The notes under the pieces: model-generated
Told to the model about the DNA's origin: nothing
The model's database searches: none
Seen by the model: the letters and a program-made list of their open reading frames with translations, nothing else
Part shown: in pieces, positions 1 to 64,000 of the stretch
How the letters are laid out: the number at the start of each line of letters is the position of its first letter
Position numbering within the stretch: the first letter of the stretch is position 1
Translations under genes and position numbers: made by a program
From: a candidate division WOR-3 bacterium
GTDB taxonomy: Bacteria > Hydrothermota > Tepidihabitantia > B3-TA06
NCBI GenBank assembly: GCA_965649265.1
Contig: CBFGKC010000005.1
Coordinates: 128,629 to 192,628 of the forward strand
DNA: 64,000 nt
Reading direction: 5' to 3'

Positions 1-8612: not shown

Positions 8613-8651
8613 TAAAGGGTAATTTAATAGTCCAAGACCCTGGAGGAATGC

Positions 8652-9758
8652 ATGTCCGATTCACAAGTACCCGAGCCTATTCAATTTATAGATTTCGACG
8701 GAAGGCCGGTGCGAAGTTTTGAAGACCCCCTCACAAGTGACGACTACAAAAAGATTTATTACCAGATGGCCCGTCACCGCCTGGCCGACGACAAGGCGTT
8801 TGCGCTCGTAAGACAAGGCCGCAGCTTCTTTTACGCGCAGGCGGCAGGCCACGAGGCCAGCCAGATAGGCAGCGCATACGCGCTGGGCCCGCAGGACTGG
8901 GTTTTTCCATATCACCGTAGTTCGGCACTTGCGCTCGCAAGAGGGCTTTCGCTGTTCGAGTTTTTCTCGGATATCTTAGGAAAGAAGACCAGCCCGAACC
9001 TGGCGCGTCAGATGCCTAACCACTTTGCAAAAAAGGACTTAAAGCTCGTGACGAGGTCGTCGACCGTGGGCAACCAGATACCGCAGGTGGTGGGCACGGC
9101 ACTCGGCGAGAAGATGAAGGGGACGGACTCGGTCTCGATTGTTTATTTCGGCGACGGCGCCACCGCCGAGGGCGATTTTCACGTGGGCATGAACTTTGCG
9201 GGTGTGTATAAAGTTCCGGCAATCTTTTTTTGCGAAAATAATCAGTACGCGATTTCCGTGCCTGTAAAACTCGAGGCGTCGGCGGAAGCGATTTCGATGG
9301 AGGCGTGCGGGTATGAGTTTTCCGGATACCGGGTCGACGGAAACGACGTAGTTGCCATATATATCGTGACGAAGCAGGTGGTCGAGAAAGCCCGCAAGGG
9401 AGGGGGGCCGAGCCTTATTGAGGCGGTGACCTACCGCTACGGCTCGCACTCGTCTGCAGACGATGCCAAACGCTACAGAACGTCCGACGAGGAAAAGGAG
9501 TGGCACAAGCGAGACCCGATCAAGCGTCTCATAGGTTACATGAAATACAAAGGTTACTGGAACGAGGAGTGGCAGAAGGACGTCGACGCGAAAGTTACGG
9601 AGGAGGTGCGCATGGCCATGGAGCAGGCGGAAAAGGAACCCGATCCTGAGCCCGAGACTATATTCTCGGATGTATTCACGGATATGCCGTGGCATCTGAA
9701 ACGTCAGCAAGCGGAGCTCTTAGAGCATCTTAAGAAATACTCCAAGGCCGGGCACTAG
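8652..9758 (+). CDS. pdhA: 2-oxoacid (pyruvate / branched-chain) dehydrogenase E1 alpha
   Basis: TPP motif GDGATAEGDFH..ENNQYAIS; HSSADD..YR. Confidence 0.93.
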   Translation: MSDSQVPEPIQFIDFDGRPVRSFEDPLTSDDYKKIYYQMARHRLADDKAFALVRQGRSFFYAQAAGHEASQIGSAYALGPQDWVFPYHRSSALALARGLSLFEFFSDILGKKTSPNLARQMPNHFAKKDLKLVTRSSTVGNQIPQVVGTALGEKMKGTDSVSIVYFGDGATAEGDFHVGMNFAGVYKVPAIFFCENNQYAISVPVKLEASAEAISMEACGYEFSGYRVDGNDVVAIYIVTKQVVEKARKGGGPSLIEAVTYRYGSHSSADDAKRYRTSDEEKEWHKRDPIKRLIGYMKYKGYWNEEWQKDVDAKVTEEVRMAMEQAEKEPDPEPETIFSDVFTDMPWHLKRQQAELLEHLKKYSKAGH

Positions 9759-9764
9759 GAGGCT

Positions 9765-10742
9765 ATGATGGCTACAATGACTATCGTTCAGGCCGTGAAG
9801 GACGCGTTAAGGGAAGCGCTAAGGGCTGACGAAAAGGTGCTCGTCTTCGGCGAGGACGTGGGTCAGGCGGGCGGGGTGTTTCTCGCGACCGACGGTCTCC
9901 AGAAGGAGTTCGGGGACAAGAGGGTTTTTGATACGCCGCTCTCCGAGGAGGGCATCCTCGGACTTGCCGTAGGTCTCGCGATAGACGGGTTCATACCGGT
10001 TCCCGAGATCCAGTTCGTGGATTTCATCTATCCCGGGTACGACATGCTGGTCTCCGAGATCGCCAAGTACCACTACCGTTCGGGCGGCCAGTATTCGCTG
10101 CCCATGGTCATTCGCGCGCCTTACGGAGGCGGCATCCGCGGCGGTCACTACCACTCGCAGTCGCCGGAGGCCTACTTCGCACACACTCCAGGTCTCAAGG
10201 TTGTGATACCGTCGAATCCTTATGACACAAAGGGTCTGCTCCTGGCCGCGATAGAGGACCCGGACCCAGTGCTTTTCCTCGAACCGAAGAAGATATACCG
10301 CGCGGTAAAGGGGGACGTACCCGAAGGTAGATATACGATTCCAATCGGCAAGGCGAGCATTGTCAAGGAGGGCAAGGACGTAACCGTGGTCGCATACGGA
10401 AACATGCTCCACGCGGCGACAAGCGCGGCCGATATGGCGCAAAAGGAAGGAATCTCCCTCGAGATCATCGACCTGAGAACGATTCTTCCATACGACGGCG
10501 AGGCGATACTGGCTTCGGTCCGCAAGACCGGCCGCTTCGTGCCCGTTGTTGAAGCGCCTTCCATTGCGTCGATGGCATCCGAGTTCTCCGCTTTCGTCGC
10601 CGAGAACGCGCTCGAGTACCTTAGTGCGCCGATAGTGCGTGTGACAGGCTTCGACACCCCCTACCCTTACGCGCTCGACCACCTGTATCAGCCCGATGCC
10701 GCGAGGATTCTGGATGCCGTCAAACGAGTGATGAGTTACTAA
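9765..10742 (+). CDS. pdhB: 2-oxoacid dehydrogenase E1 beta
   Basis: GEDVG..GGVF; DTPLSE; EIQF.DF; HSQSPEA. Confidence 0.94.
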   Translation: MMATMTIVQAVKDALREALRADEKVLVFGEDVGQAGGVFLATDGLQKEFGDKRVFDTPLSEEGILGLAVGLAIDGFIPVPEIQFVDFIYPGYDMLVSEIAKYHYRSGGQYSLPMVIRAPYGGGIRGGHYHSQSPEAYFAHTPGLKVVIPSNPYDTKGLLLAAIEDPDPVLFLEPKKIYRAVKGDVPEGRYTIPIGKASIVKEGKDVTVVAYGNMLHAATSAADMAQKEGISLEIIDLRTILPYDGEAILASVRKTGRFVPVVEAPSIASMASEFSAFVAENALEYLSAPIVRVTGFDTPYPYALDHLYQPDAARILDAVKRVMSY

Positions 10743-10749
10743 GGAGGCG

Positions 10750-12177
10750 ATGATGGCTTACGAATTCAAGATGCCGATGGTTGCCGAAAGCGTCGTCGAG
10801 GGCGAGATTGGCCACTGGCTTGTAAAAGTAGGGGATTTTGTAAAGCGCGACCAGCCGCTCGTGGAGGTGCTTACGGACAAGGTGAACGTCGAAATCCCCT
10901 CCCCTTACGAGGGATATCTTTTGAGGATTGACGCGCCCGAAGGCAAGGTGGCCAAGGTCGGAGAGCTTCTTGCCGTGCTGGGAGAAAAAGGCGAACCCGT
11001 ACCCCTGCGGGGCACTCCCATCAGCAACGCAGAATCTAAGGAAGTAACACCCGTACCCGTAACACAACCCGTAACACAACCCGTGACGCAACCTACCGCC
11101 CCCCCCTCGCCCTCCACCGTAACACCCGTAACACAGCCCTCCTCCCCGTCCCCCTCAGAGACACCAGGGGTTGAGAAATCTTCGACGCCTCCCTCTCCTC
11201 CAAAGGAAGAAGCCAGGATCGTGACTCCACCTGAAAAGGCCGACTCGCAACCCGCATCAGCCACCGATGCTGCGGTAAAAGCCATGCCGCGAGCACGCAA
11301 ACTGGCAAAGGAACTCAGTGTTGACCTGTCGCTCGTTCGCGGCACCGGCAAGAACGCAACAATTACGGAAGAAGATGTACGAAAATATGGAATGTCCTCC
11401 TCAACCCTAACCGCACCCCCCTCCTCAGCCATACTTCCTAATCGAGATCAAATGTCAGAAGGTGTGTTACGGGAAAGGGTATCACGAATTCCGTTTAAAG
11501 GCGTGCGCAGGATTGTTGCCGTGAACATGAGAAAGTCCCTTGACCAGGTGGCCCAGACCCTTCACGTGGACGAAGCCGACGTAACCGACCTCGTCGCCCT
11601 GCGCGAGGCGGAGAAGCGCAAGGCCGAGGAAAAAGGCGTCAAGCTTACCTATCTGCCGTTCTTTATCAAGGCGATAACGGCCGCGCTCAAAAAGTATCCG
11701 TACGTGAACGCCTCGCTCGACTTAGAGGCGGGAGAGATAGTTCTCAAGCACTACTACAATATAGGCATAGCGACGAACACGGACGAAGGTCTGGTTGTTC
11801 CCGTGCTCAAAGATGCGGACAAGAAGGACATATGGACGCTGGCAGCTGAGATAGCCGAGCTGGCTGAGAGGGCGAGAGCGGGCAGGCTGGCCCTGGAGGA
11901 CGTGCAGGATTCGACTTTTTCGATCACCAATATCGGCTCCCTGCGCGGACAAATCTCTTTTCCGATAATCAACCTCCCCAACGCGGCCATTGTCGGAATT
12001 CAATCGATAACCAAACGCCCGGTGGTGCGCAACGGGGAGATAGTCGTAAGGGATATGGTAAACCTTTCGCTCGCCTTCGATCACCGCGTGTTCGACGGCG
12101 CCACGGCCTCGGCGTTCACAACGGAGATTATCAGAAGAGTGGAAACCCCGGCCCTGCTCTTCTGGGACGAGGGCTAG
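10750..12177 (+). CDS. pdhC: Dihydrolipoamide acyltransferase E2
   Basis: Lipoyl TDKV; E3-binding ARKLAKE..GTG; catalytic DHRVFDG; long P/T/S linker. Confidence 0.94.
   Translation: MMAYEFKMPMVAESVVEGEIGHWLVKVGDFVKRDQPLVEVLTDKVNVEIPSPYEGYLLRIDAPEGKVAKVGELLAVLGEKGEPVPLRGTPISNAESKEVTPVPVTQPVTQPVTQPTAPPSPSTVTPVTQPSSPSPSETPGVEKSSTPPSPPKEEARIVTPPEKADSQPASATDAAVKAMPRARKLAKELSVDLSLVRGTGKNATITEEDVRKYGMSSSTLTAPPSSAILPNRDQMSEGVLRERVSRIPFKGVRRIVAVNMRKSLDQVAQTLHVDEADVTDLVALREAEKRKAEEKGVKLTYLPFFIKAITAALKKYPYVNASLDLEAGEIVLKHYYNIGIATNTDEGLVVPVLKDADKKDIWTLAAEIAELAERARAGRLALEDVQDSTFSITNIGSLRGQISFPIINLPNAAIVGIQSITKRPVVRNGEIVVRDMVNLSLAFDHRVFDGATASAFTTEIIRRVETPALLFWDEG
11043..11135 (+). repeat. CCCGTAACA-type repeats encoding the VTP/VTQP linker of E2
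   Basis: GTAACACCCGTACCCGTAACACAACCCGTAACACAACCCGTG...CCGTAACACCCGTAACA. Confidence 0.8.
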
Positions 12178-12396
12178 CTTTCGCGATTGGGCCCGAAATA
12201 TCTGGATTAATGTTGACAGACCCCAGGTTTTTTTGAAGTAATGGGCGATTTCTTGAGCTTCAACTCATTTTCCTCGTGTAATTTCGGTATTTATGGAGGA
12301 GAGTCTTTAAGCATCCAGTCGACTTTTGGGGGGACTTGACAAGAATCTTTAGGCAGATAGAATTAACGACATCAAAAACCAATGGAGGTTTAACCA

Positions 12397-13029
12397 ATGA
12401 AGAAAACCCTTGCTATCGTTTTCGCTTTTGCGCTTGTGCTCGGTTTCGCGGGCTGCAGCATCTTTGGCGGCAGTGTTGATTACTTCCCCGTTAAAGAAGG
12501 TAAAGTCTGGACGTACGAAACTGTAAAGCACGATTCAACCTATTACATCATGGGCGACAGCTCCGTAGTGAAAGATTCAACGTGGGAGACCACCTCGACA
12601 TGCATCGGAGAAACCACGCTTGACAACGGCACGAAGGTCTGGGCGTTCGAGAGCGCTACTTCAGACACGTCGTACATGGAACTCGGGAAAGACACCGTTT
12701 ACTTCTATGCCGCCAAGACCGACACCGTTTCTCTATACGGCATACCCAAGGACCTCAAGGTTGGCACCACATGGGCAATCCCGGTAAACGACACGCTTGA
12801 CATTACATGGAAAGCGGAATCTACCGAAGACGTGACGGTCACCGCAGGCACCTATGCAGGCGCTCTCAAGATATCCGTGACCACTCCCGGCTTGGAAATG
12901 GAAAACTGGCAGTGGTGGGACAAGGACGCAGGCTCTGTTAAAGGCTATACAAAATTCGTAATGACAGTACCTGACTACATGTATATGTCTTCCGAAAACA
13001 CCACCCAGCTCAAATCAGTCACAAACTAA
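12397..13029 (+). CDS. Beta-rich lipoprotein of unknown function (YFP..G..W.Y / V.V.AGT type)
   Basis: Lipobox FAGC; promoter TTGACA-N16-TAGAAT at 12336; SD GGAGG. Confidence 0.8.
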   Translation: MKKTLAIVFAFALVLGFAGCSIFGGSVDYFPVKEGKVWTYETVKHDSTYYIMGDSSVVKDSTWETTSTCIGETTLDNGTKVWAFESATSDTSYMELGKDTVYFYAAKTDTVSLYGIPKDLKVGTTWAIPVNDTLDITWKAESTEDVTVTAGTYAGALKISVTTPGLEMENWQWWDKDAGSVKGYTKFVMTVPDYMYMSSENTTQLKSVTN

Positions 13030-13047
13030 CAACGAGAGAGTTTTTTT

Positions 13048-13074
13048 AAGCGGGGCCTCGGCCCCGCTTTTTTT
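13048..13074 (+). terminator. Intrinsic terminator
   Basis: AAGCGGGGCC-TC-GGCCCCGCTT followed by a T run. Confidence 0.85.
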
Positions 13075-13215
13075 ACAATCCGGTAAAAATCCCTTTAAAT
13101 CTTCACCGGGCTTCCCTTATTCGATTGCAGGCTTTTTTAAGCGGTTGTCCTGTTGACAAAAAACGGAAGTGATGATACTCTTTTATATACCGTGTATCCA
13201 GATTTAGGAGGAAAA

Positions 13216-13977
13216 ATGGAAAGAAGGATCGTGACATTAATCACAGCTTTTATCCTGTTGATTTGCCTGGCGGACTGCGAGGAACAATTGGATATCAGCA
13301 ATCCCGGAGGACAAAAACAAATACCGCAGGGGTTTGAAGGGGCAGGTTCGGGTCCCTATCACACTTTTGCGTTGGGCAAAAAGTGGGAGTATGAGGGAAT
13401 AATCCATGAAAGTATTGACTATCCTGAAGGTTTGGGTGTTGCAGACACATCCTGGACGGAGAAAACCAGAGACATAAGCGAGGTCATAAGAGAAACCGAA
13501 CTCACCGGTACGCTTCCTGTCCTGGTCTGGGAGGTGAAAACGTCACATTACTTAAACGATACGTTCAACTTTGACGATTATTACTACGTTCATGTCGACG
13601 TTGATTCAGCCTACTTTTACGATGAAATTTACGATTCGGTACCTGTTTCGGTCAGTCCTGCGAAGCTCGGGCTGGGCGACGAGTGGATACAGGTTTTTCA
13701 GCTGAGCGACACCGCAACAGATACGATCAAATACAAGGTCATTGCGGATAACGTTGAGGCCAACGGGTATTCCCCTTGTTTGAAGATAGAGGTAACCTTT
13801 CCAAACACGGAAATGTTTGCAGAATACGAGCAGTTCCAGTACTGGGCAAAGAACGAGGGAAGCGTTCTCTCTACTATCCACCAGAAGATGATTTACGATT
13901 TGGGCGAAGAGGGACAAATGATCATTACAATAGAGGACACCATAAGACTCCTAGGAGACCTGGGCATAGTGGAGTGA
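13216..13977 (+). CDS. Probable lipoprotein, distant paralog of 12397-13029
   Basis: ATG 13216 after AGGAGG; G.KW.Y, LKI.VT and W.K..GSV shared with the upstream gene. Confidence 0.75.
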   Translation: MERRIVTLITAFILLICLADCEEQLDISNPGGQKQIPQGFEGAGSGPYHTFALGKKWEYEGIIHESIDYPEGLGVADTSWTEKTRDISEVIRETELTGTLPVLVWEVKTSHYLNDTFNFDDYYYVHVDVDSAYFYDEIYDSVPVSVSPAKLGLGDEWIQVFQLSDTATDTIKYKVIADNVEANGYSPCLKIEVTFPNTEMFAEYEQFQYWAKNEGSVLSTIHQKMIYDLGEEGQMIITIEDTIRLLGDLGIVE

Positions 13978-14245
13978 TTTTTGGCACGGTAAGGGATTTT
14001 TTTGAATGAGTGCATGGCAAAGGGACGACAATTACGTAATTATTATGGAGTTCTGCCAGGCGTTTGAATCTTAAGACAGGAAGTTGCCCCTCACCTTCAT
14101 TCATTAGCAAGGTTTTTAGTAATAAATCTCGATCCCCCCTTTATGGGGTATTGGTTTTGAATCTCTCGGGACCTTTGACAGGAAGTCATAAAGGATTATA
14201 ATGCCTGCAAGTTTTGACGATATGTGCTAAACCAAGGAGAAGTCA

Positions 14246-16462
14246 ATGCAATACAGAAGTCTTTCGCCCTTGGTGTTTTTGAGTGCGGCTATTCTGATTT
14301 TACCCTTAACAGTCCCGGCACAAGATGTAGCCCTTGCCGATTCGGAGGGCTCGCTTTCATACAACATAAGCGTGCCTTCGTTCGAGTTCAAAATACTTGA
14401 GTCGGGAAAGACAAGGATTTTAATGCCTGGAGCCGATTACGGCCTAGAGCCCGGACTGCCCAATCTTCCGACTCTTTCGTACACTTTCGCCCTTCCGCCC
14501 GGAACAAAGGCTGACAGAATTGAGGTAAGCGGCGCAAGAGGACCTCTTGAAGGAAAGTGGGACGTTGAAACCCAGCCGCTGCCCTTGCCTTTGGCCGGTT
14601 CCTCCTGCGCGTTTCTTGAATCCATGTACAGGGATAACCAGGAGAAAGTTCTTGTCGGACAAACATGCCCGCAAGAACTAGGCAGACTTGTAACCTCTTC
14701 AAATCGCAGGGAGTACTCGCTCGCCACCATCGTGCTCTACCCTGTATCGTACGACCCTGCAGACCAGAAGCTCTCATCGGCAAGCGACTTATCGGTGACA
14801 ATCCATTATTCGCCGATTGAGGCTGACGGCGCAAGGCTGGTTAAGGAGTTCATAGACGCCGGGACCCTGGATGCCGACGTACCCCCGGAGGTGTTCAACA
14901 AGGATCAGGCAAGAACCTGGTACAGACCCGGGGATCGCCTTTCGGCCAAGCCAGGGCTTCTAATAATCACCACGGGAGGACTACTGACTACCCTTGAGAG
15001 TTACATCGGATGGCGAGAAAGCCAGGGATACACTGTGAAGGCCATAAGCAAGGAAAAGATCCTCGGGACGAACGTTACGGGCGTTGACCTGCAGGAGAAG
15101 ATTCGCAACTGGTTGAGATTGAACGCTGCAAAATACCAGTATCTCCTCATTGTGGCTCACAACAACGACATACCTATGCGAACATTACACGGCTACGGCA
15201 ACGATCCCTCTCAGGATCCGGGATGGTACTATCCGGCGATCTCAGACGTTTACTATGGTGACATTTCGCTGGCCGACAATTATTCGTGGGATGCAGACGG
15301 CGATAGATTCTACGGCGAAGTGCTGCCTAACGGATCCGGGCCTAACGTAGATAAACCCGACCTGGCGATGGAACTCCACGTTGGACGCATAAACACTTCA
15401 GACGCCTCAAGGGTCAAAAAGATTCTCGACAAGATTCAGGCTTTTGAGACCACCTCGGAGCAGGAATACAAAAAGAACGCCGTCGTCTCGGCGGGCATTC
15501 CCTTCTATCCCAGATCGGTTTCGGATTCCGGTCTTGACGGCGCCATATTCATGGAGTACCTGCAGGATGCAGAAATCCTTGACCGTTCCTTGACCACCAC
15601 GCTTTATGAAACAGGTGGAGATTTGCCCACAAAATATGAATGCGATCTCCCGGAGACCCATGACAACCTGGTATCAACATTGAAAAACACTAATGCAGGT
15701 GTTTTTGTCGAATACAATCACGGCTCCCCGACTACGTTCGCCCGATTCATCGTTCACGACAACAACGGCGACGGCTATTTTCAAGACGGCGAGGAGGAAT
15801 GGTTCACGTGCCTTTCTACCGGCGACGCCTGGAACCTTAACAGCGAACATCCAACGGTCGCTTTCCTTATGTCCTGCGTAAACGGCAGGCCCGAGGAGCA
15901 GCCGGTCTGTCTTGCTCAGTCGCTTTTGAATTACGGCAGCGTGGCCACCGTCGCTCACACCCGGGTTTCCTACTCAGGCGGATGGCATACCCCTGCAAAC
16001 GGCGGATTCGAATGCCTTTTTTACGAGGACATAAAGGCTTTTGCCCAGGACGGCAAAACTCTCGGCGAAGCCGTCAGCAACGCCAGGCCGGTTCTGCGTG
16101 AAAAGGAACCGGATTGGTTCTTTTTAAACGGCTACACCCACGTACTCTTCGGCGATCCCCTGCTCAAGCTCATAGGCATTCCTGCGGCCGCGATCGGAGA
16201 GGAACCTATTGTTCAAAATAAGGCTCATCTTAAAGTCGGTGCTGATAACACGGTATGCTACGCCCTGCCCGCCGAAGGTTACGCGAGAATAGAGGTGTGG
16301 GACGTTTCAGGACGCAAGGTCTCCACTCTTCTTTCGGGCTCGGTTGCACAGGGCCCTCACCAGGTGTCCTTAAACTCAACCGGGCTTGCAACCGGAACCT
16401 ACTTTGTGACCCTGCGCGCGCAAGGAATCGTCTTGACTGCGAAGGCGGTCATTACAAAATAA
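14246..16462 (+). CDS. Secreted C25 (gingipain-like) cysteine peptidase with propeptide and T9SS-like CTD
   Basis: Signal peptide; PGLPNLP propeptide; SDVYY.D, VGRI, NHGS, MSCVNG, LFGDP; WDVSGRKV..GTYFV; promoter TTGACA-N16-TATAAT at 14175. Confidence 0.88.
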   Translation: MQYRSLSPLVFLSAAILILPLTVPAQDVALADSEGSLSYNISVPSFEFKILESGKTRILMPGADYGLEPGLPNLPTLSYTFALPPGTKADRIEVSGARGPLEGKWDVETQPLPLPLAGSSCAFLESMYRDNQEKVLVGQTCPQELGRLVTSSNRREYSLATIVLYPVSYDPADQKLSSASDLSVTIHYSPIEADGARLVKEFIDAGTLDADVPPEVFNKDQARTWYRPGDRLSAKPGLLIITTGGLLTTLESYIGWRESQGYTVKAISKEKILGTNVTGVDLQEKIRNWLRLNAAKYQYLLIVAHNNDIPMRTLHGYGNDPSQDPGWYYPAISDVYYGDISLADNYSWDADGDRFYGEVLPNGSGPNVDKPDLAMELHVGRINTSDASRVKKILDKIQAFETTSEQEYKKNAVVSAGIPFYPRSVSDSGLDGAIFMEYLQDAEILDRSLTTTLYETGGDLPTKYECDLPETHDNLVSTLKNTNAGVFVEYNHGSPTTFARFIVHDNNGDGYFQDGEEEWFTCLSTGDAWNLNSEHPTVAFLMSCVNGRPEEQPVCLAQSLLNYGSVATVAHTRVSYSGGWHTPANGGFECLFYEDIKAFAQDGKTLGEAVSNARPVLREKEPDWFFLNGYTHVLFGDPLLKLIGIPAAAIGEEPIVQNKAHLKVGADNTVCYALPAEGYARIEVWDVSGRKVSTLLSGSVAQGPHQVSLNSTGLATGTYFVTLRAQGIVLTAKAVITK

Positions 16463-16578
16463 TTCGAATGCAGGCGGCCTCCTCAAGAAAGCTTGCCCGG
16501 CATGCCAGGACTGACTGAATCGACGAGGAGGGGGGCGGGGGGTCTTACGAGTGGATTAGAAAAGAAACGAGCGAAGGT

Positions 16579-17424
16579 ATGTCGCAGGAATTCGAGGTCT
16601 CAAACGATCTGCGGATGAATAAATACAATTCAAAAGAAGCCAGGGAGTTCGCCAGGAGGGCCCTGGTCATGATAGAAGGCGAAGACGAAAAGGGCTTCTT
16701 TGAGGTTCTCGATAGATTGACCAAGAGCAAATCAGGGTTTTCTGTCCTGAGACTCTTCGGCACCTGTATCGGTGAGGGAGCGCTCTCTTCCCCGGATAAG
16801 TACTTTGCCTTGTTTGCAAGAATCATGCACAGGCCGAGGGAGGAAAGCTACGATCCACGCGTACACGACTCGAGTACTCGCGGCATCGAGAAAAACATAT
16901 CCGCCCTCGTGTACGGGGCAAGGACTGCTATCGTCGGTTCCGCCTTCACGGAAATGCGCAAGGATCACTGGCGGCGAATAGTCTCGGAGATAGAGCGATA
17001 CAACGTCGAGTTCGGCGAATGGTACGTAGTAGACTCGTGGTGCCATTACCCAATGGGATTCATAATCGCCGAACATCCGAATGAGATGGTTGAAAAACTT
17101 ACCGAGTGGTCTGAGAGCTCGAATTTCTGGTTCCGCAAAGCCTCGGCCGTATACATGCACGCGCTGTTCGTCGGCTACCCCGGACGCGACATCTCCCCCT
17201 ACCTTAGAATTCTCGACGGTCTTATCCTTGACGGCAACGCCAAGGTCCGCATAGGTGTTGCCTGGGCTCTTCGTGAGATGGCCAAAAATTACCAGCCCCC
17301 ACTTCTTGACTTCCTCAAGAAGTGGAGTAAGGTTGAAGGCGTGAATAAGCTCATATTTAGAGAGGCATTAAAGAAGCTGGATAGGGACGCAAGAAAGGAG
17401 GCGTTGAGATGGATAAAACTTTGA
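16579..17424 (+). CDS. AlkD-like HEAT-repeat DNA alkylation repair protein
   Basis: WYVVD; W..S.NFW.RK; VRIGVAWALRE; REALKKL. Confidence 0.72.
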   Translation: MSQEFEVSNDLRMNKYNSKEAREFARRALVMIEGEDEKGFFEVLDRLTKSKSGFSVLRLFGTCIGEGALSSPDKYFALFARIMHRPREESYDPRVHDSSTRGIEKNISALVYGARTAIVGSAFTEMRKDHWRRIVSEIERYNVEFGEWYVVDSWCHYPMGFIIAEHPNEMVEKLTEWSESSNFWFRKASAVYMHALFVGYPGRDISPYLRILDGLILDGNAKVRIGVAWALREMAKNYQPPLLDFLKKWSKVEGVNKLIFREALKKLDRDARKEALRWIKL

Positions 17425-17804
17425 TGACATCGAGGCTGTGGGTAAAAGTCGTCCGGTATTTCGGAAGAGCGTTGCTTATATTGTGGGCAGGATTCTGGAT
17501 ATACTTCGCTTTTGCATCCGCACTCTCGGAAGTCTATGCCGATCCGGACACCAATGCGCTCGGCTGGGTGATCGTAATCACGGGAACCCTGCTTCTTGTC
17601 GGCGGGGCGATCATCCCCTGGATATGGGAACGCCTCGGCGGTTTTGTGCTGCTTGGGATCGGGACATTCCTGTTTGTCTTCTTTCTTATCTCCGCCCGAT
17701 TCCATTTCAATATCTGGATGCTTCTTCTGATTCTTCCCGCATTCGTTTCGGGAACTCTCTCCCTGGTTTGCGGGTATGTAGACCGGAAACCGAACCCTGC
17801 CTAG
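17409..17804 (+). CDS. Small 4-TM membrane protein
   Basis: Four hydrophobic segments; W.WE.LGG. Confidence 0.7.
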   Translation: MDKTLMTSRLWVKVVRYFGRALLILWAGFWIYFAFASALSEVYADPDTNALGWVIVITGTLLLVGGAIIPWIWERLGGFVLLGIGTFLFVFFLISARFHFNIWMLLLILPAFVSGTLSLVCGYVDRKPNPA

Positions 17805-17813
17805 AAGAATCCA

Positions 17814-18287
17814 GTGGACGTAACCTGCCGCCGGGCGACCGTTGAGGATGTCGAAGCACTTACGGAACTCCGGATTCGATTCCTTGCCGAGCATACACCT
17901 GCGCCGAAGGATACGGAATATGAGGCGCTGAGGAAGGAACTAAGGAAATACTTCACCGAAAACATTCCGAAAGAGAGCTTCATCGCATGGCTGGCCGAGT
18001 CCGGCAACAGAATAGTCGCCACGAGCGGGATGGTCATGTGGCAAATGCCTGCAAACCACTTCGTGAAGAACGGAAAACAGGGCTACATCCTCAACATGTA
18101 CACGCTTCCGGAGTTCAGGGGGAGGGGGATATGCACCGCTCTTCTCGAGAAATTAATCGGTGACGCAAAAGCCCTCGGCCTGGCACGGCTGCACCTTCAC
18201 GCATCCAAGATGGGCGAGCCCATATACCGCAAGCGCGGGTTTGCTGAGCCTGGGGACGTCGAGCTGATTTTGGGTCTGGAATCGTGA
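17814..18287 (+). CDS. GNAT N-acetyltransferase
   Basis: NMYTLPEFRGRGIC; LHAS..G..IY.K.GF. Confidence 0.88.
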   Translation: MDVTCRRATVEDVEALTELRIRFLAEHTPAPKDTEYEALRKELRKYFTENIPKESFIAWLAESGNRIVATSGMVMWQMPANHFVKNGKQGYILNMYTLPEFRGRGICTALLEKLIGDAKALGLARLHLHASKMGEPIYRKRGFAEPGDVELILGLES

Positions 18288-18892
18288 AAGTCATAATCGA
18301 AGAAGTCATCCCTGCCCGGCTCGCGGAGTACGCCTCGATCCCGATGACCCTCGAAGTGCGCTCCATCCTCGCAGTCGAGGATGTCGAGAAGGGACTCGGA
18401 GGATTGAGGCTTCGTGAGGAGAAGGTCGAGAAACCGTACGTCAAGGACTACGATTCCTACGAGGACCTCTACTCGAATGAAGCGGAGGGATGCGGCCCGG
18501 AGAGCTGGGCCGTGCAGTTCGACATCTCGAACTGGGGTCTCTTCATCGCGTTTGACGGGGAAAGCCCTGTTGGAGCCGCCGCCGTGGCATGGAACACCGC
18601 GGGGGTAAACATGCTCGAGGGAAGAACGGACATCGCCGTGCTTTGGGACATCCGCGTTCACCCTCGCTCGAAAGGCCAGGGTGTCGGTGCCGCACTCTTC
18701 GATCACGCCGTCCGCTGGGCGCGCACGAGGGGCTGCAAACTCTTGAAGATCGAAACCCAGAACGTGAACGTCCCGGCCTGTCGTTTCTATATCAAGCTGG
18801 GCTGTCATCTCGGTCAAATAAACCGCTACGGGTATTACGGTCACCCCCAGGTCTCGAACGAGGTGATGCTCATCTGGTATCTTGACTTATGA
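18284..18892 (+). CDS. GNAT acetyltransferase (streptothricin-acetyltransferase-like)
   Basis: LWDIRVHP..KGQGVG; ETQNVNVPACRFY. Confidence 0.85.
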   Translation: MKVIIEEVIPARLAEYASIPMTLEVRSILAVEDVEKGLGGLRLREEKVEKPYVKDYDSYEDLYSNEAEGCGPESWAVQFDISNWGLFIAFDGESPVGAAAVAWNTAGVNMLEGRTDIAVLWDIRVHPRSKGQGVGAALFDHAVRWARTRGCKLLKIETQNVNVPACRFYIKLGCHLGQINRYGYYGHPQVSNEVMLIWYLDL

Positions 18893-19701
18893 CAAAACTC
18901 GTGCTTCTAGGAACTGGTACCCCAAATGCCGAGGCCGACCGTTTCGGCCCCGCGCTCGCAGTCGTGTCGAACGAGCGTCCCTACATCGTCGATTTCGGGG
19001 CCGGGGTCGTACACAGAACGATTGAAGCGGGCCTCGATCCCAAAACGCTCACCCGCGCGTTTCTGACGCATCTTCATTCCGATCACACGGTGGGTTATCC
19101 GGACCTCCTTCTCACTCCCTGGGTGCTCGGCCGCACGGAGCCTTTAAAGGTCTACGGACCGCCGGGTCTAAAACAGCTTACCGAACACACCCTTGCCGCC
19201 TACTCTGAGGATATTAGGGAACGCTCGGAAGGCCTTCAGCCCTCCAACGAAACGGGGTGGAAGGCCGAAGCTCATGAAATAAGGGAACCAGGCGAGATAT
19301 ACGAGGATGAAAACGTAGCGGTCGAAGCGGTCGCGGTCAAACACGGCTCGTGGCGGGCTTACGGATACAAATTCACGACCAAGGACAGGAAGATAGTGAT
19401 ATCGTCGGATACCGCGCCGAGCGAGGGACTGATCGAGGCGGCAAAGGGCTGCGACATTCTCGTTCACGAGGTGTATTCGCTGGCCGGTTTTGCCCGCCGC
19501 TCAGAGGATTGGCAGCGCTACCACTCGAGCGTGCATACCTCCTCCCTCGAGCTGGCCGATATAGCGTCGAGGACTAGACCCGGGCTTCTGGTGCTCTATC
19601 ACCAGTTGTTCTGGGGTACGACTGAGGAGAAATTGCTGGCCGAGATATCCGAGCACTACGACGGCAAGGTGGTATCGGGCAGGGACCTAGACGTCTTCTG
19701 A
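18889..19701 (+). CDS. MBL-fold metallohydrolase (RNase Z / arylsulfatase-like)
   Basis: LLGTGTP; THLHSDH; SSDT; LVHE; HTS; LYH. Confidence 0.88.
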   Translation: MTKLVLLGTGTPNAEADRFGPALAVVSNERPYIVDFGAGVVHRTIEAGLDPKTLTRAFLTHLHSDHTVGYPDLLLTPWVLGRTEPLKVYGPPGLKQLTEHTLAAYSEDIRERSEGLQPSNETGWKAEAHEIREPGEIYEDENVAVEAVAVKHGSWRAYGYKFTTKDRKIVISSDTAPSEGLIEAAKGCDILVHEVYSLAGFARRSEDWQRYHSSVHTSSLELADIASRTRPGLLVLYHQLFWGTTEEKLLAEISEHYDGKVVSGRDLDVF

Positions 19702-19826
19702 CCCGGATTTCGTGATGCGATGACTTCTATACCCCCGGGGTTGTGAGTGAGTGGGAAGTCTAATTGACAGTATGGAACCCCGGAGTAAACTCCTTAAATC
19801 TTTAGTGCAGAAAATCCGGAGGTCAA

Positions 19827-20390
19827 ATGGATGCAATGGAAGCGATCCTCTCTCGCAAAAGCATAAGGAAGTTTCTTCCCAAGAAGATTCCCAGGGAAAC
19901 GATTAAAAAGATACTCGAGGCCGGCATACGCGCACCCTCGGGCGGCAACCGCCAGCCCTGGCGCTTCATAGTAGTCACGGACAGAAAGAAGATAAAGAAA
20001 TTCGACCCCTACGCTCACCAGCCGTGGGTGGAGGGGGCTCCGGCGGTGATTGTCGCATGCGCCAACCCTCACGACACATGGGAGCGCTACAACGAAAACG
20101 AGCAGTGCTACATTCTTGATACGTCCGCGGCAATAGAGAACATGCTGCTTGCCATACATGCACTGGGGCTCGGCGCGGTATGGTGTCTGACTTGCAGCAA
20201 GCGTGATATTCGCAAACTTCTTGCGATCCCGCCGGGCTGGCAGATAATCTCCATAATACCTTTCGGCTACTACGATATGAAAGATTCGGTAACGGCATAC
20301 GGAAAGACCGAGAAGAACAGCCAGATGAGACCGAGGAAGCCACTCAAGGAAGTCGCATTCATCAACGGGCCGGATACGCCGTTCGAATAA
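19827..20390 (+). CDS. Nitroreductase family protein
   Basis: RKSIRKF; APSGGNRQPWRFIVV; ENMLLA..LGLGAVW; promoter TTGACA-N16-TAAACT at 19764. Confidence 0.92.
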   Translation: MDAMEAILSRKSIRKFLPKKIPRETIKKILEAGIRAPSGGNRQPWRFIVVTDRKKIKKFDPYAHQPWVEGAPAVIVACANPHDTWERYNENEQCYILDTSAAIENMLLAIHALGLGAVWCLTCSKRDIRKLLAIPPGWQIISIIPFGYYDMKDSVTAYGKTEKNSQMRPRKPLKEVAFINGPDTPFE

Positions 20391-20416
20391 AAATGCAAGT
20401 CTTTTAGGAGAATCGG

Positions 20417-20911
20417 TTGGAGTTTTGCATACCTTTCTTCGCAATCCTTGTCCTGGCGGCACTTCCAGTCGGAATCATCCTCCTATTCGCAGGCATAAAG
20501 GCCGCCCAGAGAAGACGGTTTCAGTCCGGGATCATTAAATCCAGATCATCTGAACTCTCCCACGGCTCCTGGTTTCCAGTTCGTTACGCCTCAGAACGCA
20601 AGTACAAGCGCTGGCTGAAGTTTTTCCCGTGGGAAACATCCGGAATCATCCATGCGTATGAGAATCGCCTAACTATCTATCTTGAGAAACTTAACGGTCA
20701 AAAGAACTTCACCATATCCCTAGATTCCAACACGATCAGGATAGGTTGGGCGGGCACCGAGGCATTTCGAAACGGCGTGACTTCGTGGCTTATCATCGAG
20801 ACCGGGTTCGAGAGACACTATATTACCTCCGAAACAGGTATGTTTGTGTTCAACTCGAATTCCTCGACCCGCAAGATGTACGACGAGCTTGCAAGATTCC
20901 TAAACGTGTAG
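20417..20911 (+). CDS. Hypothetical membrane-anchored protein
   Basis: SD AGGAG, TTG start; N-terminal TM helix and a PH-like beta C-terminus. Confidence 0.6.
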   Translation: MEFCIPFFAILVLAALPVGIILLFAGIKAAQRRRFQSGIIKSRSSELSHGSWFPVRYASERKYKRWLKFFPWETSGIIHAYENRLTIYLEKLNGQKNFTISLDSNTIRIGWAGTEAFRNGVTSWLIIETGFERHYITSETGMFVFNSNSSTRKMYDELARFLNV

Positions 20912-20984
20912 CTTGTTGCTGTGAGAAACGAACAATTGAAATTCCCTTGGACCAGCCAGGCAGGACCGGGGTCTGCGACATTGT

Positions 20985-21674
20985 ATGTCCCCTATTTCTG
21001 AAGGGATAGGCTCTCTTAACGAGAGCACCCTCCATGCGGCCGTAAAGGAATGGTACTCGAGACCGGGCGACAGGTTCGAGGTAAAAATCGAGGGCTCGAT
21101 CATCGATATCGTTCGTGGACCGCAACTTATAGAAATCCAGACGTCCAACTTTGCCGCGCTCCGCAAGAAACTCGCAAAACTTATCGACCGGCACCCGATA
21201 AGGGTCGTGTACCCCCTCCCCATCTCGCGGCGGCTCGTTAGCGTCTCGCCGAAAGGAGTCGTGCTGGGCAGCCGCAAGTCGCCTAAAAAAGGCAACTTGC
21301 TCGACATGTTCGAGGAGCTTTTGCGCATCCCCGAGCTCATAAATCACCCAAACTTCACACTTGAGGTGCTTACGTGCAGCATCGAGGAGGTTCGAACCGC
21401 GGACGGCAAGGGCAGCCGGTGGCGCAAGGGTGTGAGCATCAAGGACCGGCGACTCGTAGAAGTCTTTGATTCATACACGTTTACGCGCAGTCAGGACTTT
21501 CTTCGCTTTCTGCCTGACAGTCTCGAAAGCCCCTTCACCAACAAGGCATTCGCCCTCGCGCTTGGGATACAAGTGTCCGAAGCATCGAGAGTTACGTACA
21601 CCCTCCGACGTATGGGCGTGCTCACCGTCGCGGGTAAGTTTCGCTATGAGGTGCTTTACGAGGTAACCATTTAG
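20985..21674 (+). CDS. PD-(D/E)XK-like nuclease-fold protein with C-terminal wHTH
   Basis: ES.LH..VK; IIDIV..LIEIQT (D...E.Q); C-terminal helix-turn-helix-wing. Confidence 0.6.
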   Translation: MSPISEGIGSLNESTLHAAVKEWYSRPGDRFEVKIEGSIIDIVRGPQLIEIQTSNFAALRKKLAKLIDRHPIRVVYPLPISRRLVSVSPKGVVLGSRKSPKKGNLLDMFEELLRIPELINHPNFTLEVLTCSIEEVRTADGKGSRWRKGVSIKDRRLVEVFDSYTFTRSQDFLRFLPDSLESPFTNKAFALALGIQVSEASRVTYTLRRMGVLTVAGKFRYEVLYEVTI

Positions 21675-22044
21675 CCCCAAGAAAATGCGGAGCATTTTCT
21701 TGGGGTTAAAAAAGCTGGACAAAAGTGGGACAAAAGATGGTCAAAAGATGGACATTTCGGGCAAAAAAGGGGGGGATTTTCGTGAAAAAAAAGTTGGACA
21801 AACGGGGTCCCCGAGAAATTGCGCAGCGATTTTTTGGGGCAGAAAAAGTTGGTCAAAAGATGGACAAAACAGTTTTTTTGAGGATCAAAATGGGATGATT
21901 TTTTTGCTTTTTAAGGGGAAACGAGGCGGTTAAGCTTCCCCTCACCCTACCCTCCCCACCAAGGGGAGGGAATCAATTGTGTCCCCCTCCCCGGTGGACA
22001 GCGTGCCCCTTGGGGTGCCTGCACCCCATAGGGTAGGGGGGAGG
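21674..22044. repeat. Composite REP-like repeat region, copy 2 (inverted relative to copy 1)
   Basis: 11-bp GGACAAAAG arrays, GGGGTCCCC hairpin and CCCTCACCCTACCCTCCCC; homologous to 7797-8300 and 63860-64000. Confidence 0.85.
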
Positions 22045-22147
22045 AGGTATTCAAAACATCAGTTTTTGGATTATTATTTTAAGAAAGAGAATCGAGCAAG
22101 GTCTTGACAAGGTAAACAAAAGTGATTATAATTATGAGGAGGATGAT

Positions 22148-22993
22148 ATGGTCAGCAAAAGTGTTATAACCGACATTGGGCCTTGGAGTGAAATCAAGCT
22201 TGATATAATTAGAAAATATACTCAGGCTTACGCTAGGATTTTAGCAAATCAACCAAATTTGAACCACGTCTACATCGATGCATTTGCAGGGGCTGGAAGA
22301 CATCTCTCTCGGACCACAAACGAAATTGTTGATGGCTCTCCTAAGGTTGTATTAGACATAGAACCCCATTTCAAGGAATATTACTTCATAGACCTCAAAA
22401 AAGAGAAGGTGGAAGAATTAAAAAAAATTGCTGAAGAGAGAAAACCTACACAGTCAATCCATGTCTACGAGGGGGATTGTAATGAAAAGCTAAAAGAGAT
22501 TTTTCCTGAAGTTAAGTATGAAGATTATCGGAGAGGTTTGTGTCTCCTTGATCCATACGGTCTTCACCTTAATTGGGAGTTGATACAGATTGCTGGTCAA
22601 ATGAGATCCATTGAGATATTTTTGAATTTCCCGGTATATGACATGAACCTTAATGCATTATGGAAGAAACCAGAAAAGCTAGACGAAAATCGAAAACTGC
22701 GTATGAACAGATTTTGGGGTGATGAAAGTTGGCAAGAGGTTGTCTATAGACCAAAACGTCAGCAAAATTTATTTACTGAAGGCTTAGAAGAAAAAATAGA
22801 TAACGCAACCGAGGCTATAGTAGAAGCATTTCATGAAAGATTGCTTAAAATCGCAGGATTCCCATATGTTCCGGAACCTATTCCAATGAGGAATACAAAG
22901 GGTAACATACTATACTTCATCTACTTTGCATCCCATAAGGAAGTCGGTTATAATATAGCAAAAGGAGTATTCAAAAAGGCTATGGTAGTCTGA
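22148..22993 (+). CDS. tcmP: Three-Cys-motif partner protein (SAM-dependent methyltransferase fold)
   Basis: WSEIKL; YIDAFAGAG; GSP; GDCN; LLDPYG; EIFLNFP; AT-rich; promoter TTGACA-N17-TATAAT at 22104. Confidence 0.85.
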   Translation: MVSKSVITDIGPWSEIKLDIIRKYTQAYARILANQPNLNHVYIDAFAGAGRHLSRTTNEIVDGSPKVVLDIEPHFKEYYFIDLKKEKVEELKKIAEERKPTQSIHVYEGDCNEKLKEIFPEVKYEDYRRGLCLLDPYGLHLNWELIQIAGQMRSIEIFLNFPVYDMNLNALWKKPEKLDENRKLRMNRFWGDESWQEVVYRPKRQQNLFTEGLEEKIDNATEAIVEAFHERLLKIAGFPYVPEPIPMRNTKGNILYFIYFASHKEVGYNIAKGVFKKAMVV

Positions 22994-22994
22994 G

Positions 22995-23729
22995 ATGGTA
23001 GATAAATCCTCAATCGAATGGACGGAGTCAACGTGGAACCCGGTTACGGGCTGCACCAAGATAAGCGCGGGGTGCGCAAACTGCTACGCCGAGCGCATGG
23101 CAAAGCGTCTCCACGCGATGGGCATGCACGCCTACCACAACGGGTTCAAGGTCACAACCCACCCCCACCTCATCAACGCGCCCTTGGCGTGGCGCAGGCC
23201 GCGGCTCGTCTTCGTCAATTCGATGAGCGATCTCTTTCACGAGGATGTCCCACTCGACTGCATCACGGAAATCTTCAACGTCATGTGCCGCGCCAGTCAG
23301 CATACGTTCCAGATTCTCACGAAAAGGGCCGAAAGACTTCGGGAATTGAGCCCGAGCCTTTGCTGGTCCGCTAACATATGGATGGGAGTCACGGTTGAGG
23401 ACCAGAGCTGCGTCCACCGCATCCAGAGCCTTCGCTCCACACAAGCAAAGGTAAAGTTCCTCTCTCTGGAGCCGCTTCTGGGTCCGCTGCCGAAGCTCGA
23501 TCTTGCGGGCATCGACTGGGTCATTGTGGGCGGCGAGTCGGGCCCCAATTCGCGCGTGATGCGCCGGGAGTGGGTGCTCGATATCCTTGCCCAGTGTACG
23601 AAGGCCGGGGTTTCCTTCTTCTTCAAGCAGTGGGGCGGCACGAACAAGAAGAAATCGGGCAGGCTTCTCGACGGCCGCACCTGGGACCAGATGCCCCAAA
23701 TAGAGACCCCGCTTCCGGTCGAAGCCTAG
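22995..23729 (+). CDS. DUF5131 / phage Gp37-Gp68 family radical-SAM-like protein
   Basis: IEWT..TWNPVTGCTKISAGCANCYA; FVNSMSDLFH; LTKR; GGESGP; FFKQWGG. Confidence 0.92.
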   Translation: MVDKSSIEWTESTWNPVTGCTKISAGCANCYAERMAKRLHAMGMHAYHNGFKVTTHPHLINAPLAWRRPRLVFVNSMSDLFHEDVPLDCITEIFNVMCRASQHTFQILTKRAERLRELSPSLCWSANIWMGVTVEDQSCVHRIQSLRSTQAKVKFLSLEPLLGPLPKLDLAGIDWVIVGGESGPNSRVMRREWVLDILAQCTKAGVSFFFKQWGGTNKKKSGRLLDGRTWDQMPQIETPLPVEA

Positions 23730-23900
23730 CACCCCCCACCCCTGGTCTGGGACGTTCAGTTTTACGCGTTCAAATCCCCGGTGTTTTGTGAAGAAATAGT
23801 TCTCCACCCCGGCCGAGCGAGCCGGTAAACTGGGACTTGACAAACATCATATTCAGTGTATACTTATGTATACTCAAAATTAAAACCTGGAGGAGCTATT

Positions 23901-24863
23901 ATGGCCAAGATGTTGGAAAACCTTGACTACAGCTGCAAGTGGGTTTCTGAACTCGGATGCATCAAGGGATGTCTGGATCATCTGGGAATCAGCGCGTCCG
24001 ACGCGTGGGTGTACGGCGCATCCGGGCACGCGTTCATCATCAACATGCACGACGAGATGTGCCCTTCGGGTCCCACCGCGTGGAACTCGGAAGGGATGCT
24101 CAAGCTTGTCGAGAACGTCGGCTGCACAATAGAGGGCATGCATTCGCATAAGGGGGCGCCTGACTTCGCAGAAAAGAAAAAGAAGGCGTGGGAGTTCACC
24201 AAACAAGCCATCGACGCTGGATTCCCCTGCTTCGGCTGGGAGCTTGCCATTCCGGAATACTACGTCGTCTACGGCTATGACGACGACCACTACCTATTCA
24301 AAGGACCGGCCATGAATCCCGAAACCAGGCCGAGACCCTGGCAGGAACTCGGCGAGGCCGAGACCGGCGCCCTCTACATGTCTTCGGTAAAACCCGGCCG
24401 GGCAAAGAGCGATGCCGACGTAGTGAAGGAGGCCCTTGCGTTCGCGGTCGAGCATGCCCGGGACCCCAAAAAGTGGACGTTCCCGAAATACACGACCGGA
24501 CCCGGAGCCTTTGACAACTGGGCCAGGGCGCTCGAATCGGAGGAGGCCTCGGGATTCGGTGCCGCCTACAACGCCCAGGTCTGGCACGAGTGCCGGCACC
24601 TGGCGGTCGAATTCCTCAAGGAGGCAAAGGAACGTCTCTCGAACCCCGCGCTCGATCCTCTGTTCGACGAGGCAGTGGGATACTATGAGGTTGTCCGCGA
24701 CAAGCTCAAGGAGGTTGCAGGACTGTTCCCGTTCCTCGAGTTCGACCCCGGCCACATCAAGGACGCTTCTCGCCGCGAGAAGGCCGCCGCCGCGATCAAA
24801 CGGTGCCGTGAGGCCGAGTCCGAAGGACTCGAGACGTTGGAGAAGATCGCAAAGGCGCTCTGA
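23901..24863 (+). CDS. BtrH/C39-like fold protein of unknown function
   Basis: SD GGAGG; G.SG.AF; AIDAG.P; YVVYGYD; helical C-terminus; promoter TTGACA-N16-TATACT at 23837. Confidence 0.6.
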   Translation: MAKMLENLDYSCKWVSELGCIKGCLDHLGISASDAWVYGASGHAFIINMHDEMCPSGPTAWNSEGMLKLVENVGCTIEGMHSHKGAPDFAEKKKKAWEFTKQAIDAGFPCFGWELAIPEYYVVYGYDDDHYLFKGPAMNPETRPRPWQELGEAETGALYMSSVKPGRAKSDADVVKEALAFAVEHARDPKKWTFPKYTTGPGAFDNWARALESEEASGFGAAYNAQVWHECRHLAVEFLKEAKERLSNPALDPLFDEAVGYYEVVRDKLKEVAGLFPFLEFDPGHIKDASRREKAAAAIKRCREAESEGLETLEKIAKAL

Positions 24864-24933
24864 ATCATGTTACCGCTGTGAGGGTGTAGCGAGGTAGAGC
24901 GGGAAAAACGCGTTATAACGAAAAAGGAGATAC

Positions 24934-25887
24934 ATGAAAGGTCTTCTTTCCGGAATGTGTTTTGTTATGCTTCTCAGCGCCGGGCTTAATGCCCAGGATA
25001 CTATTAACTCGAATCCGTCAGACGAAAGGAATGCAATGCTCGAATACTACACCTCCCAGGGTCCAATGACAGACCCCGGCAAATACGCGGCGCTGTATGA
25101 GGGCCTGCCCGACGACGTCGGCGGACTGGTCAAGGTCGTGCAAGGCGCATTCATTCACGTCTTCTGGGCACGCGCCTACGGCGTCGAATTGACCCAGGAA
25201 AAGGCGGCCTCCATCGGCATCCGCACCATTGAAGGCAAGCTGGCCGAAATCGAGGCGCAGGACAAACGCCCTCTATCCCAGTCGCGCGAGCCGGACAAGC
25301 GGCTTGTGGCCAACTGCAGGGACTACTCGCTGCTACTCTGCTCGTTCCTGAGACATAAGGGAATACCGGCACGGCCGAGGTGCGGGTTCGCGAGCTACTT
25401 TCAGCCCGGCGTGCACATGGATCACTGGATTTGCGAGTACTGGAACGCTCGAGAAGAGCGCTGGGTGCGCGTGGACGCGCAGCTCGACAGCGTCCAGATT
25501 TCCGCCCTCGGCATCGAATTCGATCCGCTTGACTTGCCTGAAGGTGCATTCCTTACCGGCGGCGAAGCCTGGGCGCTCTGCCGTGCGGGCAAGCTCGACC
25601 CCGACAAATGCGGGTTCTTCGATCCCCCCGACCTCAAAGGCATGTGGTTCATCCGCGGCGACATGATTCGTGACTTCATGGCCTTAAACAAGGTCGAGAT
25701 TCTTCCATGGGACTCGAATGACTCAGGACTCTCAGGGATTGCGGATGAAAAACTTACCGAAAGCGATTACGCCATGCTGGACAAGATCGCTTCTCTGACC
25801 GCCGAAGGCGACAGCGCGTTCGGTGATATCCGGGAGCTCTATGAATCCGCTCCGACACTCAGGATGCCCGAAGGCTGGACCCCGTAA
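24934..25887 (+). CDS. Secreted transglutaminase-like (Cys-His-Asp) protein
   Basis: Signal peptide; NCRDY; GIPARPRCGF; DHWICEYW; VDAQ. Confidence 0.85.
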   Translation: MKGLLSGMCFVMLLSAGLNAQDTINSNPSDERNAMLEYYTSQGPMTDPGKYAALYEGLPDDVGGLVKVVQGAFIHVFWARAYGVELTQEKAASIGIRTIEGKLAEIEAQDKRPLSQSREPDKRLVANCRDYSLLLCSFLRHKGIPARPRCGFASYFQPGVHMDHWICEYWNAREERWVRVDAQLDSVQISALGIEFDPLDLPEGAFLTGGEAWALCRAGKLDPDKCGFFDPPDLKGMWFIRGDMIRDFMALNKVEILPWDSNDSGLSGIADEKLTESDYAMLDKIASLTAEGDSAFGDIRELYESAPTLRMPEGWTP

Positions 25888-25933
25888 CACCCGTAACACC
25901 CGTAACACCCGCAACACCCGTAACCCCGTAACC
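25881..25933 (+). repeat. (CCCGTAACA)n tandem 9-mer, ~6 units
   Basis: Direct reading; the first unit supplies the TAA stop of the upstream gene. Confidence 0.9.
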
Positions 25934-26131
25934 CTGCGGGGTAGGGTCTGACCCTTGAAATGAGCTTGCATTTCAGAAGTCAGGGTCCACCCCTTGAGAT
26001 ATGGCTATATCCCATAGGGCGTTCTTATATGCAGCTTCCGTCTAAGGAAATAACGCCCGTAACCGTCCCCCCCCCCCGTGGCAGGCAATGAAGACATGAA
26101 CGGGCATTCGAAACGTAAGAAAGGAAAGAAT

Positions 26132-27073
26132 GTGAAATGGACTTTCTACGTATTGGGTCTCATGTTTTTTTTCACAGGACTCAAAGCCCAGGGATCTGAT
26201 ACGACAAGTCCGACAACCGAAAGGAGTGCCATGCTCGAGTATTACACAACACAGGGTGTAATTACAGACCCCGGGAAGTACGAGGATTTGTACAAAGAAC
26301 TGCCTGATGATGTACATGGGCTGGTGCAAGTCGTTACAGGCCTCTTGCTGCACGAAGCCCACCTCGCGGCGTATAAAGTCGAACTCACCGAGGAAAGAAA
26401 GAGCGAGTTGCAGCTGCGAAGAGTCGAGGATATGCTCGGGAAGATAATGACCCTGGACGAGCAACCGCTCGTTACCCCCCGGGAACCCGGAAAGCGGTTG
26501 ATCGTAGACTGCAGGCACTTTACCGTTCTTGCCTGCTCATTTCTGAGATACAAAGGCATACCTGCAAGGGCAAGATGCGGCTTCGGGGGCTACTTCCAAC
26601 CCGGGATATACTCCGATCACTGGATATGTGAGTACTGGGACAGCACCCGGAACCGCTGGATAAAACTCGATGCGGTGTTCAACGAAGCGATCGCAAAGGA
26701 ATTTCCGGTGAACGTCTACGATCTGCCGCAAGGTGCCTTCCTTACGGGCGGTGAGGCCTGGAAACTCTGCCGCGCCGGTAAGCTGGACCCCGACAAATGC
26801 GGTTTTTTCGATCCCCCGCATCTTAAAGGAATGTGGTTTATCAGGGATGATATGATCCGCGACTTCATGGCTCTAAACAAGGTGGAGCTTCTCCCCTGGG
26901 ACTGCAACGAAGTCATGGGTTACTCCTCGGATAAACCTCTGTCTGAAACGGAGTTCAAAATTTGGGATGAGCTGGCGGAGCTGACGGCATCGGTGGATGA
27001 GCGGTTTGAAGATGTACGAAGCCGTTACGAGTCCGATTCGAGCCTGCGAATGCCTGCGGATTGGAACCCTTAA
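26132..27073 (+). CDS. Secreted transglutaminase-like protein, tandem paralog
   Basis: GTG 26132 starts the signal peptide; DCRHF; GIPARARCGF; DHWICEYW; LDA. Confidence 0.85.
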   Translation: MKWTFYVLGLMFFFTGLKAQGSDTTSPTTERSAMLEYYTTQGVITDPGKYEDLYKELPDDVHGLVQVVTGLLLHEAHLAAYKVELTEERKSELQLRRVEDMLGKIMTLDEQPLVTPREPGKRLIVDCRHFTVLACSFLRYKGIPARARCGFGGYFQPGIYSDHWICEYWDSTRNRWIKLDAVFNEAIAKEFPVNVYDLPQGAFLTGGEAWKLCRAGKLDPDKCGFFDPPHLKGMWFIRDDMIRDFMALNKVELLPWDCNEVMGYSSDKPLSETEFKIWDELAELTASVDERFEDVRSRYESDSSLRMPADWNP

Positions 27074-27149
27074 CACCACCCGTGACCGCCCTCCTCCCCG
27101 GTAACGCCATGACGCAGCGACAAAGAATCCCCAAGCAGAAGGAGATGGA

Positions 27150-27575
27150 ATGGATCAAACGGATAAGCACGAGCGAATGAACCGGCTTCTCGGGCAGGCC
27201 AGGGAAACGAACGGAGAAGCAAGACGCGCTGAGATTCTCCAGGAACGCGGCCGCCTGTGCATCAACGAAACGTGGATTAAAAAGGCGAAGGCCGCTGCAA
27301 AGGCCGCAAGGAATGACGGGGAGTTTCTCGATAACCTGGGAAAGGTCTACCGGTTCCTCAAGCGGGAGCCAGGCAAGGTCTACGTCGTTTATCCGAAGTG
27401 CTACTGTCATCTCAAGAAGGAGTTCGGCGGCGATGTTCCGCATTGGTACTGCGACTGCACCGTCGGCTGGACTAAGGAGATGTTCGAGCAAGCGCTCTCG
27501 AGGCCGGTCGAAGTAATTCTCGAATCATCCGTCATCCGCGGCGGCAAGGAGTGCAGGCTTAGGGTAATGCTGTGA
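27150..27575 (+). CDS. DUF6144-like Cys-rich (V4R-like) protein
   Basis: YPKCYCH; YCDCTVGW; VEV..SVIRGGKECR. Confidence 0.7.
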   Translation: MDQTDKHERMNRLLGQARETNGEARRAEILQERGRLCINETWIKKAKAAAKAARNDGEFLDNLGKVYRFLKREPGKVYVVYPKCYCHLKKEFGGDVPHWYCDCTVGWTKEMFEQALSRPVEVILESSVIRGGKECRLRVML

Positions 27576-27624
27576 TTTTTCAACCCGACTTGCGATTCGA
27601 CCGCCCGCCGGCGGCCCCTCCCCC

Positions 27625-29220
27625 CTATTTCACGATTACGGCCTTCACCGGCTTTGCAGAGGCTCCTTCGGGCACGATGAAATAAACCCCGCACTTCTCC
27701 TGCACGAAGCCCTGATGTGTTACGGGTGTTACGGGTGTTACGGGTGTTACGGGCCATCGGATTGTACCCTGAGTTTGGGGAGAGTGCAGTTCGTCCACCT
27801 TGCGGCCCGACGCGTCGTAGACCTGCGCCCGGAAACCGTTAGTAAAGTTGGAATAACGAAGGGTGATCTCCGAGCCGATTGGAGAGACTATCTCCAGTTC
27901 TGAGGAGGGCTGGTGTGTTACGGGCGAGGAGGGCTCGGTGATGCCCACACCCATGTTCCAGTCGGTGACGAGGGCGTAGGCTTTCCAGGTTGTGTCGGGC
28001 TCCATGCGCGAGTACACCCACACGATGCGATCGGCGTTGCATGCGACTGCGGGCGGCTGCGGGTCGGCGTCGCATATCGTGTCAGCGCCGAAGGGCGGAG
28101 AAACCTCAAAGATGGCTGTACTTCGCCAGGGTTCGTTGTCTAAGAACTCGCCGAGAACCCCGGCCTGGTGCTGCCACATGATGAGGTTCGTGTCTTTGAA
28201 CATCTTGTGTGCGCGGTCGAATGCGGCCACAAAATGTTCGCCGTCTATGTAGGTTGAATAGTCCCCGCGATAACTACCCCACATGATTATAGTCGAGTCA
28301 TTTTCATCAAACACCAACTGTTTTACAGAATGTCTGGATAAACCCTTTTCCGAAAACACCGTTCCCTTAAGTCTTGCTATTCCCATATTTCCGTCGAACC
28401 AGAAGATAACAAAGCGATCATTGTCAAGCCAGTGAGGCTCGGAGCGGCTGGCGTCCTGACCTGTAGGTCCAACCTCCTCAACTTGATGACCTTCGGGCGC
28501 CCAGTCGAAAACAGGCTTGTTGTTCTTGTCAAATACCTGAAAACGAGCGTAGATCTGACCTGTCTGAACAAACTTCAGCCAGGTTACGACAATGTCCCCA
28601 GAGTCGTTTAGCGCGACCTGAGGATACATTAAAGAACCTTCGCTCCAGGCACTATCATGTGCTATGAAAGGTTCACACAAAGGATTCCCTGTAAAATCAT
28701 ATCTTCGAATGTAAACATAGTTGGATCTGCCATCTCCGACTGCCCCATTCCAGACCACTGCAAACTGGTTTTGATTGTTGCAGCTAACCCCTAAAGGTTT
28801 TGTCTTTGTCAGATATCCCCGGTAAATGGCCTGCGGAGTATCCAGTGGGGTTCCGTCTTTATCGAATACCTGAAAACGCAGGTAGTTGTCGTTAGATAAA
28901 TGTGTTGGTGATTCCGACCATAAGAGGACACTATTTCCTTCAGAGTCCATGTCCAGTTCCGGTTTACACACCCAAAAAGAATCTGTGCTTTTTTTGATCT
29001 TGATCGCATCGGTCGACGGAGCGCAGTTTCTTGAAAAAAACCTCACCCATAGTTTATAATTATCTTTTGTACCTGTGCTGTCTATCCACGCAACTACTAA
29101 TCTTCCATCTTGCGCCATATCTACTCGTGTTGCGACTTGCTGGTAGCCGGGACCGGCTTCACCGATTCTGAACGGCTCTACCAAAACCCCAGCGAAAAGA
29201 ACGACGCTTAAAACCCACAT
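27625..29220 (-). CDS. Secreted beta-repeat protein with T9SS-like CTD
   Basis: ATG 29220 after AGGAGG; repeated P.VA...G..VV.W..Y.Q.FD..G.P units; YDASGRKV..GVYFI. Confidence 0.8.
   Translation of the reverse strand: MWVLSVVLFAGVLVEPFRIGEAGPGYQQVATRVDMAQDGRLVVAWIDSTGTKDNYKLWVRFFSRNCAPSTDAIKIKKSTDSFWVCKPELDMDSEGNSVLLWSESPTHLSNDNYLRFQVFDKDGTPLDTPQAIYRGYLTKTKPLGVSCNNQNQFAVVWNGAVGDGRSNYVYIRRYDFTGNPLCEPFIAHDSAWSEGSLMYPQVALNDSGDIVVTWLKFVQTGQIYARFQVFDKNNKPVFDWAPEGHQVEEVGPTGQDASRSEPHWLDNDRFVIFWFDGNMGIARLKGTVFSEKGLSRHSVKQLVFDENDSTIIMWGSYRGDYSTYIDGEHFVAAFDRAHKMFKDTNLIMWQHQAGVLGEFLDNEPWRSTAIFEVSPPFGADTICDADPQPPAVACNADRIVWVYSRMEPDTTWKAYALVTDWNMGVGITEPSSPVTHQPSSELEIVSPIGSEITLRYSNFTNGFRAQVYDASGRKVDELHSPQTQGTIRWPVTPVTPVTPVTHQGFVQEKCGVYFIVPEGASAKPVKAVIVK
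27718..27753 (-). repeat. (CCCGTAACA)x4 inside the CTD coding sequence (PVT repeats)
   Basis: TGTTACGGG x4 on the + strand. Confidence 0.9.
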
Positions 29221-29272
29221 AAAGGCCTCCTTTTTAAAGACTAGGCTGATTCGAAAGGTTGTCAAGGAGTTT

Positions 29273-29298
29273 GTGGAGGGGCATTAATGCCCCTCCAC
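29273..29298. other. Perfect 26-bp palindrome between two secreted-protein genes
   Basis: GTGGAGGGGCATTAATGCCCCTCCAC; terminator or processing hairpin. Confidence 0.6.
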
Positions 29299-29309
29299 TC
29301 TTTGTTTTC

Positions 29310-29846
29310 TTACCAGGTTGACGCCCTTTCAAGATAAATAGTTCCGCCGCCTGAAACAGAGTAAGTACCACCCGATACATCCCAATTGCCGCCAGCAACA
29401 GGAGGTCTGCTATTGTAGTCAAAATAATTACCTGCACCGTCAGTATCCCAGGTTCCCCAGATATAGAGACCTGATTTGTTCGTGCTGGCGCACCATGTGC
29501 CTGAGCCTTCCTTGGTTCCACTCTGACCTGTTTCTTTTATGCCAGAAAACTTCGAGTGTGAACTGTATGTTGTACCGGTGAGAATAAGTGTATCGGGGGT
29601 CCCCTCGTTGTTTATGAAATAAGCCACGAAGCTGGTCGAATCGACAAGAAAGGTATCCACGTCACCGGAGTGGCAGACAGTACTGCCGCTTGAACTGGTA
29701 GGACTAAAGGTGTAGGTTTTCAGACTATAGGTAATGGTTCCGGTCGCAAAGAAGCCTGACCACTTTTCGTAGTAGGCCTGCGCTGTTGTTGCCGCCGCCA
29801 GCATAGTGATAATGACGGCGAGGATGAGGGCTTTATGTTTGCCCAT
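29310..29846 (-). CDS. Secreted G/S/T-rich beta protein of unknown function
   Basis: SD AGGAGG; signal peptide ending AQA; GTW repeats. Confidence 0.75.
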   Translation of the reverse strand: MGKHKALILAVIITMLAAATTAQAYYEKWSGFFATGTITYSLKTYTFSPTSSSGSTVCHSGDVDTFLVDSTSFVAYFINNEGTPDTLILTGTTYSSHSKFSGIKETGQSGTKEGSGTWCASTNKSGLYIWGTWDTDGAGNYFDYNSRPPVAGGNWDVSGGTYSVSGGGTIYLERASTW

Positions 29847-30033
29847 GGTTCCTCCTTTCTTCACTTCTCATTGTTTTTTTTCAGGAATCCTGTCTTTCCC
29901 GACTTACCCTCGTCGATATGATTATAGTCAAAAAAAAAACAGCATGTCAAGTTTTTTACGCCGCCAAGGTCTTCCGAAGCTGCTCAACTATCAATCCGAT
30001 TGACAGGATTCTAAGTCGCCGTATGATTTGGGG

Positions 30034-31584
30034 ATGAGAGCGCAGGTGCAGCGTGCCGGAGCCGTGAGCCGCGGGGGGGGGAGGGTATACGTCTTCACGA
30101 GTGTCGTGTTTGCTATACTTGCAGCATATAAGACCATCCAGCACCTGACCTTCAACACCTACGCCTACGATCTTGGCATTCGCGCGAGCATCCTTTACAA
30201 CATGGCGTTCCGCGGCCGGGTATGGGACTCGCTTCACAATCTGCACGGCTTCTCCGGTCACTTTCATCCCATAAGTTACTTTCTGGCAGGACTTTACTGG
30301 ATCTGGCCGAACGCCCTGCTCCTCTGCCTGCTCCAAGCTGCAGCGGTGAGCGCGGGGCTTCTTCTCTTCGTGCTGTTGATGGAGAGGCTTGTGGAAGACC
30401 CCAGATTGCATCTGCCGCTGATCGCGCTTTTTTTGATTAACCCCTTTTTGCATAACGTGTTGTGTTACGATTTTCATCCTGAGGTTTTCGCCATACCGTT
30501 GACTCTCTTATTTTTTCTCCTGATGGAGAGGGGCGATGAGAAGAACGAGGATAAAGGCGCAGGGCAGAATTCGGGCAGTGCACGGAGGAGGGGTTCCCGT
30601 GGCGATGGGAATCAACGTCTTGGGGTGCTCTGGTTGGCATTGATCCCTGCGCTTTGTCTTTTAGCGCTCAAGGAAGACATGGGAATCCTCGTCTTCTCGC
30701 TCGGAATCTTCTCTCTGTTAAAGAGGGGATGGGGGGCAGGAATCCTCTTGTGTGTTACGGGCCTTGCGTGGCTGCCCTTCGCGCTACTGTTCGTTATCCC
30801 GCACTTCCAATCGTCAGGACAACCCACCCTTATCTCCCTTCATTACCAGGGTCTGGGTTCCGATGGAGGAGAGATAATGGTCACACTGCTCAGGAAACCG
30901 TGGCTCATTTTGACGCAGGTCTTTGGAAGACCCCAGACGCTTTTGACCGTCGCCTTGCTCACGGCATCGGTCGGAGCGTTCGCGCTCACTCGCTGGGAGG
31001 CCGCGCTCGCCCTTCCCCTGCTTGCCGCCCACCTTGTGTCGAATAACCCTCACCAGATGGACCTCTTGTGGCATTACTCTGCCGGCATCCTGCCTTTATT
31101 GTTGTATTCAACCCTTAAGGGCGTGCAAAGTCTGGCGTCCCGCATCAAGCCCGCCGGTCTCAGGGAGAGGACAAGTGATCGGGTCAGTCCCGGGGTTCGC
31201 CGGAGAAGTTCAAAGAGCGCGCCGTGGCTGATCTGGGCGAGTCTCGTGCTCGCGGTGCCGGCCGTAATTCTGCGATTCCCCAATCCCTTCGCGGAGGGTA
31301 TAAACCCTGCAAGGATCGAGGAGACGTATCGCCTGGCGGAAATGATTCCAGAGGACGCTTCGCTTTCTGTATCCAACAATCTTGCGCCGCATTTTGTGAA
31401 CAGAAGCGAGGTGGCTCTTTACCCTGCAATTGAGGGTTCGCAGTACGTGCTGGTCGATCTCGAGGCAAACATATACCCCGCGAAGTGGAAACAAAGGTAC
31501 GAAGAGTTCGCAATGCTGACCTCAGGTTACGATACGATTTACTCCCGGAGAGGACTCATGCTTCTCAGGCTCAGCAAGGATTGA
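30034..31584 (+). CDS. DUF2079 family membrane protein (GT-C-like)
   Basis: AYDLGI; HFHPI; YDFHPE; LKEDMG; HYSA; probably leaderless behind TTGACA-N16-TATGAT. Confidence 0.82.
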   Translation: MRAQVQRAGAVSRGGGRVYVFTSVVFAILAAYKTIQHLTFNTYAYDLGIRASILYNMAFRGRVWDSLHNLHGFSGHFHPISYFLAGLYWIWPNALLLCLLQAAAVSAGLLLFVLLMERLVEDPRLHLPLIALFLINPFLHNVLCYDFHPEVFAIPLTLLFFLLMERGDEKNEDKGAGQNSGSARRRGSRGDGNQRLGVLWLALIPALCLLALKEDMGILVFSLGIFSLLKRGWGAGILLCVTGLAWLPFALLFVIPHFQSSGQPTLISLHYQGLGSDGGEIMVTLLRKPWLILTQVFGRPQTLLTVALLTASVGAFALTRWEAALALPLLAAHLVSNNPHQMDLLWHYSAGILPLLLYSTLKGVQSLASRIKPAGLRERTSDRVSPGVRRRSSKSAPWLIWASLVLAVPAVILRFPNPFAEGINPARIEETYRLAEMIPEDASLSVSNNLAPHFVNRSEVALYPAIEGSQYVLVDLEANIYPAKWKQRYEEFAMLTSGYDTIYSRRGLMLLRLSKD

Positions 31585-31653
31585 CAAAAGCCGGTTGTTT
31601 GATTAGTCTTTAACTCGAAGTTTGTTAAAGGATTAAGGACAAAGGAGGGTCTT

Positions 31654-34600
31654 TTGCTCCGTAAGGAAACAAGACACAAGCTCAAACCTTTCGTTGCCGG
31701 CGATGTGCTTCCTGCAAAAGGTCGGGGCGTTGCCCCTGGCGAGGTCATAGAGGAGCAAACGCTCGTTTTTGTGGAGATAGGGGGAGCGGACTCGCTTTCA
31801 GACGCAATAGCTTCCAGGGGCGCCGAGGGTGTCGAGGAGTTCACGGGTCTCATCAACAATTTTTTCGAGCGGATTTTGAAAACGATCGAGCAACTCGGCG
31901 GCACGGTCATGAACTTCTCCGCGCATTCTCTTCTGGCAGGTTTCAAGGGCTCCTCCATTGAGAGCCGTCTTGCAGCGGCCACTTGCGCCTGGAATATTTG
32001 CGAGCATCCGGATAACCGGGATTCACGGAAAAAGGAAAAGAGCCTGGATTTACGCGTACGGGTTGCCGCAGGACCCGTTAAGGACTTCAGGCTCGGCAGC
32101 GATACGAGGCTCGTTCGGCTTGTAACCGGTGATGCCGTCAGAAAAGCCTGCGGTTTCGGGCTAAAGCCTCCACCTTTCAAAGTTTTTACGGCTCACGAGG
32201 TCATGGACGGACTGAATGATTATTTCGATTTCAAGGTGAGCGAGGACGGGTGTGAGATAGTAAAGCCCCTCAAGCCTTACGAGGTCCAGGTCGTGGAATC
32301 CCAAAGCAATGAAATTGGCCGGGGCATTGAAGCCCTTTTACCCAAATGGCTCGTAGACAGGATCGTATCTCTGCCTGAGGAACAAAAGCTTCCGGGCGAC
32401 TATCGCTACGGCACCCTTTTGTGCAATAATTTCTGGAACGTAGACGAGGATTTCAAGACCACGAACGAGTACGTAAGTCATGCCTTGCGGCTCATAACCA
32501 AGTACGGCGGAACCGTGGAAAGACTGGAACCCTGCAAGGAAGGATTCTTGATCACTGGCCTCTTCGGCATTCCCCTGGCGGCGGAGGACGACGAAAAACG
32601 CGCGTCGCTCGCGGCCAGGGAGCTTCTCTCCTCATCGCCCGGAGGTGCCTCCCAGCGAACAGGCATATCGTCAGGATTCATCTTCTCCTCGGTTATTGGC
32701 TCAGATGCCCGTAAAACATTCACGGTCGCGGGACGCAGGGTAAGAAATGCAATGAGCGCGATGGAGGGCGCGTCCGAGCACGAGGTGCTGGTCACGAGAC
32801 AGGTCAAGGAGCAAATCCAGTCGATGTTCACGCTTTCTGAGGCCACGCTAAAAACCGGCGATCTCAAGGACGTCTACGTTCTCGGAGAACGAAGGGTAGA
32901 TGTTAACTGGCTCATCCCTCCTGACGAACCGTTGATCGGAAGAGATAAGGAACTCGCCTATCTTTTTGATCTCATGGGCCGCGTGGCCCAGACCAAAAGC
33001 GGGCTCGCGGTGACCTTGTCGGGGGAGGAGGGGGTCGGGAAGATGCGCCTCGTACAGGAGTTTTGCGAGCGCGCAAGAAAGGCCGCATTTACGGTTGCCG
33101 GAGGCCGGGCGGCGAGCTTCGGGAGGGCAATACCTTATCTCCCGTGGATAGACTTGTTCCGCGTGCTTCTGGCCGAGGGCAAGGGCAGAGTTGAGCAGCG
33201 GGCGCTGGAGCGCGCACTTCATTCCATCGAGCGGCCCGACTGGCTTCCTTTGCTGGCCTCTCTCGTCGGGCTCGATTCGGAAGATAACGAATTCACCCGT
33301 TCACTCGGGCCGCAGGAGCGAAAACAAAAGATCTTCGCCATGCTTCTCGAGCTTGTAACTCACTACTCTGGAGAAAACCATCTCCTTTTAATCTTCGACA
33401 ACTGCGACTGGATGGACTCGCTCTCGCGTGAACTGACCGCAGGGTTGATAGATATAATCTCGGACTTCCCGATGCTCCTTGTAATGCTCTCCAGGCCCTC
33501 GACCGAACCGCAGCCCTGGAACGAGAGCAAAGTGCACAGCGAGCTGCGCATCATGCCTCTCGACAGGGAAAACTCCGACCTGCTGGTGGAGGCAAAGCTC
33601 CGGACGATGGAAGTTGACCCGGCGTTGTGCGAACGGGTGTGGAACCTTTCGCACGGGAATCCCTTGTTCATTGACGAGTTTTTGATGCTTCTCGATTCGA
33701 CCTCGGCGTTAAAGAAAGAAGGCTCAAGGGTCACCCTCGTGCCTGGGGTTCAGATAGACACTCTCCCTCCCAATATAAAGAGAGTGCTTTCCGCCCGCAT
33801 CGATCTCCTTAACGACCGTGCAAAGAGTCTTCTGGCAATTGCGGCCGTGATAGGCCAGACGTTCGAGCTTGGCGTTCTGAACGGTATTCAGGAGATAGCG
33901 AACAACGAGGCGCTCGAGCGCCAGCTCAGTCTACTTGAACATCATGGCCTGCTGTCTCGTTCAAAGGATGCTCCGGCAGTATGGGAGTTCAAGAACATTC
34001 TTACCCGTGAAGCGGCACACGATTCGCTGCCGTTCGAACAGTCAAGGCTTTATCACGAGAAACTTGCCAGGCTGCTCGAATCAAAAGGCCTCCCCCCCTC
34101 GCAGATTCTCGAGCACTACGCACACACGAAGGACGAAGATAAGATTCTGGAGTATCTTGTCTTCTCCGCGGAAAAAGCGGCAGCTCAATTTGCCAACGAG
34201 GAGGCCGTCAAGCAGTACCGTGAAGCGGCAAAGCTTATTTCAAGGCGAAAGGACATGGCGCACACCCTTAAGCGTTTCGAAGTCCTTCTCGAAGTCGAAA
34301 GGATAGACGGGCTCATGGGTCATAGAGATGAGCAGGCCAGAGATTTGAAAACATTGCTGATGCTCGCCTTATCTCTCGAGGACGAGTCGAAACTCGGCAT
34401 GGTCCTTTCACGCGAGACCAGCTTCTTCTATACCGTCGGCGACTACTTGCGCGCACTCGAGAAAGGTGTTAAAGCCGAGGAACTGCTCGAGAGAACAGGT
34501 GCCGACGAGGAGCTTGTCGTGATAATAATCGCATTGACGCGAATACTCGAGGCTCTCGGCAGGTTAGGTGATGCCTTAAAGCGGCTCGAGAATGCGAAAT

Positions 34601-35811
34601 CCCTCGCCGACCGGCTAGGGAAACCCTCTCTTAAAGCCATGGTTGCAAGCGAATTCTCGAGCTACTACCAGTTAGAAGGCAACTACCGCGAAGCGCTGAA
34701 ATTCCTGAACGTCGCGCTCTCCGAGTTCCGCAAGGCCAAGGATACGAATGCCGAAGGAAGGATAGCCGGTCAGCTCGGAATCGTCTACAAGTATCTCGGG
34801 CTTTATGAACAGGCCCGCAGCTCGTACAATACCGCGCTCGACCTGGCGGTCAAAACGGGCGACCAGAGAAAAGAGGCGACGCTTCTCGGAAACCTGAGCA
34901 TCATCAACAAGAATATGGGTGACTACGAAAAGGCCCTCGAATACGGCGGCCGCGCGCTCGAGATCGCCCGCCGGATAAAGGACCTGCACGGCGAGGGCAC
35001 GCTTCTGGACACCATGGGAAACGTGAACCGTGCTCTCGGGAGGTTCGAGGAAGCGATAGACAACCTCTCCGGTGCCATAAAAATAGCCCAGGAGACCGGC
35101 GAGAAACCGCTGGAGAGCAAGCACATGAGCAACCTCGCGAATGTTTATTCCGAACTCGGCGACTACGACAAGGCTCTTGAGCTTGAGAAACGTTCCGTCG
35201 ATATTTCAAGGGAAGTCGGGGCAATAAAAAGTGAGGCTCTGTCGTTGTTGAAACTCGCAGCCCTCGAGCCAAAAGACGCAAGGCATACCGAAAGCCTGAT
35301 TCGCAAGGCGGCAAAGATATTCGAGGAGACCGGTGCAGAGGCTCTTTACCTGGATTCGCTGGTTGAACTGGCCTGGCATCACGTCAAGAACGGAAATCTC
35401 GTCCAGGCCAACGACGAGGCCGATAAGGCTCTCTCCGCCGCGCGTAAGAAAAGCCTGCATCAAGTGGAAGCTGCGGCGCTCCGTATCCAGGCCGAGGCTC
35501 AAATGGCGCAAAGGGACCCCAGCGCGGCCTTCTTCCTCTCTGGCAAGGCCCTGAGCGTACTCAAGGAAAACGGGCTCAGAGACACCAAAACCTTCCTGAC
35601 TCATGCCAGGGTTCTTTCAGCCCTCGGCAAGTTTTCAGAAGCCGTAGCGATAGTCGACGAACTCTATGCGGATTTTCGTGCGAAAGCCGAAGCGATAAAG
35701 AACGAACGGCTGAGGAAGAGCTTCATTGAATCGGTTGAGGTCAATGCCGAGATTTCGGCCCTCTGGAACAAGCTGCACCACAAGAAAGGCACGGGAAAGC
35801 ACGGCTCTTAA
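31654..35811 (+). CDS. STAND-like protein: two degenerate class III cyclase domains + AAA ATPase + TPR
   Basis: Cyclase-fold remnants (LFGIP.A.EDD..RA); IGRDKEL; Walker A GEEGVGKMR; FDNCDWMD; GNPLFI; many TPRs. Confidence 0.85.
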   Translation: MLRKETRHKLKPFVAGDVLPAKGRGVAPGEVIEEQTLVFVEIGGADSLSDAIASRGAEGVEEFTGLINNFFERILKTIEQLGGTVMNFSAHSLLAGFKGSSIESRLAAATCAWNICEHPDNRDSRKKEKSLDLRVRVAAGPVKDFRLGSDTRLVRLVTGDAVRKACGFGLKPPPFKVFTAHEVMDGLNDYFDFKVSEDGCEIVKPLKPYEVQVVESQSNEIGRGIEALLPKWLVDRIVSLPEEQKLPGDYRYGTLLCNNFWNVDEDFKTTNEYVSHALRLITKYGGTVERLEPCKEGFLITGLFGIPLAAEDDEKRASLAARELLSSSPGGASQRTGISSGFIFSSVIGSDARKTFTVAGRRVRNAMSAMEGASEHEVLVTRQVKEQIQSMFTLSEATLKTGDLKDVYVLGERRVDVNWLIPPDEPLIGRDKELAYLFDLMGRVAQTKSGLAVTLSGEEGVGKMRLVQEFCERARKAAFTVAGGRAASFGRAIPYLPWIDLFRVLLAEGKGRVEQRALERALHSIERPDWLPLLASLVGLDSEDNEFTRSLGPQERKQKIFAMLLELVTHYSGENHLLLIFDNCDWMDSLSRELTAGLIDIISDFPMLLVMLSRPSTEPQPWNESKVHSELRIMPLDRENSDLLVEAKLRTMEVDPALCERVWNLSHGNPLFIDEFLMLLDSTSALKKEGSRVTLVPGVQIDTLPPNIKRVLSARIDLLNDRAKSLLAIAAVIGQTFELGVLNGIQEIANNEALERQLSLLEHHGLLSRSKDAPAVWEFKNILTREAAHDSLPFEQSRLYHEKLARLLESKGLPPSQILEHYAHTKDEDKILEYLVFSAEKAAAQFANEEAVKQYREAAKLISRRKDMAHTLKRFEVLLEVERIDGLMGHRDEQARDLKTLLMLALSLEDESKLGMVLSRETSFFYTVGDYLRALEKGVKAEELLERTGADEELVVIIIALTRILEALGRLGDALKRLENAKSLADRLGKPSLKAMVASEFSSYYQLEGNYREALKFLNVALSEFRKAKDTNAEGRIAGQLGIVYKYLGLYEQARSSYNTALDLAVKTGDQRKEATLLGNLSIINKNMGDYEKALEYGGRALEIARRIKDLHGEGTLLDTMGNVNRALGRFEEAIDNLSGAIKIAQETGEKPLESKHMSNLANVYSELGDYDKALELEKRSVDISREVGAIKSEALSLLKLAALEPKDARHTESLIRKAAKIFEETGAEALYLDSLVELAWHHVKNGNLVQANDEADKALSAARKKSLHQVEAAALRIQAEAQMAQRDPSAAFFLSGKALSVLKENGLRDTKTFLTHARVLSALGKFSEAVAIVDELYADFRAKAEAIKNERLRKSFIESVEVNAEISALWNKLHHKKGTGKHGS

Positions 35812-35961
35812 ACAAGACGCATTCGACGGCGGGCTGACCGTGTGCGAGAGCAGCAAGTAGAATGCGGAAACGCTTTCGAGTCGCTCAGCGCCGGGACGCG
35901 CGATTCTTGCCGACAATCAAATGACGATTCCGGCGGATGCCGGAGATTGGATTCTTCAGCC

Positions 35962-36381
35962 TCACTCGCCTACGAGCTGGACGTGCAACGTTCTTTCACG
36001 CGGGCGGTTGTCGAAATCTATAAAGACGACCTGCTGCCACGTCCCGAGGGTAAGCTTACCTTTTCTGAATGGGAGGGAGAAGGTTGTTCCGACAAGTGCC
36101 GCGCGCAGATGGGCGAAACCGTTGGCGTCACCCCATGTCGCGTCATGATGATAGGATTTGGATTGAGGGATAAGCTTCTCGAGAAGCTCCCTCAGATCTT
36201 CGACGACCCCGGGCTCATATTCGATTGTTGTTATCGCGCCGGTGGAGCCGGAAAGGGCGACCACGAGTATGCCGTCGGAAAGCCCGCTTGAGGCAAGGAC
36301 CCGGCGAAGTTGAGGGGTGATATCGTGGACGTCGGTGAGGCCCTTCGTCTTCAGGTGAAACTCTTCCGAGCGGACGGGCAC
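35962..36381 (-). CDS. yjbQ: YjbQ / UPF0047 family protein
   Basis: GST.AITTIEYEPG; YHHD; NG.AHLRA; LGTWQQ..DFD. Confidence 0.92.
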   Translation of the reverse strand: MPVRSEEFHLKTKGLTDVHDITPQLRRVLASSGLSDGILVVALSGSTGAITTIEYEPGVVEDLRELLEKLIPQSKSYHHDATWGDANGFAHLRAALVGTTFSLPFRKGKLTLGTWQQVVFIDFDNRPRERTLHVQLVGE

Positions 36382-36382
36382 C

Positions 36383-38674
36383 TCAGCCCTCACCAAGAAG
36401 CCTGGCCGCCTGTTGACTTAGTTCGCGGTAGCCCAGCTCGAAAGCGCGCATGAACTCCTTGCGCGCCTTGTCCCTTTGACCCTGGGCTAAAAGCACTTCA
36501 CCCTTGTGGTAAATGACGGATGCGTCGGTCGGGTCTCCCTCCAGCGCTCGATCGAGGTTTTTCAATGCCTTGTCGAGCTCGCCGAGGTAGAGGAGGGCGA
36601 TGCCGAAATCCCTCCACTGCCATGGTGCCAGCGTCCCCTTCTCAAGCTCCGCCAGAGCCTCGTAGGCCCTGGCCGTCTCCGCGTAGCGGCCGAGCTCGAA
36701 GGAGGTCGATGCCGTAACGTCGAGCGCCTGGAGATTCCGCGGGTCCTTGTCGAGAAGACTCCTCGCCGCATCGAGCGCTTCCTCCCTGCGCCCAAGATAA
36801 TTCAAAGACTCGGCGTAATTCGCGAGCGCCTGCTCGTCGGTAACGCCCAGCGGGGCGAGTTCCTGATATTCCTGCACGACCTTGTCTGATTCGCCGTGCT
36901 CGTGATAGAAGAGGAATTTCGTGAGAAGGGTTGCCGAATCGAGCAGGAGAACCTGTTCGGCGCCCTTGAAACGCGCGATTTCAGCGCCTTTACGGGTTAT
37001 CTCGAGGGCGCGTGTTCTGTCGAGGTTCTCTGCGGAACTGTCATATATCACGGCCGAGAATGTGGAGTTTTCGCGGGACGAAAAGCTTGTTTTCAACTCG
37101 GAGAGTTTTACCTTTATTCCCTTTAGTTCGTGCGAGGCCGGAAGGAAACCTATAAAGTCACTCGAGATCGTGCTGACCACGTCCCCGGGCACGGCAAGCC
37201 GCTCGAGCAGGGAAGCAAGAGTGCGGTAGAGCTCTTTTATTGCAGCCGAGCCGCGCTGCTCCCGGATGGTCGCAAGATTGTCAAGAAAGAGGAGGACGAG
37301 GAGGAACCTTTCCTTTTCCTGGCTTTCGCGGAGCTTCGCCTCGAAAAGTGAACGCGGCGAAAGCGAGCGCTGGCCGCGGCGGTCCCTCGTACGTCTGTCC
37401 TGAAGCGTTCTCTTGCCTCTCTCGGAAGGCGCTACCCATTCCAGAAGGAACCCCGGCGCAGGGATGAAGGTGTCACCGCCCCTGCGGAGCGCGAACGAGA
37501 CCTGGGGTTGGCACAAAATAACCTCGAGTTCGCCGAGCACGACGCGAGGAAAGTAGCCGATTATCTTGTTCTGGGACCCGGGCTGAATTATGGGCTCTCG
37601 TCCGTTGAACTTGCGATTGTCGTAAACGCGGAAAACGTCTCCAATATCCACGCCGGCGTCGCTTCCGAGATCTATGGTCGCGATTCCTGTTCGCTCGTCG
37701 TAATCGAGAACCGTCCCCCCCTCGGCCAGAATGCGTTCGAATGCGATAACCCTGTCACGCCCGAGCTTCTTCGCAACGTAGGTGGCGACGTCGGCACGCT
37801 CGTAGAGCTGGTCCAATTCACCAGGAAGCGCCTCATCGGGAACCCGCAGGATTACGGCGCTGTCTGCGGTGGCGATGCCGATGCTCGCCGTGACCTTGGG
37901 CAGGGAAAGAGCCTTGAATTCGGGATTGGCATGCTTGTACCGCTCAAGCTCCTCCGCCGAAGGAATCCTCGAAGAACGGATGAACTCCAGAAGACGTTCG
38001 CCGAGCGCCTGAGCGTCGGCCGTCGAGAGATAGGGAACGAGCACGCCGAACTCCTCACCGCCCAGTCTCGCCAGAAGCGCCTTTACCTGGTTATCTTCCG
38101 AGAAGAAGGAGCGAACCTTGCGGGCAAACGAGCGTAAGACCTCGTCACCGAAGCGGTGGCCGAGCGTATCGTTAATCTCCTTGAAGTGATCGAGATCGAG
38201 ATGGAAGAAGGAGAGGGAGGGGGTCCTTGCCTTTCTATCGCGTGCGCTCTCACCGGAAACCGCCGTTTCGTTCTTGACCGCAAGGGCGGACTCTATCATG
38301 CGTTTACGAAACGCCTCTTTCTTGAGGAAGCCCGTGAGGCCGTCCCGGTCGCGCTCCTCCTCGAGAAGAACGTTGCGCACGAGCAGGCTTAAAAGGCCCG
38401 ATATCTCCCCGGCTTCGATGCGTGATTCCTTTTTGAATGAGACGACCGCAACCAGCCTGCCCCCGGCGCCGCTTGTGCCGATGATAAGTTTTCCATCCAC
38501 CAGCTTTTCGGGAGAGCTTCCGAGCAAGTCCGTCATGGCGTTCATGTCTACCCCGCGGGAGCTCGAGACGAAAACCTCCTCGCCCTGCATGAACATAACG
38601 CCCGAAAGCTCGGCACCAAGAGGCTTGAGCACTCGCGTCGCTTCACTGCGGAATTCTTCCAGCGTATTGCTCAC
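36383..38674 (-). CDS. Diguanylate cyclase (GGEEF) + beta-barrel + degenerate GGDEF + TPR
   Basis: DGLTG; DLDHFKEINDTLGHRFGD; RLGGEEF; TASIG; ADVATYVAK..GRD; IDLGSDAGV..GD.F.V; C-terminal TPRs. Confidence 0.88.
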   Translation of the reverse strand: MSNTLEEFRSEATRVLKPLGAELSGVMFMQGEEVFVSSSRGVDMNAMTDLLGSSPEKLVDGKLIIGTSGAGGRLVAVVSFKKESRIEAGEISGLLSLLVRNVLLEEERDRDGLTGFLKKEAFRKRMIESALAVKNETAVSGESARDRKARTPSLSFFHLDLDHFKEINDTLGHRFGDEVLRSFARKVRSFFSEDNQVKALLARLGGEEFGVLVPYLSTADAQALGERLLEFIRSSRIPSAEELERYKHANPEFKALSLPKVTASIGIATADSAVILRVPDEALPGELDQLYERADVATYVAKKLGRDRVIAFERILAEGGTVLDYDERTGIATIDLGSDAGVDIGDVFRVYDNRKFNGREPIIQPGSQNKIIGYFPRVVLGELEVILCQPQVSFALRRGGDTFIPAPGFLLEWVAPSERGKRTLQDRRTRDRRGQRSLSPRSLFEAKLRESQEKERFLLVLLFLDNLATIREQRGSAAIKELYRTLASLLERLAVPGDVVSTISSDFIGFLPASHELKGIKVKLSELKTSFSSRENSTFSAVIYDSSAENLDRTRALEITRKGAEIARFKGAEQVLLLDSATLLTKFLFYHEHGESDKVVQEYQELAPLGVTDEQALANYAESLNYLGRREEALDAARSLLDKDPRNLQALDVTASTSFELGRYAETARAYEALAELEKGTLAPWQWRDFGIALLYLGELDKALKNLDRALEGDPTDASVIYHKGEVLLAQGQRDKARKEFMRAFELGYRELSQQAARLLGEG

Positions 38675-38785
38675 ATTCGAGTCTAGCCCGATAGAGGGTT
38701 ATGTCAAGATGCATCCATCGCGCACGATGTTGACAACCGGGCGCAAAGCAATATACTTATTCACTCAGACAAAGGAGGCTCAAAA

Positions 38786-38968
38786 ATGAAGGTGAAAATC
38801 GATGCCGAAGCTTGTATCGGCTGCGGAGTTTGCGCGGATATATGCCCGCAAGTCTTTGAATTGAAAGATGACAAGGCGGTCGTTGTTTCCGGCGCGGATT
38901 GCGGCGGCGCAGGATGCTGTCAGGAAGCGTCCGAATCCTGCCCAACTCAGGCAATAGTCGTCGAGTAA
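38786..38968 (+). CDS. fdx: Ferredoxin (single 4Fe-4S cluster type)
   Basis: CIGCGVC..CP and CPTQAI; SD AAGGAGG; promoter TTGACA-N16-TATACT at 38730. Confidence 0.95.
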   Translation: MKVKIDAEACIGCGVCADICPQVFELKDDKAVVVSGADCGGAGCCQEASESCPTQAIVVE

Positions 38969-38988
38969 CAGAATTTTGCGATTTCAAA

Positions 38989-39022
38989 GGCGGGGAAGAT
39001 TTCTTCCCCGTTCTTTTTTTTT
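38989..39022 (+). terminator. Intrinsic terminator of ferredoxin
   Basis: CGGGGAAGA-TT-TCTTCCCCG followed by T9. Confidence 0.88.
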
Positions 39023-39032
39023 GAACTCAATC

Positions 39033-39085
39033 AAAAAAACCGCCCCCGGACGGGGGCGGTACAGGAGGTGTTTCTGAGGAGGGCT
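39033..39085 (-). ncRNA. Candidate ~53-nt sRNA with two anti-SD motifs
   Basis: Perfect TTGACA-N16-TATAAT (39119-39092, minus); CCCUCCU and CACCUCCU; ACCGCCCCCG/CGGGGGCGGU stem + U7; no ORF. Confidence 0.65.
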
Positions 39086-39300
39086 ACTTAGATTATAGTC
39101 AAGAGCCGAAGCCTGTCAAGTCCCTTAAGGCTAACTCTAAGCCTCATATATATAAGAGTTACAATGAAAGTACTTAACTTAGCTAATTAGTTTATCGGGC
39201 AACATTCCACAAAGAATCCCGCATCAAAGGACAAGAGCACCAGAAACAACCTAAACGATTTCATGTGTGTGCGTTTTTTATACTACGGCACTAATCCGGA

Positions 39301-40785
39301 TTAGCCGGGTAGTTTTCGCTTGATCCTTCCGGACGATAGTTGATCCTTTGGCGGTTTCTCTTTCCTTCCGGCGGCAGCCAGGCTGGTTTTAGCGGTACCC
39401 GGTTTACGAGGAGTAACACCCTCCAAATCCCCCTTATCGAAGGAGGAATTGGCCACTATGGTCGAAAATGCAATAAAGAGCCACAGCGTTATATGGTGCT
39501 GAGTCGAAAGGAAAAAATGAGCAAGAAGCGAACTTCCAAACCCAACGAACAAGCCCTCCATTTGGAGAGTTTTTTGCCGGTCGCCCTGTTTAAAATAGTA
39601 CTTTCGGGCACGAAGAAAGTTGCGTAACGCAAAAAACAAGATGACGGCGAATGGTATAAAACCGAAAAGACCCGTTCCGGAAAGTATTTCCAGGTAAGCG
39701 TCATGAATAACAGGGACTACATTGCGAGCGCTGGTTTGTGAGTAATATCCGAATATCCACCTGAAACAATCCGCACCTACTCCAAATAAAGGGTGGTCAA
39801 AGAAAATTCGCAGTGCCGTTACGGCAAAATAACCACGCCAGTCCACTGATGCGGCACGAGCTCCCCTGAGAAATGTTTCGAGATTCATACCTTTGGAGAA
39901 AATTTCGAAAAAACTCAAGTACAACAATCCTACCAATACAATTGACATCACAAAGAAAAGCAAGAGCTTCCTCTGTCTCCAGAAAAGGACGAATTGTGTG
40001 GGAATAAGAACGAGCAGCATGCTCCGGGAAAAGGTCAAGGGAACGGTTACAGTCATCAGAAAATATGCGCCGAAGTACAGAAACTTTTTCCATTTGCTCG
40101 TTGAACTGACACCAAAATAAAAGGCGAAACATAAAAAGGGCAGCAGCCAGAACCCGAAGTAATTCGGGTCACTCATGGTCCCGGTCGCCCTCACCAGAGG
40201 ATTGTTTAACACTTTTTGAACTATGGCGATAATCGATTCAATTGTAAGACTGACGATAAGAACATTTATAATTGTATTTACACGTTTTTGTTCTCCCAGG
40301 ATATTAACGAATACCCAGTACGCCACAAAATTCCCTAAAAACAGGAAGATACCTGCAAAAGTGTTCTCGAGGTCAAACATCGCAAGCAAGGAGAGAACGC
40401 ATCCCACCAGGAACATAAGTATCGAGGCCCCGACAGGGGTTATTTTAAAAGTCTCGGTCTTTTTAGACATAAGGATCGACGGTATAGAAAGAACGACCAA
40501 AACCAACCCACCAAAACGAACAAAGCTCTCCATGGGAATAAAGTCGCCGACTATATAAGAGAACGGAGTCAGAAGAAAATAAACTAACCAGAACGGATAG
40601 GGATTATAGATGGCTAGAATCAGGATGAGCAGAATGAGGGGCAAAAGCGCGATTACGATTCCGGTAATCCCCGAAACGTATAAACCGAGGATCGCACTAA
40701 GTCCCAGAGCCAAAAGAGATGCCAGCGCGACCCACGCGGGCTCCCGGCTCATTCGTTCTATCTTTGATCCAGACATCTCCGTCAC
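39301..40785 (-). CDS. O-antigen ligase (Wzy_C) family membrane protein
   Basis: RATGT..DPNYFG; TFSRS; HPLFGVG; HDAYLEIL..TGLFG; ~12 TM; AT-richer than flanks. Confidence 0.85.
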   Translation of the reverse strand: MTEMSGSKIERMSREPAWVALASLLALGLSAILGLYVSGITGIVIALLPLILLILILAIYNPYPFWLVYFLLTPFSYIVGDFIPMESFVRFGGLVLVVLSIPSILMSKKTETFKITPVGASILMFLVGCVLSLLAMFDLENTFAGIFLFLGNFVAYWVFVNILGEQKRVNTIINVLIVSLTIESIIAIVQKVLNNPLVRATGTMSDPNYFGFWLLPFLCFAFYFGVSSTSKWKKFLYFGAYFLMTVTVPLTFSRSMLLVLIPTQFVLFWRQRKLLLFFVMSIVLVGLLYLSFFEIFSKGMNLETFLRGARAASVDWRGYFAVTALRIFFDHPLFGVGADCFRWIFGYYSQTSARNVVPVIHDAYLEILSGTGLFGFIPFAVILFFALRNFLRARKYYFKQGDRQKTLQMEGLFVGFGSSLLAHFFLSTQHHITLWLFIAFSTIVANSSFDKGDLEGVTPRKPGTAKTSLAAAGRKEKPPKDQLSSGRIKRKLPG

Positions 40786-40959
40786 TTTCCGACAACTCCT
40801 GAAGTGGTCATACGTCCATGCACACCTAACTCTACGGATTCCTAAACGATTGTCAATTATCGAGCATTAGTATTTAAGAACGATCTTCCGGCAAGAAACC
40901 GAGTAACTTGCTAAAATAATGAGACTTGACGAGCAAAGAATCCTCCATATAATCACCCG

Positions 40960-42660
40960 ATGATATGGTCTAAATCCCTTGTGCCGACTCTGCGGGAAGA
41001 CCCGCGTCAGGCGGAAAATTTGAGCCACAAGGTTCTATTGAGAGCCGGTTTTATAAGGCCTGTTGGATCGGGACTTTACAACATTCTCCCCCTGGGACTA
41101 AGGGTTACGAACAAGATCACGAAGATAATCAGGGAGGAGATGGACCGCATAGGCGGACAGGAGATGCACCTTTCCGCGCTCTCACCCAGGACCATATGGG
41201 ACCAGTCGGGCCGCTGGTCGGCGTTCGGCGACGACATGTTTCGTCTGGTGGACCGCAAGGGACAGGATATGGCCCTTTGTCCGACTCATGAGGAGATAAT
41301 GGCCCTCATTGCATCAAAGGAGCTGCGTTCTTACAAGGAACTTCCCCAAATATGGTATCAGTTCCAGACCAAGTTCCGCGACGAGCCCAGACCAAGGGGG
41401 GGGGTCCTGAGGACGCGCCAGTTCACGATGAAGGATTCATACAGTTTTGATATAGACGTGGACGGTCTGCACCGCTCATACAAATTGAACGAGGAGGCTT
41501 ACTCGAGGGCATTCATGCGTATGGGCCACAAGTTTTTCATAGTCCAGGCCTCAGGCGGACTTATGGGAACCGGGGAGAGCGCCGAATTCATGGTCGAGGC
41601 GGAATCGGGTGAGGACATAGCCATCTGCTGTCCGAAATGCGACTACCGGGCAAACGCCGAGGTCGCCGAGGCTCAAGTTACGGCTTCACCTGCACTTGAG
41701 GCCAGGAGGGAGAAGGTGCACACTCCAAACCAGAGAAGCGTTGAGGAAGTTGCAGCCTTTCTGGGAGTTAAACCCTCACAGCTCGTCAAGAGCCTCCTGT
41801 ACACGAGACAGGGTAAGCCCCTCCTGGTGCTCGTGCGCGGTGATTACGAGTTGAGCGAGGAGAAGCTTAAACGTACCTTCGGCAAGGAATTGGTTCCGGC
41901 GACCGACGAGGACGCAAGAAAGTACATGGGGGCATCCCTGGGGTTTCTGGGGCCGCAAGGGTTAAAAATCGAGGTTTATGCTGATAAGAGCCTTGAGGGT
42001 TCGGATACGTATGCCGCGGGAGCTAATGAGGACGATCACCACATCGTGGGTATAAGTCTTTCGAAGGAGGTAAATATACGGGAGTATCTGGACTTGAGGA
42101 TGGTGCGGGCAGGAGACGGCTGCCCCAGGTGCGCGGCACCAATTGAGGAGAAGAAAACGATCGAACTCGGGCATATCTTTAAACTTGGGACAAAGTATTC
42201 CGAGGCCATGGGTGCGACCGTCCTGGACGAGAACGGAAACCAGCGCGTGATCGTGATGGGTTCTTACGGCATAGGGATAGAACGCTCGATGGCCGCTCTG
42301 GTTGACGAGCATTTCAGGGACGACAGGATGGCCTGGCCGGTGAACGTGGCGCCGTATGAGGTCGAGGTCGTCTCACTCGGGGAGAACGAGCGGTCGGAGA
42401 CGTTTTATTCGGAACTTTGCTCGAAGGGTATTGAAACGGCGTTTGACGACCGTGAACTCGCCCCCGGAGCCAAGTTTGCAGACGCGGATCTGGTGGGAAT
42501 TCCATACAGGCTGGTCGTGGGTCCACGGGGTCTCAAGGAAGGCAAAGTGGACATAAAGAAAGTGGCGACGAATGAACTCATCCCGGTGTCCGTTAACGAC
42601 GCGGTAAGCAAGGTCTCGGAACTTGTCGCGGCGGAAAAGAAGGCGACTTGCCGTGACTGA
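40960..42660 (+). CDS. proS: Prolyl-tRNA synthetase (bacterial type with editing domain)
   Basis: PTHEE; KFRDEPRPRGGVLRTRQF.MKDSYSF; IELGHIFKLGTKYS; MGSYGIG. Confidence 0.97.
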   Translation: MIWSKSLVPTLREDPRQAENLSHKVLLRAGFIRPVGSGLYNILPLGLRVTNKITKIIREEMDRIGGQEMHLSALSPRTIWDQSGRWSAFGDDMFRLVDRKGQDMALCPTHEEIMALIASKELRSYKELPQIWYQFQTKFRDEPRPRGGVLRTRQFTMKDSYSFDIDVDGLHRSYKLNEEAYSRAFMRMGHKFFIVQASGGLMGTGESAEFMVEAESGEDIAICCPKCDYRANAEVAEAQVTASPALEARREKVHTPNQRSVEEVAAFLGVKPSQLVKSLLYTRQGKPLLVLVRGDYELSEEKLKRTFGKELVPATDEDARKYMGASLGFLGPQGLKIEVYADKSLEGSDTYAAGANEDDHHIVGISLSKEVNIREYLDLRMVRAGDGCPRCAAPIEEKKTIELGHIFKLGTKYSEAMGATVLDENGNQRVIVMGSYGIGIERSMAALVDEHFRDDRMAWPVNVAPYEVEVVSLGENERSETFYSELCSKGIETAFDDRELAPGAKFADADLVGIPYRLVVGPRGLKEGKVDIKKVATNELIPVSVNDAVSKVSELVAAEKKATCRD

Positions 42661-43099
42661 GGAGATGTCCAGGCTGGTGCTTGACGTGGTCAAGGACAGA
42701 GGATGCAGGCTCTATCACGCGGAGCTCAGGGGAGGCCGCCTTGAGGTGTATATCGAGAAACAGGGAGGCGCTACCGTGGGCGACTGCGAGGGAATAAGCA
42801 AGACGCTCGCGTTGACGCTTTCTGCGGCGCGCGAAGAGTGGAGGAATTTGATGCTCGACGTCTCGACACCGGGACTGGAAAGGAAACTCTACACGCTCGA
42901 GCACTACCAGGCTGTTATAGGACAGAGGTTGGAGATCAAGACGGCGTGCGGTGTGATTGAGGCATTTCTGAAGGAGGCGGACGGGGAAGGCATCGAAATA
43001 GAAGACTCAACCGGCGTGGGCCGCCGGCTAGGTTACAACGAGATCCTCTCGGCCCAGGTGAAACTTTCCACCGAGGAACTCTTCAAAAGGAGACAGTAG
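42653..43099 (+). CDS. rimP: Ribosome maturation factor RimP
   Basis: V.DCE.IS; LDVSTPGLERKL; position before nusA. Confidence 0.9.
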   Translation: MTEEMSRLVLDVVKDRGCRLYHAELRGGRLEVYIEKQGGATVGDCEGISKTLALTLSAAREEWRNLMLDVSTPGLERKLYTLEHYQAVIGQRLEIKTACGVIEAFLKEADGEGIEIEDSTGVGRRLGYNEILSAQVKLSTEELFKRRQ

Positions 43100-43104
43100 A
43101 TATC

Positions 43105-44646
43105 ATGGAAACCGAAATCACTAGACTGGTCACGCAGCTGGCCCGCATTCGCAACGTCGAGGTCGGCTACGTATACGAGACCCTTACCCAGAGCATCATT
43201 GCCGGCCTTAAACGCAGGTTCGGCAGGGATGTGCGTCACGATGTCAAGGTGAACCCCACCACTGGCGATATCGAGGTGGCCATCATTCAGACCGCCGTAA
43301 AACTCGTAAGCAATATTACGCTAGAAATATCGTTAAATGACGCGATTAAAATTAAGCCCGACGCCCAGGAAGGCGAAGAGATCCGCATTGAAATCCCGCT
43401 TCAGGAAGTTGGAAGAGTGGCCATACAGCGAACGATTGACGAGCTCACACACCGCCTGCGCGAGGCAGAGCGCAACAAGCTCTTCAACGAATTCGCAAAA
43501 AAGAAAGGCGATATTATTTCCGGAACCATTCACAAGATCGAAAAGGACGAGATACTCGTGAATCTGGGTCCGATTTATGGAACGCTGCCCCTCCGGGACC
43601 AGCTCAAGACCGACCACCACCAGATAGGCACGTCATTCAAGTTCTACGTTCTCCGGGTCGAGCGGACTCCGATAGGACCCCGGGTGTTCCTTTCGAGGAC
43701 TCATCCCGATTTCTTGAAGAAGCTCCTGGCGCAGGAAGTGCCGGAGATACAGCAGAATATTGTCGAGATCAAGGCCGTCGCGCGCATTCCCGGCGTGCGC
43801 TCGAAGGTCGCGGTGACTAGCCACGACGACAAGATAGACCCCATAGGAGCATGCGTCGGCTACCGCAAGGTTCGAATCCAGAACATCATGAAGGAGATAT
43901 CGGGCGAGAAGATAGACGTCATACAGTGGCACGCCGACGAAAAGATATTCATCGCCCGCGCCATGAGCCCGGCGAAGGTGGGAGAGGTTCTGAAGGAGGA
44001 GGATTCCTTTACCGTAGTCGTTCCGGACGACGAGTTCTCCAAGGCCATAGGCCGCAAGGGTCAGAACGTCTGGCTTGCGTCACTCATAACCAACGCCAAG
44101 CTCGACATCCTGAAGGAGTCCGATTACCGCAACCGCCTGTTCAGCCAGCGGGTTTCGCAGATACTCGTCGACACCCTTGACTTCCTTGACGAGCAGACGA
44201 GAGCGACGCTTGTTGGAGCCGGATTCACGACCGTGGTCTCGCTCTTCGAGCAGCCGCCTACAGAGGTTTCCAAGGTACTGGGATGGGATCCTGCCCGCAT
44301 AGACCAGCTCAAGACGCAGATACGAGAGCAGCTTGAGCGCAGGGAACTCGAACGCAAGCTCTTCGAGAAAGAGAAACTCGCCGAGATGCGTGCGGCCGCG
44401 CTGGAGGTATCTCCCGACGCGCAGTCCCAGTCCGGCGAATTGATAGAAGCCTCCCTGAAGCAGGAACAAGCCGAACCCCGGGATGAAGACGCGGGGGACG
44501 GGAGTGAACCTGCCCGTGACGAAGAAGAACACGGCGAGGAGACCAGCCCTGACGAATCGCAAGACCTTCCTCCTGACAATTCAGACAAAGAAGGCGAGGA
44601 GAACAAGCGAGATGAAGATACGGAAGACGAAAAGGAGAAAGCCTAG
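43105..44646 (+). CDS. nusA: Transcription elongation factor NusA with acidic tail
   Basis: LSRTHP; EVPEI; AR.PG.RSKVAV; DPIGACVG; AIGRKGQNV. Confidence 0.96.
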   Translation: METEITRLVTQLARIRNVEVGYVYETLTQSIIAGLKRRFGRDVRHDVKVNPTTGDIEVAIIQTAVKLVSNITLEISLNDAIKIKPDAQEGEEIRIEIPLQEVGRVAIQRTIDELTHRLREAERNKLFNEFAKKKGDIISGTIHKIEKDEILVNLGPIYGTLPLRDQLKTDHHQIGTSFKFYVLRVERTPIGPRVFLSRTHPDFLKKLLAQEVPEIQQNIVEIKAVARIPGVRSKVAVTSHDDKIDPIGACVGYRKVRIQNIMKEISGEKIDVIQWHADEKIFIARAMSPAKVGEVLKEEDSFTVVVPDDEFSKAIGRKGQNVWLASLITNAKLDILKESDYRNRLFSQRVSQILVDTLDFLDEQTRATLVGAGFTTVVSLFEQPPTEVSKVLGWDPARIDQLKTQIREQLERRELERKLFEKEKLAEMRAAALEVSPDAQSQSGELIEASLKQEQAEPRDEDAGDGSEPARDEEEHGEETSPDESQDLPPDNSDKEGEENKRDEDTEDEKEKA

Positions 44647-46796
44647 TGAAATCCCGCCAACTCAAGGTCTTCGAAGCCGCCGAAAGACTTCGCCTGTCGA
44701 GCGAAGCACTCGCACGGATGATGACGGAGCTAGGCTTCAAGGAGCGGGGATACACTTCATACATCACCCCTGAAGAATTCGACGCGGTAAAGGCCCGGCT
44801 GCGGGACGAGAAGCAAAAGATAAAGCAATCGATGCAGCGAAAGCCCTCTGCAAAGCGCCCAGCCCCAAAGAGACCGAGAGTGATTGCGGAACAGGAAATT
44901 CAACGCGCGGTAAAGGAAACCCTTGCTCGCATGGATCACAAGCACCCGAAAAAGAAACCGGGCAAGAGACCGGTGAGGCCCGCCCGAAAATTCCGCAAGG
45001 AAGAAGAACAGCTCAAGGTGTTCGAACCCAAGCGCGAGGGCCCGTTTTCGAACATACGGGAAGCGACCGTAAGCGATTTCATGAGCGTTTCAGAAATTGC
45101 GCATACCTTCAACGTCCCTCCTGCCGAGATAATAAAGCGCTGCGTCGCGATGGGCGTGTTTGTCACGATCAACGAGCGTCTTTCACTGGACACAATCTCG
45201 ATACTCGCGGAAGACTTCGGAATCAGGATCCATATCGAAACCGAGCCCGCACTGGAGAGCGAGGAAGAAACCGAAGAAGTTGAGGAAAGGACCCGCCCGC
45301 CTGTCGTGGTAATAATGGGACACGTGGATCACGGCAAGACCACTCTGCTCGATTATATTCGCAAGTCGCGCCTGGCATCACAGGAAGCCGGCAGAATCAC
45401 CCAGAGCATAGGCGCATACACGGCACAGGCAAAAGGATTTCAGATAGTCTTTCTGGACACGCCGGGGCACGAGGCTTTCACCGCGATGCGAGCCCGCGGG
45501 GCGTCGGTTGCAGATATTGCAATCCTTGTCGTCGCCGCCGACGACGGGATCAAGCCGCAGACGATCGAGGCCATAAACCATGCAAAGGCCGCCGACCTGC
45601 CGATAATTGTCGCGATAACGAAGAGCGATCTTGCGACCGCCGACTCCGACAGGGTCAAGAGCCAGCTGACACAGCACAGCATAGTAGTCGAGGACTTCGG
45701 GGGTAAAACAATAGCGGTGGAAGTCTCAGGCGTAACCGGCCAGGGAATAGACGATCTCCTCGACGCCATACAGGTTACGTCCATGGAACTCAGCCTCATG
45801 GCTCCTTTCGAGGGGCGTGCCAGGGGCGTGGTCATCGAATCGAGGCTCGACCGCAGCAAGGGAACCATCACGACAATAATCGTGGAGAAGGGAACACTCG
45901 AGAGGGGGGACCCCTACATATGCGGCGACTGGAGCGGCAGGGTCAGGGAGATGACCGACGAACTGGGAAAGAGACTCGAACGCGCCACGCCCGGAACCCC
46001 TGTTCAGGTTCTCGGTGTCGGCGGCATAACCGAACCCGGCGAGACGTTCGAAGTCGTGGAGAGTGAACGCGCGGCCAGGGAACTCGCACAGCGCAGGCAT
46101 CTTATGCGGCGCGAACGCACGCTTGCAAGCTCATCCAGGCTGTCCCTCGAATCGATCCAGGAGCAAATCCAGACGGGCGACGTCAAGGAGCTGAAGATAG
46201 TGCTCAAGGGCGACGTGTACGGCTCAGTGGAAGCACTTACTTCCTCGCTCGAGGGTCTTTCGATGGACGAGGTTCGGGTCAGGGTAATTCACTCCGGCGT
46301 CGGGCCTATTAATATAACCGACGTGAACCTGGCAGAGGCCTCCGGAGCGGTCATAATAGGGTTCCACGTGACCGTTCACGCCGATGCTCGTTCGAGGGCC
46401 GGGGATATCGGAATAGAGATACGCACTTACAAGGTAATATACGACGCAATTGACGACGTAAGGGCGGCAATGCTCGGAATGCTCGAGCCCGTGGAGGAAG
46501 AAGTGATCCTCGGCCACGCCGAGGTCAGGCAGGTCTTCAAGATTCCCAAGGTCGGAACGGTAGCAGGCTCGTACGTGCTTGACGGCAAGGTTACCCGCGA
46601 CTCGAAGGCAAGGGTCTACAGGGGAAACGATCAGCTTACCGAGACCGGGCTTGCCTCGCTGCAGCGTTTCGAAAAGTCGACCAAGGAAGTGGAGCAGGGA
46701 TTCGAATGCGGAATCAGGCTCGAGGGCTGGGACGACCTTAAGCCTGCGGACAGGCTCGAATTCTTCAAGATCGTCGAACGCGAAAGAAAGACATGA
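44646..46796 (+). CDS. infB: Translation initiation factor IF-2
   Basis: RPPVVVIMGHVDHGKTTLLD; DTPGHEAFTAMRARGA; GFECG. Confidence 0.98.
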   Translation: MKSRQLKVFEAAERLRLSSEALARMMTELGFKERGYTSYITPEEFDAVKARLRDEKQKIKQSMQRKPSAKRPAPKRPRVIAEQEIQRAVKETLARMDHKHPKKKPGKRPVRPARKFRKEEEQLKVFEPKREGPFSNIREATVSDFMSVSEIAHTFNVPPAEIIKRCVAMGVFVTINERLSLDTISILAEDFGIRIHIETEPALESEEETEEVEERTRPPVVVIMGHVDHGKTTLLDYIRKSRLASQEAGRITQSIGAYTAQAKGFQIVFLDTPGHEAFTAMRARGASVADIAILVVAADDGIKPQTIEAINHAKAADLPIIVAITKSDLATADSDRVKSQLTQHSIVVEDFGGKTIAVEVSGVTGQGIDDLLDAIQVTSMELSLMAPFEGRARGVVIESRLDRSKGTITTIIVEKGTLERGDPYICGDWSGRVREMTDELGKRLERATPGTPVQVLGVGGITEPGETFEVVESERAARELAQRRHLMRRERTLASSSRLSLESIQEQIQTGDVKELKIVLKGDVYGSVEALTSSLEGLSMDEVRVRVIHSGVGPINITDVNLAEASGAVIIGFHVTVHADARSRAGDIGIEIRTYKVIYDAIDDVRAAMLGMLEPVEEEVILGHAEVRQVFKIPKVGTVAGSYVLDGKVTRDSKARVYRGNDQLTETGLASLQRFEKSTKEVEQGFECGIRLEGWDDLKPADRLEFFKIVERERKT

Positions 46797-47077
46797 TAGG
46801 ACTCCTCGAGATAGAACTCCTCAATTCGGCCTCTCATTCTTTGAAGGATAAACGCAAGGATCTCACGAGTCTCATCCAGAAAATCCACAACGAGTTCAAC
46901 GTTTCCGCGGCGGAAGTCGAAGGCCAGGATACCTGGCAGCGTACAAAACTGGCAATCGCCGTCGTTTCAAACGACGCAAGACACAACAGCCAGGTTCTCG
47001 AAAGGGTCGTGGAGAGAATAAGATCAAGGCACCTCGAATGGCAGCTTCTCGATTTCCACATCAAGGAGGTTTTCTGA
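46793..47077 (+). CDS. ylxP: DUF503 family protein
   Basis: HSLKDKRK; FNVSAAEV..QDTWQR; between infB and rbfA. Confidence 0.9.
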   Translation: MIGLLEIELLNSASHSLKDKRKDLTSLIQKIHNEFNVSAAEVEGQDTWQRTKLAIAVVSNDARHNSQVLERVVERIRSRHLEWQLLDFHIKEVF

Positions 47078-47119
47078 TGCCGGGCACTGCTGAAGGAGCA
47101 TGCGGACCGGGAGCGCGGA

Positions 47120-47476
47120 ATGCCTGAACGGCCGCGCAGGGTGGCCGCGCTCATAAAGCAGAACGTGGCGACGATAATACTCGAGGAATTCACGAGGCCC
47201 GAGATGCAGTGGATAACAATCACCGACTGTGTCATGACCCGCGATCTCAAGCGCGCCGACCTTTACTTTTCGTCGGTCGAGCAGCGTCTTGCGCACCAGG
47301 AAGCGGAAAAAATACTGGAGGAGGAGAAAGGGCAAATCAAGCGCAAGCTTGCCGCGCGGATCATTCTGAAGTACATGCCCGACCTTCGCTTCAAATGGGA
47401 TGACACCGTCCTTATCGACCAGAAGATTCAAGAGATAAAGAATGCAGAGCGAAAAGATTCTACAGATATTACGTGA
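47120..47476 (+). CDS. rbfA: Ribosome-binding factor A
   Basis: R..RVA.LIK; TITD..MT.DL..A; LKYMPDLRF..D. Confidence 0.92.
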   Translation: MPERPRRVAALIKQNVATIILEEFTRPEMQWITITDCVMTRDLKRADLYFSSVEQRLAHQEAEKILEEEKGQIKRKLAARIILKYMPDLRFKWDDTVLIDQKIQEIKNAERKDSTDIT

Positions 47477-48398
47477 AGGGAAAAAATTCTGGGTCTCCAC
47501 ACACATAGACCCGGACGGAGACTCCGTTGCTTCGGTACTCCTCATGGGACGCCTTCTGAAACATCTCGATAAAGAATACGCAATTTATCTTCACGATGCA
47601 ATTCCTCATAAATTTCATTTCCTGGCGGGAACCGGCGAGATTACCTGCAAGGAACCCGGGTTTGCGCCGGACACCGTCATTACGGTGGATCTGCCCGATC
47701 TTGTAAGACTTGGATACGTCCCGCCAAAGGCAAGAATCGTCAACATCGATCACCATCCATCTAACGAAAATTACGGCGAATTCAACTGGATTGACGTAAA
47801 CCGCACGGCCGCCTGCGTCATGGTTCTGGAACTTCTGAATCTCGCGAGGGCTCCGCTCTCAAAAGCCGAAGGTGATTACGTCTTTACCGGAATCTACACG
47901 GAAACAGGCGGGTTTTCATACCCCAACGTTTCGGTGGAGACGTTCAAGGTCGCCTCCATGATGCTCGAGCTGGGAGTGGATGCGGCCGACATCGCCCTGC
48001 GGATGACGGCCCGGGACAAGCGAAATCTGGCCCTCCTCGGAAAGGTCCTTGCAACGTTAAAGATCGAGGACAAGGTCGCAACGATTGAACTGACGGAAAA
48101 GATGCTCCTTGACGCGGGAATAAACCACGCCGAGCAAGATTCCGACAGCTTCATCCGCTACCCGGTCTCGATTCCCGGCGTCAAGATGGCCCTCTTTTTT
48201 CGAGAGAATTCCGCATCGGGTGAAGTGAGGATAAGCTTTCGCTCGCTTGCAGGCGTTGACGTCAACATGCTCGCCTCCCGATTCGGGGGAGGGGGGCATC
48301 AGAACGCCGCCGGAGCGCGCGTCAAGGGAACCTACGACGATGTCAAGCGAAGGGTTCTCGAAGAAGCCAGGGGATACCTTTCGTGCGCGGGGGATTGA
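47442..48398 (+). CDS. nrnA: DHH family nanoRNase / pAp phosphatase
   Basis: HIDPDGD; NIDHH; ETGGF; SFRS; FGGGGH..AAG. Confidence 0.92.
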   Translation: MQSEKILQILREGKKFWVSTHIDPDGDSVASVLLMGRLLKHLDKEYAIYLHDAIPHKFHFLAGTGEITCKEPGFAPDTVITVDLPDLVRLGYVPPKARIVNIDHHPSNENYGEFNWIDVNRTAACVMVLELLNLARAPLSKAEGDYVFTGIYTETGGFSYPNVSVETFKVASMMLELGVDAADIALRMTARDKRNLALLGKVLATLKIEDKVATIELTEKMLLDAGINHAEQDSDSFIRYPVSIPGVKMALFFRENSASGEVRISFRSLAGVDVNMLASRFGGGGHQNAAGARVKGTYDDVKRRVLEEARGYLSCAGD

Positions 48399-49276
48399 CT
48401 ATATCTAAACCCGGGGGAATGAGCTCGTTCGACGTGATAAGGCATTTAAGAAAAATTCTTCCGAGGGGAACTAAACTCGGCCACGCCGGGACACTTGACC
48501 CGGCAGCAGAGGGGCTCCTGCTCGTCCTTGTAGGCGAAGCCACACGCGTGCAGCATCTGTTGAAGGACCTCGACAAGGAATACGTGGCCGGTGTCAGGCT
48601 CGGCCTGGAGACCGACACCCTTGACAAAGAAGGCAAGGTGTTGAGAGAGGAACCAGTTGGAGATATTGATGAGGAAACCCTCAGGAGAGCACTCGAAGGG
48701 CTCAAGGGAAAAAGGATGCAGCGCCCTCCCGCGTTTTCAGCCATCAAGGTCGAAGGAAGGCGTTCATATGAAAGGGCCAGAGCGGGCGAGGATTTTGAGC
48801 TAAAGGAGAGGGAGGTGGTGATACACGATATCGAGATGCTTGGCTGGGAAAATCCGGTTCTTGCGATCAAAACACGCGTCTCATCCGGGACATACATCCG
48901 CTCGCTCGCTAAAGAGATAGGCACCGCTCTCGGGCTGCCTGCCTCGCTTGAGTATCTGAAACGGACACGCATAGGGCCTTTATCTCTTGAGGATGCCCGC
49001 GAGCTTGAAGACCTTTCTCTCGAAAGATTGGAGGAGGTTCTGATCCCGTTGAAGGAACTCCTCAGGCATCTCCCACAGGAGGAAGTCGACGATGAAACGA
49101 CGGCGAGGCTTCTGCAGGGGAAGCCTGTGACCACAGGGGTCGGGCCCGCGATCATGACCTCTCCGCAAAGCGTGCTTTTTTCCAGGAACGACCGCAGGGC
49201 GTTCCTCTGCGAGTCAAGGGACGGCAAGCTTTGGTCAAGAAGGCTTTTGTACGACGATGGGGCTTTCAATGCGTGA
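48383..49276 (+). CDS. truB: tRNA pseudouridine(55) synthase
   Basis: KP.GMSSFDV; GHAGTLDP.AEGLL; PP.FSAIK; SGTYIRSL. Confidence 0.96.
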   Translation: MRGGLTISKPGGMSSFDVIRHLRKILPRGTKLGHAGTLDPAAEGLLLVLVGEATRVQHLLKDLDKEYVAGVRLGLETDTLDKEGKVLREEPVGDIDEETLRRALEGLKGKRMQRPPAFSAIKVEGRRSYERARAGEDFELKEREVVIHDIEMLGWENPVLAIKTRVSSGTYIRSLAKEIGTALGLPASLEYLKRTRIGPLSLEDARELEDLSLERLEEVLIPLKELLRHLPQEEVDDETTARLLQGKPVTTGVGPAIMTSPQSVLFSRNDRRAFLCESRDGKLWSRRLLYDDGAFNA

Positions 49277-50150
49277 TCGAGCGGTGGCTATAGGAGTTTT
49301 CGACGGTGTGCACAAGGGCCACGCTTCGCTGCTCAACGTGCTGGTAACCAGGGCCCGCGCCATGGATATCATGCCTGCCGTCATCACGTTCGATCCCCCG
49401 CCGGCACTCTACTTTAATCATCACTTCAATTTCATATTGACGTCGAGGAGCGAGAAGGAGGAACTGCTCAAGGCTCATGGGATTAATGAGGTTTCCTTTC
49501 TCGATTTTGCAGAAGTCGTCAACACCGCTCCGCAGGATTTTATAGACGAGGAACTTTACAAACGAAAAGCGCGATTGGTGATAGTCGGCAAGGATTTTCA
49601 CTTCGGCAAGGAGAGGAAAGGCAGTGAAAGAACACTGGTGGAAGCGGGCAAGACGATGGGGTTTGACGTAGTGATATGCTCGATGAAGAAAATAGAGGGA
49701 GAGATCGTAAGCGCAACCCGCATCAGGGAGCTTCTCCTTTTAGGGCATATGGAAAGAGCCAACGCCCTGCTGGGCTACGAGTATTTCACGAGCGTCAAGC
49801 CGCAAAAAGGGTTAGGCAGGGCAGGGTCGATGCTCGACACACCTACCCTGAATTTCTCGTCCATCGAAGAACACAAGCTCCTGCCGCCCGACGGGGTATA
49901 CGCCGTAAGATTCGGCATCAGTCGGAAGCACGGCATCTGCTACGTCGGTGCAAGCCCGACATTCGGCGACACCGTTCACCGCATTGAGGTCCATATCCTT
50001 GAAGGCTTTGTTAAGGAGGAGGAGGGGGAATCAAGGGTGGCCTTCGTCTCGAGGCTCAGACCCGACATGAAATTTGATACCATTGACGCTCTTAAGAAAC
50101 AAATTGAGGAAGACAAGGAGCATGCAAGGAGGTTATTATCCCGAAGCTAG
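49269..50150 (+). CDS. ribF: Bifunctional riboflavin kinase / FAD synthetase
   Basis: GVFDGVHKGH; G.DF.FG; SATRIR; PTLN; GVYA; IEVH; LRP. Confidence 0.93.
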   Translation: MRDRAVAIGVFDGVHKGHASLLNVLVTRARAMDIMPAVITFDPPPALYFNHHFNFILTSRSEKEELLKAHGINEVSFLDFAEVVNTAPQDFIDEELYKRKARLVIVGKDFHFGKERKGSERTLVEAGKTMGFDVVICSMKKIEGEIVSATRIRELLLLGHMERANALLGYEYFTSVKPQKGLGRAGSMLDTPTLNFSSIEEHKLLPPDGVYAVRFGISRKHGICYVGASPTFGDTVHRIEVHILEGFVKEEEGESRVAFVSRLRPDMKFDTIDALKKQIEEDKEHARRLLSRS

Positions 50151-51418
50151 ATGTCGGAGCCTTTTTCAGGCTTTTTAAGAACCGTAACTTCCTCCTTTTC
50201 GTGATAGCCAACATGGTCTCGCAGATAGGCGACCGCTTCACCCAGATGGCTTTCATTGAACTTCTCGGGAAGGAATTCTTCGGAAGCTTCTCCGCCTTCG
50301 GCGGCGTCGCGGTCGTGTTCACGCTGCCGTCTATTTTGCTCGGACCGGTTTCAGGCCCGCTGATCGACTCGTGGCGCAAAAAACGCGTTCTCTTATTCGG
50401 CGACGCGGCAAGGGCGGTGCTCATCGCGGCGCTCCCACTGGTCTATCTTGCCTCCGGCAACCTTTTCTGGATGTTCGCGGTAGCCCTGGTGGTTTACGTG
50501 TTCGGGTTCTTCTTTTCCAGCGCCCGGCTCGCCTTTGTCCCCCTGATTGTGGGAAACGAGGAGTTCCTTCAGGCCAACGCCGCAAATTTGACCATACTGC
50601 GGGTTGCGACAGGAATCGGCACCCTTGCGGGCGGACTCGCGGTTTCATGGCTGGGATGGAGGGTAGGTTTTCTGTTCGACGCTTCGACATACGTCATTTC
50701 CTTTTTGCTGATTCTTTTCGTCAAGGTGGACGAGAAACCTCTGGTTCTCCATGCAAAAGATGCCCTTACGGAAACCGGCGAAGCGCTTTTGGCTTACCTG
50801 AAGAAAGTCGGGGAGGGGATTCGTTTCATGGTCGGAACCAGAACCATGGGCTTTGTGATGAGCTCCATTTTGGCCCTCTTTTTCGTCTCAGGCGTCGCTT
50901 TCACCGTCATCGTGCCTACTGTCCAGCAGACCCTTGCCATGGGAACGCTCGGAGTCACGCTTCTTGCCGCCGCCGCTGCGGGAGGTATGTTCCTGGGACC
51001 CTTGCTGACAGGCCTTCTCGGTTCGGCCTTCAACCGGAAACGTCTGATAATCGTTTCCTACCTTTTACTCGGCTGTCTTTTCGCGCTGGGGATCGTATGG
51101 ATACACTGGGTAATGATGACCGTCGTCGTATTCATGGCGGGAATCCTTTTCTCGGCAATAAACATATCGCAGGACACGATGATACAGGAACGCATCCCGC
51201 AAGAAGCACGGGGCCGGATGTTCGCCTGGAGAGAAATGCTTGCAAGCCTTGCTTTTCTGGCGACGGCGGTCCCCGCGGGATTCGTCGCTGAAAAAATTCC
51301 GTTCCAGTACGTACTCCTCGCCGTCGGCGGAATTCTCGTTCTCTTCGGTCTCGTCTGGATGCTTTTCGTCTGGAACGGCAAGGAAGAAAAAGAAGTAATC
51401 GTAGGAGGTCAAGAATGA
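50138..51418 (+). CDS. MFS transporter (DHA3-like), probable ATC/ATT start
   Basis: The frame is open upstream of the track GTG 50201 and encodes LFKNRNFLLF..VSQIGD; SD AAGGAGGT at 50126; G.LIDSW.KK motif. Confidence 0.85.
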   Translation: MPKLDVGAFFRLFKNRNFLLFVIANMVSQIGDRFTQMAFIELLGKEFFGSFSAFGGVAVVFTLPSILLGPVSGPLIDSWRKKRVLLFGDAARAVLIAALPLVYLASGNLFWMFAVALVVYVFGFFFSSARLAFVPLIVGNEEFLQANAANLTILRVATGIGTLAGGLAVSWLGWRVGFLFDASTYVISFLLILFVKVDEKPLVLHAKDALTETGEALLAYLKKVGEGIRFMVGTRTMGFVMSSILALFFVSGVAFTVIVPTVQQTLAMGTLGVTLLAAAAAGGMFLGPLLTGLLGSAFNRKRLIIVSYLLLGCLFALGIVWIHWVMMTVVVFMAGILFSAINISQDTMIQERIPQEARGRMFAWREMLASLAFLATAVPAGFVAEKIPFQYVLLAVGGILVLFGLVWMLFVWNGKEEKEVIVGGQE

Positions 51419-52098
51419 ACACCTTGTTCTTGATTTTTAGTGTTTCCTTGTTCGCAGGCGCACCAAGGATCGAGTTCTCCGAGCCGAGTTTCGACTTCGG
51501 CTACGCCCTTGTCGCGCAAAACTATCGCCACAAGTTCTGGATATACAACAGGGGCGACGCAACGCTCAAAATCCACGGCGTGCGGACTTTTTGTGGATGT
51601 TCGACTACAGAGCTTTCAAAGAGAGACATCGAGCCGGGCGACAGCGCCTCTTTCGAATTCATTTACGACACCCAGGGATTCTTCTCAGAATGTGTCAAGT
51701 GGGCTTACGTGAGATCCAACGACCCCCTGGATACATTGACGAAATTCAACGTGACGGCAAGGCTTTACGAGGACTACACGAGAACACCCTTCGAGATAAG
51801 CCCCGCTTCGCTTCTCTTCGGACGAATGGATTCCCTGAAAGAAGAAATGGAGCTCAAAATCAAAAACAAGTCTGGAACCGCCTATTCCATAACACTCATC
51901 GAGAGCCCGGTCGCGCTTGAAAAGGTGGATTTCACCCGGCGTCTGCTGAACCCCGGCGAAGAAATAACTCTTGCACTCAGGCCGCAGGCAGGCGTAAAGG
52001 ACGATAAGCTCTTTAAATCCTGCCTTACCTTCGAGGCTGCTGCTCCCACCGAAATAGTGAGATTTTCGGTACCACTGGTCGTAATTCCCGTGCGTTGA
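51415..52098 (+). CDS. DUF1573 (Ig-like, CGC) secreted protein
   Basis: FDFG; N.G...L.I..V.T.CGC; I.PG; V.SND. Confidence 0.82.
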   Translation: MNTLFLIFSVSLFAGAPRIEFSEPSFDFGYALVAQNYRHKFWIYNRGDATLKIHGVRTFCGCSTTELSKRDIEPGDSASFEFIYDTQGFFSECVKWAYVRSNDPLDTLTKFNVTARLYEDYTRTPFEISPASLLFGRMDSLKEEMELKIKNKSGTAYSITLIESPVALEKVDFTRRLLNPGEEITLALRPQAGVKDDKLFKSCLTFEAAAPTEIVRFSVPLVVIPVR

Positions 52099-52227
52099 TT
52101 TTTCGGGGCAAATTTCTGAAAACTTCACAGATCCGTAACTTTGTATAACTTCCGCACTCCTGAAAGGTTGACATACGGCGGTTTGACGCGTATAGTTATA
52201 CAGTGGAGATAAACCCAAGGAGGTATA

Positions 52228-52698
52228 GTGCCTGGTTTAATGGATGAATTGCAAGGGGCACTGATAAGATTGAATCAATCCGCTCCTGAGATACGCGCGT
52301 CGGCTTTTATCAGCCTTGACGGTCTTATGCTGGCTTCAGCCATACCTCAAGGAACAAACGAGGACGCCATAGCCGCAATGAGCGCAACCGTACTGGCGCT
52401 GGGCGAACGGACCACGCGAGAATTCTCCGTAGGTGCTTTGGATCAGATTTACTTCAGAGGAATGGATGGTTACATACTCTTTCAAGGAGCCGGCGATGAC
52501 GGGGTTCTTGTTACCGTTACAGGGCAAAATGCGAAACTCGGGATACTCTTTCTTCTGACTAAACGCACGGTAGACGAGATTCGCCTTCTCGTACGAAAAG
52601 CCATAACACCTCAACCTATCCAGACGCCCTTCCGGCAGCAGGAGCCGCCGCAGACCCAGGGTCAAGGTCCCGCGACTACCGTTCCCTGGGGTATCTGA
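52228..52698 (+). CDS. Roadblock/LC7 (MglB-like) protein
   Basis: S.DGL.LAS; AAMSA..L.LGER; G..GY; AKLG; SD AAGGAGGT; promoter at 52168. Confidence 0.9.
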   Translation: MPGLMDELQGALIRLNQSAPEIRASAFISLDGLMLASAIPQGTNEDAIAAMSATVLALGERTTREFSVGALDQIYFRGMDGYILFQGAGDDGVLVTVTGQNAKLGILFLLTKRTVDEIRLLVRKAITPQPIQTPFRQQEPPQTQGQGPATTVPWGI

Positions 52699-52704
52699 TA
52701 AAAT

Positions 52705-53739
52705 ATGGCTGAAGGAGAGGATCGAAAAAAAGCGTCCGAAAGACCCAAGCTCAACATGGGCGGGTCGCTTGGTGCGCTTCCTACCGAAAACCTCCTTCAG
52801 ATGATAGGCAACTTGCGCCTTTCCGCGCGGCTTTTGTTGGAAGACCCTTCGACAAAGGAATTCTGCCTTCTCACTTTTCGCGAGGGCGAACTTGCCCCCG
52901 AGCTTGAAAGTTCACACTATCCTTCCCTCGTCGAAGCCCTCTCTGAAGACCCCGCACTCGATAAGCAGCATCTGAGCGAGCTTGTGGTCGCTCACTCGGA
53001 GCTTCCCTTGTGGAACCGCATTCTCGTGGCCGGGATTACCGACAGGGAAACGCTCAAGAATTATCTGATTGACGGTGTGCGCCTGACGCTTAAGAAATTC
53101 AGCAATCTCGGCGGGTTGCATTTTGAACTCGCGCCCGTACCAACGGAAAGGCTCGGCACCGCTCAGGGCTTTTCGGTATCCGAGATCTGCGCACTGGCAA
53201 GGAGGCCAAGGGATGTGGCTTCGGCCGTCAAGCCCGTTGTCGAGACAATGCCGGTTACGGCTCCCTCAGCGAACGTCCCCTCTCCCCCCCCTCCCGACAC
53301 GCAGCCATCATTAAAGCCCGAGACCGCCGACAGAGCGGCCCCAAAAGGCATATCAACCGTGATCGAACCCAGTGAGTGGACCGATCTGCTCGTGCAACTC
53401 AGAGAAGCGGTTACCGGTATGCTGGCTTGCTTTCTTCTTGATATAAACTCTCAGGCGGTTAAGGCTTCCTCCGCGACACCGATGCTGGACGATAATCCCG
53501 ACTTTCATTTCATAAACAAACAGGTTTTCGAGAAAATCCACTCCGTGACTGACGACGTGTTCAACGTCAACGAGCTTTTGCTCCTGACCGACGAGTACGT
53601 CATCGGAATCAATTACCTTACCAAGAAACACTCCCTCCTGGCTATATGCCGGAAGGGAACGCCGCTGGGCCTGCTCCTTACCGGCCTCAGACGGGCCGCC
53701 CAGAGAGCCAAAGCACTTCTAAAAGAAGGAGACTCGTGA
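52705..53739 (+). CDS. DUF4388-like domain + Pro-rich linker + roadblock-like domain
   Basis: GSL..LP..LLQMI....S.RL; F.EG; C-terminal PLGLLL. Confidence 0.7.
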   Translation: MAEGEDRKKASERPKLNMGGSLGALPTENLLQMIGNLRLSARLLLEDPSTKEFCLLTFREGELAPELESSHYPSLVEALSEDPALDKQHLSELVVAHSELPLWNRILVAGITDRETLKNYLIDGVRLTLKKFSNLGGLHFELAPVPTERLGTAQGFSVSEICALARRPRDVASAVKPVVETMPVTAPSANVPSPPPPDTQPSLKPETADRAAPKGISTVIEPSEWTDLLVQLREAVTGMLACFLLDINSQAVKASSATPMLDDNPDFHFINKQVFEKIHSVTDDVFNVNELLLLTDEYVIGINYLTKKHSLLAICRKGTPLGLLLTGLRRAAQRAKALLKEGDS

Positions 53740-54263
53740 ATCAAGTCAAGGTCGTAATCGTAGGTAAGGACGAGGCGGGCAAATCGACTCTCGTGCAGAA
53801 CATAATACCGAGCGCCATGAACATCGAGCGCCAGGGCCGCACCATTGCCCTCGACTACGGCAACAAGGAGCACATGGGCTACAAGCTTCACCTTTTCGGC
53901 ACACCCGGCCAGACCCGGTTCCGCGTCGTGCGTGACGTCATTTCGAGAGGGATGGACATTGCCGTTTGGGTGCTGGATTATTCCAGACGGTTCGACGAGC
54001 GCGATCAGGATATACTCGATTTCCTTAATGATTCAAAGGTACCCTTCATTGTTTTCGCGAACATCAAACCGGGCGTTCAAAAAGAGCGGCGCAAGGTTAC
54101 AAGGCTGATAGGGGAACCGGAGGGCCTTAAAGGTATAATCATCGGCTCCGCCAAATCCGGCTTCCGGGTCATAGAACTCATGGACGAGATAATCAAGGTG
54201 CTGGAATCAACAGGCAGGCCCAACCATAAGTGGGACAAAATTTCTGAACCTCTGCCCGAGTGA
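53736..54263 (+). CDS. Small Ras-like GTPase (MglA/CvnD-like)
   Basis: GKDEAGKST; TIALDYG; LFGTPGQTRF; atypical G4 ANIK; GSA; GTG overlaps the upstream stop. Confidence 0.88.
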   Translation: MNQVKVVIVGKDEAGKSTLVQNIIPSAMNIERQGRTIALDYGNKEHMGYKLHLFGTPGQTRFRVVRDVISRGMDIAVWVLDYSRRFDERDQDILDFLNDSKVPFIVFANIKPGVQKERRKVTRLIGEPEGLKGIIIGSAKSGFRVIELMDEIIKVLESTGRPNHKWDKISEPLPE

Positions 54264-54281
54264 CCTGCCCGCCCGTACCCC

Positions 54282-54400
54282 CCCCGTAACACACACCCGT
54301 AACACATACCCGTAACACACCCGCCCCCTCTAGGGAGCTCTCATATGCAGCTTGGGTACAAGGAAATAACACACGCCCGTAACACACCCGTAACACACGC
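54282..54400 (+). repeat. CCCGTAACA(CA)n repeats flanking a conserved core also seen at 26015-26063
   Basis: Five CCCGTAACA-like units around TAGGGAGCTCTCATATGCAGCTT...AAGGAAATAAC. Confidence 0.8.
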
Positions 54401-54539
54401 ACCTTTGAGGTGGCGTATGCGCAGTTTCATTAATTTGAAAATAACACTCCGGCACTCTCAAGTATTAGTAACTACATACATCCTTAAAATACGGACTTAT
54501 GTCAAGTCCATTTACAAAAGAGTTATTACGAGTTGCGGA

Positions 54540-55367
54540 TCAGCTTGAGGCTTGCGTTCGCCTAGCCCGCTTTCTTGAATACAAGGGTGAGAAGAGGAGC
54601 GAGATGAGGAAGATCACGGTGGCAAGCAGGACTATGGTTGCCCCGGACGGTGTATCGAGCCAGTATGATATGACGAGACCGCCGACTGCGGAGACCAATC
54701 CGAATCCAAGAGAGAGACCCAGCACCGTTCGGTAGTTAAGGCTCCACTGTCTTGCCGTGGCCGCAGGCAGGACGAGAAGCGCCGAGACGAGGATCACGCC
54801 GACGATTTTGATCGCCGCGACTATGCCGAGCGCGATCATTGCCAGAAGAAGGTAATAGAGGAAACCCTCGGGAATTCCCGAGGCGCGGGCGAGCTCCGGG
54901 TCAAAGCTTGTGGCAAGAAGCTCCTTGAAGAAAAGGGTGATGAGAAATACCACGACGAGAGCGACACCCGCGATAAGCCACAGGTCGAGCGCAGTGACGG
55001 CGAGAATGGAGCCGAACAGATAACTTATCGCGTCCGCGGCATAACCTCGCTTGAGCGCGAGGAACAGGACGCCCAGTGCCATTCCTGCGGCGGAAAAGAT
55101 TCCTATGCTCGTGTCCTCCCTTACGAGCCCTCGTCTTGTCACCGCTCCGATTCCGAGTCCTGCGGCAATGGAGAACAACGCGGCGGAAATGAAGATGGGG
55201 ATGTTAAGGAACGCGCCGAGGCCGACCCCACCGAAAGCCGCGTGCTCGATGCCGACACCCATGAAGCTCATGCGGCGAAGAACGACGAAGAACCCGAGCA
55301 GGGAAAGGAGGAGGGATACGAGTACGCCCGCGACAAGCGCGCGCTGCATGAAAGCGGCCTCAAACAT
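54540..55367 (-). CDS. znuB: Zn/Mn ABC transporter permease
   Basis: VVLRRMSF.G..I.H.A.GG; YLFGSIL; SFD.E.A; VG.ILV.ALL. Confidence 0.9.
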   Translation of the reverse strand: MFEAAFMQRALVAGVLVSLLLSLLGFFVVLRRMSFMGVGIEHAAFGGVGLGAFLNIPIFISAALFSIAAGLGIGAVTRRGLVREDTSIGIFSAAGMALGVLFLALKRGYAADAISYLFGSILAVTALDLWLIAGVALVVVFLITLFFKELLATSFDPELARASGIPEGFLYYLLLAMIALGIVAAIKIVGVILVSALLVLPAATARQWSLNYRTVLGLSLGFGLVSAVGGLVISYWLDTPSGATIVLLATVIFLISLLFSPLYSRKRARRTQASS

Positions 55368-55369
55368 CG

Positions 55370-56251
55370 TTATTCCTTTACGGCTCCGTTTGCTCTCTTG
55401 CGCTTATGCTGCGTCTTTAAGGAATTTTCCTGCGGTTTTTCGGGGTGTGAGGAAATCTTGGGGTCCCCGTGACGGTGCGTAGCAGCGTCAAGGGGTGTAT
55501 GATTTGACACCATCCGGTGTGGAACCTGCCCGTGGATGACAGCTTCCACCTGCCCGCCGTACACCCGCTCGAAATGCCCCTCGTCCCAGACGTCGGAAGG
55601 ACAGGCGTGCATGTGTACGGTCGTCGAAACGCACGAAACGTCGTCTACGAATCGCGGCACAACGGCGAGATCGTGGCTGGCGACAAGTACCGTGAGCGAG
55701 AATTCCTGCTTGAGCTCGTTGAGCAAGGTGTAGAATCGGTCCTTGGCTTCGACGTCTGCGCCCGAAGTGGGCTCATCCAGAAGAAGAAGCCGCGGCTCGG
55801 ACGCGAGCGCCCGGGCGATCGAGACGCGCTGCTTCTGCCCGCCGGAAAGGGTCCCCAGCGGCTTTTGCGCCTTGTCTGAAAGTCCGACGCGATCGAGCAT
55901 CGCCCGCGCGATATCATGATCATTCCTCGATACCCCCCTGGCGAGTCCGAGACGGGCGTAGCGCCCCATGAGGACTACGTCGAGGGCGCTGACCGGAAAG
56001 CGCCAGTCAACTTCGCTTTCCTGGGGCACGTAGGCGATATCTTGCTTTTTTAGCCCGTGATATTCGACACGCCCCTCTGTCGGCGCGAGCAGACCGACAA
56101 TCACTCGCAGGAGAGTGGTCTTCCCGCCTCCGTTCGGGCCTATGAGCGCCATGGCTGTACCGCTTGTTACATCAAGGTTGACCCCGGCGAGCGCATCCAC
56201 CTCGCCGAATCTTACGGAGACATTCTTGAGACCCACGAGGACTTCACTCAT
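55370..56251 (-). CDS. znuC: Zn/Mn ABC transporter ATPase
   Basis: GPNGGGKTT; YVPQ; LSGGQKQR; LLLDEP; SHD. Confidence 0.92.
   Translation of the reverse strand: MSEVLVGLKNVSVRFGEVDALAGVNLDVTSGTAMALIGPNGGGKTTLLRVIVGLLAPTEGRVEYHGLKKQDIAYVPQESEVDWRFPVSALDVVLMGRYARLGLARGVSRNDHDIARAMLDRVGLSDKAQKPLGTLSGGQKQRVSIARALASEPRLLLLDEPTSGADVEAKDRFYTLLNELKQEFSLTVLVASHDLAVVPRFVDDVSCVSTTVHMHACPSDVWDEGHFERVYGGQVEAVIHGQVPHRMVSNHTPLDAATHRHGDPKISSHPEKPQENSLKTQHKRKRANGAVKE

Positions 56252-64000: not shown

What the first reader, a model, noticed from the sequence alone, without database searches (positions are those of the whole stretch)
39033..39119. Tiny stand-alone sRNA carrying two anti-Shine-Dalgarno motifs
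Seen on the minus strand: a perfect TTGACA-N16-TATAAT promoter, then AGCCCUCCUCAGAAACACCUCCUGU-ACCGCCCCCG-UC-CGGGGGCGGU-U6, with no ORF. The unpaired ~25 nt are almost entirely CCUCCU motifs, and CACCUCCU equals the 16S rRNA 3' tail. The 5' end AGCCCUCCU nearly complements the neighbouring ferredoxin RBS (AGGAGGCU). Inference: a 16S-tail-mimic RNA that represses SD-led mRNAs while sparing the leaderless ones seen in this window, potentially a global translation switch.
Basis: partly seen in the sequence, partly recalled or inferred. Interest (0 to 1): 0.75.

Follow-up and report, generated by a model that had tools for sequence, protein, structure and literature searches.

The report
Ultraconserved tiny anti-Shine-Dalgarno sRNA gene
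This is very likely a real, free-standing gene for a ~52-nucleotide regulatory RNA, kept letter-for-letter identical across a family of uncultured Stahlbacteria (WOR-3), whose exposed CCUCCU motifs could bind ribosome-binding sites of mRNAs, though its targets and expression remain unproven.

Summary
On the minus strand a 12/12 TTGACA-N16-TATAAT promoter (39119-39092) precedes a 25-nt unpaired stretch with two CCUCCU motifs. One motif, CACCUCCU, matches the genome's own 16S 3' tail. A 9-bp GC hairpin and a U-tract follow, and there is no ORF.

Comparative evidence:
- The transcribed part is 100% identical in all 11 of 11 family genomes (4 genera) and in 5 metagenome contigs. Only two loop positions and the U-tail vary.
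- The promoter spacer, the 6 nt before +1 and both flanks vary freely.
- The -35 box, -10 box and 16-nt spacing are invariant.
- In one genus the upstream gene is divergent, so the element is not merely the ligase gene's terminator.
- It matches no Rfam family. A covariance model found it only in this family among 151 phylum genomes.

Function is inferred, not shown. The most likely role is an Hfq-independent trans-acting anti-SD riboregulator. It pairs with canonical SDs as strongly as the 16S tail does.

Evidence against a specific regulon: the ferredoxin RBS match is only the generic SD core, and the extended complementarity of 5 top candidate targets is not conserved in orthologues. The "global SD versus leaderless switch" remains speculation, and no expression data were obtainable.

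Verdict: a new sRNA family of a known kind.

The parts
39114..39119 (-). -35 box TTGACA (CTTGACA invariant across the family)
39092..39097 (-). -10 box TATAAT, 16-nt spacer of variable sequence but fixed length
39033..39085 (-). Inferred transcript (~52-53 nt). The inferred +1 is A39085, the 7th nt after the -10 box, and sequence invariance begins exactly there.
   Evidence: In one search, contigs from relatives lose identity exactly at 39085 and 39032. The +1 spacing matches leaderless genes of this genome by my reading.
39077..39082 (-). Anti-SD motif 1, CCUCCU (RNA nt 4-9), inside the 5'-terminal AGCCCUCCUCAG
39063..39070 (-). Anti-SD motif 2, CACCUCCU (RNA nt 16-23), identical to 8 nt of the 16S 3' tail
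39039..39060 (-). 9-bp GC-rich hairpin ACCGCCCCC/GGGGGCGGU with a 4-nt loop. Loop positions 1-2 vary between genomes and loop positions 3-4 (CC) are invariant.
39033..39038 (-). U-tract of the intrinsic terminator (variable between genomes)
38786..38968 (+). Convergent 60-aa 4Fe-4S ferredoxin gene, the only neighbour kept in all loci
38989..39012 (+). The ferredoxin gene's own terminator. It is missing in G008 and G009, where the sRNA hairpin lies 27-28 nt after the ferredoxin stop codon.
39301..40785 (-). Upstream O-antigen-ligase-like gene on the same strand. It is present in genera g1, g3 and g4 and is replaced by a divergent PurM-like gene in g2. Both names are my reading of the translated sequences; no family search was run on them.

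Best explanation
This is an independent gene for a ~52-nt non-coding RNA. It is transcribed from a consensus sigma-70-type promoter starting at A39085 and ends at its own intrinsic terminator. The first 25 nt are single-stranded and carry two anti-Shine-Dalgarno seeds, AGCCCUCCUC at the very 5' end and ACACCUCCUGU. The GC hairpin stabilises the RNA.

Most likely it works as an Hfq-independent, trans-acting base-pairing RNA. It would occupy GGAGG-type ribosome-binding sites of several mRNAs and so lower their translation.

Shown: the gene anatomy, its conservation, its family restriction, and its pairing capacity. Inferred: that it is transcribed, that it binds RBSs in the cell, and that it represses.
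For: Anatomy:
- scores the promoter 12/12 and finds the terminator.
- predicts the 5' 25 nt unpaired.

Conservation:
- One search finds the locus in 10 of 10 other family genomes and in 0 of 30 genomes of other families.
- Searches show the transcribed sequence identical in all 20 loci held (13 distinct contexts), apart from loop positions 1-2, one extra C in one genome's stem and the U-tail.
- One search shows CTTGACA, TATAAT and the 16-nt spacing invariant. The spacer letters, the 6 nt before +1 and the flanks vary.
- Orthologous proteins of the same genomes are only 63-82% identical over their best matches. The ferredoxin-region DNA is 66-75% identical.

Stand-alone gene:
- In genus g2 (G002, G005 and metagenome locus L031) the upstream gene is on the other strand.

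Pairing capacity:
- Predicted duplexes with canonical SDs equal those of the 16S tail. For AAGGAGGUG the values are -14.5 versus -14.0 kcal/mol.
- SD-led genes are abundant, 1120 of 2284 crude gene calls.

Chaperones:
- No Hfq or CsrA match in the 96%-complete genome.

Known precedents (passages read):
- The cuckoo/alpha-r14/NfeR1 sRNAs use redundant anti-SD motifs to occlude RBSs (PMC4615179, PMC10746234).
- Yfr1 is a 54-69-nt sRNA with an ultraconserved unpaired CU-rich motif and a GC terminator (PMC2190773).
Against: No transcript evidence. The only RNA-library hit is a relative's copy inside a 1840-nt assembled contig, which shows neither ends nor strand.

No conserved specific target:
- Among 1590 SD-type initiation regions, only 16 have 9 or more contiguous complementary nt.
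- I picked 8 top candidates by eye and tested 5: a TadA-like deaminase, an SSF symporter, a response regulator, an FtsX-like permease and a 155-aa protein. In none do the orthologues keep more than the generic SD core.
- The ferredoxin RBS match is generic.
- A 10-nt complement of the 5' end lies mostly in coding or repeat DNA in relatives, not at start codons.

Complete invariance of all 25 unpaired nt and of the stem is more than a 6-8-nt seed would need. That fits a protein or ribosome partner at least as well.

All sequences are identical, so no covariation can support the hairpin.
Confidence: 0.5

Rival explanations
1. It is a decoy or mimic of the 16S rRNA 3' tail. An abundant, constitutively made RNA would either titrate a factor that recognises the anti-SD tail (a maturation or assembly factor, or a tail-cutting endoribonuclease), or compete with ribosomes for all SD sequences. 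That would shift translation towards leaderless mRNAs, which is the first reader's 'global switch'.
For: - It shares 8 nt (CACCUCCU) with the 16S tail.
- Its predicted SD affinity equals that of the tail.
- All 25 unpaired nt, the stem and two loop positions are invariant, more than seed pairing needs.
- No operator-like block is conserved upstream of the -35 box across genera, which is compatible with constitutive expression.
- No conserved specific target was found.
- SD-led genes (~49%) and leaderless-type genes (~14%) coexist.
- A MazF toxin that removes the 16S anti-SD is in print (PMC12274833; search listing and start of abstract only).
Against: - No candidate partner protein was identified, and there is no neighbouring toxin or factor gene.
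- The abundance of the RNA is unknown.
- Equal affinity means it would have to outnumber ribosomes near the mRNAs.
- The identity with the tail is only 8 nt and the flanks differ.
- No precedent for such a global competitor turned up in my two literature searches, which are not exhaustive.
Confidence: 0.2
2. Its role is tied to the convergent ferredoxin gene. Ferredoxin transcripts that read through would carry a perfect antisense of the sRNA. The pair would then act as a cis-antisense module or a shared bidirectional terminator that controls ferredoxin mRNA 3' ends, or the ferredoxin 3' UTR would sponge the sRNA.
For: - The ferredoxin gene is the only neighbour kept in all loci examined, including genus g2 where the other flank changed.
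- In G008 and G009 the ferredoxin gene has no terminator of its own. The sRNA hairpin lies 27-28 nt after its stop codon.
Against: - Cis-antisense pairing is automatic and would not demand an invariant sequence.
- 11 of the 13 loci have a separate GC hairpin with a T-run after the ferredoxin gene (hairpins judged by eye from the printed 3' regions).
- On the ferredoxin strand the shared hairpin is not followed by a U-tract.
- Two genes 60-100 nt apart can stay linked by chance.
Confidence: 0.08
3. It is not a gene of its own. The hairpin would simply terminate the upstream O-antigen-ligase-like gene, and the promoter-like and CCUCCU sequences would be chance or repeat debris of this repeat-rich genome.
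For: - This genome carries 154 copies of CCCTCCTCAG, many of them in tandem arrays of 9-13-nt period.
- It has 15-19-nt identities to the sRNA 5' part elsewhere.
- No terminator-like site lies between the ligase stop codon (39301) and the sRNA promoter, so the hairpin probably also ends ligase transcripts.
Against: - The repeat expansion is specific to this genome: 126 copies of GCCCTCCTCAG against 1-16 in 5 relatives. G004 has only the copy in the sRNA gene itself.
- The sRNA is identical in all relatives.
- Promoter hexamers, their spacing and the +1 position are conserved while the surrounding DNA is not.
- In genus g2 there is no upstream same-strand gene to terminate.
Confidence: 0.03

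Closest known systems
Cuckoo / alpha-r14 family (RSs0680/CcsR, NfeR1) of alphaproteobacteria
   Same: Trans-encoded sRNAs with two or more redundant, ultraconserved anti-SD motifs. They silence mRNAs by occluding the RBS, and NfeR1 is reported to be Hfq-independent (passages read in PMC4615179 and PMC10746234).
   Different: There the motif is CCUCCUCCC, displayed in the loops of 2-4 hairpins whose stems vary freely. Here two CCUCCU motifs lie in one linear 5' single strand, there is a single terminator hairpin, the RNA is about 52 nt, and everything including the stem is invariant. The phylum differs (WOR-3). No Rfam model matched at its threshold.
Yfr1 of cyanobacteria
   Same: A tiny (54-69 nt) abundant sRNA with a perfectly conserved unpaired CU-rich motif, a GC-rich hairpin plus U-tail as terminator, and a conserved genomic position (passages read in PMC2190773).
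   Different: Yfr1 has a second 5' stem-loop and an 11-nt conserved core, ACUCCUCACAC. Here there is no 5' hairpin, 25 nt are conserved, and two full anti-SD hexamers are present. There is no sequence homology.
RsaE/RoxS-type C-rich sRNAs of Firmicutes (recalled from memory, not looked up here)
   Same: C-rich unpaired motifs that pair with G-rich SD regions of several mRNAs.
   Different: Different motifs (CCCC/UCCC), longer multi-hairpin RNAs, a different phylum. There was no Rfam match here.
CyaR_RyeE (RF00112), the best sub-threshold Rfam match
   Same: A small sRNA ending in a terminator hairpin. It matched over 39033-39108 on the minus strand.
   Different: 23.5 bits against a gathering score of 47. 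The match is most likely carried by the terminator hairpin, so this is not a family member.

Membership tests
Bacterial trans-encoded sRNA gene (generic kind) | Own promoter and own intrinsic terminator in an intergenic region, with no ORF | tested here: met
   Promoter and terminator are conserved in 11 of 11 family genomes. The upstream gene is divergent in genus g2.
Bacterial trans-encoded sRNA gene (generic kind) | A discrete transcript of the predicted size is detected | tested here: inconclusive
   Only assembled contigs were available. One 1840-nt contig of a metatranscriptome run holds a relative's copy, with no ends or strand.
Anti-SD base-pairing sRNA (works-like class) | Accessible CCUCC-type motif able to pair with RBSs | tested here: met
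   The motifs are unpaired in the MFE and centroid folds. Duplex energies equal those of the 16S tail.
Anti-SD base-pairing sRNA (works-like class) | Conserved complementarity to translation initiation regions of orthologous mRNAs | tested here: not met
   Of 5 candidates tested, none keeps more than the generic SD core in orthologues. The same holds for ferredoxin. This is a limited test: crude gene calls, and 5 of 8 hand-picked top candidates.
Cuckoo / alpha-r14 (NfeR1, CcsR) | CCUCCUCCC motif in the loops of 2-4 adjacent hairpins | tested here: not met
   There is no CCUCCUCCC, the motifs lie in a linear 5' strand, and there is one hairpin. No Rfam match at gathering score.
Yfr1 | Unpaired ACUCCUCACAC between two stem-loops | tested here: not met
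   The sequence and the fold differ.
Any Rfam 15 family | Score at or above the family's gathering threshold | tested here: not met
   There were 0 matches in the 64-kb window at gathering score. The best in the region is 24 bits or less against thresholds of 39-100.
Hfq-dependent sRNA | Hfq encoded in the genome | tested here: not met
   PF17209 found no match in the 96.4%-complete genome. CsrA is also not found.

The most novel reading that the evidence does not exclude
The RNA is a constitutively made mimic of the 16S rRNA 3' tail. It binds SD sequences as well as the ribosome does. One possibility is that it acts as a general competitor that sets the balance between SD-led translation (about half of the genes) and leaderless translation (at least 14% of the genes) in these bacteria. 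The other is that it acts as a decoy protecting the real anti-SD tail from a tail-binding or tail-cutting factor. Complete invariance of all 25 unpaired nt plus the stem, the lack of any conserved specific target and the lack of a conserved operator are not excluded by this reading, and they are mildly favoured by it.
Probability: 0.12. Interest if true: 0.85.

Novelty: new member of a known kind. Interest (0 to 1): 0.45.

Why it matters
No regulatory RNA turned up in my one search for Stahlbacteria (9 papers, listing only). This is a clean candidate defined by comparative genomics alone. It has exact predicted ends, a 25-nt invariant functional strand and a family-wide distribution. If it works by anti-SD pairing, it extends that strategy beyond Proteobacteria, Firmicutes and Cyanobacteria, in about the smallest format possible (one seed strand plus a terminator). 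Because the organism mixes SD-led and leaderless genes, the RNA also offers a concrete, synthesisable reagent to test whether an anti-SD mimic can bias initiation modes.

Tried and rejected
1. Link to the genome's repeats.
- The 5' part resembles the abundant CCCTCCTCAG tandem arrays (9-13-nt period) and the Pro/Thr-linker codons.
- Rejected as a family-wide function. The expansion is specific to G000.
- The arrays show no orientation bias to neighbouring genes: 17, 17, 16 and 16 in the four arrangements.
- The linker matches are in the same sense as the sRNA, so they cannot pair with it.

2. Complementarity to stable RNAs.
- In an 8-kb stretch around the 16S gene the longest complements are 8-9 nt. 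The 9-nt ones lie beyond the 16S terminator.
- The 23S gene was not located and was not scanned.
- The 43 tRNAs give nothing notable.

3. Homologues outside the family.
- The covariance model R1 gave at most 24.2 bits outside the family among 151 phylum genomes.
- The 12 best such hits that I inspected lack the promoter and look like coding or plain terminator DNA.

4. Target search.
- RNAduplex over all initiation regions was dominated by repeats and spurious starts.
- Orthologue checks of 5 candidates were negative.
- Family-wide patterns GAGGAGGGCT and AGGAGGGC-N2-10-ATG were enriched over reversed controls in most but not all genomes.
- The recurrent matches I fetched were few. AGGAGGGCGAGATG precedes a Met that by my reading lies inside a coding gene, and I judged the others uninformative.
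- A proper CopraRNA-type analysis needs annotated genomes, which I did not have.

5. Expression.
- The look-up of sequencing runs gave only small shares.
- Of 4 runs laid, 2 gave contigs (X16 one, X15 three) and 2 gave none. This is no evidence for or against transcription.

6. Upstream operator. No block is conserved across genera from -200 to -35.

8. Supplements of papers were not consulted. They do not bear on the claims made here.

Full report
THE OBSERVATION

Read on the minus strand, the window has the following, in order:
- TTGACA at 39119-39114
- a 16-nt spacer
- TATAAT at 39097-39092
- six bases
- AGCCCTCCTCAGAAACACCTCCTGT at 39085-39061
- ACCGCCCCC-GTCC-GGGGGCGGT at 39060-39039
- a T-run down to 39033

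The consensus scan scores the promoter 12 of 12 and lists the hairpin as terminator-like. The 53-nt RNA folds with nt 1-25 unpaired and a 9-bp stem with a tetraloop (-20.4 kcal/mol; 3 of 200 shuffles fold as well). No minus-strand ORF of 30 aa or more overlaps it, and by reading it has no AUG, GUG or UUG.

The genome's 16S gene ends ...GGATCACCTCCTTTCT, so CACCUCCU is indeed shared with the rRNA tail.

Three small corrections apply. The stem is 9 bp with a 4-nt loop. The two CCUCCU motifs are 12 of the 25 unpaired nt. A perfect promoter is common in this genome: 114 perfect TTGACA-N16-18-TATAAT sites against about 1 expected by my arithmetic. They sit in front of rRNA, tRNA, SD-led and leaderless genes. 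That makes this promoter type credible rather than odd.

IS IT A GENE?

The organism belongs to Candidatus Stahlbacteria (WOR-3), going by the record titles of relatives that carry the same element.

Presence across the family:
- A 721-nt query found the locus in 10 of 10 other genomes of the same family (4 genera) and in 0 of 30 genomes of other families of the order and class.
- A 20-nt pattern found 4 true loci plus 1 chance hit inside coding-like sequence of an Oscillospiraceae contig in the species-genome collection.
- The same pattern found 5 true loci plus 1 chance hit in metagenome contigs.

Identity across loci:
- In all 20 loci held (13 distinct contexts), the sequence from A(+1) through the stem is identical.
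- The exceptions are loop positions 1-2 (GU, AU, AG, or CAU with an extra C), so that one genome has one extra C in the stem.
- In the 13-sequence alignment, CTTGACA, TATAAT and the 16-nt spacing are invariant.
- The spacer letters, the six bases between the -10 box and +1, the U-tail and both flanks vary.
- 45 of 47 transcribed positions are invariant, against 2 of 54 flank and spacer positions outside the hexamers.

Background divergence:
- Proteins of the same genomes are only 63-82% identical over their best matches.
- The neighbouring ferredoxin-region DNA is 66-75% identical.
- Contigs of a further relative in public runs lose identity exactly at 39085 and 39032.

This pattern is a conserved promoter geometry, with invariance beginning at the expected +1 and a hairpin followed by a U-run. 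That is the signature of a transcribed RNA gene under strong purifying selection.

Further points:
- It occurs once in the genome.
- It matches no Rfam family. There were 0 matches at gathering score in the window, and the best sub-threshold match over the element was CyaR at 23.5 bits against a threshold of 47.
- A covariance model built from it scored 84.5-86.8 bits in the 4 of 4 family genomes sampled. It scored at most 24.2 bits in the other 147 phylum genomes.
- The 12 best outside hits that I inspected lack the promoter and look like coding DNA or plain terminators.
- So it was found only in this family among the genomes searched.

NOT JUST THE LIGASE TERMINATOR

In genera g1, g3 and g4 the order is proS (left-pointing), O-antigen-ligase-like (right), sRNA (right), ferredoxin (left), GGDEF protein (right). 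In genus g2 (G002, G005) and in metagenome locus L031 the upstream gene is a divergent PurM-like gene. The ligase and PurM names are my reading of the translated sequences. In g2 the promoter therefore stands alone.

In this window no terminator-like site lies between the ligase stop codon and the sRNA promoter. The hairpin probably also ends ligase transcripts there.

The convergent 60-61-aa ferredoxin is the only constant neighbour. In G008 and G009 it lacks a terminator of its own and abuts the sRNA hairpin.

WHAT IT MIGHT DO

Capacity:
- Either motif is predicted to pair with canonical SDs as well as the 16S tail does. For AAGGAGGUG the values are -14.5 versus -14.0 kcal/mol, and for AAGGAGG -10.2 versus -10.1.
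- The genome uses SDs heavily. With a crude gene caller, 1120 of 2284 genes have GGAGG or AGGAG before a candidate start, against 63 of 1401 internal controls.
- It also has many leaderless-type genes: 320 of 2284 have a promoter ending 4-9 nt before the start, against 5 of 1401 controls.
- No Hfq or CsrA gene was found in the 96%-complete genome.

Specific targets:
Across 13 loci only AAGGAGG is kept, and the following bases differ.
- Among 1590 SD-type initiation regions, the longest contiguous complement to the sRNA is 9 nt or more in 16 (maximum 11). For the 16S tail it is 9 nt or more in 55.
- I picked 8 top candidates by eye, named them by Pfam and tested 5: a TadA-like deaminase, an SSF symporter, a response regulator, an FtsX-like permease and a 155-aa protein. 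Their orthologues keep only the SD core.
- Family-wide pattern searches for complements of the 5' end were enriched over reversed controls in most but not all genomes. The matches lay mostly in coding or repeat DNA.
- Around the 16S gene and in the tRNAs there is no notable complement, and the 23S gene was not scanned.
- No operator-like block is conserved upstream of the -35 box.

THE REPEATS

This genome alone carries a large expansion of 9-13-nt tandem units (CCCTCCTCAG and variants). It has 126 copies of the 11-mer GCCCTCCTCAG, against 1-16 in five relatives. The resemblance to the sRNA's first 12 nt is therefore not a family-wide functional link. The arrays show no orientation bias to neighbouring genes.

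READING

That this is a real, independent, strongly constrained sRNA gene I hold at about 0.9.

The most likely mechanism is trans-acting anti-SD pairing that occludes RBSs. This is as in the cuckoo/alpha-r14/NfeR1 sRNAs (PMC4615179, PMC10746234, passages read), in a format close to Yfr1 (PMC2190773, passages read). I put the whole statement at about 0.5.

The total invariance, the absence of conserved extended targets and the lack of a conserved operator keep a 16S-tail-mimic, decoy or general-competitor reading alive (about 0.2). Of that, the 'global SD versus leaderless switch' accounts for about 0.1. A ferredoxin-linked cis role is possible but weak (about 0.08). The terminator-only or chance reading is contradicted (about 0.03).

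COMPARISON AND NOVELTY

It works like the anti-SD sRNAs but belongs to none of the known families. It lacks CCUCCUCCC loop motifs, lacks the Yfr1 core and has no Rfam match. It is a new family of a known kind, in a phylum for which my one search (listing only) showed no paper on regulatory RNAs.

LIMITS

- Gene calls and start sites are my own crude ones.
- Kin are not independent.
- No covariation is available, because all copies are identical.
- Expression is unproven.

Noticed in passing
Whole genome G000; in the window e.g. 58389-58408 and 60958-60974: There is a genome-specific expansion of tandem repeats of 9-13-nt period (CCCTCCTCAG, CCCCCCTCAG, CCTTCCTCAG, and also CCCGTAACAC). The genome holds 154 copies of CCCTCCTCAG and 138 arrays, about half of them intergenic. 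The 11-mer GCCCTCCTCAG occurs 126 times here against 1-16 in five relatives. Their origin is unexplained.
   Followed up: partly
G000, e.g. C3:179330, C12:20733, C17:65, C24:341: In G-rich orientation (CTGAGGAGGG units), 11 of 58 arrays lie within 30 nt upstream of a TTGAC -35 box, and 10 of those have a correctly spaced -10 box. Only 1 of 58 has TTGAC on the other side. Repeats phased at 10 bp in an UP-element-like position may affect promoter activity.
   Followed up: partly
Whole genome G000: There are 114 perfect TTGACA-N16-18-TATAAT promoters in 2.74 Mb, about 1 expected, and most have a 16-nt spacer. Several have no ORF within 130 nt (e.g. C1:121450, C3:140055, C4:122892, C23:3506, C21:3559). 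These may mark other non-coding RNAs or riboswitches.
   Followed up: no
Window 40926-40962 (proS) and 38707-38674 (GGDEF gene); genome-wide: Leaderless-type arrangement is common, with a promoter ending 4-9 nt before the start codon. It occurs at 320 of 2284 crude gene calls against 5 of 1401 internal controls.
   Followed up: partly
G000 C19:29895, C20:2839, C5:62977-63008, C16:19255, C7:85844, C19:24098, C5:156526: A set of similar large ORFs (about 450-580 aa) has Pro/Ser/Thr-rich stretches. One further protein with a C-terminal Por_Secre_tail match just below the Pfam cutoff suggests a T9SS-sorted family. Their coding DNA shares 14-19 nt, in the same sense, with the sRNA 5' part.
   Followed up: partly
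L016 (G008) and L018 (G009), downstream of the ferredoxin stop codon: In these two genomes the ferredoxin gene has no terminator of its own. The sRNA hairpin, read antisense, lies 27-28 nt after its stop codon, so convergent transcripts may overlap.
   Followed up: partly
G000 C7:13970-15625: The 16S rRNA gene is followed about 50 nt later by a strong hairpin and a T-run. No tRNA was found in C7:13001-17200, and by eye no 23S gene lies within the next 1.5 kb, which suggests an unlinked rRNA gene. Two perfect promoters precede it, at 13746 and 13862.
   Followed up: no
G000, many intergenic sites (e.g. C16:2633 context, C9:10741, C11:11362): Other dispersed repeat modules flank the arrays: a double-palindrome (GTCGAAC..GTTCGAC followed by GCGACAT..ATGTCGC) and a ~35-nt unit ending ...GCGCCCCCGGCGCT. 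They look like REP or MITE elements.
   Followed up: no
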